The notes under the pieces were generated by a model that saw only the letters and a list, made by a program, of their open reading frames with translations, did no database searches and was not told the DNA's origin. From an uncultured cyanobacterium (lineage in GTDB: Bacteria > Cyanobacteriota > Cyanobacteriia > Cyanobacteriales > CAWUOF01), in the NCBI GenBank assembly GCA_963744145.1, contig CAVUSO010000001.1:4320001-4384000 (forward strand): a DNA stretch of 64,000 nucleotides, in the 5' to 3' direction. Both the position numbers and the translations under genes were made by a program. Shown here in pieces: positions 1 to 64,000 of this stretch; the stretch's first letter is position 1; each line of letters begins with the position of its first letter.

Positions 1-1158
<1,158 letters not shown>

Positions 1159-1221
1159 CCCCACCTTACCCAAGTTTTGAAATTACTCAAGGCGGAATGC
1201 TGATCCCTGAGCTAACTGGAA

Positions 1222-2151
1222 ATGCTGCAATTGTCTAAGACTTCTTCCACCAGAAACCTGACCACCCGGTCAGACGCTTACGAACTATGTCGCCAAATCA
1301 CAGCCAAATACGGGAAAACCTTTTATTTAGGCACTCTCTTAATGTCGCCACCAAAGCGTAAGGCTATTTGGGCAATTTATGCTTGGTGTCGTCGCACTGA
1401 TGAATTGGTTGATGGTCCATTAGCAAGTAATACCACTTTAGAAACTCTTGATCGCTGGGAAGAGCGGCTAGAATCTATCTTTGCTGGCAATCCGATCGAT
1501 GATTATGATGTGGCTTTAGTTGATACGGTCAAATCCTTTCCACTGGATATTCAGCCATTCCGAGATATGATTGCTGGTCAAAGAATGGATTTATATCGTA
1601 GTCGTTATCAAACTTTTGAAGATTTAAATCTTTACTGTTATCGTGTGGCTGGTACGGTGGGATTGATGTCTAATGCGGTGATGGGAGTGAATACTTCCCA
1701 CTCGATCGCTCCTTGGCATCATGATCAGTTACCTTATATTCCCAATCAAGAAGCGATCGCTTTAGGAATTGCGGGTCAGTTAACTAACATTTTACGAGAT
1801 GTGGGCGAAGATGCTCATCGGGGTCGAATTTATTTACCCTTAGATGAGTTAGCTGCATTTAATTATACGGAACAGGATTTATTGAATGGAGTTGTCGATC
1901 AGCGCTGGTGTGAATTCATGCGCTTTCAAATTCAACGGGCGCGTCAGTTTTATGCTCAAGCCGAAAAAGGAATTAGCATTTTAAGTCAAGATGCGCGTTG
2001 GCCAGTTTGGTCGGCGCTGATGCTATATAGTCAGATTTTAAATGTGATTGAACAAAACCACTATGATGTATTCCGTCGTCGCGCCTTTGTGCCCAGTTTC
2101 CGCAAGTTAATTTATTTACCCATTGCTTGGCTGAGAGCCCAGGTGCTGTAG
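1222..2151 (+). CDS. crtB: phytoene synthase
   Basis: YAWCRRTDELVD, YCYRVAGTVGLM and QLTNILRDVGED motifs. Confidence 0.96.
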   Translation: MLQLSKTSSTRNLTTRSDAYELCRQITAKYGKTFYLGTLLMSPPKRKAIWAIYAWCRRTDELVDGPLASNTTLETLDRWEERLESIFAGNPIDDYDVALVDTVKSFPLDIQPFRDMIAGQRMDLYRSRYQTFEDLNLYCYRVAGTVGLMSNAVMGVNTSHSIAPWHHDQLPYIPNQEAIALGIAGQLTNILRDVGEDAHRGRIYLPLDELAAFNYTEQDLLNGVVDQRWCEFMRFQIQRARQFYAQAEKGISILSQDARWPVWSALMLYSQILNVIEQNHYDVFRRRAFVPSFRKLIYLPIAWLRAQVL

Positions 2152-2155
2152 GTAG

Positions 2156-2189
2156 AGGTTATAGGTAATCAGGCGATCGCCTATAACCT
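2156..2189. terminator. putative bidirectional terminator hairpin between convergent crtB and rbp
   Basis: AGGTTATAGG...CCTATAACCT inverted repeat right after the crtB stop. Confidence 0.5.
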
Positions 2190-2205
2190 GGAATCAATAA
2201 GATAA

Positions 2206-2706
2206 TTAGGTATTGGTAGCTTGAGCGGCCAACATTTGCTTTAGCTTTGCTAATTCTTGAGCCCAACGGGGATCTGGTTGAATTGCATCGTTATCGGAAT
2301 TAGCTGTGCTGGTAGACCGCTTGGATTTGTTATTGTTCTTGCGGCGATTACTACTAGAATTACCACTACCAGAACTTTTTTCACTATTACCAGTGTGGCT
2401 CGGAGCGCTAACTGTAGTAGGACGAGGAGTCCCTCCTTCCTCCTCGCTTTTACCCTTAGAACGAGGTAACGCTTTTTCAATTTTCAAGGCGCTTTCTTTG
2501 AAGGCATAGCCGTTATACTTTTCAATAATTTGGTCGGCTTGTTCTTCGGTCTTCACGGTGACAAATCCAAACCCCCGACATTTACCGGTTTTGCGATCGG
2601 TGATCACCTTGGTGGAAACGGAATCTCCTTCTTGTGCAAATACCGCAGCTAGCTCTTGACGATCTAGCTCTTTTGGTAAATTACCTACATATAAACGAAT
2701 AGACAT
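2206..2706 (-). CDS. RRM RNA-binding protein (long Rbp3/RbpG-like type)
   Basis: RNP2 LYVGNL, RNP1 RGFGFVT, C-terminal QPDPRWAQELAKLK. Confidence 0.9.
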   Translation of the reverse strand: MSIRLYVGNLPKELDRQELAAVFAQEGDSVSTKVITDRKTGKCRGFGFVTVKTEEQADQIIEKYNGYAFKESALKIEKALPRSKGKSEEEGGTPRPTTVSAPSHTGNSEKSSGSGNSSSNRRKNNNKSKRSTSTANSDNDAIQPDPRWAQELAKLKQMLAAQATNT

Positions 2707-3426
2707 GGAAGAACCTCCAGACTTTAATGGAAATTAACAGACTCTTCAACTTTCACAGCTAGCTTGGCTGGAAATAGATGGATTGACAGACGGATCTAGA
2801 GTCAGCCAGCTCGAATTAGCTACCGACCGAATTAGAAAACATCTTTTATCGTTTAAAAAAAGCTTCTTCACCTTCACCTAACATTTTGGACTCGACCGAC
2901 AGAAATTTTAGCTATATGGCTGTGTTACATAAGCTTTCGATCATCACTAGGTAATCCAAGTCCAATCTGCAAGTTGGTACTGCTTTGCCAGGATGTTTAG
3001 AGAAACCGTTGTCAAACTCACCATTTTAAACGAAGTTGGGAAAATAATAAAGGCTGTAAACGACCCAATCGTCCAGCTATTTTGGCAGTGCTAATTTAAA
3101 GCTCTTCAATAAGGTATCATAGCCTGGTATATAGAGCTAGTTAAAATTTTTTATTTACACTTTTTTCCCATTTTTTTCTTCTACTTCCTGGCAAGTTTTG
3201 CACAGTTTTCTCAACTTTCTCATAACTGATAAAAACCAGCCGATGGTAGCGGCTGGCTGAACTGGCTGTGTTGGGAGAAATAAAACCTGATCCTGTCACT
3301 GTTGAACTAGATATCGTTGCCAATGGCTGCTTGATACTTGTTCTCGTTGGATCTGATCTCTGTAAAGAAATGTAACACAAGAAGTTTGATAGTGCAATAT
3401 TTTTTTACAACTGTTTCAATTTCTGC

Positions 3427-5880
3427 TCATGTGAGTCCACCTCGACAGATCAGGTAAGCTCCTCCTAATCCCGTGCCGATCGCGATTAAGGTTGACCAAA
3501 ATTGTTGTCCACCTAGATAATTTTTGCCTGTGGTGGTTTTCAAGGTTTCTAGATCAACCCAAGGACTGACCCCGCGACGCCACCAACCAGTTACGGTGAC
3601 TGATTGACCCACTACCTGACTAGGACGGTTTTTGGCGGACCATAAGTTCCCGATCGGACCAAAATTAGTGAGCCAATGTAATTTTACTAATCCTGTAGGA
3701 GTTGCTAAAATTAAGTCTTGTCCTAACCAGTTACTAATTCCTGTACGCCCCAATAATTTTCCGGACAAGCGCAAGGGTTGACTATTGATGGGTAGGGCTG
3801 TGGTACTGCTGAGTAAATCTGGTATACTTGGATCAGTTATCAAATTAGCTGGTTTGAGATCTGGAAAAAAAGAATTAATTCTGAGGATCGTGCCAAAGCT
3901 AAAACCAACTAGCATAAATCCTGCTACCAACCACGAACTATCCAGAAACAGCCAATTTAACAACCGAAATCTGAATAGCATACTAAGCCAACCGACCAGC
4001 CACACTAAACCGCCAAAAGCTAAACCCAAGCATAACCCAAAAAACGGTGCCCCTTGTGATTGTAAGGGTTGAGGTAATTGGGATAAATTCGCTGACGATC
4101 GCGGTTTTTTCGGGGATGAGGTTTTAGTTTTCCCCTGAATTTGCGGCTTTTCTCCTGTCAGTGCCGGTAATTTGTCGGTCGAGGAATCAAAATTTAGTTC
4201 TGTACCTAGTTTCCAATATTTAGCATAACTTCCTAATAATTGCAAGCGATCGCCCAAGGGGGGATGGGAGTGATTGACAGCTAACCAGCGTTGATAATTA
4301 CTAAAACAATCCCAGGCTAAAACTGTTTCCCAGGGAGTCAAGTTATGTAGACTACCAATGGTTATAGCTTGTTGATTACCAACAGGTGTTACTAGATCAA
4401 ACCCTTCTAGTAACCAGCTAGTTTTCCCTTGGGTTTGGATCTCATTCGCAATTCCGATACAAATTTTTAATAAAGCACGGGTCATTCCATTCGGATTTCC
4501 TGTTGCGTCACTAGCAATGCGATCGCTCCAATAGATCCGCGCTCGGGATATCCATAACATCGGCATTCGTACTAACCAATATATCCCATAACTAACGGCT
4601 GATGTGAATCCGAATAGTGGTTGGAGTAGGGGATGAAGTTGATTTCCCCATTCTGCTAGTTGCCAATAAATAGTATAAGGAATTTGGAGCATTACCAATC
4701 CCATCGACATCAGGAAAAAATCCCAATTGAGAATGTGACCTAATTCTCCAGCATAAATTGCGGCAATTTCGTCATCTTGGAGTTGTGTCAACAATCCCTG
4801 ACTGATGACAATTCTTGCAGTAGTTGGTAAATTTCCATAACTAAAAGCAATTGGTGCTGTAGTTGGTAATATTCCTAAAGTGGGAATAGGAAGTTGGCGT
4901 TGACGACAAAAATCTGGCAATAATTTCGCTGTTTCCGGACTATGAATTTTTAAAGTAGTTAAAGATAAGGGTTGCCAACCATAAAATAGTTTTAGAATTA
5001 GATCGATTAACCAAGGAGAAATTGCTGCGGATAGACCCATGAGGGTGATCACGATCCAGGTTGGTTGATAATAAAGATAATAAAAAAACTGAATTGGTTG
5101 AAAATGGGGAATTTTAGTTAAAATTATATTGATGGTGATCGCTGTAAATTGGATCAGTAGGGTGATCGTTTCATACAGCGCGATCGCACTAAAGACTTGA
5201 ATCCACCATAAACGAGTCAGTTTGACTTTAGTTAATGATGGCCATTTTTTCGCCCGACCTTGATTTTGCCAGACTGGTAGAGTGGGATTGGACTGTTTCG
5301 ATTTGGGGATCTGACTGGAAAAGTCTAGATGAGGTGGAGCAACATTCTTTTTTGCTGCACTGGGGAAAGTATTAGGAGAATGAGGATGGGAATTATTCGT
5401 TGGGGAAAGATTATTTAAAGGTACAAATCCAGTGGAATTGACTGGAGGAGAATTAGGTGTAACTGGATTTGGTTGATTTTTAGGGGATTGATTTTCTAAG
5501 GGTACAAAACCAGTAACCGAGGGAAGCGGATCAACCGAGTCGGGAATAGATGGGGAGATCGAACCCGAAGGTGGAGATGATCCTTGACTCAAGAGGACGA
5601 GGTGACGAGCAGCCCAACTGCGGATTTGTCGGTTGGGATTTTTACTCAATTTTTGACAAATCTCCATCGCTTTGTCAATTTGCTCAGTCTGATGATAAGC
5701 GATCGCTAAACCAATTTGGGCTCGTAAGCGTAAGGATGGGTCTAATTCTAGTTGGTAGACGCGATCGAACTCAGTGATTGCTTTGTGATAATCTTGTTGC
5801 TGCAAAGCTACCAACCCAGCAGTGAGGTTTGGATTTTGATCAGCATCACCGTTTGTTAAAAAATTGGGAAGAGAATCCAT
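3427..5880 (-). CDS. membrane M48/HtpX-like metalloprotease-family protein with N-terminal TPR-like region
   Basis: HtpX-like segments (ARIVISQGLL, degenerate GELGH, SHPPLGDRL) and several TM helices. Confidence 0.75.
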   Translation of the reverse strand: MDSLPNFLTNGDADQNPNLTAGLVALQQQDYHKAITEFDRVYQLELDPSLRLRAQIGLAIAYHQTEQIDKAMEICQKLSKNPNRQIRSWAARHLVLLSQGSSPPSGSISPSIPDSVDPLPSVTGFVPLENQSPKNQPNPVTPNSPPVNSTGFVPLNNLSPTNNSHPHSPNTFPSAAKKNVAPPHLDFSSQIPKSKQSNPTLPVWQNQGRAKKWPSLTKVKLTRLWWIQVFSAIALYETITLLIQFTAITINIILTKIPHFQPIQFFYYLYYQPTWIVITLMGLSAAISPWLIDLILKLFYGWQPLSLTTLKIHSPETAKLLPDFCRQRQLPIPTLGILPTTAPIAFSYGNLPTTARIVISQGLLTQLQDDEIAAIYAGELGHILNWDFFLMSMGLVMLQIPYTIYWQLAEWGNQLHPLLQPLFGFTSAVSYGIYWLVRMPMLWISRARIYWSDRIASDATGNPNGMTRALLKICIGIANEIQTQGKTSWLLEGFDLVTPVGNQQAITIGSLHNLTPWETVLAWDCFSNYQRWLAVNHSHPPLGDRLQLLGSYAKYWKLGTELNFDSSTDKLPALTGEKPQIQGKTKTSSPKKPRSSANLSQLPQPLQSQGAPFFGLCLGLAFGGLVWLVGWLSMLFRFRLLNWLFLDSSWLVAGFMLVGFSFGTILRINSFFPDLKPANLITDPSIPDLLSSTTALPINSQPLRLSGKLLGRTGISNWLGQDLILATPTGLVKLHWLTNFGPIGNLWSAKNRPSQVVGQSVTVTGWWRRGVSPWVDLETLKTTTGKNYLGGQQFWSTLIAIGTGLGGAYLICRGGLT

Positions 5881-5966
5881 AGCTTTTTATCCCCTCGGTT
5901 ATTACCGTAGCCTCACTCTAGATGATTTATCTAATCTCTCAACTAGGCATAATTAAAATTTATTAA

Positions 5967-7598
5967 CTACAAAACTGCTAAGGGTTGGGAACCAGAAACC
6001 ACTGGTGCGGTTGAATTTAATTCTAATTCGGGATGATCTGCTTGTAATTGTTGTAAATTCCATTCATTTTTAAACAATAGCACTGGTCGCTCCCAACTAT
6101 CTTTAACTGTCACTGTATTAAACAAGCGACCGACTTTGGTTAAAGCTTCCCAACCACCTGTCACCCAACGGGCAACGGAGTAAGGTAACATTTCGATATT
6201 AGTTTCGACCCCATACTCATTTTGGAGACGAAACTGGACTACTTCAAATTGTAGCTGACCAACTGCGGCTAGGATCGGATCACGTTTAGCTTCATCAGCA
6301 GAATACATGATTTGGACTGCACCTTCTTCACGCAATTCGGATACACCTTTGCGAAATTGTTTGAATTTAGAAGGATTAGGATTACGGAGATAGGCAAAAA
6401 TTTCTGGAGAAAAACAGGGTATCCCTTCGTATTCTAATCTTTGTCCATTATATATAGTATCACCAATGGCAAATACGCCAGGATTGTTTAAACCAATCAC
6501 ATCTCCTGGATATGCTTCTTCAATTGATTCTCGATCTTGAGCAAATAGTTTTTGGGGACGGGAAAGACGGACAATTTTGCCAGTTCGAGCATGATTAACG
6601 GTCATATCTTTAGCAAATTTACCACTACAAACCCGGACAAAGGCAATGCGATCGCGGTGTTTCGGGTCCATATTGGCTTGTAATTTAAACACAAAACCGC
6701 TAAATTCGGGATAGGTAGGGGGAATTTCTCCCGCATTACTGTGACGAGAGCCAGGTTTAAGGGCATATTCTAAAAAAGAATCAAGAAATAGCTGGACTCC
6801 AAAATTAGTCATCGCACTTCCGAAGAAAACTGGGGTCATTTTCCCAGCATGGATTTGTGCTAGATCGAGTTCTTCCCCTAATTCTGCCAAAACTTCTAAT
6901 TCTTCGGTAAGTTGATCATAAAGGTCTGATGGTAAGAGAGTTTTTACTCTTGGGTCATCTAAATCCATGACCGTATCAACAGCTTCTTTACTACCATGAG
7001 CACTGCGTTCAAACAGGTGAATTTGGTTAGTAGCTCGATCTAAGACACCTTTAAAGCGATCGCCCATGCCAATGGGCCAATTGACCGCATAAGTAGCCAG
7101 ACCTAATTCTTTTTCAATTTCATCTAACAATTCTAACGGTTCGCGGGCGGGTCGATCTAATTTATTAATAAAAGTAAAGATCGGAATCTGACGCATCCGA
7201 CAAACTTCAAAGAGCTTACGGGTTTGAGGTTCTAAACCTTTGGCGGCATCTTCTAACATTACCGCATTATCAGCGGCAGCTAAAGTGCGATAAGTATCTT
7301 CACTAAAATCTTGGTGTCCAGGGGTATCGAGGAGATTAATCTGACAGTCGCGATAGGCAAACTGTAATACAGTAGAAGTAATCGAAATTCCTCGTTGTTG
7401 CTCCATTGCCATCCAATCCGAGGTAGCATGACGCTGGGCTCTTCTGGCTTTGACCGCACCAGCTTCATGAATCGCTCCACCATAAAGCAGGAGTTTTTCA
7501 GTTAAAGTAGTTTTCCCTGCGTCCGGATGGGAGATAATGGCAAAATTCCGCCGACGCTCGACTGCTGTTTGTAATTCGGTTTCAATTTCTGTAGTCAT
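5967..7598 (-). CDS. prfC: peptide chain release factor 3
   Basis: [48 protein letters not shown]. Confidence 0.97.
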
Positions 7599-7957
7599 AA
7601 AAAATCGGTAAATAGGAGTAGCTTTAATTAACAATGGCTGATTTGGTAATTACTTGATTGATTCAACTTTACCAACAGATGTGGCATCGTTCTAGTAATC
7701 GTTTGAGGTAGAAATTATCACAATGTATAAATCTATCATTAATATAATGACCAAACTTGCCAGTCAAGTAGGTCGGTCGGTAGCGGGTCGGATACTAGCT
7801 AGTTATGGAAAACTATCTTAACATACCTTTGCAAAAGTCAAAAGTATTTGTTTGTAGTAAGGGCTGTCTTCTCTCGATAATTTAGCATGATTGGGACTCA
7901 CATTCCCTACTACAAACGATATTTTTGCAAGAAGTCCACTATTTATTAGTGTTTTTA

Positions 7958-10099
7958 ATGATGGTTACCTCAAAAAAAACTACGGTTCCTAAACTGTTTA
8001 AATTCCGACTTCGTGTTGCCATTGTGGTTCCTTTTGTTTTACAAATTGCGGCGACAGTGGGTTTAGTTAGTTATATCTCTTTCCGTAGTAGTCAAAAAGC
8101 TGTGAACGATCTAGCCATCCAATTGCGGAATGAGATCACAGCTCGGATTGATGGAGAATTGAGGAAATATCTTGAGAGTTCTCACAATTTTAATCGGCTC
8201 AATGCGGCGACATTTGCTCAAGGTAAGTTTGATCTCAAGAATGCTAGCAATGCCAAACAATTTCTTACTCAAATTGAAATTTCTCCTTTTATTTATTCAT
8301 CTTACTGTGGTGATTCCCAAGGACAATCTTTGGGTGCTTATCGCTTCATTGATCATGGTTCCTCAACCATTGCTATGTCTGTAAGTAATAAGGAAACTAA
8401 TTACAACTTTTTCTTTTATGCCATGGATAAACAGGGAAATAAACAACAAATTTTGGCTAAACTCAAACCCTATGATCCCCGTCAACGCCCCTGGTATATT
8501 TCTGCTGTCACTGCTAAACGAGCAATTTGGAGTGAAGTATATTTAGATTTCGCTAGTGGTCTCCCCACGATTACAGCGAGTGAACCAATATATGATGAAT
8601 CAGGGCAAAATGTTTTGGGAGTTTGTGCGACTGATGTAGTGTTGTTGAGCGATTTAAGGAAGTTTTTGGCAAACCTTTCGATTGGGAAGACAGGACGAGC
8701 TTTTATTATTGATCGGACAGGTGCTATGCTCTCGAGTTCAACGGACGAACCACTAACAGTGGGTGAGGGGGAAAATACTAAGCTGGTTCTTGCTGCAGAA
8801 AGCATTGAACCTTCCGTGCGTGAAACTGCTCGATATTTGCAAAAACACTTTGGCAGTTTTGATCGAATTGAACAATTGCAACAATTGGATTATCAGTTAC
8901 AGGGTGAACGACAGTATGTCCAAGTTTTACCGTTGAATGATGGGAAAGGGATCGATTGGTTGATTGTGGTGGTAGTACCGGAAACTGATTTTATGGCACA
9001 AATTAATGCCAATACTCGCAACACAATTTGGCTAACTTTGGCAGCTTTGGGATTGGCGATCGCGATTGGTATTTTCACCGCTCGTTTGATTACCCATTCT
9101 GTGTTCAGATTAATTCAAGCATCTCAAGAGATTGCTAAAGGTAATTTAGAGCGACAAGTATCCACGGTTAATGTAATCGAAATTGAAGAAATTGATACAT
9201 TAGAAAATTCATTCAACACCATGGCAGCACAACTTAAGGAATCCTTTGACAAACTTACTTCTGTAATTTTTCAGGCTGAACAAGTTGGGAATCAAATCAG
9301 TTTATCGACCAATCAAATTGTAACTGCTAATCAGCAAATAGAAGCTACTGCGATCCAGCAAGCTACTTCAACCAATGAAGTCAGAGCTACAGCTCATCAA
9401 ATTGCCTCTACCTCCGGACAATTAGTCAACAAGATGGAAAATATTGTTGAACAAGCTACCACCACAGAACTGTCAGCTAGTCAGGGTCAAAAAGGTCTAT
9501 TGGAAATAGCTCAGGTAATGGAACAGTTAGTAAGGTCTACTAATTTGATTGCTTCTCAGTTGGGAATGATGAATGAAAAAGCAAATAGCATCAGTAGTGT
9601 GGTACTCACCATTGCCAAAGTAGCAGACCAGACTAATTTAATTTCTCTTAATGCTACGATTGAAGCAGAAAAAGCTGGAGAAGCTGGGGTCGGTTTTGTG
9701 GTGGTAGCTAGAGAAGTGCAGCGATTAGCTGATCGTTCGGCTGCGGCTTCTCGTGAAATTGAGGATATTGTTAAGGATTTGCAATCTTCTGTGGCTCAGG
9801 GGGTGAACGAAATGGATAAGTTCAGTCAACAAGTGAGCTACTATGGGTTACAGGTAGGTCGCATTAGTGGGCAGATTGCCCAGGTGATTCAGCAAGTCCA
9901 GAGTCTGACACCCCAATTTCAACAGATTAGTTATAGTATGGAAGGGCAATTTGCAGGGGCTCAGCAAATTAGTTTCGCGATCGCTCAATTAAGTGAAGCT
10001 TCTCAACAAACTGTGCTATCTTTACAAGAAACTAATCAGGCTCTGAAGGAATTAAATGATACCGCACAAGAGCTGCAAAATCTGGTTAAATCCAGTTAG
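7958..10099 (+). CDS. methyl-accepting chemotaxis protein (dCache-HAMP-MA)
   Basis: Two TMs around a Cache domain (YDPRQRPWY), HAMP, signalling motif [25 protein letters not shown]. Start codon uncertain. Confidence 0.92.
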
Positions 10100-10185
10100 T
10101 AAGTCAAAGCTTTTGTGGCATGGCAATCTTTAGTTTAACCCTACTTCAATTCTCTAACTTACCACTTGTCAACATCTAATAATTC

Positions 10186-10497
10186 TCAGATTAGACGGTG
10201 GTATTTAAAGATGGTGGCACGATGACCGACGCTGATAAAAGTTCTGTGGGTTTCTAACAGATGCTGATCGAGATTTTCCTCATTTTTAACATCCAAAGCG
10301 CTAGGAGCTTCATCTAAAATTACATACTTGGGTTGAGAAATTAAGAGACGAGCAAAAGCAATGCGCTGTTGTTCTCCTAAGGAAAGCACATCACTCCCAT
10401 CTTTTTCCACATCAAAACTACCGCATCTTTCAACTAAATTGGGGAGGTTGACCTTTGGCAATACTTGCTCTAGTTCTTGGTCGCTGATAGGTTTCAT
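10186..10497 (-). pseudogene. C-terminal fragment of YddA/ABCD-type ABC transporter ATPase
   Basis: LSLGEQQR signature, ILDEA Walker B, ISVGHR H-loop; no Walker A or TM domain. Confidence 0.8.
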
Positions 10498-10505
10498 TAT
10501 CGATA

Positions 10506-11429
10506 CTAAGAGAATAGTTCTGCGGAATGTTTGTTATCTATTATTCTCCTTAAAGATAGCCGGCTTAGAAATATTCGGATTTTTATCAAAAAGTAGAAAA
10601 TAAAACTTAATAAATGATGCAATTGCCCGCGTTTAGAAAGCCCTAAAATAGGGACTAGAAAGTTGAAGATATAATAAATATGTTTTCTTTCATAGAGCGG
10701 ATACATTTTGCTAATATAAGTATTAGTTTCTTTACTTTTAATATACTTTTCTTGTTTCAGGTAAGAACCTACGCAAAATGAAGCATAAATAATTTGGTCA
10801 TCTTCTAATTCAAAAACTCGTTTGACTAAAACTAGCAGTTTGTTAAAAATGTTAATTTTCTCCGTTTTTTGACATTCTTGCAAAAATCTATAAAACATTC
10901 CATAATGACGGGCTTCGTCCTTCGACAAGCGATCACAAATATCACGTAAAAGAGGTTCTGGTGTGCGATCGCGAATCGCTGCATAGTAAGCACTTGCTAA
11001 TGCTTCAATAACACAACGAGCAATTAATTCATTGGCAATAGAACCTCGAACAGAAACTCCAGTTTCTGAATGATATTGAACAGTTTCTATATACTTTTTG
11101 TATAACTCTTCAAAATTGAAATCAGGATCTACTAGCTGACTCCATTTTTGCAGAGCTTGTCCATGTTGTCTTTCTTCTAAATTCCAAATATGAATCAATC
11201 TATGCCAATCGCTTTTACTATAAAATACTGAAATTAAGTAGGAAGAGTAAAGGTCTGCACGGGACTCAATTAAACAAGTTGCTTTAATTATATCAACTAA
11301 GTCACTAGAAACTTGCTCGCTATTAAAAAGGCTTAAATTAAGCTCTTGAATATCCCACTTTTTTAAAGAATCTAAGTTAGCATTTTCCCATATACACTCT
11401 TTAAATTCTTGCATACTTTTTTTCACCAA
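10506..11429 (-). CDS. ferritin-like diiron protein (acyl-ACP desaturase/rubrerythrin-like superfamily)
   Basis: Two carboxylate/His motifs, EERQH and DEARH, each preceded by a single Glu (CLIE, CVIE); AT-rich. Confidence 0.75.
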   Translation of the reverse strand: MVKKSMQEFKECIWENANLDSLKKWDIQELNLSLFNSEQVSSDLVDIIKATCLIESRADLYSSYLISVFYSKSDWHRLIHIWNLEERQHGQALQKWSQLVDPDFNFEELYKKYIETVQYHSETGVSVRGSIANELIARCVIEALASAYYAAIRDRTPEPLLRDICDRLSKDEARHYGMFYRFLQECQKTEKINIFNKLLVLVKRVFELEDDQIIYASFCVGSYLKQEKYIKSKETNTYISKMYPLYERKHIYYIFNFLVPILGLSKRGQLHHLLSFIFYFLIKIRIFLSRLSLRRIIDNKHSAELFS

Positions 11430-11989
11430 AATAAATAACTGGACAGTGCGAAGTTCTGGAAAGCGTAGGCTAGATTACCATCATTAGGCAAGCGATGCAA
11501 GAATTTGTTATAGCTCACAGCAAAAGTTTTGAATTTTTTCAAACCTTCATAAGAAAATAATACTGGACAATGAGGGCGATCGCAATTCTCAGTAAATTAA
11601 GCTCTGCTGCTACTGAGCGCAATCGCTTTTAGTTTGATTGTGGGGTTTAGTGCGATCGCTATTAGGTTACTACTGGGACAGATTGAAAGCGATAAGTATT
11701 TTGTATTGCCGCCCTCTATTATAGTGAGGATAAAACTACTTAAACGCTTTCTTACTAATCTTTTCAGCGTTTTAGCAACATTGTGGACTGATGAGTAATA
11801 AATGTTTACAATTAATTCTAAAAATTAGTTGACAAAACCTAATAGATGTTTTAGGATGATAATGGTAGCTGTTTAAGCTAAACGCAAGCACAAGCTTGGG
11901 TTTACATCGCATAAACACTATACCAGTACCTTGATAATTCTATAGTTATTCGGCTGCCCTAAGAATAGGTAGTACCACCTAGTCTGCTT

Positions 11990-12478
11990 ATGCAGTATAA
12001 AGCTTTTGGAAAGTTAGGTTTTAATTGTTTCGTTTCCATAATCTTTATACTGCATGACCAGGTTATGTGTTGCTACATATTCTTATGCCAGTTTAATAAC
12101 CATATTTTATATATTCTAATTAGTATTACTAGTTTAATTCTACTATTTTTTCCTGGAATTTATGTAGTAAATCGTTTAATATTTATAAATTACATAATTG
12201 CAATTGAGAACTGTTCAGCAGCTACAGAAGGATTGAGTCGCAGTTGGGAATTAACAAAAGGACATTGGTGGTTAATATGGCGCTCTAGTTTACTGTTGTC
12301 TCCTATATTTTTTATAGGAGGTATTTTAATCGGATTGAATCCGAAATCAATACAACCAATACTGTTTCAGGTAATAATGTTTTTGGGTGTACCTTTAATA
12401 AAGGTTAATTTTGTAATTTTGTATATGCGTCTAGCTAACCGAGATAAAAATACAAACTTTTGCACAGGGAGACCCTAA
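11990..12478 (+). CDS. membrane protein, possibly 5'-degenerate (GDPD-membrane/DUF975-like)
   Basis: EGLSRSWELTKGHWW motif between hydrophobic helices; N-terminus looks poorly coding. Confidence 0.5.
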   Translation: MQYKAFGKLGFNCFVSIIFILHDQVMCCYIFLCQFNNHILYILISITSLILLFFPGIYVVNRLIFINYIIAIENCSAATEGLSRSWELTKGHWWLIWRSSLLLSPIFFIGGILIGLNPKSIQPILFQVIMFLGVPLIKVNFVILYMRLANRDKNTNFCTGRP

Positions 12479-12560
12479 TTAAAGATAAAATAATCGGCAA
12501 ATTAGCGTGGATTTAATACGACTGTTACTTTGTTCTCTAAAAAACTAATGGAAAAAGACT

Positions 12561-13238
12561 ATGAATCGTCGTGAATTTTTAGGTTGGACAAGTGTTGGTG
12601 CAGTAGCGATTTCTTTACCACAAGCTTACAACGCTTGTCTCGCCGACTCCCAAAACTCTTTGGTATTTAATTTGGGCACTAGCGTTCTGCATCGTGGAGA
12701 TTACTTTCCTATTCCACAATTGGATCTTCATGCTACTAGCTTCACTATTGCTACTAAAGTTAACCTTGACTCTACAGAAAATCGGAATATTATTCTAGGT
12801 AACTGGAGCAGCAACCAAAATGCTTGGCAATTACTCTTTGCAATCAATGCTGGTGGTCTTCCTGCGATCAATCTCCGCAAAGATTTACCAACTGACGGGT
12901 CAGATCCAACTCAGGATTTAGTCGCATTAGTAGGAACAACCACAGTAACGGCTGGTGAATGGCATCATGTAGCAGTTACCTTTAGCTGGGGTGCAGATAA
13001 TACTACCCCAATAGCTACCCTTTATGTTGATGGAAAAGAAGCAGGCAGTGTTTCACCTAAAATATCTCCTGACTCACGAGTACATAATCCCTACACTCTT
13101 AAACCTAGTCCTAATGCTTATCTGATTGGTCATAAGGAAGATGGCACTGGGGATGATGACTGGTTTGCTGGACAGTTAGCTAATTTTCGCATCTATACTG
13201 TTGCTTTGACTGGTGCGGAAATCTCTACTTTGCTCTAA
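12561..13238 (+). CDS. Tat-exported LamG/concanavalin-like domain protein
   Basis: MNRREFL Tat motif; GEWHHVAVTF, LYVDGK, FAGQLANFRIYTVALT. Confidence 0.85.
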   Translation: MNRREFLGWTSVGAVAISLPQAYNACLADSQNSLVFNLGTSVLHRGDYFPIPQLDLHATSFTIATKVNLDSTENRNIILGNWSSNQNAWQLLFAINAGGLPAINLRKDLPTDGSDPTQDLVALVGTTTVTAGEWHHVAVTFSWGADNTTPIATLYVDGKEAGSVSPKISPDSRVHNPYTLKPSPNAYLIGHKEDGTGDDDWFAGQLANFRIYTVALTGAEISTLL

Positions 13239-13693
13239 TTTAACTTTCAATAAATGCGTACACTGTCGAGAGTAGTTTGACACTAATTTTGGTAATACGA
13301 TCACATTCTATTCTTATTGGCCAAATTAGAATAGTGATGTTGATTGCACCGGGGTCTAATCTTGAGTTTTTGTTGGGCGATCGCTATTTCACACTGGGGA
13401 ATTTGTCCAATTTGTCGTCTGCTGCTGCTACTGAATTTTGCCAGCGGTGTTTTTGCTCCTGGTTGAGATGACTACCAGTTTTGCACCGGGAAAAATTTTG
13501 TTTTGGGTTCTGGTGTGCGATCGCCAATCACCATCCAAACTCACCAACACCCTAAACATCTAATTTTCCTGAAACTGCCAGAAATATTCAAATTCTTCCC
13601 AAACCTCAATCAAGCTAAACTCTATACTCAGTAACCATTTGAGCTAATCTCACCGCACCGGCTGCACAGCTTCATTTTGGCGTGAACAATTTT

Positions 13694-13721
13694 GTAGGGG
13701 CGTATTGCAATACGCCAGTAC
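13694..13721. repeat. GTAG-type REP palindrome
   Basis: GTAGGGGCGTATTGCAATACGCCAGTAC. Confidence 0.7.
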
Positions 13722-13740
13722 AATTTTTATTTGGGTGCGA

Positions 13741-14070
13741 TTATCTGCGACCCGAAGCAACAGGGCGCTGGTATGGTGGATTATATTGCGGACTATAGCC
13801 GATCGATGGTCGAGAGGGAGTATAGATAGTAATTGTACGGGGTTGATGTTGACTAGGGTTATAGGTTGAAGGTGGAGTATAGGAACGAGCAGGCGCTGTC
13901 GGTGGTTTGGCATTGCACATACTTGATAGATCAATTGTTTTACCGCTAGAGGTAGTAATAAAACAACCTTGAGTCTCCTGGGCATTCACTAGACTGATGG
14001 GACAAACAATAGTTGAAACCAATATCCCGAATAGCAAACTTTTCATAGTTATTAGCAGAAATCTATACAT
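13741..14070 (-). CDS. small secreted hypothetical protein
   Basis: Signal peptide (VNAQ), GCFITTSSGKTIDLSSMC motif, Pro-rich tail. Confidence 0.65.
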   Translation of the reverse strand: MYRFLLITMKSLLFGILVSTIVCPISLVNAQETQGCFITTSSGKTIDLSSMCNAKPPTAPARSYTPPSTYNPSQHQPRTITIYTPSRPSIGYSPQYNPPYQRPVASGRR

Positions 14071-14432
14071 ATATTTTATCTAACGAAAGTAATATTTAAG
14101 TGAGGAAATTTAAAATATTTGTCAAGGAGTATTAAAGTTTTAGTAATTGTGCCGATCGCTACCAAACCTAATGGGGCAAACTAGACACCAGAACAAAACT
14201 AGCGATCGCTCCAAAACATTTAATCTCTACAGCAGCAGTTCCGTCGCGGCTTGAAGCTGTGCAAACTATCAATCACTTACTAGCTAAAGCTTTTGTCTTT
14301 CTGGTAATGAGTTTATTTGATGCGATCGCTCTTGCAAATTAGTTGGACAAATTAGTAAGTACAAGCAACCCACAGAAGTTCACCTGGTGTCGGATTTTGC
14401 CATCGGTGATTTTAGCTTTGGTCTTGGTGGGA

Positions 14433-14515
14433 GCGATCGCCCCCAATAAAGACCACAACGGGAAAATTGCAATCAGCTATTGCTGTGGTCTTAGTGCTGA
14501 AAATTGGGATTAATC
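14433..14515. repeat. 83-bp hairpin-forming direct repeat, copy 1
   Basis: Near-identical to 16002-16084; begins with HIP1; CCCAAT/ATTGGG and ACCACA/TGTGGT arms. Confidence 0.9.
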
Positions 14516-14517
14516 CT

Positions 14518-15255
14518 CTAAAGAAGAGAGAAGAGAACCACCCTCCCCCACACCCCGTCCGCATCATCCCCTCTCCCTCCTGCACACACATCATCCCTAC
14601 ATGCAAGCCCCTCTAACCAAGGGAGGTGACATTCAGGAGCCGAGATATTAAAAGTGAGATCAGAGTAGCTCAACCTGTGGCGTCCTTTTATCCAGCCGAC
14701 TTGATATTCTAGTTTAACATAGGTATGGGAATCAAAACTACCATCTAGCTTACCACCCAGGTTGAGCCAGATTTCCTTCTGGACTGAAAATCCAAATTTA
14801 CCGTGAGAATGTTTTAACCACAACTGGTCGATAATATGTAGTTCCTCTTTGGGAAAATTACGACAATTTTTCACTGTTAACCATCCCCCTTCTTCCCTGT
14901 TCATAATTTTTAACATTACTCGACGAGTTTCTTCATCTGCGTCTTTCCATTCTTGGGCTGCTAATAATTTATCTAGTTGTCTGAAATCAGCTCTAGAAGT
15001 AACTAAATTTATTTGGGGTGACTGAGGTGTTTGCGTTACATCAAGATTTACTTGGGGAGTATAATAATCGATCGCTTTCTGAGGTGGTTGACTCTGTGCA
15101 ATTAGAGTAGCAGAATTACTAAATAGCCTTTGTGGATAATTAGCAAAAACTATACTAGACCAAAAAGGAAGTATCATTAAACTTAATCCTAAGTATTTGG
15201 CTGTATGTATCATCAGGTTTCTGTCTCCTTTATTCAAAAATATTAGATTTTGCAC
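14518..15255 (-). CDS. GUN4-domain protein with signal-peptide-like N-terminus
   Basis: LLAAQEWKDADEET, IDQLWLKHSHGKFGFSVQKEIW, HLP. Confidence 0.85.
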   Translation of the reverse strand: MQNLIFLNKGDRNLMIHTAKYLGLSLMILPFWSSIVFANYPQRLFSNSATLIAQSQPPQKAIDYYTPQVNLDVTQTPQSPQINLVTSRADFRQLDKLLAAQEWKDADEETRRVMLKIMNREEGGWLTVKNCRNFPKEELHIIDQLWLKHSHGKFGFSVQKEIWLNLGGKLDGSFDSHTYVKLEYQVGWIKGRHRLSYSDLTFNISAPECHLPWLEGLACRDDVCAGGRGDDADGVWGRVVLFSLL

Positions 15256-15264
15256 TTTCCTAGT

Positions 15265-15900
15265 TTAGGTAAACTGAAATGTTGAAAGTATTTGCTGAAA
15301 AATAAGATTTTCTTGACCATAATCTGGCTTTTCACATACACCGTAATACCTACCAATGTCAACTAAATAACGTTTGTCAGGTGTAAAAAATCTAGCATTA
15401 ATAAAACAATCTGGTGGTTGTACACGCATATACTTTCTCTTATAAATAATAGCTTCTTGATTAGCAATAGTAGCCGTTGACTCAGAATAAGAAGGATAAA
15501 TACCATCTGTTAAATTTACATATCCTGATTGAATAGGAGTTATTTCAATAGAAACTTCGTGTACCCACACTGCTTCAGTACAACCTGGAGAGGGATGGTC
15601 TTGACAACATTTAATTTCGGCGAAAGTTCCTGGATCTATTATTGTTACACTAACCGACCCACCGGATTTACTCTTTCTTTTTTCAGTATGATAATTAGCA
15701 GGAATTTGAAACTTAATCCCAAACTCTGGTATTTCAATTTCACGACTTTCTGATGCAGGTGTTTGAAAAACGTAAGCACAATCCTCTTGTTGAGCATTTA
15801 CTGGATTAAATGGAAAAGCAAATACCGAACCTAATACCGTTACCGTAGTAATTGCCCCAAATAATGGTTGTTTTCCCATAACCCTACCCAGACATAGCAT
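15265..15900 (-). CDS. secreted hypothetical protein
   Basis: Signal peptide ending VNAQ; IPEFGIKFQIPANY...FQQILSTFQF (PsbP-like pattern). Confidence 0.65.
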   Translation of the reverse strand: MLCLGRVMGKQPLFGAITTVTVLGSVFAFPFNPVNAQQEDCAYVFQTPASESREIEIPEFGIKFQIPANYHTEKRKSKSGGSVSVTIIDPGTFAEIKCCQDHPSPGCTEAVWVHEVSIEITPIQSGYVNLTDGIYPSYSESTATIANQEAIIYKRKYMRVQPPDCFINARFFTPDKRYLVDIGRYYGVCEKPDYGQENLIFQQILSTFQFT

Positions 15901-16001
15901 CTAAATCTACATCTGGAAGATAGCCTAACTTTTATGCAAAACCTACCAACTTTGCAACAAAACTTTATATATTCAAGCAATAGTCCCAGTTGGGAGATAT
16001 G

Positions 16002-16084
16002 GCGATCGCTCCCAATAAAAACCACAACGGGAAAATTGCAATCAGCTATTGCTGTGGTCCTGGTGCTGAAAATTGGGATTAATC
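16002..16084. repeat. 83-bp hairpin-forming direct repeat, copy 2
   Basis: Near-identical to 14433-14515. Confidence 0.9.
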
Positions 16085-16221
16085 ATCGGCGATCGCTTCT
16101 TAATCAATGTGGCCATAATTTCTCTGAACCATCGGTATTTGGTAGCGATCGCGCCCTAATCCACCAGTCCTGCAAACTTGGAGAGAAATACCGCAGCGGA
16201 TTAATAGCGATCGCTCTAAAC

Positions 16222-16581
16222 CTAATAATGATGCTCATCCTCTAAAACATCAGGAAAAATATATCTCTCCTCAATCCCCAACTCATCAAAATTAATATTT
16301 TTGTCATACAAAAAATCGTAAATCTCTAAAATACATAACTCAGCTAGTTTCCTATATCTCTTTAATCGTGCTGCTTTTGTCCTATTTGTTGCTTTCTCCT
16401 CATTAAGTTTTTTCTCAGGCTGCTCCTCTGACGGCAAGGTAACTTCTTCAGACTTTGTTCTCCCACTTTCAGCTTTAGCAATTCGTAAAGCAAGCCTATC
16501 AATTAATTCATCTAACATTTGCTGATTTTTTAATAATTTTGATTCAGCTACTCGATCACAACTCAATGTGATCGCTCTCAA
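16222..16581 (-). CDS. hypothetical protein
   Basis: Charged helical ORF; start uncertain. Confidence 0.45.
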   Translation of the reverse strand: MRAITLSCDRVAESKLLKNQQMLDELIDRLALRIAKAESGRTKSEEVTLPSEEQPEKKLNEEKATNRTKAARLKRYRKLAELCILEIYDFLYDKNINFDELGIEERYIFPDVLEDEHHY

Positions 16582-16668
16582 TATCCTACTCCTAAACTTG
16601 CTGGTAAAGATTGCGATCGCGTTAACCTCAATATCTTATTACGACTCAATGCGATCGCAAATCATTTA

Positions 16669-16878
16669 TTAATCAAGCAACTGATAAGTTTTGGTTAGGT
16701 ATTGAATCAGTTGGTAGAGACTTTCTTGAATGATGCGATCGCTCTCAGGATCAGCATTTTCAAACTCGCTCATAGTTTGAATAAGTTTCTCTAACTGAAC
16801 CTTAGCTAATTGACAACGTTCATAAACCTGATCCTCTATTGGGCTAAAGGTTGTCCTCATTTTGATGATATAGGTCAC
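16669..16878 (-). CDS. small hypothetical protein
   Basis: Helical ORF in the same orientation as its neighbours. Confidence 0.4.
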   Translation of the reverse strand: MTYIIKMRTTFSPIEDQVYERCQLAKVQLEKLIQTMSEFENADPESDRIIQESLYQLIQYLTKTYQLLD

Positions 16879-16917
16879 AGCGACAACTGGATAGCGATCG
16901 CTTCAATCAAAAGCAAC

Positions 16918-17038
16918 GGATAAGTTCAGTCAACAAGTGAGCTACTATGGGTCACAGGTTGGTCGCATCAGTGGTCAGATTGCCCAGGTGATTCAGCAAG
17001 TCCAGAGTCTGACACCCCAATTTCAACAGATTAGTTAT
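16918..17038 (+). pseudogene. duplicated fragment of the MCP gene 3' region
   Basis: Near-identical to about 9814-9934 (GGATAAGTTCAGTCAACAAGTGAGC...CAGATTAGTTAT). Confidence 0.9.
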
Positions 17039-17927
17039 TTTTAATATGCAAAGCGCTAGTAGCTTCATCTAAAATTACATACTGGGGTTGATAAATTAAG
17101 AGACGAGCAAAGTTCTTGGTCGCTGATAGGATCATTTACCAGAGGATATCCTAACTGTTGGCGGAGATTTCCCAAAACCATATAAGGACGTTGAGGTAAA
17201 AATAAGATTTCCTCTAGTTTGGGTCGGATAATTGTTCCACTACCAGAATTCCATAAACCCGCGATCGCTCGTAATAGAGAACTTTTACCACAACCACTTT
17301 TACCCATAATTACCATTCCTTGTTTTGAGGGCACTTTTACCGAAATATTCTGAAATAAGATTCTTTGATAGTTTGGTGTATACAAGGTCAGGTCTTGGAG
17401 TGTTAAACAGCTATCTTCTAAGATATTAATAGTTGTATCCTGAATGCTCCCATTAGTAATTTCTCTCTTTGGTTGTTGCAGAAAATTATAAAATTCATCT
17501 AAACGCTCAATTTCGGCAGCAGGTTATCAATTTCTCTCTGAGATTGACTGAGTTCATAAAACGCCCGATTGCGGAAATATTGACTGAAAAAATGCTTGCT
17601 TAACCACCTACGCCAATATAGACCGAGTTTTTGGCGGATGTAGTTGTGTGCGGCCCAAATAGCCCAGATCATTAGGTATAGCCCAGTCAATTTCCAGGTA
17701 ATTGCCCAGAATTGATTCCCATCCTGAGCCGCGATGACGGAAAGGACTTTACCCTGTTTAGTATTGGCGAGTACGGTGAGATTGGCCGAAACTAGAATAC
17801 TGGCAATCAGCGTCAATAGTAAAGCGATCGCACCCCATTTTTCCTTGCTATACCAGTAGAGTTTAGCGATCGCCCAAAACCTCTGAAAAAAACTCCGGTT
17901 CAGTTTATTCATTTTGTTAGTCGTCAT
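17039..17927 (-). pseudogene. internally deleted YddA/ABCD-type ABC transporter
   Basis: N-terminal TM part (FWAIAKLYW...YWRRWL), Walker A GKSGCGKS and LPQRPY lie in separate frames; 3' part matches 10282-10491 with a deletion. Confidence 0.85.
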
Positions 17928-18014
17928 TTAGCAAAATATAGAATAAATTAAAGATAATCTGCCAAAAATTGTCCTCACACCAAAAACTGATTAAATTGGA
18001 GGGAGTTGATTGTT

Positions 18015-18362
18015 ATGTACGACCCAGACAAACGCAAAATCTTATCAGGACTGAGTCATAGTTCAATTTTTTTCAGTTCTTTGGTAGTTTCTGTGGGTAT
18101 CCCGATCGCGGTTTTGATCATATCTGATGACCCAGTAGTCAAAGATAACGCTAAAGAAGCAATTAACTTTCACTTTAACGTTTGGATTTATGAAAGTATT
18201 ATTGCGTTTTTAGTGTTTACCATTATTGGTATTCCTTTCGCTTGGATCTTAGCACCCTTCTTTCTTCTTTATCATTGGGTTTTTCCAGTTCTAGCTATTT
18301 TACAGGTTTTGGGTGAACCAGAAAAAATCTACCGTTATCCAGTTATTTTACGTTTACTCTAA
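18015..18362 (+). CDS. DUF4870-like membrane protein
   Basis: DPVVKDNAKEAINFH...YRYP, three TMs. Confidence 0.8.
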   Translation: MYDPDKRKILSGLSHSSIFFSSLVVSVGIPIAVLIISDDPVVKDNAKEAINFHFNVWIYESIIAFLVFTIIGIPFAWILAPFFLLYHWVFPVLAILQVLGEPEKIYRYPVILRLL

Positions 18363-18679
18363 AACCACCCGGAAGGCAAAATTATGTAGAAATATTTTTG
18401 CCTTCTTGTTTATAACAAATAAAATTGCCCTAGAACATATTTTGTTGTAGGGCATATAGGTAAGGACAGTTAAATGCTAACCCTAGTTTCGACAATTTTA
18501 AATTTAGTTAGATCACTCTTTGTGACAATTTCTTCAGTGTCCATTGGTGGCATGATGGGAAGATTTGTTATTGATCCATCAAAAATCTAAAATTAGATTG
18601 CTGGTATCAAAAATTGTAACCAAACCTAGACATCAGATGGTTACCTATAGTATATCAATATATTCTCATGCATCCTGGC

Positions 18680-18708
18680 AAGCAGCCGCCTCGGGGGCTG
18701 CTTCTTTA
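18680..18708. terminator. GC-rich terminator-like hairpin
   Basis: AAGCAGCC-GCCTCGGG-GGCTGCTT followed by CTTT. Confidence 0.55.
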
Positions 18709-18713
18709 TCCAC

Positions 18714-19169
18714 CTAAAAATGTAAAGGAACTAGCTGGAGTGTCCACAAAAAGTTTTTCGCTACCCATCCCAGTCCAATTCCGAACAGAGAAATAATATT
18801 TAAAATCCAAAAAGCAGTTTTATCAGTTAAGCCAAAAATTTGAAAATCTAATCTAGCTAAACTAGCCGCAGAAACTAGAATTAAAACATGGGAAAAAAAG
18901 TGAATCCAGTTGAGAATGATCACAGTTAAGAAAGCAGCGAGCGCGATCGCAAAAGAAGCAAAAATATCGGAGCGAAGCCAACGGACAATCACAATTTCTA
19001 AATTTGTTAATGGTGCTGCTACTGAAGCAGAAATCAGAAAAGCTAGGATTATTGTAGCTGGTAAAACTAGAGCAGCAGGTTTAATCGTAGCTACAATCCA
19101 ACCAAAGCTACTATAGGTGAGCAGCAGTAGAAACAGGGAAAACCGGGGAAGTTTTTTTACAGCAGTCAT
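18714..19169 (-). CDS. conserved cyanobacterial membrane protein
   Basis: Multi-TM ORF with LARLD motif, downstream of the NIL-ferredoxin gene. Confidence 0.7.
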   Translation of the reverse strand: MTAVKKLPRFSLFLLLLTYSSFGWIVATIKPAALVLPATIILAFLISASVAAPLTNLEIVIVRWLRSDIFASFAIALAAFLTVIILNWIHFFSHVLILVSAASLARLDFQIFGLTDKTAFWILNIISLFGIGLGWVAKNFLWTLQLVPLHF

Positions 19170-19197
19170 CTGGTTTAGCTGATCTGATTGAGAAACA

Positions 19198-19602
19198 TTA
19201 AAGATTAGTAGAAACCGCTGCAACAGGACAAGTGGGAATACACTGTTCACAAACGATACAACGCGATCGCGTAAAAGTGAGCCGAAATGTTTCTGGTGCT
19301 AGACTGAGAGCTTCAGTGGGACAAACCCCTGTACATAAACCACAGTGAACACAGCTATCTTCATCAATTAAAATTTCTCGACTAGCTAGAGAAACGTTAA
19401 TATCCTGCGATCGCATCCATTCAATGGCGGCATCAAGCTGATCAATATCTCCCAATAACTCTACCACTAATTTACCAATTTGATTTGGTGCTACCTGGGC
19501 TCGAATGATATTCGCAGCCACATTAAAATCTTTTGCTAATCTGTAGGTGACTGGTGATTGGACAGCACGTTTGGGAAAAGTCAGCGTTACCCGTTTTTTC
19601 AT
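19198..19602 (-). CDS. NIL-domain 2x[4Fe-4S] ferredoxin
   Basis: NIL domain plus CVHCGLCTGVCP and CIVCEQCIPTCP. Confidence 0.92.
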   Translation of the reverse strand: MKKRVTLTFPKRAVQSPVTYRLAKDFNVAANIIRAQVAPNQIGKLVVELLGDIDQLDAAIEWMRSQDINVSLASREILIDEDSCVHCGLCTGVCPTEALSLAPETFRLTFTRSRCIVCEQCIPTCPVAAVSTNL

Positions 19603-19702
19603 TATGGGTCTCTGGGATCGGCAAACAACTAGGATGATCAGATCGACCTGACTGATAGTTTAGCTAAACTGAAGACAGTTTGTCATATTTTGTAAAATTA
19701 CC

Positions 19703-20290
19703 ATGGCTAGCAATTTACCGATATCACCCACAGCACCAGAAAACTTAGTCGCAAAGCGAGTACGCAATTTTTTAATTGCATTAGCAGCGATCGCTCTGAG
19801 TATATTTTTAGTCATTGGATTCAAAGGGCAAGCTAATACAGGAAATCTTACCACCTTAGCCCAGGAATCTATTCCTTTAGAAGTAGCGATCGCTAACCAT
19901 AAACCCACTCTGATCGAATTTTATGCTAATTGGTGTGGCACTTGTCAGGCCATGGCTAAGGATTTGAGCCAGATCAAACCCCAATATGATCAACAGGTCA
20001 ACTTTGTGATGTTAAATGTGGATAATTCCAAATGGCTTCCAGAGATGACCAAGTACCGAGTTGATGGTATACCACATTTTGTGTTTTTAGACAAGCAGGG
20101 ACAAGAAATCGCCCAGACCATTGGTGAAGTACCACCAGCAATTATGGTTCAAAACCTGACCGCGTTAGCATCTAGTTTACCCATTCCCCATGCTCAAACT
20201 AGCGGTCAAGTTTCTAGCATTGACCCAGAAGTGACACCAGTTCAAGCAAGTGCGATCGAACCCCGTAGTCATGGAAATCAAGTAAATTAA
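19703..20290 (+). CDS. txlA: membrane-anchored thioredoxin-like protein (TxlA/HCF164 type)
   Basis: TM anchor, EFYANWCGTC, VDGIPHFVFL, C-terminal PRSHG. Confidence 0.82.
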   Translation: MASNLPISPTAPENLVAKRVRNFLIALAAIALSIFLVIGFKGQANTGNLTTLAQESIPLEVAIANHKPTLIEFYANWCGTCQAMAKDLSQIKPQYDQQVNFVMLNVDNSKWLPEMTKYRVDGIPHFVFLDKQGQEIAQTIGEVPPAIMVQNLTALASSLPIPHAQTSGQVSSIDPEVTPVQASAIEPRSHGNQVN

Positions 20291-20598
20291 TTCCAGAGGA
20301 GCATGGTTAATAATCCTTGTTGACCCAAAAGCAATTCTCGGAAAAGACTAACCAAACCTACCCAGATAATTGGAGTAATATCAACACCACCGATCGGTGG
20401 AACCAATTTTCTGGTCGGGTTTAAAAAAGGCTCAGTGGGCCGAAAGATGAACTGAAACGGAAATTTGTTTAAATCAACTTGGGGATACCAGGTCAACACA
20501 ATCCGGAAAATAAACAAAAAGGTCATCACACCCAAAACTGGACTTAAAATCCAACTAGCAATTAATTCAGGACTCATAATTCTTGTTGCCATTTTCAT
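20287..20598 (-). CDS. YggT family membrane protein (CCB3-like)
   Basis: RIVLTWYP...PTEPFL...GGVDITPIIW. Confidence 0.88.
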   Translation of the reverse strand: MKMATRIMSPELIASWILSPVLGVMTFLFIFRIVLTWYPQVDLNKFPFQFIFRPTEPFLNPTRKLVPPIGGVDITPIIWVGLVSLFRELLLGQQGLLTMLLWN

Positions 20599-20725
20599 CG
20601 TATGATCAATAATAGCGATCAGCATTTGAGATTAGTTGCCCAAAAATAAATCTGGCAATAATTTCTCAAAAATGCAACAAATCGTTAAGATTGTTATGAA
20701 GAAACTTAAACAGGATGAGAAATTT

Positions 20726-20845
20726 ATGACACCATCTTTAGCTAATCTTTTCTACAGCCTACTTTGGGGAGCCGTTATTGTCGTTATCCCTACGACCGTG
20801 GGACTAATTTTTGTCAGCCAAAAAGATAAAGTTCAACGGTCCTAA
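20726..20845 (+). CDS. psbX: photosystem II protein PsbX
   Basis: [39 protein letters not shown]; upstream of ycf66. Confidence 0.93.
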
Positions 20846-20907
20846 ATTTTTAGTGGGGTAATTAGCAGGAGAAAGCAGGGCTGTTTTATGCTAGGTCACT
20901 AAATGCT

Positions 20908-21026
20908 GACCTAACCCCCCAACCCCCTTCCCTACCAGGGAAGGGGGAGTAGTTAAGATGACTAAATTGATAGGAGATTTATTCTTGCTCCCCTTTCCTC
21001 TTAGGAGAGGGGTTGGGGGAGAGGTC
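20908..21026. repeat. paired palindromic intergenic repeat (CCCCCCAACCCCC type)
   Basis: Two hairpins, CCCCCTTCCCT-ACC-AGGGAAGGGGG and CCCCTTTCCT-CTT-AGGAGAGGGG, in inverted arrangement. Confidence 0.75.
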
Positions 21027-21131
21027 TTCTGCTAGAATGAAACAAGCCCTGAAATTGACTGATATCTTGCCGTCTATAGTAGATATATTTATAGGAACTC
21101 GCTAACATAGGACTGTCTTAGGAGAGAGGTT

Positions 21132-21923
21132 ATGGTAAATTTTCAGCTAAACTTAGCGAGTATAGTCGGGATAGTTCTGGCTGTTGGTGGGGCAGCACTC
21201 TATGGAGTGCGGTCGGTAAAACCAGAGCTATCACGAGATTACGATATCTTTTTTGCCGCTGTATCCTTATTATGCGGTGGGATTTTATTTTTTTATGGTT
21301 GGCGTTTTGACCCAATCATGCAATTTGGTCAGGTTTTATTAGCCGGATCAACAGTATTTTTTGCTTTTGAAAACTTTCGACTCCGTGGTACAACCGTAGC
21401 TCAAGCTAAACGTAGCTCTCCCACTGTTGATCAGGAACGACGTGTTAGTAAAGTTTATGAAGTAGAAGCAGAACTTGATCAATTAGATGAAGTTTATGAG
21501 CAACCAGTCAGACGGAGAATCAGAGGTACTCAAGATCCTCGTGGTTATCGAGAGGAATATGAAACAGAAGTCCGGAAACGTCCTAATAATCGTCGGAGTT
21601 CTGTAGAGAAGCAAGTACCACCAGCAGAAACCAGGAAACGTCGTCCACGTCCAGAAAATAGCCCGATCGCCCAAAGACCGGATCAGTGGGAAACAGAAGA
21701 TGAGGAGGAAATTAAACCACCTCGTCGTTCTAGCAGTAGTTCAACTCGAACAGTAATACGCAATTCGGAAGCTGCGGTAAGACCAAAAAATAGTCGTCCA
21801 CCAGAAGAAACTGCAACTCGAAGAACGAAACCAGAAAGAGTCAAACCCACTGACTATGTTGATTTCCAACCGGTAGACGAAAGTGATGACGAGGGAGATA
21901 ATTCCAAAAATTTCGACTACTAA
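21132..21923 (+). CDS. ycf66: Ycf66 family protein
   Basis: PELSRDYDIFFAAV...GWRFDPIMQFGQ, charged tail. Confidence 0.9.
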   Translation: MVNFQLNLASIVGIVLAVGGAALYGVRSVKPELSRDYDIFFAAVSLLCGGILFFYGWRFDPIMQFGQVLLAGSTVFFAFENFRLRGTTVAQAKRSSPTVDQERRVSKVYEVEAELDQLDEVYEQPVRRRIRGTQDPRGYREEYETEVRKRPNNRRSSVEKQVPPAETRKRRPRPENSPIAQRPDQWETEDEEEIKPPRRSSSSSTRTVIRNSEAAVRPKNSRPPEETATRRTKPERVKPTDYVDFQPVDESDDEGDNSKNFDY

Positions 21924-22037
21924 GTTCAGTGGAGTGCTAATTTTAGCCAATATTAACCAATCTACTGGTATTTTCCAGTAGGTTGGGAGGAAAAAAATTC
22001 TGTTCGCGGCTAATTGCGGAAATTGAGAAAGTTCGCG

Positions 22038-22598
22038 ATGCTTGTAAAAAAATATTATTGGCAAAAGGCAAAATTAGGTTTATGGGCAAGTCTAGCTGGT
22101 ATGATGGTGGCTTGTACCGCTAATAATTCAATAGGACCAGTTTCAATTAATAGTCGCTATACTGATGAACAACCGACTTTAAGTGGAAATGGTCGGTTTT
22201 TAGCTTTCGTTTCTAATCGCAATGGTCGTCGCGATATTATGTTGTATGACTTACAACAGCAGCAGTTTGTCGATGTTCCAGGATTAAATCCGAATGGGGC
22301 GATCGCGGAAAATCCCAGTCTTAGTTATAGTAGTCGTTATATTGTTTACCTGACTAGCGACCAAGGAAAACCGATTATTGTTCTGTATGATCGGACGATT
22401 AAGCAAGCACAGATTCTCACTCAAGGTTATTGGGGTTGGGTCAGAAATCCCAGTATTAGTCCTGATGGTCGTTATGTGGTGTTTGAAACCAGTACCAGGG
22501 GACAATGGGATATTGAGGTACTCGATCGCGGTCCGAATATTGAACTAGATCGAGTTGAGGGGAATACATCGGAAACTGGGATCAAAAATTCACTGTAA
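22038..22598 (+). CDS. TolB-like PD40-repeat lipoprotein
   Basis: Lipobox VAC; PTLSGNGRFLAF and PSISPDGRYVVF repeats. Confidence 0.85.
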   Translation: MLVKKYYWQKAKLGLWASLAGMMVACTANNSIGPVSINSRYTDEQPTLSGNGRFLAFVSNRNGRRDIMLYDLQQQQFVDVPGLNPNGAIAENPSLSYSSRYIVYLTSDQGKPIIVLYDRTIKQAQILTQGYWGWVRNPSISPDGRYVVFETSTRGQWDIEVLDRGPNIELDRVEGNTSETGIKNSL

Positions 22599-22613
22599 TT
22601 AGGTCGGATCACT

Positions 22614-23150
22614 GTGAAAAATTTTGTCAGATCATCGGGTTGGTTATGGATGGTAGCGATCGCTTCTTTATTAAGCAGTTGTAGTAGTTATCCCCGTTTA
22701 CTGAGTTTTCCCTTTGATCCGGGGGGAAGAAGTTTAAATAGTCCTTCATCCCAATTAACTCCGAACATATCTGGTCGCTATATTGTATTTGTGTCCGATC
22801 GCAGTGGGACTCAAGATATTTATCTGTTTGATGGGATTGATCAAAGATTAATCGATTTACCAGGATTAAATTCACTAGATGCGATCGCTTCCCATCCGGG
22901 TATTTCTGGAGATGGACGTTATATCGTTTTTGCTGCTACTCGTCAGGGACGTTCTGGGATTTATTTATACGATCGAGAAACTCGTCAATTGCGTAATCTC
23001 ACGGAAAACCTCCAAGCTGAAGTGAGAAATCCGACTATTAGTGCGGATGGTAATATTATTGCTTTTGAATCTAGTGCTAATGGTCATTGGGATATTTTAG
23101 TTTACGATCGAGCTGGTCAACCCTTAAATGTACCGATCAATCCACGCTGA
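22614..23150 (+). CDS. TolB-like PD40-repeat lipoprotein
   Basis: LSSC lipobox; PGISGDGRYIVF, PTISADG. Confidence 0.85.
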   Translation: MKNFVRSSGWLWMVAIASLLSSCSSYPRLLSFPFDPGGRSLNSPSSQLTPNISGRYIVFVSDRSGTQDIYLFDGIDQRLIDLPGLNSLDAIASHPGISGDGRYIVFAATRQGRSGIYLYDRETRQLRNLTENLQAEVRNPTISADGNIIAFESSANGHWDILVYDRAGQPLNVPINPR

Positions 23151-23291
23151 TTTTAGTTGAGGAAACATCCCTGCGTAAGTTCTGAATAATACATTTCTAC
23201 TGGACTGGCGATCGCTAAGTATTATAGAAAGGTTAAAAACCTGCTATAATATAATGTTAGTTATCTATGTTGACAAAGTGAGGTAATCATT

Positions 23292-23589
23292 ATGTTATCA
23301 ATCGATATTAGACCAGAATCAATAGTTAAAAGAATTGAGGATACTGTTTCCATTTTAATGGAAGAACACCCTTTGTTCAAGGAAGATTCTGAATTATTCA
23401 GAAATCGTAAACCATTTAGTTCAAGTATTTCAAAAAAACTTATCTTTTGAGGAATTTAGTATGATGTCAGAGACAAACTTGAAAAAACGTTGTAGTCGGA
23501 TAATGGCGATCGAACTTTTGGGAAAAATTAGTGAAGACTTTACCCCTGAACAAATGGCGATTTTTGAAGAAGCAATCAAACGTAAATAG
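23292..23589 (+). pseudogene. frameshifted putative antitoxin upstream of the PIN toxin
   Basis: ATG with GAGG RBS; 298 nt (3n+1). Removing one A near 23408 joins MLSIDIRPES... to ...FTPEQMAIFEEAIKRK. Confidence 0.65.
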
Positions 23590-23600
23590 ATTCTGAGATT

Positions 23601-24002
23601 ATGAGTTATTTATTAGATACTAATATTGTTTCTTTTGCGATTCGGCGAAATTCTCAAGTCCTTCAAAATATTAAAAAAGTTGAAACTGAAGAAAATATCT
23701 TCATTAGTTGCATTACCTATTTTGAAATTAAGCGAGGATTTTTAGCGGTTGATGCTCCTAAACAAAAGGCAAGATTTGAAGAATTTTGTCAAATTTATCC
23801 GATTATTTTATTAGATGATTTAGAAATTTTAGAAAAAGCATCCGAAATTTATGCTAATCTGAGATTAAGAGGTTTGCCGATCCAAACTGAAGATATTTTA
23901 ATTGCTGCTACTGCTATAGTTAAAGGTTTAATTATGGTTTCTAATGATACAGATTTAGTAAGAATTGAAGGTTTAAATTTAGAAAATTGGGCTCAATTAT
24001 AA
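23601..24002 (+). CDS. vapC: VapC/PIN-domain toxin
   Basis: YLLDTNI, ITYFEI, DILIAATA, SNDTD. Confidence 0.9.
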   Translation: MSYLLDTNIVSFAIRRNSQVLQNIKKVETEENIFISCITYFEIKRGFLAVDAPKQKARFEEFCQIYPIILLDDLEILEKASEIYANLRLRGLPIQTEDILIAATAIVKGLIMVSNDTDLVRIEGLNLENWAQL

Positions 24003-24060
24003 AGCGATCGCACCGGATGATATGGTTGATGAAAAATCGAGGATTGATGGAAGCTAAGAT

Positions 24061-24552
24061 GTGGTGAGTAGAAATTCGTATCTATTAATTATAATCGGAT
24101 TAATTATAAGTGGCTGTAATTCATATTTGAATCAACCACCTTTATTAGGTGGTGGTCTGAATAGTCGGACACCAGATGAATATCCTTCTTTTAGTGCGGA
24201 TGGTCGCTATTTAGCTTTTGCATCCGATCGCAATATGACTCGGAGTATTTATTTATATGATTTGCAACAACATAGTCTGATCCCTTTACCAAACTTAAAT
24301 CGCGTTGATTCTAGTCAAGATCAACCTGCGCTTAGTGCAGATGGTCGGTTTATTGCTTATGTTTCCACTGAACGTGGTAAAACTGATATATTTAGATACG
24401 ATCGGTTTACGAAAACATCCCAATTACTAACTTATAATATTCGGAATTCAGTCCGACATCCGACTATTACAGGAGATGGAAATTTGGTATCATTTGAATC
24501 GAACCGTTCTGGTCAATGGCACATTGAAATTATCGATCTTCGGGGTAAATAA
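24061..24552 (+). CDS. TolB-like PD40-repeat lipoprotein
   Basis: ISGC lipobox; PSFSADGRYLAF, PALSADGRFIAY. Confidence 0.85.
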   Translation: MVSRNSYLLIIIGLIISGCNSYLNQPPLLGGGLNSRTPDEYPSFSADGRYLAFASDRNMTRSIYLYDLQQHSLIPLPNLNRVDSSQDQPALSADGRFIAYVSTERGKTDIFRYDRFTKTSQLLTYNIRNSVRHPTITGDGNLVSFESNRSGQWHIEIIDLRGK

Positions 24553-24604
24553 AAATTAAACAGCAAACCAAGAATAGTTTGCTGCTCTTTTTAATTGCAG
24601 GTTT

Positions 24605-25822
24605 TTATTGACTTGATTCTAGTTGTTCGATCGACTCAATCAGCGATCGGATTGTAGCAGTACCTTCAGAACTTTCAAAGTGAAAAGGTAATTTACCCCG
24701 CATCAACATTCTTAATCCCAATGGTCCTAATTTAGCAAGTTTCATCCAACCTTCTAAGGAATGATTAAATAAGCGGAGAGCAAATTCACGCTCATTAATC
24801 CAACCTCCTTTTTTGACCAAGTCTACCAATAACTTACGATGACGAATCGGTTGACTGGTAGATTCATCCTTACGAGTGAGGATTTCTTGTTTAATTTTGC
24901 TAATTTGATCCATTGGTGCTACTTCCATTGGACAAACACTATTACAGTAAAAACAACGAGTACAACCCCAAACACCTCTGGTATCTTGATTATATTTTTC
25001 TAACCGATTTTCAGTTTGCCGATCGCGCGAGTCTGCTACCATGCGATAAGCTTTAGCCAAAGCATGGGGACCGACAAAACCTGGATTTACCTTTACTGCA
25101 TTACATTCAGAGTAACAAGCTCCACATAATATACAATTACCAGTCTGATCCAACTCCGATCGCTCGTTTGGGGTTTGTAAAAATTCGCGATCGGGAATTT
25201 TCCTAGCACCTGTTGAGACATAAGGATCAACTGCTTCCAGATTTTGCCAAAAACCAGTCATATCTACCACCAGATCCTTAATTACGGGCATATTGCCCAT
25301 CGGTGCTATAATAATTTCTGGAATTGACTCGATCGCGGTTGAAGTTGGGGTCAAATTGACTACTGATGTGGCGATCTGCTGTAGACGTGCTAATTCACTA
25401 CCCACATTTTCCTTACAAGCTAGAGCAGAACGACCATTTATTACCATTGCACAGCTACCGCAAATGGTATTGCGACAATTTTTCCGAAAAGCTAAAGTAC
25501 CATCTTGTTCCCATTTAATTCGATTGAGACAATCCAGGATGGTATTTCCAGGATCGACATCTAGAGTGTATGCTTGTTCCCTAGCTGTATCCTGAGCGGA
25601 GTCGAAGGTTGTACCCTGAGCGGAGTCGAAGGTTGTACCCTGAGCGGAGTCGAAGGTTGTACCCTGAGCGGAGTCGAAGGTTGTACCCTGAGCGGAGTCG
25701 AAGGTTGTACCCTGAGCGGAGTCGAAGGTTGTACCCTGAGCGGAGTCGAAGGTTGTACCCTGAGCGGAGTCGAAGGGGGGAGTATTCTCTGGCGATCGCC
25801 TGATTTTAACAATGATTTTCAT
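24605..25822 (-). CDS. sdhB: succinate dehydrogenase/fumarate reductase iron-sulfur subunit with in-frame repeat insertion
   Basis: CRNTICGSCA, CILCGACYSEC and CTRCFYCNSVCP motifs. Confidence 0.93.
   Translation of the reverse strand: MKIIVKIRRSPENTPPFDSAQGTTFDSAQGTTFDSAQGTTFDSAQGTTFDSAQGTTFDSAQGTTFDSAQGTTFDSAQDTAREQAYTLDVDPGNTILDCLNRIKWEQDGTLAFRKNCRNTICGSCAMVINGRSALACKENVGSELARLQQIATSVVNLTPTSTAIESIPEIIIAPMGNMPVIKDLVVDMTGFWQNLEAVDPYVSTGARKIPDREFLQTPNERSELDQTGNCILCGACYSECNAVKVNPGFVGPHALAKAYRMVADSRDRQTENRLEKYNQDTRGVWGCTRCFYCNSVCPMEVAPMDQISKIKQEILTRKDESTSQPIRHRKLLVDLVKKGGWINEREFALRLFNHSLEGWMKLAKLGPLGLRMLMRGKLPFHFESSEGTATIRSLIESIEQLESSQ
25586..25776. repeat. 8 x 24-bp tandem repeat CCTGAGCGGAGTCGAAGGTTGTAC inside sdhB
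   Basis: Period 24 from 25591 to 25759; encodes (FDSAQGTT)n. Confidence 0.97.
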
Positions 25823-25940
25823 TTTTGATCCTAAAAAAATAAAATAAGCTATTTTGCTGTAATCGCATTGATCGGATAACCTGTTCAGATATAATAACAA
25901 TTTATGGCGATCGGTTAAAGTCGCTTGTGAGTGATCTGTG

Positions 25941-26058
25941 TTGGTTGGGCAGGTTTATGATAGTTATCTGTTTGGATCAGAATTAATTGGTGAACCTGCC
26001 CCTACAAATCCTGGTTCATTGTGAGCATAAATTCATTCACCTGCCCTTACAAATCCTG
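25941..26058. repeat. long-loop GTAG REP element plus partial second copy
   Basis: GGGCAGGTT...AACCTGCCCCTAC; reverse complement of 30461-30538. Confidence 0.85.
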
Positions 26059-26311
26059 TTAATCTTGTAATCCTCTCATCCTGATCGATTTTTTGGTGAA
26101 TCCCTGTAGGGTTACCGCTGAATTTGCTACACACAAATAACCGCATATCCGTCCCACTCCAAGAATTTTGCTGTATGGCTGAATTATCTAGGCTCGCGAT
26201 CGCTAGATGGCTCGGATATGTTTTAGGTGTCTTTTGGTCTGTTTTTCTCAATAATTGGTAAACTTTTCAGTGTAGCGATCGCATATCGAAAATTATTAAT
26301 ATTGTAAGTAT

Positions 26312-27103
26312 ATGAGCATTCAGGAAAAATTCAAAACTGTATGTGCTTTGAAAATATTTGAACCAGGTTATGAAAAGCCGTGGTTAACAGACCCTAATAA
26401 ATGTGATCAGATCCAAAATAAGCTTTCCTATTTTAATCCTAACCATAGCAATAGTTCAGAACATATTGATCAAGTTTATAAAGCGTTAACTAGAGGAGTT
26501 GGTCTAGTTGAAGCAGGGATAGAATGGGAAAATCCCGCAATTGGTGAAAAACCTAGACCCCGAAATAAAAGTAGTATCCTTGATGAAAGCAATATAGTTG
26601 ATGAAAATACGACAACTGGTAAAGAAAAGTCTCGGCGAACTGATACTGATAAATACCGAGGTATTCAATGGAAACTGGTAATCGTTTATGTTGGCTTTGA
26701 GATTATATCCAAAACATTAATGATGGATAAGTTTAATCGGACAGTTCCACCAGGAATGTATGAGCAATTCCTTGAAAAATGCGCTCTGCCTGATTACAAA
26801 CCAATAGCCGCGCCAGAGAAAAAAAGCCTTACTAAATGGCTTGATAAAGAAGATGGAGCGTTGGCAGAATTTTTGGGGATAGGGGCGGGAGATAAGAAAG
26901 CTATTGATCGATGGTTAGTTGAATCAAAACCTGTAGATTCCTGGGAACAAGCATACAAGCTAGCAAAAGCCATGAGAAATGCTTCTGCACATGGATTTCT
27001 ACTACCAAGTAGGATTGGTAAATGGGGATTAAAACATGGATTTCGTAAGTTAACTGATGATTTAGCACTAATTGTTACTGAAGGACTGAGTAAGATTACT
27101 TAA
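26312..27103 (+). CDS. putative HEPN-domain protein
   Basis: ExxxK (FEIISK) and RxxxxH (MRNASAHG) motifs in a helical protein. Confidence 0.6.
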   Translation: MSIQEKFKTVCALKIFEPGYEKPWLTDPNKCDQIQNKLSYFNPNHSNSSEHIDQVYKALTRGVGLVEAGIEWENPAIGEKPRPRNKSSILDESNIVDENTTTGKEKSRRTDTDKYRGIQWKLVIVYVGFEIISKTLMMDKFNRTVPPGMYEQFLEKCALPDYKPIAAPEKKSLTKWLDKEDGALAEFLGIGAGDKKAIDRWLVESKPVDSWEQAYKLAKAMRNASAHGFLLPSRIGKWGLKHGFRKLTDDLALIVTEGLSKIT

Positions 27104-27145
27104 TTAGTCTTTTGAATTTTGTCTAAATTGATTTTGTCAAAGGTA

Positions 27146-27175
27146 TTGACAAGTAGTTGTGATTCAGCATATTAT
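27146..27175 (+). promoter_or_regulatory. sigma70-type promoter with overlapping palindrome
   Basis: TTGACA-N18-TATTAT; TTGTCAA-AGGTA-TTGACAA inverted repeat over the -35. Confidence 0.55.
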
Positions 27176-27177
27176 TA

Positions 27178-27716
27178 AGTTGATAAATACACAAAGAGCT
27201 GAAGACCGCAAATTTTCGCGCTTCTTGTGTATTTTTCAACTTTTGTGGCTAAATTAATAAGATTGCAAGTCCAAACACAGATAGTTGGTATCCGGCGCAT
27301 CAAATCAGGGTATTGACAATCTTGACGGTTGGTTGTAAAGTAGGTTCAATGTTTATTTGTCATTAGGCAATTGATTGAAAAAGCCCTAGTTTTCATTGCC
27401 ATTGCACAAATACAGCATATTCCTGATTGATGAAGTACACTCTGGAAGTGAAGATCACCTATTTTTAGTGCTATCTAGTGTACTTTTTTGAGCAAATATG
27501 CTGCATACAGAGACTCTGAAGGCAGCGAATTTACGCTCTTCAGCAGGTTCAATTAGGTGCAATTGGCTCAGAAAACCCTCGTTTTCACGGCTATTGTATA
27601 AGTACACAAAGAGCTGAAGACCGCAAGTTTTCGCGCTTCTTGTGTACTATCCAATATTTGTCGCTAAATTAATAAGGTTGTGAGTCCAAACGCAGACAGT
27701 TGGTATCCAACGCAAA
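27178..27716 (+). ncRNA. putative structured ncRNA cluster (repeated hairpins)
   Basis: About 105-bp direct repeat (27188-27293 / 27603-27708) plus diverged hairpins with compensatory changes; no convincing ORF. Confidence 0.5.
27313..27341 (+). promoter_or_regulatory. second sigma70-type promoter inside the hairpin cluster
   Basis: TTGACA-N17-TAAAGT. Confidence 0.5.
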
Positions 27717-27849
27717 AAGCAGGAGCTTAGTCAATACCCATACCATCAACCTATAATGAAAGATGTTCCATGTAGCGTAAGCTAATATTTGGTAGATTTT
27801 ATGTCTTAAATACTTGTCTCTATTTATCCAAAAAAAAAGGAGCATTATT

Positions 27850-28212
27850 ATGGATGAAGTAGTAAAAAAAATAGCCGCTATTGGTCTACCAGGTATCATC
27901 TTTGTAATCACAATGGCCACCACAGGTTTAGGTGGAGCAGCTGCAATTACCAAAGCCTTATATCTATTAGGTCCTGGTGGGATGATTGGCGGTATTGTTT
28001 TTCTGGGAATAATCGGATTAGTTTCGGATACTTTGACTAAATATGGGTTGACAGAATTTCTGAAAGCCGTATATGTAGAAAGGTTAGCAAAAGGCGAATC
28101 TGCGGTAGATTTATGCAAAGAGATTGATTATTTGTTTATTACTAATGAGCTTAAGCTAGTGCTTAAAGACCATTTGTCTACTATTACTAATCAAGGAAAC
28201 AGAATCATGTAA
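27850..28212 (+). CDS. small Gly-rich membrane protein
   Basis: AAGGAG RBS before ATG; GLPG...GPGGMIGG hydrophobic segments. Confidence 0.75.
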   Translation: MDEVVKKIAAIGLPGIIFVITMATTGLGGAAAITKALYLLGPGGMIGGIVFLGIIGLVSDTLTKYGLTEFLKAVYVERLAKGESAVDLCKEIDYLFITNELKLVLKDHLSTITNQGNRIM

Positions 28213-28248
28213 TCGCACTCTTCCAGCAAAAATGACCGTTGATTTTTT

Positions 28249-28363
28249 GGCGTTGCTTAATCAGGGTATGAAAATCCTGTAGGGGCGCAAGAGCCATGCG
28301 CCCTGGGAGCAAGAGCCATACGCCCCTACAAATTATTTATTCATACCGTAAATCAGCAACGCC
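28249..28363. mobile_element. MITE-like element with internal REP
   Basis: TIRs GGCGTTGCT..GGTATGAA / TTCATACC..AGCAACGCC enclosing GTAGGGGCG...CGCCCCTAC; right end repeated at 30406-30443. Confidence 0.8.
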
Positions 28364-28364
28364 C

Positions 28365-28454
28365 CAATTTGCTCATAAGGTCAAAAAGAGATATCAACTC
28401 AAACTAATTGTTTACGAACCGTTAACTGAGGAGATTGTGCAATGGATAAATTAG
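28365..28454 (+). pseudogene. xisH: 3' remnant of xisH
   Basis: QFAHKVKKRYQLKLIVYEPLTEEIVQWIN*, overlapping the xisI start. Confidence 0.75.
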
Positions 28455-28777
28455 AGCATTATAGAATCTGTATCCAAGCCATCTTAGAACAGCATAGCCA
28501 ATATAAATCCAATGACGAAAATATCGAAAGCGCACTTTTTTTTGATCCAATACGCGATCACTACCAATTGATGCGGATCGGCTGGAAAGGCTTAAAGAGA
28601 ATCTATTACACTATCCTACATTTCGATATCAAAGAGGGCAAAATTTGGCTTCAGCAAAATACCACTGATAGCGATGTAGGTGAAGAACTATTGGCAATGG
28701 GTATTCCCAAAGAAGATATTATTCTGGGTTTACATCCTCCCTACAAGCGTCCTTATACCAAATATGGTGTTGCTTAA
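28442..28777 (+). CDS. xisI: XisI family protein
   Basis: DHYQLMRIGW, HFDIKEGKIWLQQNTTD, GIPKEDIILGLHPP. Confidence 0.93.
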   Translation: MDKLEHYRICIQAILEQHSQYKSNDENIESALFFDPIRDHYQLMRIGWKGLKRIYYTILHFDIKEGKIWLQQNTTDSDVGEELLAMGIPKEDIILGLHPPYKRPYTKYGVA

Positions 28778-28889
28778 AACCTCATGAACGATGTTCTCAC
28801 AGGTAAATTGATCTAGCCAATAATTCCCGATCGCATTTTTTGCTACTATCAAAAACCAATTAAAAATACAATAACAGGAGATTTTTATT

Positions 28890-29459
28890 ATGTCTCTGAT
28901 GACAGTTAAAGACTTAGAGCAAGTTCAAAGTACACTCTCTGAGGCGGGTTTAGATTATCAATTAGAATTAGAAAATGGGAGAATTCAAATTGTGGGGCCA
29001 TCAGATATCGTATCTAGCGAAATTGGGATTCGTCTCAGTGCTTTTCTGTTTGCCTGGGTCAATCCTCGCCGTCTCGGTCGAGTATTTGACTCCGCAGGTG
29101 GTTTTATGATGCCCGATACCAATCTGAAAGCCCCCGATGTTTCTTTCGTGCGAGCATCCCGTCTGCGCCAAAGTGTGCGTTACTTTGCCGAATTGGTGCC
29201 GGATTTGGTGGTGGAAATCAAATCTCAAAGCGATCGCGTCAAGTCTATAGAAAAGAAAATTCGGAAATTTTTAGAATTGGGAGCTACAGTCGGTATTCTC
29301 ATCGATCCGGATGAGTTAACTGTTACTGTTTATCGCGATCGCAGCGAACCGCTTGTGCTAGAAAATGAAGATATCTTAACAGTTCCAGAACTTTTCCCTG
29401 GTTGGGAATTACCTCTTAAGGAACTGTGGCCCCCTGTTTTTACCGAAGACGAAGTTTAA
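28890..29459 (+). CDS. Uma2 (DUF820) family endonuclease
   Basis: APDVSF, PDLVVEIKS, LIDP, LFPGW. Confidence 0.92.
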   Translation: MSLMTVKDLEQVQSTLSEAGLDYQLELENGRIQIVGPSDIVSSEIGIRLSAFLFAWVNPRRLGRVFDSAGGFMMPDTNLKAPDVSFVRASRLRQSVRYFAELVPDLVVEIKSQSDRVKSIEKKIRKFLELGATVGILIDPDELTVTVYRDRSEPLVLENEDILTVPELFPGWELPLKELWPPVFTEDEV

Positions 29460-29685
29460 AGAAATAACTTGGCTGTGTATTTAACTAATTTTTATTATTC
29501 CAAAACTAACCAGGATTTAGATAACCCATTACGCGATCCGCTAAACACTGGAAGTTTGCCCGATTATACAGTAAAATGAATACGCGAGTTTTCTGAAATA
29601 CCCACAATGCCCAGAAAAGTAATGACTGAACCGCATCCGTCAGAGTACAATCTAATGGTTAGTTAGACCCCATTCAAGCAATAGG

Positions 29686-30279
29686 ATGGTAAGAAAAATG
29701 ATCGCAGTAGCAACAGCAACGATAGCAACAGAACCAACAAGAAAGAAATTCACGGTAGAGGAATATTACAAGCTGGGTGAAGTTGGGATAATTGGACCTG
29801 ATGAACGGACGGAATTAATTGATGGGGATATCATTCTTATGTCACCGATGGGACGTCGTCATTTTGGTTTTTTAATTCGACTGAATAGAATTTTTTCCAA
29901 GCTTTTTAATGATCGTGCTTTAGTAGCGATACAAGGTCCAGTCAGACTAAACGGAGAATTACAACCAGAACCCGATCTATTAATTTTGAAACCTTGTGGA
30001 GATGATTACATAGAATCAGATATCCAAATCCAAGACATTTATTTACTAATTGAAGTAGCGGATACCACTATTAACCATGACCGCAATGTGAAGTCAGTCC
30101 TATATGGCAGAGCTGGGATTATTGAGCTTTGGATTGTAGATATAAATGCTGAATTAGTAGAGGTGTATCGCAATCCTGGTCCGAACGGTTATGAAAGTAT
30201 CCAACAATTCAGACGCGGCGAAAGTATCTCACCCCTGGCATTTCCAGATTTAGTAATTAGTGTTGACGATATTTTGTAG
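29686..30279 (+). CDS. Uma2 (DUF820) family endonuclease
   Basis: FTVEEYYKL, ELIDG, PEPD, LIEVADT, YGRAGIIELWIVD. Confidence 0.92.
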   Translation: MVRKMIAVATATIATEPTRKKFTVEEYYKLGEVGIIGPDERTELIDGDIILMSPMGRRHFGFLIRLNRIFSKLFNDRALVAIQGPVRLNGELQPEPDLLILKPCGDDYIESDIQIQDIYLLIEVADTTINHDRNVKSVLYGRAGIIELWIVDINAELVEVYRNPGPNGYESIQQFRRGESISPLAFPDLVISVDDIL

Positions 30280-30460
30280 ACCAATAGTTTCGATTACTAA
30301 TCAACCGGATTCAATCGCATTTAATTTAGTTACTTCACTTCGTCTCAAACCGTTATCCCATAAGAGTCTCAGAATAGCGTAGTCGCGTTGACCAGGTACA
30401 GTATCGCCTACAAATTTATTCATACCATAAATCAGCAACGCCGAATTTATGATGACAATC

Positions 30461-30538
30461 AACCAGGATTTGTAGGGGCAGGTTCACCAATCAATTCTGA
30501 TTCAAACAGATCACGATCATAAACCTGCCCAACCAAAC
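30461..30538. repeat. long-loop GTAG REP element
   Basis: GTAGGGGCAGGTT...AACCTGCCC; matches 25941-26017 inverted. Confidence 0.85.
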
Positions 30539-30554
30539 GAGATAACTTCATCAA

Positions 30555-30716
30555 CGTGGAATCCGCTGTATCTGGTGGGTTTCGTCGGAATCGGTTTCTG
30601 GTTTCTGTTGCTGACGCATCCGGTAATTGGGTTTGGATTGCATCAATGATAATGCTTTGCTCAAATTTTTTGAAATCGCGTAAATCTTGAACTGCTTCAG
30701 GCGTAAGGTCACACAA
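30555..30716 (-). pseudogene. truncated RelE/ParE-like toxin fragment
   Basis: LTPEAVQDLRDFKKFEQ...ETRNR; reading runs into a REP and lacks the C-terminal half. Confidence 0.55.
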
Positions 30717-30827
30717 ATAGTTGAGGATATTCTAACAGAATGCGGTCAGGTTGACAAAAAGATCGGCAGCGCACCTTTTTTTGAGTTAGTACGCGATCGC
30801 TACCAACTGATGCAGATTGACGAGAAA

Positions 30828-30915
30828 GTTACTATTACGTCGCCAGGCAAGTGACCACACGGAAGTATCAACAATAACCTTCATAATACTTGTCTTTGTT
30901 TCTTATAATCATTAA
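30828..30915 (-). pseudogene. vapB-end/vapC-start junction remnant
   Basis: ...DYKKQRQVL* overlapping MKVIVDTSVWSLAWRRN (ATG at 30884). Confidence 0.6.
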
Positions 30916-31169
30916 TTTCTGAGCTGCGTCACGATAATCATGGCAGTGACCAAACGCGATCAACCATGCCATTGTCAAATAAATTTAAACCTTTGTTCCT
31001 GCTGTATCCCCTTAGCACCAGCGATCGCCCCAGCACTATCAAGCCGCAATAATCACAGAAATCGGGTCCATAATTCATCCTCACTCATTTTTAACAGGGG
31101 AAAATATTGGTCTTACTGCGGATTGCCATTACATATACCACAAAGTTAATATAATGAGATCATGAGATC

Positions 31170-31434
31170 GTAAATTGATCTAGCCAATAATTCCTGATCG
31201 GGTTTTTTGCTACTATCCAAAACCAACTAAAAATACAATAACAGGAAATTTTTATCATGTCTGAAGATGACAGTTAAAGACTTAGAGCAAGTTTCATTAT
31301 ACCCGATCCCAACCTGAAAGCCCGAGATGTTTCTTTCGTGCGAGCGTCCCGTCTGCGACAAAGTGTGCGTTACTTTGCCGAATTGGTGCCGGATTTGGTG
31401 GTGAAAATCAAATCTCAAAGCGATCGCCTCAAGT
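31170..31434 (+). pseudogene. deleted duplicate of the 28890 Uma2 gene and its upstream region
   Basis: Matches 28803-28925 joined to about 29112-29243. Confidence 0.88.
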
Positions 31435-31465
31435 TAAATGTAAAGATTGCTATTCTACGAATCGT

Positions 31466-32476
31466 TTGCAGGAAAAAAGAATAATGAGCAATTTTGCTGG
31501 GATAAGTTCAAAAGCGACCAATGAACTCTCGTGTTTTCTTCCTAATGATCTTGGAGATTTGAGTGATATTCAAAGAGCAATTCCTCGTATTGCTAAAGAT
31601 GAAAGGATTACTAGCCAGATAGAGCAATCTCTCCCTCAGATTCCAAGTAAACACGCTCTTTATCTGGGTGATGCCCGTGAAATGTCAGTGATTAGACCTC
31701 AGAGCGTTCACTTAGTATTGACATCACCACCATACTGGACACTCAAAGCATACAACAAGGTGAATGGGCAACTTGGCTACATTGACAGCTACGAAAACTT
31801 TCTTGATGAACTTGATAAGGTTTGGCAAAGATGTTTTGAGGTTTTAGTACCCGGTGGTCGGTTGATTTGCGTGGTAGGGGATGTCTGTCTTTCTAGAAGA
31901 AAAAATGGTGGACGACATACTGTAGTGCCACTCCATGCCTCGATCCAAGAGCATTGTCGCTCGATCGGTTTTGATAATCTTGCCCCAATCATTTGGCACA
32001 AAATCGCTAATATATCACTTGAGTCCGAGGGAAATGGGGCGTCTTTCCTGGGCAAGCCCTATGAGCCAAATGGTGTTGTCAAAAACGATATAGAGTTTAT
32101 ACTTATGCAACGCAAGCCAGGAGGCTATCGAACACCAGATTTAACCACAAAAATTCTCAGCATTATTCCTGAAAGATATCATCGTCAATGGTTCCAGCAG
32201 ATTTGGAGTGGTATTACTGGTGCCTCAACCAGGTATCATCCTGCGCCCTACCCCTTAGAGCTTGCCTCAAGGTTGATCCGGATGTTCTCATTTGTTGGCG
32301 ATACTGTACTTGACCCTTTTTTTGGCACAGGAACAACAACATTGGCAGCAGCTAACTGTGGTCGAAATAGCATTGGCTATGAAATAGACGAAAGTTATTT
32401 AACTTACGCCCATGAACGCATTGCTACACAAGTAACAAGCTTGTTCAATCAGTCTGTTGTTTCTCTGTATAATTAA
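31466..32476 (+). CDS. beta-class N4-cytosine/N6-adenine DNA methyltransferase
   Basis: TSPPY precedes DPFFGTGTT; HPAPYP. Start may be the ATG at 31484. Confidence 0.92.
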   Translation: MQEKRIMSNFAGISSKATNELSCFLPNDLGDLSDIQRAIPRIAKDERITSQIEQSLPQIPSKHALYLGDAREMSVIRPQSVHLVLTSPPYWTLKAYNKVNGQLGYIDSYENFLDELDKVWQRCFEVLVPGGRLICVVGDVCLSRRKNGGRHTVVPLHASIQEHCRSIGFDNLAPIIWHKIANISLESEGNGASFLGKPYEPNGVVKNDIEFILMQRKPGGYRTPDLTTKILSIIPERYHRQWFQQIWSGITGASTRYHPAPYPLELASRLIRMFSFVGDTVLDPFFGTGTTTLAAANCGRNSIGYEIDESYLTYAHERIATQVTSLFNQSVVSLYN

Positions 32477-32796
32477 AGGCTCTATGAGCGATATACTTAA
32501 TAATCTCAACCAGCAACTGCTATTGGTGTAGCTCAAATGCAACCATCTGAACCGTTAGAACCTCCGCAGATTGAGGTTGGGTTACAGATAGAAGAACTGA
32601 TGGAAGATGGTGAAAGTAGCAATGGCTAAAGATAAAATGTTAACTGAAAAAAAGTCTAAAACTATTCAAGAACTCACAATACTTAAAATTACTTTAATCT
32701 GGCGATCGCACAGAAGATTTACCAGATCGGCTATTTTGATGTACCAATGCGATCGCACAAGTGCCGATTCGCAATTCAGAGTCAATGAACATTTTC

Positions 32797-33192
32797 TTAA
32801 CTTACTTGCTTTTGTTGTCTTTGCTGCAAAAACTCGGCTTTCATCGCGAACTTCAGCAACTAAATCATCTGACAAATTATCTAAAACTGCTGTTAAATGT
32901 TCCCGAATTCCCATAGTTTCACGAGCAGGAATAGTTAGGATTAATTGATGAGGATAAGCGGTTTCTATTCCAATTGTCTCCATAAATGAGTCAGCTTCCT
33001 CCTGAATTGCTGGGACAAAATCTCCCTGTTCATTGTACTTAACCCAATCACCAAATAATTCGACAATATACGCCTTTCCGTTTCCCAGAACTTCCACAAT
33101 CGTTCCGACTGTTCCCTTCTGTGCTACCCCCCATAGGTTAAGGGAATATCTTCAGTTAGCTTAACCCCATCAAATAGCTGAAATCTAGTCAT
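32797..33192 (-). pseudogene. DUF4926-like protein with two frameshifts
   Basis: MTRFQLFDGVKLTEDIPL / GTVGTIVEVLGNGKAYIVELFG / AEFLQQRQQ* lie in different frames. Confidence 0.7.
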
Positions 33193-33194
33193 GA

Positions 33195-33345
33195 TCATCG
33201 CCCTAATCGCTCTGGTACTGCTGTTACAAATCTAGCAATATCTTCATCAAATAGAACAATCCAAACAGTTCTGATTTGTCGGGATATCCCAGAAACCCCT
33301 GTAATCTGAATATGGGCATGATAAAGTTCACCTTGCTCGTTCTCA
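33195..33345 (-). pseudogene. 3' remnant of DUF6883-like gene
   Basis: ...QITGVSGISRQIRTVWIV...ARFVTAVP, directly upstream of DUF4926. Confidence 0.6.
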
Positions 33346-33397
33346 CTACATTATGTGAAAATAATTTTATCAAGAATTACATACCGATCAAATAACT

Positions 33398-33688
33398 ATG
33401 GCCATTAAAACAAATAGTACAACTCGACCTTACACGCTAAATTTGCGGATTAAGCCAGAAGAACGCAATTTAATCGATCGGGCTGCCAAAGTGCAAGGCA
33501 AGAATAGAACTGATTTTATTTTGGAGGCTGCAAGGAATGCCGCAGAAGAAACCTTGCTAGAACGGAGTATTTTGGAGACTAGTCCAGAAGCTTATGCAGA
33601 ATTTATCGCGCTTCTAGATGCCCCACCCCAACCAAATGAACGTTTACGCAAAACTATGCAGATGACCCCACCTTGGGACAAAGAATGA
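33398..33688 (+). CDS. DUF1778 / TacA-type antitoxin
   Basis: LNLRIKPEERNLIDRAA...TDFILEAA...LDAPPQPNERL..PW. Confidence 0.9.
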   Translation: MAIKTNSTTRPYTLNLRIKPEERNLIDRAAKVQGKNRTDFILEAARNAAEETLLERSILETSPEAYAEFIALLDAPPQPNERLRKTMQMTPPWDKE

Positions 33689-33712
33689 GTTTAAGATCAC
33701 CTGAACCTCTAG

Positions 33713-34024
33713 TTAGTCATACTGCACTACAGCCTCAGTCATGACTCTATCTCGAAAATAAATACTTAACTCATTCGGGGTTCTTAAGTCTATTTTTCTC
33801 CCTTTCATTAATTCTGAAAGTTCCATTTCCATTCTAACTATCTGAAAAAATCCTGGAGTTTTTCCTGGCTCAAATTCTACTAAGAAATCAATATCACTCT
33901 CTGATGTAAAATCATCCCGCAATACTGAACCAAATAAAGATAATTTCTGAATATGGTGGTGCTGGCAAAATTGCGCTATTTCTTTCTTGGGAATTTCAAT
34001 CGGTAATGTTTTTGTTTCACTCAT
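33713..34024 (-). CDS. minimal nucleotidyltransferase (MntA-type antitoxin)
   Basis: LFGSVLRDDFTSESDIDFLVEF. Confidence 0.9.
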   Translation of the reverse strand: MSETKTLPIEIPKKEIAQFCQHHHIQKLSLFGSVLRDDFTSESDIDFLVEFEPGKTPGFFQIVRMEMELSELMKGRKIDLRTPNELSIYFRDRVMTEAVVQYD

Positions 34025-34092
34025 TACTATACTATGTTTCCTCTCACCACATTACTAAATTTTTATTAATCTGCTGGAAAAACCTTTTTTCC

Positions 34093-35679
34093 CTAGCTAC
34101 TCAGCATTGCTTCGACAAATTCATAACTGGAAAAAGGTCTGAGATCTTCTATTCCTTCTCCAGCACCAATAAACCGGATTGGTAATCCTAATTCCTGTAC
34201 AACTGCTAGCGCGACACCTCCTTTAGCAGTGCCATCTAATTTAGTTAATACTACACCGCTTAATTGTGCTGCTTCTGAAAAAACTTGTGCTTGTCGTAAG
34301 CCATTTTGACCTAGGGTAGCATCTAATACTAGCAAGGATTCAACTTGAGCTTCGGGAGCTTTTTTATCGATGATTTTCCGAATTTTACTCAGTTCTTCCA
34401 TGAGATTTTTTTTGTTTTGCAAACGTCCTGCTGTATCTACTAGTAATAATTCGGTTTGGCGCGATTTTGCTGCGGCGATCGCATCAAATACTACAGCAGC
34501 TGGATCGGTATTCTTACCTGGATTAGCGATAATTTCTGTTCCACTCCGATCGCCCCAAATTTTTACCTGTTCTACTGCTGCTGCTCGGAATGTATCTGAT
34601 GCTGCGATTAAACATTTATACCCCGATTTATGGGCTAAATGAGCGATTTTCCCAATCGTGGTAGTTTTTCCCGCTCCATTCACACCTGTGATTAACCAAA
34701 TATTTAAGTGTTCTTTTTCTGGAGCAAAACTAGCATGATAAGTTTTATGTCCTTTGGCTTTTTTGTCTAGAGGTTGATCAAGAATATCCCGCAAGATTTG
34801 TTTGAGATAAGCGATCGCTGCTTCCGGAGGTAAAACTTCTGATCTTAATTTTTCCTGGAGTTGTTCAATGATGTAATCTGTAGCTTCGACACCCACATCA
34901 GCTTGCAGGAGGAGGGATTCAATCTCAGTGACTCCATCTTGGTTTAGTGGTCCTTGACCGACGATCGCTTTGAGTTGGTTAATTAAACCTCGACGGGTTT
35001 TATCTAATCCTTGTCGTAAGCGTTTGAGCCAAGTAATTTCTTCGATCGCGACATCCTGGGGAAGTCGTCCTTGACCCGCTAATACTTCTGCTGACCATAA
35101 AAAACCTTCATCAAAAGCTAAATCTGGGATTTCTTCGAGTTGTTCTTCTGGTGCTGGGGTAACTGGGGTTTCTGCAATTACTGGTTCCGGTGTAACGATC
35201 GCTGTGGATTTTAACCGTTCCACTCTTGCTTCCCTTTCTGTTTGGGAACGAGCCCAGAAAGGAATTTCTGTTTCTGGTGGTGCGATCGGTTCTGAGATTT
35301 CTGTCTCTGGTGGGGTCGTGAGTGCGATCGGCTCTGAGATTTCTGTCTCTGATGGTGCGATCGGTTCTAATTCTAATGGTGGTTCACTTTCTACTGACTC
35401 TTTCTCAGTTGCTACAGGGGGAGTTTCTATTTCGGTCGGTAGATCAGGAACTGTTGTTTCTATAACAGATGAGAGCTCTTCTTCCGATTGAGTTGCTAGT
35501 CCTTGTTTAGCTTGAATATTTTGATAAGCAGCTTTAGCCCAACTTAAATAATCTACTTCGTCCGTTTCTGGAGATTTAGTTTCGGACTGTTCCGAGGGAG
35601 TCGCTTCTGGTTCGGGACTAACCTCTGGTTTGGGAGTTTGATTAACTCCGATTTGACGACGGAACCAATTAAAAACCAT
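34093..35679 (-). CDS. ftsY: signal recognition particle receptor FtsY
   Basis: Acidic A domain, GVNGAGKTT, DTFRAAA, DTAGR, TKLDGTAKGG. Confidence 0.97.
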   Translation of the reverse strand: MVFNWFRRQIGVNQTPKPEVSPEPEATPSEQSETKSPETDEVDYLSWAKAAYQNIQAKQGLATQSEEELSSVIETTVPDLPTEIETPPVATEKESVESEPPLELEPIAPSETEISEPIALTTPPETEISEPIAPPETEIPFWARSQTEREARVERLKSTAIVTPEPVIAETPVTPAPEEQLEEIPDLAFDEGFLWSAEVLAGQGRLPQDVAIEEITWLKRLRQGLDKTRRGLINQLKAIVGQGPLNQDGVTEIESLLLQADVGVEATDYIIEQLQEKLRSEVLPPEAAIAYLKQILRDILDQPLDKKAKGHKTYHASFAPEKEHLNIWLITGVNGAGKTTTIGKIAHLAHKSGYKCLIAASDTFRAAAVEQVKIWGDRSGTEIIANPGKNTDPAAVVFDAIAAAKSRQTELLLVDTAGRLQNKKNLMEELSKIRKIIDKKAPEAQVESLLVLDATLGQNGLRQAQVFSEAAQLSGVVLTKLDGTAKGGVALAVVQELGLPIRFIGAGEGIEDLRPFSSYEFVEAMLSS

Positions 35680-35719
35680 AAAAATAAACCTAAATTTTAG
35701 TTATTATCCTACGAGTCGT

Positions 35720-37162
35720 TTACCTTGCTGCTTCAGAAATGGCAATTGGTAACCAAAGCACAAAAGTTGTTCCTCGTCCTGGATTAATGATGGTGGAATC
35801 GGGATCATAATCAGGTAACCACTCAGGGATCACAGGGGAATAGATATCGATTTTACCTTGCATTTGCTCTACTAAATCTTTCGCGATCGCCAAACCTAAC
35901 CCTGTTCCAGGAATATTGGTTTGAGCTTGGACTCCACGATAATGTCGTTCAAATAAATGTTCTCGATCTTGGGGGGGAATTCCCGGTCCTGTGTCACTAA
36001 TTGCGATCGGCTGTAGTTGATTTTCCCAGGAGCAGTTCATGGGCATTGCCCGAATATATATATATCCTCCCTGGGGGGTATATTTTAAAGCATTATCGAT
36101 TAAATTCGTGAATACTTCACATAAAGCTTTGTCATTCCCTAGCACTGGTGGTAAATTCGGGGAGATTTCCGCTTCTAGATTTAATTGTCTTTCTGAAGCG
36201 ATCGCTTGTGCGGAAACTAGCAATGGTGCTAGAATCTTGGCCAGATCACAAATTGTACGAGGTAAATTTCGTCCCAGGAGTAAATTCTCAGCTGGTAACA
36301 TCGGCAGTGATAAGTTATTCTTAGCTGAGATGACAATATCTGCATCAGCCTGGATTTCCTGGTTCGGTTGGACAGGTGTTAAAGTTAACTCAACTTGTTC
36401 TAAGTCGATACTTCGATCTAAATCTTGGAGTAATTCGTTCAAGCGATCGCTTTCTCTGACTATACTTTGAGCAATATCCCGGTTCGGATCTGGGGGTGAG
36501 AGTCGTTTGAGGAGTAGTTTCCCAAAAGTTTTTAAAGCAGTTAACGGATTGCGAAATTGATGGAGTAGATTGCTTAAGAGATTTTGCTGTTGTTCTTGTA
36601 ATAGTTGTTGTTCATTTAATTGGGCAAAAGACCATTGAGCCCTTCGATCTAATAAACAAGCGATCGCTAAGGTGTGAGCAATTAGTTCTACTTGGGGTCT
36701 TTCTCCCTCATTCCAAGCTCGATCTTCTCTTCCTGTCACCAATAATCCCATCATTACTCCTTCATGGATCATTGGTAAGACCAATTGATACTGTGGTCGC
36801 AGGGTATTTTTTTGATTTTCCTGATTTAATTCTGATAAGACTTCATAGTTAGAAGACTGTCTAATTAGATTCGTATCAGTTCGGGACAAATCCTTTGTTA
36901 CTCCCGCTGATAATAATCGAGGTAGGTTGGTCGGTTGGTCAACTCGTTTAGCTGATCCTGGTCTAGTAATTTCCCAAGTTTGCTCCCTGTCCCATCCCTT
37001 GGTGGTTTCCGGGTAAACGACGATGGGTATGAGTTTGGCATCTGTATCCAATAGTTCTTCAGTCAAGTAGACTACACTCAATGACGCTCCTAGTCCTTGA
37101 GTTAAAAGTGCTACCTGAGATTGGCACAAAGTAATAAATTCGGCACTGGTGGAAATTAACAT
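35720..37162 (-). CDS. hik2: GAF sensor histidine kinase, Hik2/CSK type
   Basis: EFITLCQSQ N-terminus, HQFRNPLTALKTFGKLL, N/G boxes. Confidence 0.8.
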   Translation of the reverse strand: MLISTSAEFITLCQSQVALLTQGLGASLSVVYLTEELLDTDAKLIPIVVYPETTKGWDREQTWEITRPGSAKRVDQPTNLPRLLSAGVTKDLSRTDTNLIRQSSNYEVLSELNQENQKNTLRPQYQLVLPMIHEGVMMGLLVTGREDRAWNEGERPQVELIAHTLAIACLLDRRAQWSFAQLNEQQLLQEQQQNLLSNLLHQFRNPLTALKTFGKLLLKRLSPPDPNRDIAQSIVRESDRLNELLQDLDRSIDLEQVELTLTPVQPNQEIQADADIVISAKNNLSLPMLPAENLLLGRNLPRTICDLAKILAPLLVSAQAIASERQLNLEAEISPNLPPVLGNDKALCEVFTNLIDNALKYTPQGGYIYIRAMPMNCSWENQLQPIAISDTGPGIPPQDREHLFERHYRGVQAQTNIPGTGLGLAIAKDLVEQMQGKIDIYSPVIPEWLPDYDPDSTIINPGRGTTFVLWLPIAISEAAR

Positions 37163-37267
37163 GGGACTAATTTTAATCGGTTTCTAGACCAATTGTTGCG
37201 ATTTTCTGATTTTTTCTGAGCCGATCGGCAAAATTAGAAAATTTTTCAATTTTGCTCCGAAAAACAC

Positions 37268-37298
37268 TTGACATCTTCCCAGGGTTAGCTGTTATGAT
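37268..37298 (+). promoter_or_regulatory. tRNA promoter
   Basis: TTGACA and extended TGnTATGAT upstream of the tRNA (long spacer). Confidence 0.45.
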
Positions 37299-37315
37299 AG
37301 CAAAGGTTAAACCAA

Positions 37316-37387
37316 TGGGGCGTCGCCAAGTGGTAAGGCAGCGGGTTTTGGTCCCGCCATTCCGAGGTTCGAATCCTTGCGCCCCAG
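37316..37387 (+). tRNA. trnQ: tRNA-Gln(UUG)
   Basis: Acceptor TGGGGCG/CGCCCCA, anticodon arm GCGGG-TTTTGGT-CCCGC, GTTCGAATC T-loop; CCA not encoded. Confidence 0.97.
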
Positions 37388-37456
37388 TTTTCAATTTTAC
37401 CTAATTACTGATAGTCTTTGATTAAGGAGATTTTTAGTAAAAGGGAAATATTGCCG

Positions 37457-38233
37457 ATGAGTTCTGATCATGCTCCCACTATTATTGCTCTAGATTTTGA
37501 TGGTGTTATTTGTGATGGGTTGATTGAATATTTCCAATCAGCTTGGCGTACTTATAGTAAAATTTGGACTGGGGAAAGTCCTGTTGCTCCTCCACCTGAT
37601 TTAGCGGAAACTTTTTATCGATTACGACCAGTAATTGAAACAGGTTGGGAAATGCCCGTATTAATTCGTTGTCTATGTTTGGGAATTTCTGAAGCCAGAA
37701 TTTGGCAAGAATGGCAAAGTATAGCACAAGATTTATTGATTACAGAAAATTTGGATTCTGTCAAGATTGGCCGATCGCTAGATCAGATCCGGGATAACTG
37801 GATTAGTGAAGATTTAACTGGGTGGTTAAGTTGTCATCGGTTATATCCTGGGGTGATAGAAAAATTAAAATCATTAACTAAAGATAACTCGCGATCGCCA
37901 ATTATTACCACTAAAGAAGGACGCTTTGTCAGCCGACTACTAGCCGAATATGATATTTATATTGCACCAGAATTGATCTATGGTAAAGAGGTAGGTCGTC
38001 CCAAGTCTGCGATTCTGCGAGATTTAGCTCCGGGAGAAACAGTTTGGTTTGTGGAAGATCGACTCAAAACTTTACAATCAGTTGCTCAAGTGCCAGAATT
38101 AGATCAGGTCAAACTGTTTTTAGCTGATTGGGGTTATAATACTGCTAAAGAACGAGCCACTATTGCTGATCAAACAAGGATTAAATTATTATCTCTGGCT
38201 CAATTTGCGGGAGATTTTGCGGAGTGGTTGTAA
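37457..38233 (+). CDS. HAD family hydrolase
   Basis: ALDFDGVICD, FVEDR, DWGYN. Confidence 0.9.
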   Translation: MSSDHAPTIIALDFDGVICDGLIEYFQSAWRTYSKIWTGESPVAPPPDLAETFYRLRPVIETGWEMPVLIRCLCLGISEARIWQEWQSIAQDLLITENLDSVKIGRSLDQIRDNWISEDLTGWLSCHRLYPGVIEKLKSLTKDNSRSPIITTKEGRFVSRLLAEYDIYIAPELIYGKEVGRPKSAILRDLAPGETVWFVEDRLKTLQSVAQVPELDQVKLFLADWGYNTAKERATIADQTRIKLLSLAQFAGDFAEWL

Positions 38234-38257
38234 ATCCTTATTGTCGATTGTATTGTT

Positions 38258-39457
38258 ATGCTAAATCTCAATCAATTAGCTACCCAAATTCCCGGTTTGA
38301 GTAGTCATCTTAACCAAGAAACAGAAAAATCTCGGCAAAGATTAGAATTAGCTCAAAAGCTAATGAAACAAGCTGAATTACAACAGACTGAGTTAGTTAG
38401 TAAACAGCAAAATTGGCGCGATCGGATTATTTTTGCTTGTGGAGAGCCGATCGAACCTTTAAATACTCGTGGGGTAATTAGTGTTGCTCCAGTAACTCAT
38501 ACTGTGATTGCGACAGATGGTTCCCAAATTGCACCCAGTCACCATGAAATTGCCTATTGTTATTTGATTAATGTGGGGAGAGTAATTTTACATTATGGTC
38601 AAAATATCCATCCTTTATTAGATAGTATTCCCGAAGTATTCTATCAACCAGAAGATTTATATGTTTCCCGTCAATGGGGAATCAGGACTGATGAATGGAT
38701 GGGTTATCGTCGGACAGTTTCCGAAGCAAATATTTTAGCAGAATTAGGTCATAGTTTAGCCCAGGAAGAATTAAAAATACCGACGATCGCGATGGTGGAT
38801 GGTTCCTTAATTTATTGGTTTCTTGATAATTTAGGTTCAGAAGTAAGAGAGCGCATTTTACCACCAATTTTAGCAGCTTGGGAACAAATGCGTTTAGATC
38901 GAATTCCCCTAGTTGGTTATATTAGTGCTTCTCGGAGTGTGGAAAGTCTCTCATTTCTCCGGTTACAAGCTTGTCCTTATCCAGAACCAGATTGTATTAC
39001 CAATTGTCCCAAAAAAGACGAACAATACAGCGATCGCGCTCCTTGTCAAATTTTTGAACCTTTACGGGATAGCACCCTATGGGGATATTTATTAGCACCT
39101 GGACAACGTAGTCCCTGGTGGAAGAGTTCAGCTCGGATTTTAGAGTTTTATGGTAATGAACACACGATTTATTTTTGTTATATTAATGTTGGTGCCGAAA
39201 TCGCTAGAATAGAAGTACCAGCTTGGGTAATTACCGATGCAACCATGTTGGATACTGTGCTATCATTAACTATAGCACAGGTACAAAAAGGCTATGGCTA
39301 TCCGGTAGTCTTAGCAGAAGCACATAATCAAGCATTAGTAACTGGTAGCGATCGCACTCGGTTCTTTACTCTATTAGAAAGAGAAATGATCAAAGCAGGG
39401 ATCACCAATGTCGGGACATCCTATAAGGAAGCTCGGAAACGGGGTAGTATTGCTTAA
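38258..39457 (+). CDS. NurA-domain nuclease
   Basis: IATDGSQ, VDGSL, GYPVVLAEAH. Confidence 0.88.
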   Translation: MLNLNQLATQIPGLSSHLNQETEKSRQRLELAQKLMKQAELQQTELVSKQQNWRDRIIFACGEPIEPLNTRGVISVAPVTHTVIATDGSQIAPSHHEIAYCYLINVGRVILHYGQNIHPLLDSIPEVFYQPEDLYVSRQWGIRTDEWMGYRRTVSEANILAELGHSLAQEELKIPTIAMVDGSLIYWFLDNLGSEVRERILPPILAAWEQMRLDRIPLVGYISASRSVESLSFLRLQACPYPEPDCITNCPKKDEQYSDRAPCQIFEPLRDSTLWGYLLAPGQRSPWWKSSARILEFYGNEHTIYFCYINVGAEIARIEVPAWVITDATMLDTVLSLTIAQVQKGYGYPVVLAEAHNQALVTGSDRTRFFTLLEREMIKAGITNVGTSYKEARKRGSIA

Positions 39458-39528
39458 TGAGATTATTGTGCGCGATCGCAGATTTTCAGTTAAAATAAAT
39501 AATTGATAGTTATTTCTGTAGGTTTTTT

Positions 39529-40536
39529 ATGAAACTATCTAGCAAAAATCTTGATGAACGCATTGATACACTTTATGATGCCATCATTGTGGGTGGTGGA
39601 GCAGGAGGACTTTCCGCAGCTATTTATTTAGCTCGTTATGGACTAAAATGTCTCGTGGTGGAAAAAGGGAGAGGACGCTCTTTTTGGATGCAAGATTTGC
39701 GTAATTATTTGGGACTTGATCCTCACACTCCTGGTAGAGAACTATTGAATCATGGTACTAAACAAATTTTAGACTGGGGAGCAGATTATTTACTAGGTTA
39801 CGTGGAAGAAGTAACCGATCAGGGAGAAAAATTAGCAGTTAAAGTCAAGGTTGGTAAGAAAAATAGTATATATCCGGTATTTCACAGTAAGTATTTAATT
39901 GCTGCATCCGGGATTATTGATATTTTACCAGAAATTGAAAATATGCAAAATCTCTATGATTATGCAGGTTATACCCTCCATGTCTGTATGATTTGTGATG
40001 GGTTTGATATGTGGGATCAGAAAGCAGTTTTGATTGCTGGAACTGAATCCCAAATTAACGCTGCATTTGTGTTAAACTGGTTTACACCCTATCTGTCTAT
40101 TCTAACCCACGGATTATGTACAGTCAGTGCAGAAATGAAACAAAAACTAACTGAACATGGATATCCGTTATATGAAGCACCGATTACTCGTTTTTTAGGT
40201 GAAAAACATCAAATGAGTGGGATAGAATTAGCCGATGGAACAGTTGTAGAAGCAACAACTGGATTAATCAATATGGGTTCAACTTACCATAATCATTACT
40301 TAAAAGGAATTCAGGGATTAGAATGGGATGGTGAGAATCTAGTCACCAATGAAATGACTCAAACTAAACATCCGCGAATCTTTGCGATCGGAGATTTAAA
40401 AAAAGGAGTAAATCAAGTATCGATCGCCGTTGCAGATGGAACCTTAGCAGCAACTCAAATTTGGCGAAATATTCGTCGTGCTAGTGTACCCCGGAAGTGG
40501 GAAGAAAATATTGCTAAAGCTACTGTCTTATCGTAG
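39529..40536 (+). CDS. thioredoxin-reductase-like FAD oxidoreductase
   Basis: IVGGGAGG, CMICDG, FAIGD. Confidence 0.88.
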   Translation: MKLSSKNLDERIDTLYDAIIVGGGAGGLSAAIYLARYGLKCLVVEKGRGRSFWMQDLRNYLGLDPHTPGRELLNHGTKQILDWGADYLLGYVEEVTDQGEKLAVKVKVGKKNSIYPVFHSKYLIAASGIIDILPEIENMQNLYDYAGYTLHVCMICDGFDMWDQKAVLIAGTESQINAAFVLNWFTPYLSILTHGLCTVSAEMKQKLTEHGYPLYEAPITRFLGEKHQMSGIELADGTVVEATTGLINMGSTYHNHYLKGIQGLEWDGENLVTNEMTQTKHPRIFAIGDLKKGVNQVSIAVADGTLAATQIWRNIRRASVPRKWEENIAKATVLS

Positions 40537-40665
40537 AAACTTCTGGTGGAACCTCTCTGACTAAAAAGTAAGAGGGGTGGAGTGATTTGGCAATTGGAGC
40601 GTGATCGCGGCTCTAAATCAAGGTGCAATAGGCTGGATGATTTGCTATGATGAGGAAGCGATCTG

Positions 40666-40742
40666 CTAGACCTCTTGCAAAAGTTCTTTTAATTAATTTA
40701 CTGGACAGGTATCTTGCCTGTCCTAGTTATTTTTACAAGAAC
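40666..40742. mobile_element. small degenerate MITE-like element
   Basis: TAGACCTCTTGCAAAA...TTTTACAAGA ends with internal GGACAGG/CCTGTCC palindrome. Confidence 0.45.
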
Positions 40743-40791
40743 TTTACTATCTAGACCGCCTCTATTTTTGTTAAAATAGAATGCGATCCAC

Positions 40792-41136
40792 ATGGTGCGA
40801 AAAAAAATTATGACTCAGATACCTATACCATCGGTAATCCAAGAACATATTGAAATTACTCCAGGTATTTGTGGCGGTAAACCGCGCATTGCTGGACATA
40901 GAATTAAAGTACAAAATATTGTTCTCTGGTACGAAGATCTGGGACTTTCCCCAGATGAAATTGTTTATCACTATCCCTCAATTACTTTGGCAGATGTCTA
41001 TGCGGCGTTAGCGTATTATCATGATCACCGTCAGGAAATTCGACAACAAATTAGAGAAGATGAAGTTTTTGCCCACCAGATTCAGGTGCAAACTCCTTCT
41101 CTACTTCAGGAAAAGTTAAAAAATCGTCATGTCTGA
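40792..41136 (+). CDS. DUF433 antitoxin
   Basis: TPGICGGKPRIAGHRI...ADVYAALAYY. Confidence 0.9.
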   Translation: MVRKKIMTQIPIPSVIQEHIEITPGICGGKPRIAGHRIKVQNIVLWYEDLGLSPDEIVYHYPSITLADVYAALAYYHDHRQEIRQQIREDEVFAHQIQVQTPSLLQEKLKNRHV

Positions 41137-41464
41137 AATTATTCGCTTTCATTTGGATGAAAATGTTAGCAATGCGATCGCAGAAAGTTTGCGACGACGT
41201 GGGGTTGATGTGACAACTACACCATCAGCAGGATTAATGGGCTGCTCAGATGAAGAACAAATTGCTTTTGCTTTGGAGCAAAATCGGGTTATTTTTACTC
41301 AGGATACTGATTTCTTGCGGCTAAATCAAGATGGATTGACTCATAATGGTATAGTTTATTGCCAGCAGAATAGTCGATTGATCGGTGAAATTGTGCGAAG
41401 TTTAATTTTGATTTGGGAGTATCTAAAACCAGAATATCTGCGCGGACGGGTTGAATTTATTTGA
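41129..41464 (+). CDS. DUF5615 PIN-like toxin
   Basis: FHLDENV, SDEEQI, FTQDTDF; overlaps DUF433. Confidence 0.88.
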   Translation: MSEIIRFHLDENVSNAIAESLRRRGVDVTTTPSAGLMGCSDEEQIAFALEQNRVIFTQDTDFLRLNQDGLTHNGIVYCQQNSRLIGEIVRSLILIWEYLKPEYLRGRVEFI

Positions 41465-41514
41465 GGGAGCGATCGTCTGCGATCGCTCGTTTGATTTGGT
41501 AAGGACGATCGCTT

Positions 41515-41949
41515 TTACAATATGGTTAAATAAGTATCAATTGAAGTTTCGGGTAAAACTTTTAATTGCTGATTTTGTAAATCTAATTCAATTCCCAATG
41601 CTTCTAAGGGAATCACCCCTAAAAGAGCATCTCGTCCACCAGGTAATTCTAAACATTCAAAAGTACCTTCTCTCCCACATAAAAATATTTTGGCATCTTG
41701 AAAAATTCGGGCTTTGCTAATTCCAGTTGCTGTAGTAACATCAACTTCTCGCAGCAGTTCTAAACCTAGTTGTGCGATCGCTTCTGGGGGTAAACTCATG
41801 GTAGTAGCTCCTGGATCTACTAGCACATTCTTTAGGGTAATCGAGCGGACTTGCTCGGTCGGAATATAACCGCGTGTTGCAGCAGATTGATCGGATCGGT
41901 TTGTAATAGTCAATGTGGTGGTAATTTTGCCCATTTGTTCTGTAAACAT
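41515..41949 (-). CDS. clan AA retropepsin-like aspartyl protease, variant active site (DPG)
   Basis: LVDPGAT and ALLGVIPLE; paralog of 42203-42637. Confidence 0.85.
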   Translation of the reverse strand: MFTEQMGKITTTLTITNRSDQSAATRGYIPTEQVRSITLKNVLVDPGATTMSLPPEAIAQLGLELLREVDVTTATGISKARIFQDAKIFLCGREGTFECLELPGGRDALLGVIPLEALGIELDLQNQQLKVLPETSIDTYLTIL

Positions 41950-42202
41950 GATTTTGAGTTCCCATACTATACCACTATTGTAAGGTGAGAAATTAGAGAT
42001 GGGGGCGATGTTTTGAGGGAATAGTGCGATCGCTATCTATACCGCCTCTATTTTTGTTAAAATAGAATGCGATCCACATTGTGCAAAGTTTAATTTTGAT
42101 TTGGAAGTATCTAGAACCAGAAGATCTGCGCGGACGAGTTGAATTTATTTGAGGGAGCGATCGTCTGCGATCGCTCGTTTGATTTGGTAAGGATGATCGC
42201 TT

Positions 42203-42637
42203 TTACAATATGGTTAAATAGGTATCAATTGAAGTTTCGGGTAAAACTTTTAATTGCTGATTTTGTAAATCTAATTCAATTCCCAATGCTTCTAAGGGAA
42301 TCACCCCTAAAAGAGCATCTCGTCCACCCGGTAATTCTAAACATTCAAAAGTACCTTCTCTCCCACATAAAAATATTTTGGCATCTTGAAAAATTCGGGC
42401 TTTGCTAATTCCAGTTGCTGTAGTAACATCAACTTCTCGCAGCAATTCTAAACCCAGTTGTGCGATCGCTTCTGGGGGTAAACAAAGGGTAGTAGCTCCT
42501 GTATCTACTAGCACATTCTTTAGGGTAATCGAGCGGACTTGCTCGGTCGGAATGACCTGCTGATTTGCTAGAATCTGGTCAGCTCGGTTTGTAATAGTCA
42601 ATGTGGTGGTAATTTTGCCCATCTGTTCGGTAGACAT
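42203..42637 (-). CDS. clan AA retropepsin-like aspartyl protease
   Basis: LVDTGAT and ALLGVIPLE. Confidence 0.88.
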   Translation of the reverse strand: MSTEQMGKITTTLTITNRADQILANQQVIPTEQVRSITLKNVLVDTGATTLCLPPEAIAQLGLELLREVDVTTATGISKARIFQDAKIFLCGREGTFECLELPGGRDALLGVIPLEALGIELDLQNQQLKVLPETSIDTYLTIL

Positions 42638-43215
42638 GATTTTGAGTTCCCATACTATACCACTATTGTAAGGTGAGAAATTAGAGATGGGGGCGATGTT
42701 TTGAGGGAATAGTGCGATCGCAATTAGAAGCTGATTTTTGGGATAATGCTATCATCATTTTACTCTTTAACTATAGATTGATTTCCTAGCGAATTTAATG
42801 ACAAACTAATATTTAAGGGAAAATTTTTACTCGATCGTTAGAAATAGAAGCAGCCGTATGGTTGAATGGGATAAAAGTTAGTTGGGTAAATTCCACCCCG
42901 ATCGCTCAAATTAATTCAGGAATCAATATTGACTTTAATGATCTTGTTCTCTAGAATCGTTGATTAATTGGTAAAATGGTAGTTTTAATAATATTCAACC
43001 CGAGTAGGACATAATTTGGATACAGTTGATCAACTGTCCCCAATCCAATCTTGATCTTTGATTAAATTTGGTTTTTATATGAGAACTCCCATGATAAATA
43101 TCACAGGAGTGACTCTAGGTTAGTGACAGAGCGATCGACCTGTGACAAAAATACTGAGGAGATCTCGATCTGATAAATTACTGAAAACTTCTGAATTAAA
43201 CAGGTATCTATTGAC

Positions 43216-44418
43216 ATGAAACCTATCAACCCAACTACAACTCATCCGTTTCCTTTTCTGCTGTATTTAGAATGGTTGTTATTAATCCTTTGTGTATTAC
43301 TCGAATTTTTACCGACACCAACCAAACATTTACCCAAAATTCCGCTGCTGAATATCCTGATTATTATCGGATTTGGAGTGATGGGTTTGCGATTACCAAA
43401 AGTCAGCCAAATTGGTAAAATCCTTTACACAGCTTTAGAAATTATTTTAATTTTAATCGCAGGACTCTCGGAAAACCTCCGATTTTTTCTGTTTCTTTAT
43501 CTAATTTTGGTAATCCGTGGTTGTTTAATTTTCCAATTATCTGGTCGTTTGATCGTTACGGGTGTAGTTTTCTTGTTATTCTTGTTGACTTTAATCCTGC
43601 GATTTGAAACTACGGATTTTCCTAATCGACTATTAGAAGAACGAGAAAAATTTTTTATTCTTAATTCGACGCTTTTATTTGGATTAGTTTTGCTGTTTGT
43701 TTTACTATTGGTAAATGCTTTGTTAGCTGAACGTAAAAGTCGGGAAAAATTGGCAAATGCTAACGAACAATTGCGTCAATATACGTTAAGAATTGAAGAC
43801 CAAGCTACTCTCCAAGAACGTAATCGGATTGCTCGGGATATTCACGATTCTTTAGGACACTCTCTGACCGCACTTAATTTGCAGCTTGAGACTGCGGTAA
43901 AATTATGGTCAGTAGATTCCACCAAAGCACATTCATTTCTAACTGAAGCGAAACGATTGGGTTCTCAAGCACTTCAAGATGTACGTTGGTCTGTTTCTGC
44001 GCTTCGATTTGATCCCCTCCAAGGTCGTTCTTTAGAAACAGCGATCGCGTCTTTAGCTGAAGAATTTCATCGGACTACTGGAATTTTACCAAATTTATAT
44101 TTTCATCTACCCAATTCGATTCCGAGTGAATTTCCTACTGCGATTTATCGGATTGTGCAAGAAGCATTGACAAATATCTGTAAATATGCTTTAGCATCGG
44201 AAGTGAAAATTCAGTTATTATCATCAGCAACAGAACTAACTTTAATCATTCAAGATAATGGTCAAGGATTTAATCAAGATAAAAATACCACAGGTTTTGG
44301 GTTACAAAGTATGCGCGATCGCACCTTAGCATTGGGAGGACAATTTCATCTGAAAACAGCACCTAATGCTGGTTGTGAGATTGCAGTTAGTTTTAGGTTA
44401 CCAAAAAATTGGAATTAA
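43216..44418 (+). CDS. membrane sensor histidine kinase (HisKA_3)
   Basis: ERNRIARDIHDSLGH, QEALTN, DNGQGF, GFGL. Confidence 0.92.
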   Translation: MKPINPTTTHPFPFLLYLEWLLLILCVLLEFLPTPTKHLPKIPLLNILIIIGFGVMGLRLPKVSQIGKILYTALEIILILIAGLSENLRFFLFLYLILVIRGCLIFQLSGRLIVTGVVFLLFLLTLILRFETTDFPNRLLEEREKFFILNSTLLFGLVLLFVLLLVNALLAERKSREKLANANEQLRQYTLRIEDQATLQERNRIARDIHDSLGHSLTALNLQLETAVKLWSVDSTKAHSFLTEAKRLGSQALQDVRWSVSALRFDPLQGRSLETAIASLAEEFHRTTGILPNLYFHLPNSIPSEFPTAIYRIVQEALTNICKYALASEVKIQLLSSATELTLIIQDNGQGFNQDKNTTGFGLQSMRDRTLALGGQFHLKTAPNAGCEIAVSFRLPKNWN

Positions 44419-44494
44419 AGGCGCAAAAGCTATCCGCTCCTACTCATAATAAAAAACCCATCCTTGAGCAGAATGGGATGAATAAATCTATCTA

Positions 44495-45256
44495 TCAAAT
44501 TCCAGAACCATCTAAAAACTCTTCAATCAACTTATCTTGAATTCGACATTTTTGAGTAAATTCAACTAGAGATACAGCTGAATTTTGTCGTCGAATTCCC
44601 AATGGAACTAAAGCATTGCTGTGAGAATTGTTTAATTCTTGGAGTTGCTGTTCTAGAGATTCTAGACGATCAACTAAAACCCGAATTACTGCTGCTTCCG
44701 AGTCAGGTAAAGAACCATGTTCTAAGGGAGCAACCTTGACCCCAGAACGATGGATAATCCGTCCAGGTATCCCAACGACAGTACAATCTGATGGGACACT
44801 TCGTAACACCACCGAACCAGCACCAATCCGGACATTATCACCAATCTGAATATTGCCCAGAACCTTAGCACCTGCACCAACTACCACATTTTCACCCAAA
44901 GTGGGATGACGTTTACCACTTTCCTTACCAGTACCACCCAAGGTAACACCCTGGTAAATTAAAGCATAATTGCCAATAATGGCAGTTTCACCAATCACTA
45001 CACCCATTCCGTGGTCAATAAATACACTATGTCCAATTACTGCACCAGGGTGAATTTCAATCCCAGTGATAAAACGAGCTAAGTGGGAAATTAACCGAGG
45101 AATAAACGGGAGTCCCAGTTGGTATAACCAATGGGAAAATCGGTGGAACAAGAGTGCTTGTAAACCTGGATAGCAGAATAACACTTCTAGCCAGTTGCGA
45201 GCCGCAGGGTCGCGCTCAAAAATTATCCGGAAATCAGCGTTGAGGGTATTTAGCAC
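44495..45256 (-). CDS. cysE: serine O-acetyltransferase
   Basis: [27 protein letters not shown]. Confidence 0.96.
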
Positions 45257-45388
45257 AAATACTTATGACAGTTGAGCAAAACAAGTGATTGAATAACAGA
45301 CTATTGATTATTTTAACGAAGATCGTTTATAATGGGAAAGCCTAATTAAGAAAACCGCAAAAATTGCGGCTCTCCAGAAAAAGAATAA

Positions 45389-45890
45389 TTATGGGCTTAA
45401 TTCGGTGACAGAAATAGTATATTTCCGATTGATGTTTTCTAAGGGAGATCCCACCCAAATCTTATAGGTGCCTTTTCCCCAGCTTTTATCATCCACGCTA
45501 GCACCTCTATTAGTCGGATCTGTATCACCGCAACGAAATGTCGTGCCTCTTGGGTCCTTGGATCATTAAAGTGGTATCTTTACCACTACTGTCAACTTGG
45601 ATTTTGAGGTGATCGAAGTCATCTTTCAAATCCATGATATAGTCAGGTTTCTGTTCAGCAAAGCCTAAACAAAGGTTGTTGTTGCGATCGCGGTTAGCGA
45701 GGGAAGGGAGAGAAAAAGACCCTCCTGTCTGACCAGATGGTACTCCTACAGCAGATTTAAATCCTTTCGATAAGCTCAAAGTGCCAAAATTAGCCACCTG
45801 ATCTGCTGCAAAAGTAGGTAAAGCACTTAAAACCGCAAGCGTACTCAACAAAACACCGCATTTCAAATGCTGCATAGTTAAACTGAGCAT
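45389..45890 (-). pseudogene. secreted PPC-like protein with apparent frameshift near 45550
   Basis: ...DTTLMIQGP continues in another frame as TFRCGD...GTYKIWVGS...YTISVTELSP*. Confidence 0.65.
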
Positions 45891-46209
45891 TTTCAAGATC
45901 CTCGCGATCAATCCCAGGAGTTAAACCTCGTCTACTCACTGAGTGGACAATCTAGATGAGGCTAATTTAGTTTTAACAAACTGATGTGGCTTTGCTTGAG
46001 GTTCTAGTGACAATTATATGTCTGCCACATGAAATTGAGCTGGAACTAGATCTATTTCTGGGAGATCGGAGTAACTCAGATTGCTAGAACGGAACACTTT
46101 TGATATAAAATCCTATCATTAAGTTCCCACTCTCACCAGCTCTGATTAGTCCAAAACTGGTAGGAGTAGGCTTTTGCACTCACAAATATTTAGGAGAGGA
46201 GAGAAGATC

Positions 46210-46806
46210 ATGACATTTACACTTGCTGATTTACCTTTTGCTGATACTGCCCTGGAATCAGCCCATATGTCCAAGAACACTTTTTCCTTTCACCATGATA
46301 AGCATCATGCAGCTTATGTCAATAACCTCAACAATTTAATCAAAGATACAGAACTCGCACACCATTCCCTAGAAGATATCATCAAAGCTACCTTTAAAGA
46401 TGCCGCCAAAGTCGGTATATTCAATAACGCTGCACAAGTTTGGAACCATGACTTTTTCTGGAAGTCCCTTAAACCAGGTGGTGGTGGTACACCATCTGGA
46501 AAGTTGGCTGATAAAATCCACGCAGATTTTGGTAGTTTTGATAAATTTAAAGAAGAGTTCAAAACAGCCGCAGCAACTCAGTTTGGCAGTGGTTGGGCTT
46601 GGTTAGTATTAGATCATGGTACTTTAAAAGTAACCAAAACCCCCAATGCAGAAAACCCATTGGTTCACGGACAAACTCCGTTATTGACTCTTGATGTTTG
46701 GGAACACGCTTATTATCTAGATTTCCAAAACCGTCGTCCCGATTTTATTGCTAATTTCCTCGATCACTTAGCTAACTGGGATTTTGCGACCGCAAATTTG
46801 GGCTAA
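46210..46806 (+). CDS. sodB: Fe superoxide dismutase
   Basis: [32 protein letters not shown]. Confidence 0.95.
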
Positions 46807-46845
46807 ATCTAGTCTGATGTTTGATTTTTTTTAATTGGACAAATC

Positions 46846-46881
46846 CGCATTTCTCCCTATGATCTCATGGTGAGAAATGCT
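46846..46881 (+). terminator. hairpin downstream of sodB
   Basis: GCATTTCTC...GAGAAATGC. Confidence 0.45.
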
Positions 46882-46931
46882 GGATTAGGATGGCTAAAAT
46901 TAGTCCTCGTCTGGGAAAGTGGTGAGACAAA

Positions 46932-47156
46932 ATGGATAGCAAACAATTAGCCCAATATATCGAAACAACTGATGGGATTACCAAACCTTGGCTATTATTG
47001 CAACTACGCTTAAAGAAACTTAAAGAACGTTCTTCTACGATTACAGTAGAAGAGTATACCCACGAGTTAGCAGAAATTCACCAACATCTGATGAACTTAG
47101 GGGAATGGTGGGTCGGGATCGAACCAGAAGTATTTGGTTTGTCAAACAAAATCTGA
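46932..47156 (+). CDS. small conserved-type hypothetical protein
   Basis: KPWLLLQLRLKKLKE...LGEWWVGIE. Confidence 0.75.
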   Translation: MDSKQLAQYIETTDGITKPWLLLQLRLKKLKERSSTITVEEYTHELAEIHQHLMNLGEWWVGIEPEVFGLSNKI

Positions 47157-47241
47157 AAAAGTTTAGATGAGTAGCAAAATATATGGGAATGGAAAAATTT
47201 CCATTCATGCAGCTTTTTGTCCATACCACTAACCTAAAATC

Positions 47242-49374
47242 ATGTCACGACCAAAAAAGACTGCTCCGGAAATTAATCTCCAAGCTCCCCAATATTACTT
47301 TAACCGAGAATTAAGCTGGCTAGAGTTCAATAGTCGAGTTTTGCACGAAGCACTAGACTCACGGACACCTTTGTTAGAGCGACTCAAGTTTTTGGCAATT
47401 TTTAGCTCTAACTTAGATGAATATTTTATGGTGCGGGTAGCTGCTCTGAAACAACAGGTGGAAGCAAAGGTAACTCAACGAACACCTGATGGTCGTACCC
47501 CACAGGAACAGCTCGATGCGATTAGTCAAGGGTTACACCCTATGGTAACTCAACAACACCAGCATTTTGAAAAGGTGTTGCGATCGCAATTAGCCCTAGA
47601 AGGTATCCATCTGCTCGACTATGTGCAATTAAATCAGGAACAGAAGAGCTACCTCAAGGGTTATTTTGATGAACAAATTTTTCCAGTCCTGACACCTTTA
47701 GCGATCGATCCGGGTCATCCTTTTCCTTATATTTCTAATCTTAGTTTAAGTTTAGCTGTGGTGGTCAAAGACCCAGATACTGGAGAGGAAAAATTTGCCC
47801 GGGTCAAAGTTCCCAAAGTTTTACCCCGGTTTTTACCTTTACCAGAGAATTTACGTTTTCAACAAAAAGATCAACTAGCAATTTGGACTGGAGTACCTTT
47901 AGAGCAGGTAATTGCTCATAATATTCAAGCATTGTTTTCCGGGATGGATATTCTGGAATATCACCCATTTCGGATTACAAGGAATGCGGATTTAGAAGTA
48001 GAAGAAGATGAAGCAGAGGATCTGTTACTTGCGATCGAACAGGAATTAAGAAAACGTCGGATTGGTGGTTCAGTAGTACGGATGGAAATTCAATCTACTA
48101 TGCCCGAAGCGGTGTTAAGGATGTTAATGGAAGAATTATCCTTAACAGAAAGTGATGTTTATGCAGTTGAGGGGTTGTTGAGTTTAGGAGATTTAATGGG
48201 ATTGATGGGACTACCTGTACCAGAATTAAAAGATCCGGTATGGACACCCGTTGTTCCCGGACCAATTCGGCGATTTAGTGAACAAATCGATGGGGATGAG
48301 GGACCAGATTTGTTTACTTTAATTAGGCATAAAGATTTACTATTACACCATCCTTATCATTCTTTTGCCGCCACTGTGCAAATGTTTATTACTCAAGCTG
48401 CTCACGATCCAGCTGTATTAGCAATTAAAATGACTCTTTACCGGACTTCGGGAGATTCACCAATTGTTAATGCTTTGATTGCTGCTGCTGAAAATGGTAA
48501 ACAAGTAGCAGTTTTGGTAGAATTGAAAGCACGTTTTGATGAGGAGAATAATATTAATTGGGCAAGGAAGTTAGAACAAGTTGGGGTTCATGTAGTGTAT
48601 GGGTTAGTGGGATTAAAAACTCATACAAAAGTTGTGATGGTAGTCCGTCGAGAAGAAGGTCATATTCGGCGTTATGTGCATATCGGTACAGGGAACTATA
48701 ATCCGAAGACAGCCCGACTTTATACAGATTTAGGTTTGTTAAGTTGTCGGGAAGAATTGGGTGCAGATTTGACCGATTTATTTAATTATTTGACTGGTTA
48801 CTCCCGACAAAAATCCTATCGGAAATTGTTGATAGCTCCAGTAAATATGCGATCGCGAATGACTGAGTTAATTCTCCGGGAAGCTGAGAATTGTAAAAAT
48901 GGTGGTTCGGGTCGAATTGTGGCTAAAATGAATGCTTTAGTCGATCCGCAAATTATTGCTACTCTCTATGAAGCAGCGATCGCTGGAGTCAAAATTGATT
49001 TAATTGTCCGAGGAATGTGTTGTTTACGTCCAGGGATTCCTGGTGTGAGTGAAAATATTCGTGTCGTTAGTATAGTTGGTCGTTTCTTAGAACACTCACG
49101 GATTTATTATTTTCATAACCAAGGACAAGAGGAGCTTTATATTGGGAGTGCGGACTGGATGAATCGGAATCTGAGTCGTCGAGTGGAAGCAATTACACCG
49201 ATCGAAGATCCAGAGATTGGTAAAGATTTAATGGAAATTCTGGCAATTATGCTAGCAGATAACCGTCAATCCTGGGAACTGCAACCAGATGGTCATTACA
49301 TCCAAAATCATCCGGATGAAAACTCTCCTGAAAATAGCAGTCAAGTAATTTTAATGGAAATGGCACTACAATAA
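47242..49374 (+). CDS. ppk1: polyphosphate kinase 1
   Basis: NRELSWLEFN, HHPY, KARFDEENN, GRFLEHSR. Confidence 0.97.
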   Translation: MSRPKKTAPEINLQAPQYYFNRELSWLEFNSRVLHEALDSRTPLLERLKFLAIFSSNLDEYFMVRVAALKQQVEAKVTQRTPDGRTPQEQLDAISQGLHPMVTQQHQHFEKVLRSQLALEGIHLLDYVQLNQEQKSYLKGYFDEQIFPVLTPLAIDPGHPFPYISNLSLSLAVVVKDPDTGEEKFARVKVPKVLPRFLPLPENLRFQQKDQLAIWTGVPLEQVIAHNIQALFSGMDILEYHPFRITRNADLEVEEDEAEDLLLAIEQELRKRRIGGSVVRMEIQSTMPEAVLRMLMEELSLTESDVYAVEGLLSLGDLMGLMGLPVPELKDPVWTPVVPGPIRRFSEQIDGDEGPDLFTLIRHKDLLLHHPYHSFAATVQMFITQAAHDPAVLAIKMTLYRTSGDSPIVNALIAAAENGKQVAVLVELKARFDEENNINWARKLEQVGVHVVYGLVGLKTHTKVVMVVRREEGHIRRYVHIGTGNYNPKTARLYTDLGLLSCREELGADLTDLFNYLTGYSRQKSYRKLLIAPVNMRSRMTELILREAENCKNGGSGRIVAKMNALVDPQIIATLYEAAIAGVKIDLIVRGMCCLRPGIPGVSENIRVVSIVGRFLEHSRIYYFHNQGQEELYIGSADWMNRNLSRRVEAITPIEDPEIGKDLMEILAIMLADNRQSWELQPDGHYIQNHPDENSPENSSQVILMEMALQ

Positions 49375-49418
49375 TTAGTGGCTGGTTCATGGTGATTCAT
49401 CCCATGAACCAGGGATCA

Positions 49419-49598
49419 CTAATTATGATCTTCTGGAAAAGTCCGCTTAAATTCTTCCAGAAGATCATCAATTTCTTCTAGAGCTTGATTCACATCTAAG
49501 CGCAAATTTCCCAGATGAGGTTGCTCCAACAGTTGAACTAAAGACTCACGTTTAGCTTTAATCACCTTAATGCGGTCTTTAATGGTATCTATATCCAT
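49419..49598 (-). CDS. 59-aa helical protein (below the ORF-track cutoff)
   Basis: MDIDTIKDRIKVIKAKRESLVQLLEQPHLGNLRLDVNQALEEIDDLLEEFKRTFPEDHN*; AAGGA RBS. Confidence 0.75.
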   Translation of the reverse strand: MDIDTIKDRIKVIKAKRESLVQLLEQPHLGNLRLDVNQALEEIDDLLEEFKRTFPEDHN

Positions 49599-49771
49599 TT
49601 TTTGCTTCCTTTACCAATGGGGGTACAATTTTTGTCTAGTAATTACTAAAGACAATTTCAGTATAGATTCTAGCAGAGGATAGCAATTTGGCAAAATCGG
49701 AATTGTGTTTTTTGCTAAAATCAGATAAAATCTAAGTTGATCAGAAATCTATCACTGTAAGGAAATATCTC

Positions 49772-50209
49772 ATGGCTCTAACTGTAGGTTCAGACGCTCC
49801 CGCGTTTACGGTTAAAGATACTAACGGTAACGAGGTTAGTCTTTCTGATTTTAAGGGAAAAACCGTCGTTTTATACTTCTACCCCAAAGATGACACCCCA
49901 GGTTGTACCAAACAAGCTTGTAGTTTTAGGGACGCTGCTGATACCTATACAAGCAACAATGTGGTGGTACTTGGTGTGAGTGCAGATGACGAAGCGTCTC
50001 ATCAAGCATTTACCAACAAGTATAATTTGAATTTCCCATTGCTTGCAGATACAGAGCAGCAGTTGATTAAAGCTTACGATGTTGATGGTGGAGGTTATGC
50101 TAAACGGGTTACTTATGTGATTGATGGTAATGGGAAGATCACCCATGTCGATGGTAGCGTGAATACAGCTACTCATGCTAATGATGTCTTAGCTCAACTG
50201 GGCTTATGA
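49772..50209 (+). CDS. bcp: peroxiredoxin PrxQ/BCP
   Basis: YFYPKDDTPGCT. Confidence 0.92.
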   Translation: MALTVGSDAPAFTVKDTNGNEVSLSDFKGKTVVLYFYPKDDTPGCTKQACSFRDAADTYTSNNVVVLGVSADDEASHQAFTNKYNLNFPLLADTEQQLIKAYDVDGGGYAKRVTYVIDGNGKITHVDGSVNTATHANDVLAQLGL

Positions 50210-50316
50210 TTTCTCAGCATAGACAATAATTTTTTCTAATCGCTGTTTTTGCAGGATTGAGCAACACCCAAAAAATATTTTTGGGTGTATTTGAATTTTA
50301 ATGTTATGTTAATTGC

Positions 50317-50656
50317 AATACGATCAGTTAAGTGTAGGGGTGAAGCATTCGGGCGATAATTGAACAATCAAGCTAGTAATATTAGATCCGAATGCTTCAC
50401 CCTTCTAAAGCGGAGAAGCTCCCAAAAAATTCTTAACTGAATATATTGTAGTATATAGTTGATCTGTTGGCTGCATAGATGTGAGGGCAAAGCATTTCGG
50501 TCATATTAATATATAGTTGATCTGTTGGCTGCATAGATGTGAGGGCAAAGCATTTCGGTCATATTATTCTTCCCTTCGACTACGCTCAGGATAAACGTTT
50601 AATCAATTATTTATTCGCCGAAATGCTTTGCCCCTACAGTTAACTGAACCGGATTG
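50317..50656. mobile_element. MITE-like element carrying a REP doublet
   Basis: CAATACGATCAGTTAA...TTAACTGAACCGGATTG ends; homologous to 59142-59402; has an internal duplication and a 24-nt insertion. Confidence 0.85.
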
Positions 50657-50719
50657 TGTTATATTACTCTAGCTAACTACAAGTTGCATAGCAGAAAATT
50701 AATCTTTTGTTGATGTACT

Positions 50720-52822
50720 ATGAACAATTTACCCTCACCTCCACCAGGATTTTCCCAGTTAACTATTCTCCAAAATACCAAAATTAAAAGTAAACCTAGT
50801 GATTCATCTCTATTAGCTAATAATGAAAAAGCTGATCTAACTCAAGGACAGAATTTTTTAATTATCGGTTATGTTTCCGTAGCTGGACATTTTCGAGTTA
50901 CTCTCAGTGAAGCTATCCCCAATTTTGGCAAAATTGGTTATGTTTATGCACCTCATGTCCAAATTCAAAAAGATGGTCAAGCGATCGCTTATGATCCTAA
51001 TGCTGTAACTTTAACCGTCCTCAAAAATGCTACCTTTAAAAAGCAACCAGTTGACGAAGCAAATCTGACCGATGGAGATAAAACTAATTTCCCCGTTGGG
51101 ATGATTTATGGAGTATCTGGATATAGTTTTGAATCAGGACAGCTAAAAGTTTCCCTCACCGAAAATATCCCAAATTTTGGTAATACAGGTTATCTTCAGA
51201 CTGATGTGGTTCAACTAAATCGAGGTGGTGAAATCTTCAACCTCACCCCAATCCTAACCTATCGAGGTCCGAAAGAACTTTTTGTCAAACAGCTCACAAT
51301 TCTTAATGGAACTTTTGACCCCAAACAAGTAACTAATATTTCCTTAGTCGCTGAAGATAAATATCCTTTGAATGTAAGTTTAAATAAAAAAACAGGGGTT
51401 TGGCAAACCATTATAAAGCAAGGTTTTCAAGCTACAGGTGCGCGGTGGTTACGTTTAAAAGGAGCTAATAGTGCTGGCAAAATTGTGGGTAATCAAGTAA
51501 TTAAACTGACCGTAATTACAGACAATCAAATAGCTGGTCAAAATTTTACCTTAAATATTTTAAAAGATACATTTTTTAAAATCTCACCAAATGATTCTAG
51601 CAAACTAAATGACCAACAAAAAGTCTTTGTCAAAGCTGGTCAAACCTATACTGTCAGTAACTATGGTTACATCGATGGACATCTGAAAATCGCATTAACT
51701 AGCTTAATTCCACCTCTGGGAAACTTTGGCTATTTTTATGAAGGTGATGTCCAACTGAACAAAGGAAATCAAATTTTACGATTTGATATTGAAGATGTAC
51801 CTAATTCTAATCTGAGCGCTCAGATGTTAGTGACTGAAAAAACTCGGATCAAAATTCAGCCGATCGATTCAACCCACCTAGCTGATAATCAAAAAGCTGA
51901 TTTACTCCAAGGACAAACTTTAGCAATTACTGGTTATGCTTGTACTCAAGGACATTTTCGAGTTACTTTAGCTGAACCAATACCAGGTTTTGGTAATGTG
52001 GGTTATATTTATTGGTTACACGTCCGGATTAAGAAAGATAATCAGGTAATCGCTTATGATCCTGATGCGTTAACAGTCACAATTTTACAACCAACAATTT
52101 TAAAGAAAAAACCAGTAGATGGTAGTCAATTAAATGATAATGAAAAAGCAACTATGCCCTTAGGTAGAGTTTATGGATTATCTAGCTATGGAATCGAACA
52201 AGGACATATTAAAGTAGCTTTAACTGAACAATTACCACCAATTGGTAATACTGGTTATGTTTATCCCAGTTATGTGTTAATGAGACGCGGTGGTACAACG
52301 ATCAATCCTTATCCCAGTCAAGTAGAGTTAAATGTACCCTATTTTTCCCAACGAGATAATCCACGTTTTTATGAGAGTACCTGTAATGTGACATCAATCT
52401 CAATGGCATTTTACTATTATGGAGTGCGATCGCAATCAGATGGACGTTTAGAAGATGAATTATTACAATGGTGTTTGGATAAATATGGTGAAGGTTCCCA
52501 AACAGATCATGATGTTTTAAATCAATTAATCTGTGCTTATGGGTTTAAGACAAGTTTTAGTACAGGTCGTCGTTGGTCAGATGTCACAGAAGAGATCATT
52601 AATCGTCGTCCGGTAATTCTTGCGGGTAACTTTACTCCCAGTGGGCATATAATTTGTGTAGTTGGGTTTACACCGGACGGTTTAATCGTTAATGATCCTT
52701 GGGGAGATGCTTTGAGTGGTTATGACGATACAGAAGGTGCGAAACTACTATATCCTAATAGTTATCTCAATGATGTAGCTGGTCCGGATGGCAATGTCTG
52801 GGCACACTTTATTTCCCGTTGA
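50720..52822 (+). CDS. C39-like peptidase with N-terminal repeated beta modules
   Basis: LNVPYFSQ, CNVTS, GHII, VNDPWG; about five repeats of KxxPxDS...GH.RV.L...G..GY. Confidence 0.85.
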   Translation: MNNLPSPPPGFSQLTILQNTKIKSKPSDSSLLANNEKADLTQGQNFLIIGYVSVAGHFRVTLSEAIPNFGKIGYVYAPHVQIQKDGQAIAYDPNAVTLTVLKNATFKKQPVDEANLTDGDKTNFPVGMIYGVSGYSFESGQLKVSLTENIPNFGNTGYLQTDVVQLNRGGEIFNLTPILTYRGPKELFVKQLTILNGTFDPKQVTNISLVAEDKYPLNVSLNKKTGVWQTIIKQGFQATGARWLRLKGANSAGKIVGNQVIKLTVITDNQIAGQNFTLNILKDTFFKISPNDSSKLNDQQKVFVKAGQTYTVSNYGYIDGHLKIALTSLIPPLGNFGYFYEGDVQLNKGNQILRFDIEDVPNSNLSAQMLVTEKTRIKIQPIDSTHLADNQKADLLQGQTLAITGYACTQGHFRVTLAEPIPGFGNVGYIYWLHVRIKKDNQVIAYDPDALTVTILQPTILKKKPVDGSQLNDNEKATMPLGRVYGLSSYGIEQGHIKVALTEQLPPIGNTGYVYPSYVLMRRGGTTINPYPSQVELNVPYFSQRDNPRFYESTCNVTSISMAFYYYGVRSQSDGRLEDELLQWCLDKYGEGSQTDHDVLNQLICAYGFKTSFSTGRRWSDVTEEIINRRPVILAGNFTPSGHIICVVGFTPDGLIVNDPWGDALSGYDDTEGAKLLYPNSYLNDVAGPDGNVWAHFISR

Positions 52823-53018
52823 TTGGGAATTGGATTAAATTCCTGAGCTAATGGTTGTTGAGGGATAGAGAAGGAGCGATCGCTGATTTATAAGAAAGCA
52901 GCTAATTTATTTCAAGCTCAAGGAATAAATGAAGATGCTAAAAAAGCTTTAGTAATAATTGAGCAACTACCAGAATAGATAGGAGTAGCAATATTATTAT
53001 CCGTAGGAAATTGATAGA

Positions 53019-53594
53019 TTATTGTTGCATTGGTTGATTCTTATGATCAAGAAATTTGGTGGGATTTTCTGGATCTTCTTCCCATTTTAATGGGTTTTCT
53101 TGGATATAAAGTTTAATATTTTCATAGGCGCGATCGCTCCGAATAATAGTTTCATAATAATTCCTTTGCCAAATAGTTCCGGAATTTCTAGTAATAGTAT
53201 TTACCCGTCGCGTCGAAACTGATTTAAAATTTTGGACGATCGCTCCTAATGAGTCTTTTTTCGTACCATTAGGCATAGAATTTTTTGTTAAATCAGCAGT
53301 ATGACTATTAATTAAATCAGAATGATCAATCAAGCAAATTATGCCATGTAAATGATTAGGCATAACCACGAAATCATCCAGTCTAATTTTAGTAAAATTA
53401 TTCGGTAAATTTAACCAAACTTCCTGCACTATTTTACCGATAACACTAAGGGAAATAATCCCTCCTTTAATCTCACCAAATAAGCAATTTTTTTGAACAG
53501 AACAAATTGTCACAAAATAAGCACCAGCGCTGGCATAATCATAACGAGGTAAACGAATTGAGCGACGGTGATGAACATCAGGATTATAAGACAT
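53019..53594 (-). mobile_element. rayT: REP-associated tyrosine transposase (RAYT/TnpA-REP, IS200-like Y1)
   Basis: RRSIRLPRYDY, YFVTIC, MPNHLHG (HUH), WQRNYY, YIQENP; REP array immediately upstream. Confidence 0.9.
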
Positions 53595-53635
53595 AAAAAA
53601 ACATAACCTAAATTTTTCATAATTTTATCCCCTCC

Positions 53636-54980
53636 GTAGGGGCAAAGCATTTCGGCGCAGAAATTATTGCCTTAACACCGAAAACTATGACCGAAATGCT
53701 TTGCCCTCAGCCATACCTGCATCCAACCGATCGACCAAATCAACCCATATCTGCATTCAAGCGATCAACTAAATCAACCAATAGTTGGAAAATCGTCGCG
53801 GGAGCTGGCCTAATTATTTCCTCCTTAACAATTATCGCGGGGGCTGGGCGAAGCATTCCCCAATTAAATTTATCCATGACCTGATCAGTGATCGTGGGGA
53901 ATGCTTCGCCCCTACGGCGATCGCCCTTCTTTTCCATCAACCTAAAACAGAATTTGAGCCGTCTTTGTAGGGGCAAAGCATTTCGGCGCAGAAATCATGA
54001 CTTTAACCCCGAAAATTATGACCGAAATGCTTTGCCCTCAGCCAGGTCTGCATCCAACCGATCGACCAAATCAACCCATATCTGCATCCAACCGATCGAC
54101 CAAATCAACCCATATCTGCATTCAAGCGATCGACCAAATCAACCCATATCTGCATCCAATCGATCGACCAAATCAACCCATATCTGCATTCAAGCGATCA
54201 ACTAAATCAACCAATAGTTGGAAAATCGTCGCGGGAGCTGGCCTAATTATTTCCTCCTTAACAATTATCGCGGGGGCTGGGCGAAGCATTCCCCAATTAA
54301 ATTTATCCATGACCTGATTAGTGATCGTGGGGAATGCTTCGCCCCTACGGCGATCGCCCTTCTTTTCCATCAACCTAAAACAGAATTTGAGCCGTCTTTG
54401 TAGGGGCAAAGCATTTCGGCGAAAAAATCATGACTTTAACGCCGAAAATTATGACCGAAATGCTTTGCCCTCAGCCAGGTCTGCATCCAACCGATCGACC
54501 AAATCAACCCATATCTGCATCCAATCGATCGACCAAATCAACCCATATCTGCATTCAAGCGATCAACTAAATCAACCAATAGTTGGAAAATCGTCGCGGG
54601 AGCTGGCCTAATTATTTCCTCCTTAACAATTATCGCGGGGGCTGGGCGAAGCATTCCCCAATTAAATTTATCCATGACCTGATCAGTGATCGTGGGGAAT
54701 GCTTCGCCCCTACGGCGATCGCCCTTCTTTTCCATCAACCTAAAACAGAATTTGAGCCGTCTTTGTAGGGGCAAAGCATTTCGGCGCAGAAATCATGACT
54801 TTAACGCCGAAAATTATGACCGAAATGCTTTGCCCTCAGCCAGGTCTGCATCCAACCGATCGACCAAATCAACCCATATCTGCATCCAACCGATCGACCA
54901 AATCAACCCATATCTGCATCCAACCGATCGACCAAATCAACCCATATCTGCATCCAATCGATCGACCAAATCAACCAACA
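53636..54980. repeat. BIME/REPIN-like tandem array with nested 34-bp minisatellite
   Basis: Units start at 53636, 53967, 54400 and 54765 (331, 433, 365 bp, then partial) with 2, 5, 3 and 4 copies of ATCTGCATCCAACCGATCGACCAAATCAACCCAT. Confidence 0.95.
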
Positions 54981-55038
54981 GTTTTAGAATTATAGCGTGG
55001 TATAATCAGGATAAATTCACTCGATCGAAGACAGAACT

Positions 55039-55353
55039 ATGACAGATGAAGAGTTAAAAAAACTCGTAGAAAGTAATGCTCGTGCTATTCAAGCACTGAC
55101 CGATACAGTTAATTCTTTTAGTCATCAAGTTTCCGGAAGAATGGAACAGTTTGACCAAAGAATAGACCATTTGCTGCAATTAGCGGAGCAAGCACAAGCA
55201 GAACGAGAAGAACTCCGTCAAGCCACCATAGGAATTGCTAACCTGCTTGCGGCTCTTGATCAAGATCGTCCTACAATTCTCAAGCGTTTAACATCGATCG
55301 AGACCAAAATAGACCAAATTTTGGAAAAAAATCAATTTGGCAATAATGAATGA
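55039..55353 (+). CDS. coiled-coil hypothetical protein
   Basis: MTDEELKKLVESNARAIQAL; heptad pattern. Confidence 0.75.
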   Translation: MTDEELKKLVESNARAIQALTDTVNSFSHQVSGRMEQFDQRIDHLLQLAEQAQAEREELRQATIGIANLLAALDQDRPTILKRLTSIETKIDQILEKNQFGNNE

Positions 55354-55703
55354 AAATAAGTTGCCCTAGTCTGCTCTATCATCAACCTGTCATAACTATG
55401 GAAATATTCCAATTAAACCTTCACAGTTAACAATATAGTGCGCGATCGCTTTATTACAATTAATGCAAAAAGTTAATTAAAATTGTGCTGATACTCTCAA
55501 GGCAATGCAATCTCTGAAGCGTCGATTTTTATTGGAAGAAGTACAGAAAGGAAAAGAATTTTTGTTTGAATTAGACCTAGTTATAAAAAATTATGTGAAA
55601 AGTCGCTTTTTAGGAAAATAGATATCTAAATTACCCATCAGGAAAACTAGAAACGCCCTAATTTGATTATAATCTGTAAAGAAATGACTGGAGAATACTT
55701 TTC

Positions 55704-56762
55704 ATGGATCTGGTGGCACTCCAGAACTGGCTGGATAATTGCTCGTTTGCGGTTCTGTTCCTCACCATGTTGATTTATTGGTCAGGGACAGCTTTTCCCC
55801 AAATTCCTTATTTTTCGACCCTTGGCTCGACTGGAATGGCGATCGCAAATCTCTGTATCGCTACTTTATTAGGTGCTAGGTGGATCGAAGCAGGTTACTT
55901 TCCTTTGAGTAATCTTTATGAATCCCTCTTTTTTCTCACCTGGGGAATTACTACCATCCATCTCATTGCCGAAAATATGAGTCGGAGTCGCTTGGTGGGA
56001 GTAGCTACTGCACCGATCGCGATGGCAATTACTGCTTTTGCAACTTTGACTCTACCAACAGAAATGCAGTCATCGGCTCCCTTAGTCCCAGCTTTGAAGT
56101 CTAATTGGCTGATGATGCACGTCAGTGTGATGATGCTCAGTTATGCTACCTTAATCGTCGGGTCTCTCTTAGCGATCGCCTTTTTGATCGTTACCCGTGG
56201 TCAAAATATTGAACTCAGGGGTAGTTCGATCGGGACGGGTGCTTATCGTAATCACCATAATCGATCGCCAAAGTTAGAAAACCCATCAACATTTTCTTTA
56301 ACCTCTCTCCCAGTAACTACCATCAATGGTGCAACAGCCAGCGGTGTTAGTTTGGCTGAAAATAATGGTAGTCAGAAAACCGCAGTTTTAGATTTGTTCA
56401 CTACTGGGCACTCCGAACCATCGATCCTTTCTCCCCAACGTCTCAGTTTAGCAGAAACCCTAGATAACATCAGCTATCGGATTATTGGATTGGGATTTCC
56501 CCTCTTAACCATTGGGATTATTGCTGGTGGGGTGTGGGCTAACGAAGCTTGGGGATCTTACTGGAGCTGGGACCCAAAAGAGACTTGGGCTTTAATTACT
56601 TGGCTAGTATTTGCCGCTTATCTTCACGCTCGAATCACCCGTGGTTGGCAAGGACGAAAACCAGCTATTTTAGCAACTACTGGCTTTTTTGTGGTTTGGG
56701 TTTGCTATCTAGGAGTTAATCTTTTAGGCAAAGGATTACATTCTTACGGTTGGTTTTTCTAA
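55704..56762 (+). CDS. ccsA: system II cytochrome c biogenesis heme-delivery protein (CcsA/Ycf5; some pipelines call it CcsB)
   Basis: [36 protein letters not shown]. Confidence 0.95.
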
Positions 56763-56873
56763 CCTTTTACTGGTCAGCTCACCAATTTTAGATTTGATCT
56801 TTGGTCGATCGCTATTTAAAATCTAAAATCGGTGGCTGGCTGATTCTTGCCAATTTTACTAGGGACACTTAAC

Positions 56874-57170
56874 ATGGAAAATCAACCTGAATTGCTAAAT
56901 ATCGATGATGTTTTATCAACAAGTGCTAGTAATATCATGTTTCAATGCACTTTTAAAATCGGCGAATTTATGGCAATAATTAAGGAAAAATTAGGAGAAG
57001 AAGAAAATTTTTTTACCGAAGGTGTAGACTGTGAAATCCTCAGACCTGGTAAAAACTGGCAAAAAGGTAAAGTGAAAATGCGCCTAGAGTTTTATCCAGA
57101 TGAACCTAAAGATATTCCTCCTGAGCAGAGTGATTCTGCTTATTCCCAAATACCCATTAATCTTGAATAA
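56874..57170 (+). CDS. KGK-domain protein
   Basis: EGVDCEILRPGKNWQKGKVKMRLEFYPDEP. Confidence 0.88.
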   Translation: MENQPELLNIDDVLSTSASNIMFQCTFKIGEFMAIIKEKLGEEENFFTEGVDCEILRPGKNWQKGKVKMRLEFYPDEPKDIPPEQSDSAYSQIPINLE

Positions 57171-57213
57171 GCAATTAACGGGAGGTATATAGTCTATATC
57201 TCCCTAGCAAATT

Positions 57214-58017
57214 CTATTTGGCTAAGGGTAAATCGAGCAAATTATGTGATTGTTTGCGTTTTAGCTGGGAAATTTCCAATTTGGGATTACTAGGGACAAG
57301 ACTTAATACTGGTGTTGATTTCCGGACTGGAGGAGCAGTAATTTCTTGCACGGAAAAACTTTTGACTACACCAGAATAACCCGAAAACCAATCTTCTCCT
57401 GAGTTTACGCTTGGTTGTAAGTATAAACTTGTCCACTGATGAACTTCGGGATGATTATGTAATTGAGTCAGTAAATCAGCAATTTGATTGGCTTTAAGTA
57501 ACTCTAGGAATCTCTGCAACTCTTCATCGGTCAGGTTGCTAGCTTGCATACCTGTATAGAATTTACCAAAATGATGATTAGTATTTAATCCCGAATAGTA
57601 AATCCCAAATTTTACTTCTTGAATATTGGTATTTTTTTTCAGATCAGTACGGGAATCTAATTCAATAAAACCGACTATATCTAACTCATCTGAACTGATT
57701 AAAGGAAAAGGACCACCTTGTAAACGTGCAAAGGAGTTACCTGTGATATTCTGACGATAGGATTCACCAACGCTAGTTGGACTTCGATCAGTTGTCACCA
57801 TTAGCTCTTTACACCGCAAATCTGCACCAAATATCCCAATCACCGCTGGAGACAAAGTTCCTGATTCATAGTCAACCGACCCTGTAGATGAGTCGTGACA
57901 GTACCAAGTCCATTGTAAATCAATGTCTAGCACAAAGGAGGTTTCTGGATCTGTGACAGATCGATCTACCTGCACAACTTTGTCTTCTAACCTTTCTAGT
58001 TCATTGAGGGTCTTCAT
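57214..58017 (-). CDS. hypothetical protein
   Basis: 267-aa ORF with no recognised motif. Confidence 0.65.
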   Translation of the reverse strand: MKTLNELERLEDKVVQVDRSVTDPETSFVLDIDLQWTWYCHDSSTGSVDYESGTLSPAVIGIFGADLRCKELMVTTDRSPTSVGESYRQNITGNSFARLQGGPFPLISSDELDIVGFIELDSRTDLKKNTNIQEVKFGIYYSGLNTNHHFGKFYTGMQASNLTDEELQRFLELLKANQIADLLTQLHNHPEVHQWTSLYLQPSVNSGEDWFSGYSGVVKSFSVQEITAPPVRKSTPVLSLVPSNPKLEISQLKRKQSHNLLDLPLAK

Positions 58018-58100
58018 AAAACTTTCTTAAAGGATTATTACTATCTTAAGTAGATTCACATACATATTCAAGCATATTTAGTTAAGATTTGTTAAATTTC

Positions 58101-59084
58101 ATGGTAAATACTGATTTTGGTCGGCATTTGCAGGCAAGACTAGAAAAAGTTCTGCGATCGCGGCAATTACTTAAGCCTCGTCATCCTATACTGGTAGCCG
58201 TATCTGGCGGACAAGATTCTTTATGTTTAATGAAATTGTTGTTAGACTTACAAGCTAAATGGGAATGGAATTTAGGTATAGCCCACTGCGATCATCGATG
58301 GCCCGCTGATGTCGGTAATGCGGACAGAGTGCGAGAAATAGCGAATAATTGGGAAATTCCCTTTTATTTAGCCACAGCATCTGCTCTTACTACCAGCGAA
58401 GGAGCAGCCCGACAATGGCGTTATCAAACTCTACGTGAAATTGCGGAAATAAATGGTTATAATTACGTAGTGACCGGTCATACAAAAAGCGATCGAGCGG
58501 AAACGATTCTCTATCATCTCATTCGTGGTAGTGGGATTGCTGGACTTTCCACCCTGACATGGAAACGTTCTTTAGCTCCAAATCTAGAGTTAGTACGTCC
58601 CCTGTTAGAGATCACTCGGGCTGAAACTGCTCAATTTTGTCAAGCTGAACAACTAACCATCTGGGAAGATGCTACTAATCAAAACTTACAGTATGCACGT
58701 AACCGGATCAGGTTAGAATTATTACCTTATTTAAAAACTAATTTTAATCCCCAGGTGGAACATAATCTAGCCCAGACGGGGGAACTTTTGCGAGCAGATC
58801 TGGAATATTTAGAACAAATGGCTACAGATTTATGCCAAAAAGTAATCAGTGAGTCGGATGGAAGCTTAAAATTGAATCGGATGATCCTCAAAAATGCTCA
58901 TCTCGCTTTACAACGTCGAGTCATGCAGCAAATATTACAGAAAATATTACCTGCTGCACCTAACTATGAACATATCGAAAAACTAACTGCTTTAATTTCT
59001 GCCCCTAATCGTTCCCGCACTGACCCTTTTCCTGGTGGAGCGATCGCCCAAGTTAACGGGGAATGGATCTATATTTTACCCTAG
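58101..59084 (+). CDS. tilS: tRNA(Ile)-lysidine synthetase
   Basis: VAVSGGQDS, TGHTKSDRAET, VRPLL, RNRIR. Confidence 0.95.
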   Translation: MVNTDFGRHLQARLEKVLRSRQLLKPRHPILVAVSGGQDSLCLMKLLLDLQAKWEWNLGIAHCDHRWPADVGNADRVREIANNWEIPFYLATASALTTSEGAARQWRYQTLREIAEINGYNYVVTGHTKSDRAETILYHLIRGSGIAGLSTLTWKRSLAPNLELVRPLLEITRAETAQFCQAEQLTIWEDATNQNLQYARNRIRLELLPYLKTNFNPQVEHNLAQTGELLRADLEYLEQMATDLCQKVISESDGSLKLNRMILKNAHLALQRRVMQQILQKILPAAPNYEHIEKLTALISAPNRSRTDPFPGGAIAQVNGEWIYILP

Positions 59085-59141
59085 CATTACCACCAACCAA
59101 AACATTATCTTGGAGTATACGACTAACCGCGTCTAATAATT

Positions 59142-59402
59142 CAATCCGGTTCAGTTAACTGTAGGGGTGAAGCATTCGGGCGATAATTGAACAATCAAGC
59201 CAGTAACATTATATCCGAATGCTTCACCCTTCTTCTGCGCCGAGATATCAAAAACATTCTTAACTGAATGTATTTTAATGTATAGTTGATCTGTTGGCTG
59301 CATAGATATGAGGGCAAAGCATTTCGGTAATATTATTCTTCGCTTAAGCTATCATTTATTTGCCGAAATGCTTTGCCCCTACAAGTTAACTGAATCGGAT
59401 TG
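59142..59402. mobile_element. MITE-like element carrying a REP doublet
   Basis: TIRs CAATCCGGTTCAGTTAAC / GTTAACTGAATCGGATTG enclosing two oppositely oriented GTAG REPs. Confidence 0.88.
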
Positions 59403-59426
59403 AGTTATAATTAATTATTGGCTCAA

Positions 59427-61481
59427 TTATTCACTCAAACTTTCTTGTAGCATCCGACCAGCCGCATCTAACAAGACCTCTTCTAAATAAGGTTTAGTAA
59501 AGTAACCACTTGCTCCTAATTCTATTGCCATTTGTCGATGTTTATCAGCACCCCGGGAAGTTAACATCGCGATCGGTAATTTACCTAATACCGGATCATT
59601 CTGAAGACGAGATAATAATTCTAACCCATCCATTCGAGGCATTTCTATATCACAGAATACCAGATCACAATTTAGTCCTGAGCGCAGTTTTTCCCAAGCT
59701 TCTTGACCATTTCGAGCTTGTTCCACTCGATACCCAGCTTTATTAAAAGTCATCGATAACATTTCCCGGACTGTAATAGAATCATCCACAACTAAAACAG
59801 TAGGATTAGTCGGATTCTCATCAATCATAGAAACTATCTGATCTTGATTCCAACTCCAACGATCTTCACGACGAATCCGTCCTAGAGCTAAATCAATCAG
59901 TTCTAAAACATCTGCGATCGGCACAATTTGACCATCCCCCATTACCGTAGCACCTACAATTCCCAAGGGTTTAGGTACTGGACCTTCAAGTTGTTTAATA
60001 ACTATTTCTTTTTCTCCTAAAAACTGATCAACTTGAACCGCGAGCAAAGTTTCAGCATTGCGTAAAATCACGATCGATATTTTATCATCGTTATTGCTAC
60101 TCCAATAACCGCGACCGAAAGGACGATGATAAGTCAGGAGTTCTTTCAGTGGTCGAAAAGGGAGTTCTCGATCGCGCCAAAAAATACAGGTTTTACCTTC
60201 AGAATTAACTTTAATCTGAGTTGGGGGAATCTTCATCATATCTTCTACCCCATCAATTGGAAAAGCAATCTGAGCTTTGTCACTGATACAATAAAGCACT
60301 TTAGAAATATTAAAGGTAAGAGGTAGTCGAATCGTAAAAGTAGTACCTTGACCAGGAGTAGAATCTGTATGAATTACCCCACGTAATTCATGCACATCTT
60401 CTCGGACTACATTCATCCCCATTCCACGACCAGAAATTAAATCTACTTCATCATTGGTACTAAATTCTGGATAGAATAACAGCTCATAAATATCCAAACG
60501 AGACATAATATGTGCTTGTTCAGGTGTAATTAATTCCTGTTTAATTGCTTTTACTTTTACTCGTTCTAGATCAATACCCGCTCCATCATCAGTACAGGAA
60601 ATTACAGTTTGGTTCCCTTGATAACCAGCGCGAATCGTAATCCGACCTTTAGGGGGTTTTCCTTGTTGCTTTCTAATCTCTGGTAATTCAATCCCATGCG
60701 CGATCGCATTATTAACTAAGTGAGTTAATGAAGCGGAAAGCTCTTCGAGGATCATCTTATCAATTAAGGTATCTTCACCTTCAATTTGCAATTCGATTTG
60801 TTTTCCCTTTCGCTCCGCAATTTCCTGACAACCGAGTTTTAATTTACTCGAGATTTGGGAAAAAGGTTGCATTCGCGATCGGGTTAATCCTTCTTGGAGT
60901 TGGGTAGTTACTTGTCGGAGTTGTTTACTTACCTGATCAGAACCATCTACTAAAAACTCAATATCAGCAGCAGATTCTCGCACTCTGACCATTAATTCAA
61001 TAATTTCCTGAGATAAACTATGAAATGGTGTAAATCGATCCATTTCTAACACATCCCATTGGTCAGATTGATGACTAACTTCTTTCTGACTCCAACGATT
61101 TTTTTCAGGTTGAGATATGAGGTGACGTCCGGTTTTGCGACTTGACAATAAGGAAGTTTCTAACAGCGATCGCTCATACAAATCTTGCATTCTTTGGGAA
61201 ACATCACTGAGCTGACTGACCTGAATCAATAAATTATCTAAAAACTGTCTTAACCTTTCCTGATCCTGTTCTAAACTATTACGATTAACTACCAACTCCC
61301 CAACTAAGTTGCTCATGTTATCCAATTGTTTAATTGGCACTCTCATGATCTGGTCATTCAGCTTTTTCTTTTTCGGTGCTGGTAATAAACAGCGTCGATA
61401 GAGTTGATTTTTTAAGTTACCTTCATCAATCAAATTTTCCAGATCATCCCATTGACTCTCATCAGTTTGGTTATTAGTCAT
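59427..61481 (-). CDS. CheA-like hybrid kinase lacking HPt (dimerisation-HATPase-CheW-REC)
   Basis: LDNMSNLVGELV, NAIAHGIE, DDGAGID, SGRGMGM, VDDS...DIEMP. Confidence 0.9.
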   Translation of the reverse strand: MTNNQTDESQWDDLENLIDEGNLKNQLYRRCLLPAPKKKKLNDQIMRVPIKQLDNMSNLVGELVVNRNSLEQDQERLRQFLDNLLIQVSQLSDVSQRMQDLYERSLLETSLLSSRKTGRHLISQPEKNRWSQKEVSHQSDQWDVLEMDRFTPFHSLSQEIIELMVRVRESAADIEFLVDGSDQVSKQLRQVTTQLQEGLTRSRMQPFSQISSKLKLGCQEIAERKGKQIELQIEGEDTLIDKMILEELSASLTHLVNNAIAHGIELPEIRKQQGKPPKGRITIRAGYQGNQTVISCTDDGAGIDLERVKVKAIKQELITPEQAHIMSRLDIYELLFYPEFSTNDEVDLISGRGMGMNVVREDVHELRGVIHTDSTPGQGTTFTIRLPLTFNISKVLYCISDKAQIAFPIDGVEDMMKIPPTQIKVNSEGKTCIFWRDRELPFRPLKELLTYHRPFGRGYWSSNNDDKISIVILRNAETLLAVQVDQFLGEKEIVIKQLEGPVPKPLGIVGATVMGDGQIVPIADVLELIDLALGRIRREDRWSWNQDQIVSMIDENPTNPTVLVVDDSITVREMLSMTFNKAGYRVEQARNGQEAWEKLRSGLNCDLVFCDIEMPRMDGLELLSRLQNDPVLGKLPIAMLTSRGADKHRQMAIELGASGYFTKPYLEEVLLDAAGRMLQESLSE

Positions 61482-61592
61482 AGTTATGCAATCCCTGAAA
61501 TCTCTGGGTTATGTAGATGATTATTTTGGAACAAAGGGATCAGATGTCAGGGAAATTACACCTTCAATCAGATCCCCCAGACCTGACACCGA

Positions 61593-64000
61593 TTAAGTTG
61601 CACTAGCACTACCTACTAATACTTCACCCTTAAGCATCCGACTCGCTGCGTCTAATAAAGCTTCTTCTAAATAAGGTTTAGTAAAGTAGCCATTAGCTCC
61701 CATTTGAATTGCCATTTGTCGATGTTTGTCTGCACCACGGGAAGTTAACATCGCGATCGGTAATTCACTGAGTTGAGGATCTTTCTGGAGACGAGATAAT
61801 AATTCCAATCCATCCATCCGAGGCATTTCAATATCGCAGAATACTATGTCACAAGGTAGTCCGGAGCGCAGTTTTTCCCAAGCTTCTTGACCATCACGCG
61901 CTTGTTCGACTCGATATCCAGCTTTATTAAATGTCATTGACAGTAGCTCACGCACGGTAATCGAATCATCGACAATTAATACTGTTGGTTCAGCTTTGTG
62001 ATCTTCCGCGGCTTCGCTCTGCATTTGGATGTGATCTTGTTCCCACATCCGTCGATCTTCACGACGAATTCGTCCGAGAGCTAAATCAATTAATTCCAAT
62101 ACATCTGCGATCGGTACAATTCGACCATCCCCCATCACCGTAGCACCAGCAATTCCGACTGGTTTCGGTACGGGACCTTCAAGTTGTTTAATTACGATTT
62201 CTTGTTCCCCCATCGCTTGATCCACTTGGACCGCCAGAAAGGTGCCAGCACTTCGCAACACAATCACATCAATAGTCTCTTCATCATTGCTAGCGCCCCC
62301 ATAAATACTACCCCGACCAATATAGCGATTATAAGCTAGTAGTTCTTTCAGTGGTTGGAACGGCATTTGTTGATCGCGCCAAGGAATACAAGGTTGATTT
62401 TCCGCATTCACCTTAATCCGTTCCTTGCTAATTTTGATGATATCTTCTACCCCATCCATCGGGAAAGCAATCCGCGCTTTATCACTGATACAACATAGAG
62501 CTTTAGAAATACTTAGGGTTAAAGGAAGACGGATCGTAAACGTAGTACCTTTACCCATCGTCGAGTCAGTATTAATTACCCCACGAATCTTATTCACGTT
62601 ATCTAAGACTACATTCATCCCCACCCCACGACCGGAAATAGAATTTACCTCATCATTGGTACTAAATCCCGGATGGAAAAGAATGTCATATACATCTAAA
62701 CGAGACATGGTTTTTGCTTGTTCGGGGGTAATTAGTCTCTTTTCCATAGCTTTAACTTTTACCCGCTCGATATCAATCCCAGCACCATCATCAGAAAATG
62801 CGATTACGGTTTGGTTACCTTGGTGGAAAGCTCGAATTGTAATTCGACCTATAGGGGGTTTTCCTTTCGCAACTCGTGCTTCTGGGGGTTCAATCCCGTG
62901 AGCGATCGCATTATTCATTAAGTGAGTCAATGGATCGGTCAGTTTCTCCAGGATCATCTTATCAATTAAAGTATCTTTCCCTTCAATTCTTAACTCGGCT
63001 TGTTTCCCATTTTCCCCAGCTACTTTCCGACAACCCCGCTCTAACATATTCGAGATTTGCATAAATGGTTCCATCCGCGATCGGGTTAAACCTTCTTGGA
63101 GTTGAGTTGTTACCTGTCGGAGTTGTCGAGTTACTTGATCTGCTTCATCCACTAAAAATTCAATATCTGCTGCTGATTCCCGGACTCTGACCATTAATTC
63201 GATAATTTCTTGAGATAAACTATGAAATGGTGTAAACCGATCCATTTCTAGCACGTCCCAATCTGAACCGTGATTTCCTGCTGCTTCTTGATTACTATTA
63301 CTTTTTTCTCCACGAAATGCAGGTCCACGGGGAGCTTTCCGACTTGCTAATAGGGAAATTTCTAATAGCGATCGCTCATATAAATCTTGCATTCTTTGGG
63401 ACACATCACTGAGCTGACTGACCTGAACCAGTAAGTTATCTAAAAATTGCCTTAAACGTTCCTGATCTTGTTCTAAACTATTGCGGTTGACTACTAACTC
63501 CCCAACTAAGTTGCTCATATTATCCAACTGTTTCACGGGGACTTTCATAATCTGTTCATTGAACTGTTTGTTCGGACGTGCTTGAGCCGATCGCGGTCTT
63601 CCTTGTACTTTCGTTTCACCCCGTTCATCCAGTAATTTTTCCATATCACCCCATTCATTCTGATCAGCTTTTGGTTTAGCTGTGGTGGTGATTACTGGTG
63701 TTGCTTGCTCAGTTTTCGGTTTAACTGTTTCTTTTGCTCTCGTAGTTTCTCGGTTGCTGGTGGTGGATTTTTCCACACCTAATAATTTTTCTAATTCAGC
63801 AAATATATTGCTGTCAACAGGTTGATTTGCTAACAGTGCTTCTAATTCGGCAAATTGTGCCCCATTTAATTCTTTTTCAGAATCAATAGTCAGATGGAGC
63901 GATTCGGAACTAACATCTACAGGTTGATCAATATCCAATTCGCTACTAATCAGATCATCTAAGGAAATCTCTGCTGTTTGCTCAGGTAAAACTAACTCAT
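61593..64000 (-). CDS. CheA-like hybrid kinase (PilL-like); 5' end lies outside the window
   Basis: Same domains as the downstream copy; frame stays open to the window edge. Confidence 0.92.
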   Translation of the reverse strand, partial: ELVLPEQTAEISLDDLISSELDIDQPVDVSSESLHLTIDSEKELNGAQFAELEALLANQPVDSNIFAELEKLLGVEKSTTSNRETTRAKETVKPKTEQATPVITTTAKPKADQNEWGDMEKLLDERGETKVQGRPRSAQARPNKQFNEQIMKVPVKQLDNMSNLVGELVVNRNSLEQDQERLRQFLDNLLVQVSQLSDVSQRMQDLYERSLLEISLLASRKAPRGPAFRGEKSNSNQEAAGNHGSDWDVLEMDRFTPFHSLSQEIIELMVRVRESAADIEFLVDEADQVTRQLRQVTTQLQEGLTRSRMEPFMQISNMLERGCRKVAGENGKQAELRIEGKDTLIDKMILEKLTDPLTHLMNNAIAHGIEPPEARVAKGKPPIGRITIRAFHQGNQTVIAFSDDGAGIDIERVKVKAMEKRLITPEQAKTMSRLDVYDILFHPGFSTNDEVNSISGRGVGMNVVLDNVNKIRGVINTDSTMGKGTTFTIRLPLTLSISKALCCISDKARIAFPMDGVEDIIKISKERIKVNAENQPCIPWRDQQMPFQPLKELLAYNRYIGRGSIYGGASNDEETIDVIVLRSAGTFLAVQVDQAMGEQEIVIKQLEGPVPKPVGIAGATVMGDGRIVPIADVLELIDLALGRIRREDRRMWEQDHIQMQSEAAEDHKAEPTVLIVDDSITVRELLSMTFNKAGYRVEQARDGQEAWEKLRSGLPCDIVFCDIEMPRMDGLELLSRLQKDPQLSELPIAMLTSRGADKHRQMAIQMGANGYFTKPYLEEALLDAASRMLKGEVLVGSASAT

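Follow-up and report, generated by a model that had tools for sequence, protein, structure and literature searches.

A HEPN-like gene followed by promoter-driven hairpin RNAs in filamentous cyanobacteria resembles a protein-toxin/RNA-antidote pair

Results

Organization of the locus

Within the window (the whole stretch of DNA that was analysed, 64,000 nucleotides from an uncultured cyanobacterium), a gene at 26312..27103 encodes a HEPN-like protein of 263 amino acids with the motifs E130-x3-K134 and R222-N-x3-H227. It is followed by two promoters, a cluster of hairpins that includes two long direct-repeat copies, and a small Gly-rich membrane gene (27850..28212) with the Shine-Dalgarno sequence AAAGGAG, all on the forward strand. 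The initial annotation had described this arrangement as a 263-residue frame containing FEIISK and RNASAH, a TTGACA promoter about 40 bp past its stop, about 550 bp of repeated hairpins and the membrane gene on the same strand, and each of these elements was found as described. It had further proposed an RNA-controlled HEPN module that possibly included the membrane protein. The HEPN-like gene occurs once per genome in the source cyanobacterium.

A probable HEPN-type RNase

Searches of the 263-residue protein against Pfam, NCBIfam and PADLOC returned no match, with no Pfam family at E <= 1. FEIISK and RNASAH correspond to E130..K134 and R222..H227, respectively; E130, K134, R222 and H227 are invariant in an alignment of 20 homologues, and conservation of E130, R222 and H227 is 90% or more across 60 diverse family members. 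In the passages of a HEPN survey that define the domain (PMC3710099), the catalytic motif is given as Rx4-6H closing helix 3, its arginine directly followed by a polar residue (N, D or H), and helix 2 is described as carrying a further conserved acidic position upstream, usually as part of Ex3[KR]. Both elements are recognisable in the structure model, which is helical: R222-N-A-S-A-H227 ends helix 211-226, with the histidine just past the helix, and E130-I-I-S-K134 lies within helix 103-137.

The fold check suggested by the initial annotation gave answers on both sides. A Foldseek search of the PDB returned nothing at E <= 0.001, whereas a VIA-align search against 48,161 chains placed HEPN domains or HEPN-fold proteins, which are all-alpha up-down bundles, in 13 of its top 14 rows (Z 6.3-8.2; some rows were labelled by their titles, and 1ylm, 1wwp, 1ufb and 3c18 by the survey or general background). 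The fourteenth, 3mfn, is titled as a protein of unknown function, and AbiV, Csm6 and LsoA appear further down the list. The best match, 2hsb, covers 118 residues at an rmsd of 3.5 and a Z of 8.2, which falls inside the range, below 8-13, where scores can come from common helical arrangements. A profile search of PDB sequences gave 0 matches at E <= 10, and Pfam HEPN models run on the 60 family members gave nothing above a single match at E 0.083. We regard the evidence from the fold for HEPN likeness as moderate.

Known HEPN dimers unite two catalytic motifs, as in structures of Cas13, Csm6 and KEN-domain proteins, and a dimer of this kind was predicted here. The homodimer scored 0.82 compared with 0.46 for the best control, a mark reached by 20 of 30 proteins solved as one-chain pairs and by one of 23 solved as single chains; contacts agreed between runs to at least 70%, and the pLDDT of the partner was at least 81. 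The predicted symmetric interface comprises residues 116, 120, 124, 127-128, 131, 134 and 226-229, and residue 226 contacts its counterpart in the partner chain, so that the histidine motifs of both chains are joined at the interface. Relatives of the protein carry fusions to WD40, PQQ or LRR repeats and in this respect resemble effector domains. The HEPN hallmarks claimed initially are thus borne out in motifs, their placement, structural matches and predicted dimer, and the protein is probably a HEPN-type RNase of a family not previously filed.

Promoters and hairpins behind the gene

The first promoter, P1 (27146..27175), begins 43 nt past the stop codon of the HEPN-like gene and agrees with the sigma-70 consensus at 11 of 12 positions (TTGACA, an 18-nt spacer, and TATTAT at 27170-27175). 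A GGTATTGACA-type box recurs behind the stop codon in most homologues. Hairpin A (27181..27243; 62.6 bits with our hairpin model R1) is a covarying structure whose extended stem arms span 27177-27199 and 27220-27242; it begins a few nucleotides past the -10 box of P1, where transcription is predicted to start, and a U-rich tract comes after it. Together with a 55-nt tail it forms the first copy of a direct-repeat unit (27183..27299). The second promoter, P2 (27313..27341; TTGACA, a 17-nt spacer and TAAAGT; 10 of 12), has in front of it the GGTATTGACAA box that also precedes P1. A transcript from P2 is predicted to open with hairpin B (27354..27412), of which a partial copy lies at 27559-27606, and a long hairpin (27433..27489) followed by six T would provide a terminator-like end to the P2 unit; it was not called in a terminator scan.

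Farther downstream lie hairpin c (27510..27545), a degenerate version of hairpin A's inner part that lacks the outer stem and was recognised partly by eye, and hairpin A' (27596..27658; 56.8 bits with R1), which belongs to the second copy of the direct-repeat unit (27598..27714). The two 117-nt copies are 87% identical and spaced 415 nt apart. A promoter scan found no promoter-like site specific to hairpin A', which is therefore presumably read from P2. The region 27177-27714 also holds partial repeats and 18 inverted-repeat pairs, and a search for tandem arrays in 27104-27813 yielded just one 10-bp row present twice. This latter interval is found nowhere else in the genome, apart from some 30-57 nt at 27409-27465, part of the long hairpin, with three short matches elsewhere. 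In the 7.7-Mb genome, R1 found just the two local copies, with 150 of about 3100 candidates scored.

Rfam searches of the window region 25900-28600 and of seven homologue loci gave only rows at chance level. Two other roles for the hairpins were considered and rejected. Peptide coding was set aside by eye, since short frames occur in single loci and are conserved neither between the copies in the window nor between clades. Antisense control of the gene's mRNA, as in type I systems, was discarded since duplex energies of nine hairpins with the 5' region and the whole mRNA were no better than those of shuffled RNA (z -1.5 to +1.9).

Linkage of gene and RNA across homologues

We examined homologous genes for an RNA in the same position. 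A promoter and hairpin directly behind the gene were found at 34 of the 49 homologue loci with enough downstream DNA. When a promoter and a hairpin with 11 bp or more were required in the first 300 nt past the stop, 30 of 42 loci qualified compared with 166 of 2100 shuffles; the larger count adds L012, L013, L014 and L019, the last three through R1, together with seven more negative loci. Across the loci the hairpin begins 6-10 nt past the -10 box. Compensatory changes are present in 10 of the 14 stem pairs, 94.7% of alignment cells are paired compared with 78.8% in shuffles, and the covariation score of 0.589 exceeds that of shuffles (0.285; 0 of 500 as high) and of slid controls (0.10-0.18). 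Among 21 metagenome loci fetched after R1 was built, nine match the model.

The linkage is also exclusive in the genomes scanned. Across 121 Nostocaceae-level genomes R1 gave four matches, all adjoining the gene or its remnant, and none in the 108 genomes without the gene, with a subset of the first-look candidates scored in these scans. The hairpins have in common their basal stem and a short loop motif, with conserved loop bases at C-U-G/C-A and CAAA positions and loop nucleotides shared between Microcoleus-type and Nostocales loci. Their interior is between roughly 25 and 150 nt long, depending on the clade. Long-hairpin variants in Okeania, Trichodesmium and Lyngbya were missed by R1 and recognised by a promoter-plus-stem script and by eye. 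These comparisons of sequence support the view that the structured RNA, with its promoter, accompanies the gene as a conserved partner and is not a local accident.

Nine homologues forming one clade (support 100/98) have no recognisable promoter-hairpin RNA, and six of the nine sit behind the same large gene at a fixed chromosomal place. No such RNA was recognised at four distant loci of non-cyanobacterial type, or at L011 and L020. No substitute partner was found in the RNA-less loci; the protein may therefore lack intrinsic toxicity or be under some other control. The RNA-less clade and the four distant loci speak against a simple, obligatory toxin/antidote pair.

Distribution and genomic context

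The HEPN-like gene is present in one of 60 relatives of the same order and in 13 of the 121 Nostocaceae-level genomes, three of these 13 being remnants. In one of these remnants, G182, the gene is reduced to residues 142-199, and one intact RNA unit remains together with its promoter; this is a single case. Culturable carriers of the gene include Lyngbya sp. PCC 8106, Anabaena cylindrica UHCC 0172 and Capilliphycus salinus. The neighbourhoods vary and include integrase, Uma2, XisI and PIN genes, and the genes downstream differ between clades and are convergent at L013, L016 and L018. No family of open reading frames (at least 30 aa) within 2.5 kb is common to more than two of seven clades, and neither a minimal nucleotidyltransferase (MNT) nor any other conserved protein neighbour was found across the clades within that distance. 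A phage origin was rejected, as no relative and no exact match to the inner 24-mer of the window's hairpin were found in a viral contig collection.

For the Gly-rich membrane protein, Pfam, NCBIfam and PADLOC gave nothing useful. The co-occurrence check proposed initially favoured the hairpin only: the membrane gene belongs to a cyanobacterial family with a much wider distribution, none of 24 homologue loci has a counterpart of it within 4 kb, and it has its own promoter-like site past the RNA cluster. It was therefore dropped as a member of the system; of the module first envisaged, the HEPN hallmarks and the conserved RNA partner stand.

Two other features surround the locus. Just upstream, at 25920-26040, lies a dispersed repeat of 120 bp, of which the genome has at least 40 copies. 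The absence of HIP1 sites from this span had been pointed out, and none lies between 26282 and 29230 compared with 89 in the window; this gap of about 2.9 kb carries little weight, since by our own estimate it is roughly the largest expected at that density.

Discussion

Together, the gene and its hairpin RNA look like a new form of protein-toxin/RNA-antidote pair. We give about an even chance to a type III-like toxin-antitoxin or abortive-infection pair made of a HEPN RNase and an RNA antitoxin, similar to AbiF/RCd22, which would give filamentous cyanobacteria a selfish or defence module in two parts. The HEPN-family RNase would work as a homodimer in which two R-N-x3-H motifs meet at the interface, and the dimer would be expected to cut RNA independently of metal and to be toxic if unrestrained. 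One or two small hairpin RNAs transcribed from the DNA immediately 3' of the gene, each presumably from its own strong constitutive-type promoter and thus made in excess of the protein, would bind the dimer and keep the RNase inactive, in the manner of type III RNA antitoxins and RCd22. If the locus were lost, or host transcription blocked during phage infection, the RNA would run out and the RNase would be set free. Against this reading, the RNA lies downstream with its own promoter and its copies do not form a tandem array, whereas in all type III systems and in AbiF/RCd22, to our knowledge, the RNA is upstream and co-transcribed. In addition, a hairpin with a U-tract has the appearance of an intrinsic terminator as well, and covariation would be expected of any hairpin that is conserved.

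The precedent that had been invoked initially, an AbiF-type HEPN toxin paired with a noncoding RNA, is real. As described in the relevant parts of PMC12373285, AbiF_Cd from Clostridioides difficile phage phi027 is a toxic HEPN protein (Abi_2, AbiD/F) that is neutralised by direct binding of the noncoding RNA RCd22, which contains two copies of the abiF motif (RF03085). The cyanobacterial pair is similar in combining a HEPN-type protein with a small structured RNA that would be expected to neutralise it by direct binding, typically with two copies of the RNA motif, a consensus housekeeping-sigma promoter for the RNA and no protein antitoxin. It is nevertheless different in protein family, RNA motif, gene order and the RNA's own promoter. 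The protein has no match to Pfam Abi_2 or in PADLOC, RF03085 finds no match (E <= 10 in 25900-28600; E <= 1 in the seven homologue loci), and the RNA copies have separate promoters downstream of the gene and do not occupy a co-transcribed 5' leader; the hosts are cyanobacteria.

Other known systems share some of these features. RiboL-PSP-HEPN (PF18735), which the survey presents as a distant relative of AbiF and AbiD (PMC3710099), has both motifs in the same order, with L-L-Y-A-x-x-E-x-F in helix 2 where the present family has L-V-x-A-Y-x-G-F-E, and RN-x-x-AHG. The nearest named cluster in a protein atlas (score 0.82) has PF18735 in 22% of its members. The PF18735 model, however, gives no match for the window's protein and none above the Pfam cut-off in the family (one of 60 members, at E 0.083), hhalign assigns a probability of 7.9% over 19 columns, and the present family differs in its insert between helices 2 and 3, which bears a likeness to a sigma-region-4-like helix-turn-helix.

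The type III toxin-antitoxin systems ToxIN, CptIN and TenpIN pair toxins not known to be HEPN proteins with a short tandem-repeat RNA that lies upstream, is separated from the toxin gene by a terminator, and is excised by the toxin. The present pair would follow their logic, in which an adjacent RNA antitoxin with repeated units restrains an endoRNase toxin; unlike these systems, the present locus has long hairpins in two 117-nt copies, placed 415 nt apart downstream of the gene, with promoters of their own. The likeness to HEPN-MNT (type VII) systems lies in a small HEPN RNase toxin acting as a dimer, and 5yep, 7ae2 and 8xdj are among the best structural matches, but no counterpart of the adjacent MNT antitoxin gene of those systems was found within 2.5 kb here.

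RNA-neutralised HEPN toxins have so far comprised one studied case, AbiF/RCd22, and one Rfam motif. Should the antitoxin reading be correct, the present pair would be a second, independent family of protein and RNA with the same logic in an inverted layout, in which the RNA follows the gene under its own promoter, and RNA control of HEPN RNases would be more general than thought. Such a pair would offer a compact, testable two-part system for cyanobacteria, of whose toxin-antitoxin or abortive-infection systems only a few have been investigated; a hairpin of 55-190 nt from its +1 and a protein of 240-260 aa are small enough for structural work. The protein would also represent a new HEPN effector domain, fused in WD40, PQQ and LRR repeat proteins.

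Gene-RNA linkage identical to that behind the antitoxin reading would also be seen if the hairpin were a cofactor, activator, guide or invader-sensing decoy of an RNA-gated or RNA-programmed nuclease and not a simple inhibitor. The conserved basal stem and loop around a variable interior suit this idea, in which the lineage-specific interior would give specificity, and the discussion of AbiF-type proteins in PMC12373285 links them structurally to Cas13 ancestors. However, within clades the hairpins showed no spacer-like turnover, the viral contig collection has no exact match to the inner 24-mer, and the RNA pairs with the gene's mRNA no better than shuffled RNA does; we judge this reading improbable. 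Its strongest form, in which the RNA is an integral subunit that gates or programs a minimal dimeric HEPN RNase, as a CRISPR-independent ribonucleoprotein whose stem and loop dock and whose interior senses or selects a target, seems to us quite improbable; it would be a living analogue of the proposed AbiF-like Cas13 ancestor. A pair without toxicity, in which the HEPN protein matures, trims or stabilises a small RNA acting in trans, would share the conserved linkage and would suit the clade at a fixed place, where the gene resembles a domesticated one more than it does a mobile toxin. That clade is, however, exactly the RNA-less one; the patchy distribution, remnants and varied neighbourhoods better fit selfish or defence modules, and no trans target was identified. 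We consider such a processing or regulatory role unlikely.

Fairly improbable, in our assessment, is the absence of any direct partnership, with the hairpin serving as the gene's terminator and the promoter serving the downstream gene or an independent, co-travelling small RNA. The U-rich tract behind the hairpin and the same-strand gene downstream in the window are compatible with this arrangement. Yet the promoter lies between stop codon and hairpin, so that the hairpin is the first thing transcribed; the genes downstream vary between clades and are in places convergent; the window's membrane gene has a promoter-like site of its own; conservation of the loop between Microcoleus-type and Nostocales loci is, in our judgement, unexpected for a mere terminator; and in the genomes searched the hairpin occurs beside the HEPN-like gene only. 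Finally, we give almost no credence to the hairpins being ordinary dispersed REP or MITE repeats of the genome, an explanation suggested by the 120-bp repeat just upstream. A search like the one that returned at least 40 copies of that repeat did not find the many scattered copies expected: the interval behind the gene is unique but for its one short stretch, R1 matches the two local copies only, and homologous hairpins lie behind the homologous gene in other genera.

A cyanobacterial protein family with HEPN motifs

The open reading frame at 26312-27103 (+) encodes a protein of 263 aa, single-copy in the window's genome, for which searches of Pfam, NCBIfam and PADLOC gave no match at E <= 1. 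A word-indexed search yielded 38 homologues, whose named sources are all cyanobacteria, mostly filamentous (Microcoleus, Okeania, Allocoleopsis, Cuspidothrix), and a family of 202 members at E <= 0.001 emerged when 1.84 billion representatives were searched in full with HMMER. The two motifs singled out in the initial annotation, ExxxK and RxxxxH, proved invariant across an alignment of 20 homologues, in the forms G-F-E130-x3-K134 and K-L-A-K-A-x-R222-N-x-x-A-H227-G-F-L. Among 60 diverse members, R116, Q119, W120, G128, E130, W201, R222, H227, G228 and L230 are invariant or at least 90% conserved. The HEPN survey describes as hallmarks an Rx4-6H motif at the end of helix 3, a polar residue after its R, and an upstream acidic residue in helix 2, typically in Ex3[KR] (PMC3710099); all three are present in the 263-aa protein.

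Several sequence comparisons provide weak leads toward HEPN. HEPN_RiboL-PSP (E 0.083), Csx1_HEPN (E 0.14) and pEK499_p136 (E 0.22) were each matched by one of the 60 members. In a protein atlas, the closest named cluster (score 0.82) is a lead at most, with PF18735 present in 22% of its members. When the profile was compared with that of 18 PF18735 members from cyanobacterial genomes, only the helix-2 motif aligned, with a probability of 7.9%. The protein thus falls outside that Pfam family, although both conserved motifs look alike in the two consensus lines.

An AlphaFold2 model of the protein is all-helical (mean pLDDT 82.9, pTM 0.81), with a helix at residues 211-226 that ends in R222 and with H227 opening the next loop. 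Foldseek against the PDB gave no match at E <= 0.001. A Foldseek-independent search of 48,161 chains returned HEPN-type proteins in 13 of the 14 best rows, headed by 2hsb at Z 8.2, a moderate value of the kind that, by the tool's own warning, helical bundles can reach by chance; it is the HEPN enrichment among the matches that counts, not the score itself. The other rows include 5yep, 4nqf, 8xdj, the sacsin HEPN domain, 1jog, the AbiA HEPN domain and 7ae2, as well as 1ylm, 1wwp, 1ufb, 1wol and 3c18, which we take to be HEPN-type from their titles, the survey or other background. The fourteenth row, 3mfn, is titled as of unknown function, and AbiV, Csm6 and LsoA appear lower in the list.

Homodimer prediction passed with a score of 0.82, against 0.46 for the best control, a mark reached by 20 of 30 proteins whose solved structure pairs two copies of one chain and by 1 of 23 solved as a single chain; the runs agreed in at least 70% of contacts, with partner pLDDT of at least 81. 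The predicted symmetric interface involves conserved positions 116, 120, 124, 127-128, 131 and 134, plus 226-229, and residue 226 touches its counterpart. Active HEPN dimers share this arrangement, with the motifs at the dimer contact, and the predicted dimer would match them.

Of the 20 longer family members scanned, 11 carry a fusion to PQQ or WD40 beta-propellers or LRR repeats, which fits an effector domain. Distant members (loci L048-L050 and proteins P0060, P0061, P0067, P0068, P0072, P0074, P0098 and P0139) adjoin large repeat proteins or are joined to them in one chain. These repeats are of LSD-x-AA-x-LS type, LRR, WD40 and PQQ propellers, an association that suggests sensor-effector architectures built on the HEPN-like domain.

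Residues 175-234 (window about 26834-27013) span the catalytic helix and the insert that separates HEPN helices 2 and 3, and contain a conserved FLG-x3-GD-x-K-x-I-x-RWL stretch. In the model they align with the helix-turn-helix of sigma-factor region 4 (Z 5.0-5.7, rmsd 1.8-3.6, about 50 residues). This segment could form a nucleic-acid-binding surface, and promoter binding is conceivable given the invariant TTGACA box downstream.

A predicted promoter and hairpin RNA follow the gene

The predicted promoter P1 (27146-27175, +; TTGACA-18-TATTAT, 11/12) lies 43 nt past the stop codon and is followed by hairpin A (27177-27242, +), whose 23-nt arms are 87% complementary. A second promoter, P2 (27313-27341, +; TTGACA-17-TAAAGT, 10/12), has the same GGTATTGACAA box and precedes hairpin B (27354-27412, +) and a long hairpin that ends in six T (27433-27489, +). 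Next, the inner part of hairpin A recurs in degenerate form (27510-27545, +), and then comes a second copy of hairpin A and its tail (27598-27714, +), 87% identical to the first (27183-27299). A third promoter-like site at 27728-27757 stands upstream of the small membrane gene. A terminator scan of the cluster stretch called none.

Rfam holds no family matching the hairpin RNA. The stretch 27104-27813 is unique in the 7.7-Mb genome, apart from about 30-57 nt at 27409-27465. That part of the long hairpin, before its T-run, has three short chromosomal matches (81-93% over 29-57 nt); the rest of the cluster has none elsewhere in the chromosome. A REP or MITE repeat is ruled out for the cluster because of this near-uniqueness, in contrast to the multi-copy element upstream at 25920-26040. 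The latter, which separates the HEPN-like gene from an sdhB-like gene, is a dispersed repeat of about 120 bp that can form a hairpin; the genome has at least 40 copies, 88-96% identical, and the element is probably of MITE or REP type; its Rfam row, mir-449 (E 0.0016), is at chance level.

Linkage and covariation across homologues

We compared homologous loci from species-representative genomes (24), metagenomes (21) and two genome samples (8: L054 and L081-L087). In most of them a TTGACA-type promoter lies 15-80 nt past the stop codon and the first paired base of a hairpin 6-10 nt after the -10 box, so that the hairpin begins at the predicted transcription start; its 3' arm enters a U-rich tract, often UUUUCCC. 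A strict script, which required a promoter no more than 120 nt away and a perfect stem of 9 bp or longer, scored 21 of 42 loci as positive, against 0-5 per 100 shuffles per locus; a relaxed one (promoter within 300 nt, stem of at least 11 bp, one mismatch tolerated) scored 30 of 42, against 166 of 2100 shuffles. With seven negative loci added, together with L012, which the relaxed script missed and our first regular expression found, and L013, L014 and L019, recognized by hairpin-model match, promoter and hairpin occur at 34 of 49 loci. L004, L037, L038 and L051 were left out of this count for short downstream DNA, and L082, nearly identical to L081, was outside script scoring and negative by eye.

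Hairpin sequences vary among clades while the structure is kept. We aligned 15 short hairpins, taken from the window and from Microcoleus, Symploca and Nostocales loci, with MAFFT. Compensatory changes occur in 10 of 14 consensus pairs, and 94.7% of cells are paired, where column shuffles reach 78.8%. Covariation scored 0.589, against 0.285 in shuffles (none of 500 as high) and 0.10-0.18 with the partner column slid. Several unpaired positions are conserved across distant genera. At Okeania, Trichodesmium and Lyngbya loci the hairpins are much longer (about 100-185 nt), and their basal stems covary too.

A covariance model built from the 15 hairpins found just the two window copies in the window's genome, with 150 of about 3100 candidates scored, and two local copies and no others in the genome of L019. 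It matched 9 of the 21 metagenome loci, none of them used in model building. In 121 genomes sampled from the family to which L019 belongs, the protein profile was positive in 13 (ten full length, three remnants). With filters that were stricter above 40 genomes, the RNA model was positive in four, each time just after the gene or what is left of it, and matched nothing in the 108 genomes that lack the HEPN-like gene. By these comparisons, the gene and the hairpin RNA are conserved partners.

A second structured stretch, rich in GC, and a conserved 72-aa open reading frame (MKQSAKFQKGQRVG...) come after the hairpin RNA in the Microcoleus clade (L001-L003, L031-L036, L046), about 300 nt past the gene. 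The open reading frame has no Pfam match and is absent from the window.

Loci without the RNA, and a decayed module

A maximum-likelihood tree of 46 rows was built without L021 (frameshifted), L033 and L034 (identical to L032), L037, L042 and L046 (partial or redundant), L050, L082 and the duplicates L078-L080. RNA-positive loci fall into five well-supported clades. Nine loci (L023, L024, L054, L081, L083-L087) form an RNA-less sister clade (support 100/98), which is syntenic, since the same large gene (about 1200 aa) directly precedes the HEPN-like gene in six of them; their gene is apparently a vertically kept copy. RNA-bearing loci are without synteny: among open reading frames of 30 aa or longer that lie within 2.5 kb, no family is common to more than two of seven clades. 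Also RNA-less are L047-L049, a distant group (26-30% identity) that sits between large repeat-rich open reading frames instead. At L011 and L020 the promoter box is mutated, and AT-rich hairpins alone are left. L012, missed by the relaxed script, is listed with the RNA-less loci as well.

One genome, G182, carries a remnant (L091, reverse strand about 1004-1562). Of the protein gene, residues 142-199 alone survive, joined to the middle of RNA unit a; the catalytic end and P1 are deleted. RNA unit b is intact (74.8 bits), with a TTGACG-17-TATAAT promoter. Loss of a toxin with retention of its antidote is what a toxin-antitoxin pair predicts, here in one case only.

Possible mechanism

The most economical reading is a type III-like pair, in which a dimeric HEPN RNase would be restrained by an abundant hairpin RNA that a strong promoter of its own would supply, right at the 3' side of the gene. 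Weaknesses of this reading include fold evidence that is only moderate and the existence of an RNA-less clade. Less probably, the hairpin RNA may be a cofactor or guide of the HEPN protein, or the two may form a non-toxic processing pair; the association of gene and RNA is common to these readings and to the toxin-antitoxin pair. The unit might also, again less probably, be a mere terminator plus promoter. Antisense action of the hairpin on the gene's own mRNA was not supported by a duplex test.

The one studied precedent known for an RNA-neutralised HEPN toxin is AbiF_Cd/RCd22, whose RNA has two abiF motifs, binds directly, and acts in cis and in trans (PMC12373285). RiboL-PSP-HEPN is described in the HEPN survey as a distant relative of AbiF and AbiD (PMC3710099). 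The logic proposed for the window module is the same, whereas protein family, RNA family and architecture differ. The layout is inverted: RCd22 is the 5' leader of the toxin mRNA, whereas the RNA of the window lies 3' with its own promoter. Full-text searches of openly available articles gave no account of the cyanobacterial family or its RNA. On this comparison, the family, the RNA and the architecture appear to be new, and the logic is that known from AbiF/RCd22.

Genomic neighbourhood

Of 60 same-order relatives searched, one has the HEPN-like gene. Across loci its neighbours include PIN, XisI and Uma2 genes, and a tyrosine recombinase in the Lyngbya-type clade. The Gly-rich membrane protein of 120 aa (27850-28212), which the initial annotation had considered a possible component, is a neighbour and no part of the module: no homologue lies within 4 kb of any of the 24 genome loci. 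Its family is without a Pfam domain and has 85 homologues of about 110 aa (42-68% identity) in filamentous and unicellular cyanobacteria.

Upstream, a 24-bp unit repeated 8.0 times with 99% matches (25586-25776) sits in the 5' part of a minus-strand open reading frame (24605-25900) for a 2Fe-2S/4Fe-4S succinate-dehydrogenase-type protein. If translated, it would give eight FDSAQGTT repeats at the N-terminus; the actual start codon may be further downstream. The stretches 28296-29459 and 29686-30279 cover a short open reading frame matching the one before xisI in L019, then a XisI gene (28442-28777) and two Uma2-family genes after it. With a PIN-domain gene at 23601-24002, the neighbourhood is rich in small mobile or addiction-type genes.

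Follow-up and report, generated by a model that had tools for sequence, protein, structure and literature searches.

Architecture of the hairpin array

The window, i.e. the whole stretch of DNA analysed here, spans 64,000 nucleotides from the genome of an uncultured cyanobacterium. Within it, a gene-free stretch of 747 nt (27104-27850) separates the gene for a 263-aa protein, P0001 (26312-27103, + strand), from an open reading frame for 120 aa on the same strand (27851-28212), and this stretch holds the four hairpins on which the original prediction was built. The product of the downstream reading frame resembles a membrane protein at the sequence level. It yielded no match in Pfam, PHROGs, PADLOC or NCBIfam, and the reading frame occurs in none of the other loci compared below. 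Repeat analysis of the intergenic stretch revealed a direct repeat of 117 nt (27183-27299 and 27598-27714, 87% identity), the unit of which consists of a very stable hairpin followed by a tail of about 57 nt. Two further repeats lie between the 117-nt copies, namely 27367-27414/27559-27606 (75% identity) and 27339-27350/27542-27553. The features of the region are:

26312-27103, + strand: gene for P0001 (263 aa), a predicted single-domain HEPN-fold RNase and putative protein partner of the hairpin RNAs
27146-27175, + strand: putative promoter P1, TTGACA-18 nt-TATTAT, 11 of 12 matches to the consensus, predicted transcription start near 27182
27177-27242, + strand: hairpin 1 (covariance-model match at 27184-27237, 58.8 bits, + strand)
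27243-27299, + strand: tail of unit 1, repeated after hairpin 4, with a small hairpin at 27284-27296 (GUUGG-UAU-CCGGC)
27313-27341, + strand: putative promoter P2, TTGACA-17 nt-TAAAGT; GGTATTGACAA is repeated from P1
27348-27412, + strand: leader of unit 2 with a hairpin of its own (arms 27354-27371 and 27395-27412, z = -2.5), homologous to 27539-27606
27413-27503, no strand assigned: MITE-like inverted-repeat element (hairpin 2 of the original prediction), inserted at TA within the 5' arm of the hairpin of unit 2
27506-27546, + strand: hairpin 3, a degenerate third copy of the core that equals hairpin 1 at 21 of 26 core positions and lacks the AU-rich outer stem (z = -1.4)
27545-27598, + strand: leader of unit 3, which duplicates that of unit 2 in tandem as judged from the repeats (z = -2.3 for its hairpin)
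27592-27655, + strand: hairpin 4 (covariance-model match at 27599-27652, 51.5 bits)
27656-27714, + strand: tail of unit 3, a copy of the tail of unit 1 (88% over 51 nt), with a small hairpin at 27699-27711

The sequence preceding hairpin 3 (27336-27412) is homologous to that preceding hairpin 4 (27539-27606), and hairpin 3 itself can be aligned in the same orientation with the core shared by hairpins 1 and 4. P2 is thus followed by a tandem pair of units, each consisting of a leader and a hairpin. The second module of the window is partly decayed, with hairpin 3 being degenerate and carrying the MITE-like element.

When folded as RNA, hairpins 1 and 4 proved far more stable than their shuffled counterparts (-25.4 kcal/mol, z = -6.5, and -23.6 kcal/mol, z = -6.2, respectively; 0 of 200 shuffles were as good). 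The fold of hairpin 2 was also good (z = -4.1), and that of hairpin 3 was weak, being equalled by 17 of 200 shuffles. The shared core of hairpins 1 and 4 differs at only 2 of 49 positions and the tails differ at 6 of 51. The outer stems of the two hairpins are unlike in sequence and pairing is kept in both, in full agreement with the original prediction, which had described them as a pair with a shared core and compensatory changes in the outer stems. The small hairpin in the tail follows the same pattern: its 3' arm reads CCGGC in the first and CCAAC in the second copy, and both pair with GUUGG. The change turns two U.G into U-A pairs, so that pairing is kept only when the + strand is read as RNA.

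Hairpin 2 had been taken for a diverged version of hairpin 1, and this assignment had to be given up. Its left terminal repeat was encountered at 5 further sites of the genome. It also occurs in 11 of 400 other genomes of the order and there makes up either terminus of inverted-repeat elements of 150-250 bp that are bordered by TA. A sister copy, about 95 nt long and sharing the internal sequence, resides at G000:C1:2943115. The TA/CA dinucleotides flanking the element in the window suggest a TA target duplication. Terminal inverted repeats together with many dispersed copies are the hallmarks of a MITE and, judged by these, hairpin 2 is a MITE-like mobile element that was inserted into the third copy and lies outside the module. 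Hairpins 1 and 4 do not share this behavior: both BLAST and the covariance model described below detected their unit at the two local sites only in the whole 7.7-Mb genome, i.e. not in the dispersed copies that would characterize REP sequences.

That hairpin 3 is complementary to hairpins 1 and 4, also pointed out previously, is real and extends over 17 nt (88% and 82%). The antisense meaning attached to it did not stand: as a degenerate repeat of this hairpin in the same orientation, hairpin 3 has a 3' arm that matches the 5' arm shared by hairpins 1 and 4 for that reason. Hairpin 3 was missed by the covariance model. A 25-nt match to hairpin 3 in genome G339 was dismissed as chance, as it lies inside a histidine-kinase coding region.

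P0001, a predicted RNase of the HEPN family

Searches with P0001 returned no match in Pfam (E<=10), PHROG, PADLOC or NCBIfam. The 38 close homologues are all cyanobacterial and none of them bears a name. A profile search gathered 201 clusters at 50% identity, which include members fused to beta-propeller or LRR repeats; in these distant relatives, the fusions may be regarded as resembling effector domains of conflict systems. The genome of the window does not encode a paralogue of P0001, and no relatives were present in the phage records, plasmids and IMG/VR contigs searched.

The motif KLAKA-RN-x-x-A-H-G is invariant in an alignment of 24 sequences (A1). In P0001 it comprises R222-N-A-S-A-H227, of which R222, N223 and H227 (RNxxxH) are fixed. 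Among 32 distant members of the family, R222 and H227 are at least 90% conserved and G228 is invariant. The residues conform to the catalytic Rx4-6H motif of the HEPN superfamily. The AlphaFold (AF2) model of P0001 is all-helical with a pLDDT of 84.5. When this model was used for a fold search (VIA wide), 12 of the 13 best matches carried HEPN in their titles or were the HEPN-MNT complex 5yep (rank 12 is without a title), with Z values from 8.4 to 6.6. The top match was 2hsb (Z 8.4, rmsd 3.7, 117 aligned). HEPN-MNT toxins, the HEPN domain of sacsin and the C-terminal domain of AbiA were found near the top, and AbiV, Csm6, LsoA and RnlA followed further down. A HEPN toxin also ranked first when the fold search was looked at a second time. 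Note that Z values below 8-13 are common for helical bundles and may, according to the tool's own caution, reflect a shared arrangement; the values obtained here are modest for a helical protein and the fold alone is thus not decisive. Foldseek retrieved nothing from the PDB for the P0001 model at E<=0.001, and a Pfam search with 32 family members returned no HEPN or Abi family at E<=0.1. A sequence-profile search of the PDB gave a single match at chance level, which was discarded. In a protein atlas, P0001 is surrounded only by clusters without names; the nearest named family, HEPN_RiboL-PSP at 0.82, is a lead only. AbiF (8VZ6) is not among the fold matches listed, and P0001 may still be related to it.

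P0001 is predicted to form a homodimer. The prediction scored 0.81, compared with 0.00 for the best of three controls, and the mark applied to this score is attained by 20 of 30 proteins whose solved structures are pairs of one chain and by 1 of 23 with single-chain structures. The individual runs agreed in at least 79% of the contacts and the pLDDT of the partner was at least 81. In the predicted dimer, the interface includes the invariant residues 226-229 and 116, 120 and 124, which places the motif where it is situated in HEPN dimers. Since structures of HEPN dimers exist, the favorable score may reflect likeness to these solved dimers. From the motif and the models together, we consider it probable that P0001 is a new RNase of the HEPN family.

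Conserved linkage of promoter, hairpin and protein gene

For comparison, 24 loci were drawn from species-representative genomes, 21 from metagenomes and 3 from a genome search. Among 37 distinct homologous loci, one of them the window, 28 carry a TTGAC box no more than 100 nt past the stop codon, although many of the loci stem from close relatives and the counts overstate their independence. These loci originate from Microcoleus-, Okeania/Trichodesmium-, Symploca-, Lyngbya- and Nostocales-type genomes, and those of the Microcoleus and Nostocales types have kept GGTATTGAC at the same position behind the protein gene's stop codon. Nine loci lack the TTGAC box within this distance. Among them, the promoter has been displaced by an insertion in L042, L061 carries a TTGATT variant and two hairpin modules, and L035 and L044 have apparently lost the module; L047 and L048 belong to more distant Nostocales, and L065-L067 are further away (26-30% identity). 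Two loci that were added later by genome search and stand outside the 37, L076 and L077, are also devoid of the module. In L035, L044, L047, L048, L076 and L077, the RNxxxH motif is intact and no recognisable promoter and hairpin follow downstream. These six intact family members indicate that the RNA is not obligatory in every branch.

Within the window, a promoter scan found 6 sites where 4.8 +/- 2.4 were expected, i.e. not more than by chance, and the argument for the promoters is consequently based on their conservation across loci. A simple terminator scan found none. Upstream of the protein genes, the loci show no conservation. Downstream, the neighboring genes vary from locus to locus and encode an integrase, XisH, SnoaL, ParE/Phd or proteins of unknown function.

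Where present, the hairpin follows the promoter, and its sequence depends on the clade. A short type of about 50 nt occurs in the window, in Microcoleus, Symploca and Nostocales-type loci and in L061, while Okeania/Trichodesmium- and Lyngbya-type loci feature a long type of 107-153 nt. At least two hairpin modules are found in the window, in L031, L037 (three), L038, L040, L042, L043, L057-L060, L061 and L062, and in genome G113. In the Nostocales-type loci, paralogous hairpins of types 'a' and 'b' are both kept throughout. The protein family is represented in 4 of 150 other genomes of the order, i.e. G014, G077, G113 (a remnant only) and G123. In G077, a promoter and a hairpin that belongs to another subtype are present, and no module is recognisable in G014 and G123.

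Conservation at the level of RNA structure was studied with 23 short hairpins that were aligned by MAFFT without regard to structure (alignment A6). This set excludes L043a, which is identical to L042a, a truncated copy at L062:2420, hairpin 3 of the window, the duplicate loci L051, L052, L063 and L064, the L074 hairpin and all hairpins of the long type. The 23 hairpins have in common an unpaired core, CU.A...CAA, and an outer stem of 11 bp. Core positions conserved across clades are C16, T17, A19, C26, A27 and A28 of hairpin 1. In the outer stem, 92.5% of the positions are paired, compared with 76.8% in column shuffles, and 9 of 11 pairs have changed on both sides (56 cells). The covariation score is equalled by 0 of 500 shuffles, and pairing drops to 32-50% in slid controls. 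When only the Nostocales hairpins were considered, two-sided changes were seen in 4 of 12 pairs, and again 0 of 500 shuffles scored as high. The shuffle tests are inflated by the relatedness of the loci; nevertheless, both the controls with slid partners and the count of different pair types speak for a real covariation of the stem. In the long hairpins of the Okeania type, an unbroken outer helix of 12-15 bp is present in 8 of 8 cases with different sequences. These helices were tabulated from minimum-energy folds, because the alignment of the long hairpins (A7) lost register toward the 3' end and did not enter the pair counts. Taken together, homologous hairpins beside homologous genes in other genera and the covarying outer stem bear out the earlier claim of selection on structure.

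As to the nature of the molecule, RNA or single-stranded DNA had originally been proposed. RNA is favored over single-stranded DNA by the sigma-70-type promoters conserved on the + strand. All eight long hairpins open with one or two G.U pairs, which would not pair on the other strand. For the short type, G.U and A.C combinations are about equally frequent (11 and 12 cells, respectively) and thus provide no strand information.

A covariance model built on the short type (R1) scored 40-66 bits on the + strand versus 19-30 bits on the - strand. A covariance-model search had been proposed earlier; with R1, it was carried out on the genome of the window, where it recovered hairpins 1 and 4 only, and on 150 other genomes of the order, where two matches were obtained in one further genome. 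These two additional RNA modules adjoin a truncated remnant of the same protein gene. Even with filters off, R1 detected nothing in the loci with long hairpins or in L074 and therefore describes only the short hairpin type. A scan of positions 26000-29000 against Rfam 15 at E<=10 gave four chance-level matches elsewhere and nothing relevant, so no known family was matched; ten related loci likewise remained without an Rfam match at E<=0.1.

A putative RNA-neutralised RNase

Among the features observed or computed here, i.e. repeats, folds, conserved linkage, promoters, stem covariation and HEPN-like traits of the protein, it is the combination of a predicted dimerising RNase with repeated, promoter-driven RNAs in unrelated neighborhoods that corresponds to the anatomy of type III toxin-antitoxin or abortive-infection systems. 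An RNase gene with an adjacent, repeated RNA gene, as is typical of type III systems, is present in 28 of the 37 loci, with two to three units in many of them and with RNase activity deduced from motif and fold. RNA genes that outlast a decayed protein gene fit the role of an antitoxin. We are therefore inclined, with about even odds, toward a type III-like toxin-antitoxin or abortive-infection module that would follow the logic of AbiF/AbiFr with another protein family, another RNA and another gene order.

Transcription, RNA-protein binding, toxicity and neutralisation, which we infer for this module, could be envisaged as follows. The stretch 27104-27850 would be an array of RNA genes that belongs to the upstream gene and forms a mobile two-part module with it. 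The first part would be the protein, about 240-260 aa long, whose one RNase domain of the HEPN type contains the catalytic RNxxxH motif and which is predicted to form a homodimer. A small hairpin RNA, present in one to three copies, would make up the second part, and transcription of each copy would start from a near-consensus sigma-70 promoter situated immediately behind the protein gene. In the window, P1 would drive hairpin 1 and its tail, while P2 would drive the tandem pair of leader and hairpin, i.e. hairpin 3 and then hairpin 4 with its tail. Made in excess, the hairpin RNA would bind the HEPN dimer via the unpaired core CU.A...CAA above the covarying stem, and the bound RNA would keep the RNase silent. 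If the supply of RNA fell or if the RNA were displaced, for example upon phage infection, the RNase would be set free and cleave cellular RNA.

The closest precedent for this scheme is AbiF. According to a review, AbiF is a HEPN RNase and its RNA antitoxin AbiFr binds each monomer in such a way that bases of an unpaired bulge block the active site (PMC12737573; abiF motif RF03085, PDB 8VZ6 as cited there). RNA antitoxins for HEPN RNases have been recognised only recently, and in the same review the AbiF lineage is proposed as the root from which Cas13 arose (PMC12737573). In Clostridioides difficile, this RNA (RCd22) has two copies of the motif, and it is placed upstream of the toxin gene with which it is co-transcribed (10.1101/2025.04.15.648962). 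The likeness to our module concerns a dimer of single HEPN domains with active sites at the interface and an adjacent small RNA, often with two motif copies and a sigma-70 promoter; neutralisation of the RNase by the RNA would be the proposed common logic. The differences are equally clear. P0001 has no match to the Abi_2 (AbiD/F) family of Pfam, and the loci contain no match to the abiF motif (RF03085). The RNA is located downstream of the protein gene with a promoter of its own, and the upstream region is not conserved, whereas RCd22 is situated upstream and co-transcribed. Finally, the RNA-linked clade is confined to cyanobacteria, unlike AbiF.

Other known systems are less similar. The HEPN-MNT modules (type VII; 5yep, 7ae2) provide the closest fold matches (Z 7.5-7.8) and also comprise small HEPN toxins that form dimers, but their neutraliser is a protein, a nucleotidyltransferase, whereas no MNT gene is adjacent to the P0001 gene and an RNA gene is found instead. 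The toxins of ToxIN, CptIN and TenpIN are not known to be of the HEPN type, and their genes lie behind short tandem repeats that belong to the same operon and are excised by the toxin. These systems resemble the module described here in having repeated RNA units beside an RNase toxin and in forming a mobile two-component module; here, the hairpins are longer, each is equipped with a promoter or a leader, and they lie downstream of the protein gene.

Alternatively, the hairpins could be ordinary regulatory or 3'-end elements that do not act on the protein, such as terminator or stability hairpins, outward promoters or trans-acting sRNAs. A stem-loop at the 5' end, at the start of transcription, is a common design of sRNAs and would fit this explanation, as would the position of hairpin 1, which starts 74 nt past the stop codon of P0001 and is followed by a run of U residues, and the existence of six family members without the RNA. 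We regard it as unlikely, because 28 of 37 loci have kept a promoter that separates the stop codon from the hairpin, the unpaired core is conserved across clades and both hairpin types, 'a' and 'b', are retained in Nostocales-type loci. Furthermore, the downstream genes are not conserved, and RNA genes persist beside a decayed protein gene.

The opposite possibility, an RNA that acts as a cofactor and not by inhibition, would imply a hairpin that serves as a protein-binding handle and a variable tail or leader that guides or activates the RNase, as in a minimal Cas13-like enzyme or a sensor. Linkage and covariation agree with this idea just as well, the arrangement of a handle, variable flanks and promoter-driven units is reminiscent of crRNA logic, and the AbiF lineage is described as ancestral to Cas13 (PMC12737573). 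As in Cas13 and type VI CRISPR systems, a HEPN RNase is paired with a hairpin 'handle' RNA, but P0001 has one HEPN domain instead of two, and neither a repeat-spacer array nor adaptation genes nor evidence for a guide function were seen. With 88% identity to each other, the tails in the window are copies and not distinct spacers. A search of phage sequences with the array gave at best a match of 39 nt (87%, E = 0.05) to the marine Synechococcus phages Syn19/Syn2, which is mostly intergenic and is taken as chance. Hairpin 1 also pairs with the neighboring mRNAs no better than shuffled sequences do: -22.7 kcal/mol for the upstream mRNA and -23.9 kcal/mol for the downstream reading frame compare with shuffle means of -25.2 and -24.5 kcal/mol, respectively. 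We thus concede only a small chance to a guiding or activating RNA.

Explaining the hairpins as DNA-level repeats, i.e. as products of REP/MITE amplification or as recombination sites of an integrative element, is very improbable. Hairpin 2 is such an element, and a tyrosine recombinase gene lies downstream in the Lyngbya-type loci, but most loci do not have a recombinase, the genome contains no further copies of hairpins 1 and 4, orthologous hairpins are found at the same position beside orthologous genes across genera, and the conserved core is strand-asymmetric as judged from the R1 scores on the two strands. Scarcely tenable is the C4-type antisense module, as known from phages of the P1/P7 type, that the original prediction had been reminded of, in which hairpin loops would pair with sites such as hairpin 3 and thereby control the downstream gene: it shares with our array small hairpin RNAs and repeated complementary segments (17 nt, 82-88%), but such complementarity is intrinsic to any hairpin repeat and is a by-product of copy number, no C4 or other family was matched in Rfam at E<=10, none of the 17 neighboring reading frames has a PHROG match annotated as phage immunity function, the gene supposedly controlled is not conserved, and pairing with mRNA does not exceed that of shuffles.

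If the hairpin RNA indeed neutralises P0001 in the manner of a type III antitoxin, the pairing of HEPN RNases with RNA would have arisen more than once or would have diversified far beyond what is known. As a two-part module, the family spreads among filamentous cyanobacteria, and its carriers include Microcoleus, Okeania/Trichodesmium, Lyngbya and Nostocales, which form blooms and mats. In the open-access literature searched, we encountered no account of the family or of such an RNA-antitoxin system in cyanobacteria and, as far as these searches show, it may be the first RNA antitoxin of its type in this group. Protein (about 240-260 aa) and RNA (about 55-150 nt) would make a small pair that is amenable to testing, from a family for which Pfam, Rfam, PADLOC and NCBIfam hold no model. 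A bolder version, which we consider a long shot, is that of a second, independent partnership of HEPN RNase and RNA outside the AbiF/Cas13 lineage, in which the hairpin would be a protein-binding handle and the core would act as a pseudo-substrate or the flanks would program the enzyme. Should the RNA direct or gate cleavage, the protein of about 240 aa would offer a compact scaffold for RNA-controlled RNases, and the module would allow the idea to be tested that CRISPR-like systems arise from toxin-antitoxin pairs.

One additional observation, drawn from one fold of one copy (the loop of hairpin 4 closes to 5 nt) and kept as a speculation, concerns a likeness to tRNA: when hairpin 1 adopts its minimum-energy fold, its core becomes a loop of 7 nt, CCGCAAA, that is one position off the anticodon loop of the genome's own tRNA-Cys, CUGCAAA.

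Sequence elements of the array

The sequence GGGTATTGAC, which lies at window positions 27308-27317 and includes the -35 box of promoter P2, has an exact inverted counterpart at positions 27730-27739, the far end of the hairpin array. Conservation of GGTATTGAC across clades reaches well past the -35 hexamer and might reflect a regulator site. Hairpin 1 has a predicted loop of 7 nt, CCGCAAA (window 27206-27212), that matches the anticodon loop of tRNA-Cys from this genome (CUGCAAA) at all but one position. For hairpin 4, the predicted loop measures 5 nt and is closed by one more pair than that of hairpin 1. The unit-1 tail (window 27254-27292) resembles a stretch in the Synechococcus phages Syn19 and Syn2 (39 nt, 87%, E = 0.05) that is mostly intergenic and adjoins an endonuclease gene; this match is probably due to chance.

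The MITE-like family at hairpin 2

The second hairpin of the original prediction (window 27413-27503) belongs to a MITE-like family with terminal repeats that start with TACAGCATATTCC and TA at the borders. The elements range in size from 95 to 250 bp. Of 400 further genomes of the order, 11 contain them, as does the genome containing the window (G000), where additional sites were located:

G000, contig C1: 2943115-2943170, 1158317, 5589254 and 5011392
G000, contig C2: 15170

Related loci and proteins

In another genome of the order, G113, two hairpin RNA modules have been kept next to a truncated HEPN-like gene, making this an orphan RNA locus:

G113:C1:3453718-3454267 (L073 / L078): two hairpin RNA modules and a HEPN-like gene remnant

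The remnant comprises only residues ~143-218 and stops ahead of the RNxxxH motif. An ORF of 72 aa, located ~300 nt past the hairpin (L025:1369-1587; same place in L027 and L049-L054), appears to be recurrent across Microcoleus-type loci; it has no Pfam match, and the window lacks it. In distant relatives (P0061, P0062, P0068, P0069, P0074 and P0135), the HEPN-like domain is part of fusion proteins of 530-950 aa, with PQQ/WD40 beta-propellers or leucine-rich repeats as partners.

Neighbourhood of the array in the window

Genes of the toxin-antitoxin and restriction types are abundant around the array (window 23601-24002, 28442-30279, 31466-32476 and 33398-34024):

PIN-domain protein, XisI, two Uma2 endonuclease-like genes
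N6/N4 DNA methylase, TacA-like antitoxin, nucleotidyltransferase (MNT-like)

PD40 beta-propeller repeats are encoded by each of three short adjacent ORFs:

22014-22598, first PD40 ORF
22614-23150, second PD40 ORF
24061-24552, third PD40 ORF

The PIN gene sits between the second and the third of these ORFs, and all three may be fragments of one propeller gene. Finally, a palindromic GC-rich repeat of the GGGGCGCAAGAGCCATGCGCCC type is present in two units 3' of the downstream ORF (window 28250-28335), presumably similar to short dispersed repeats that are frequent in the genomes of heterocyst-forming cyanobacteria.
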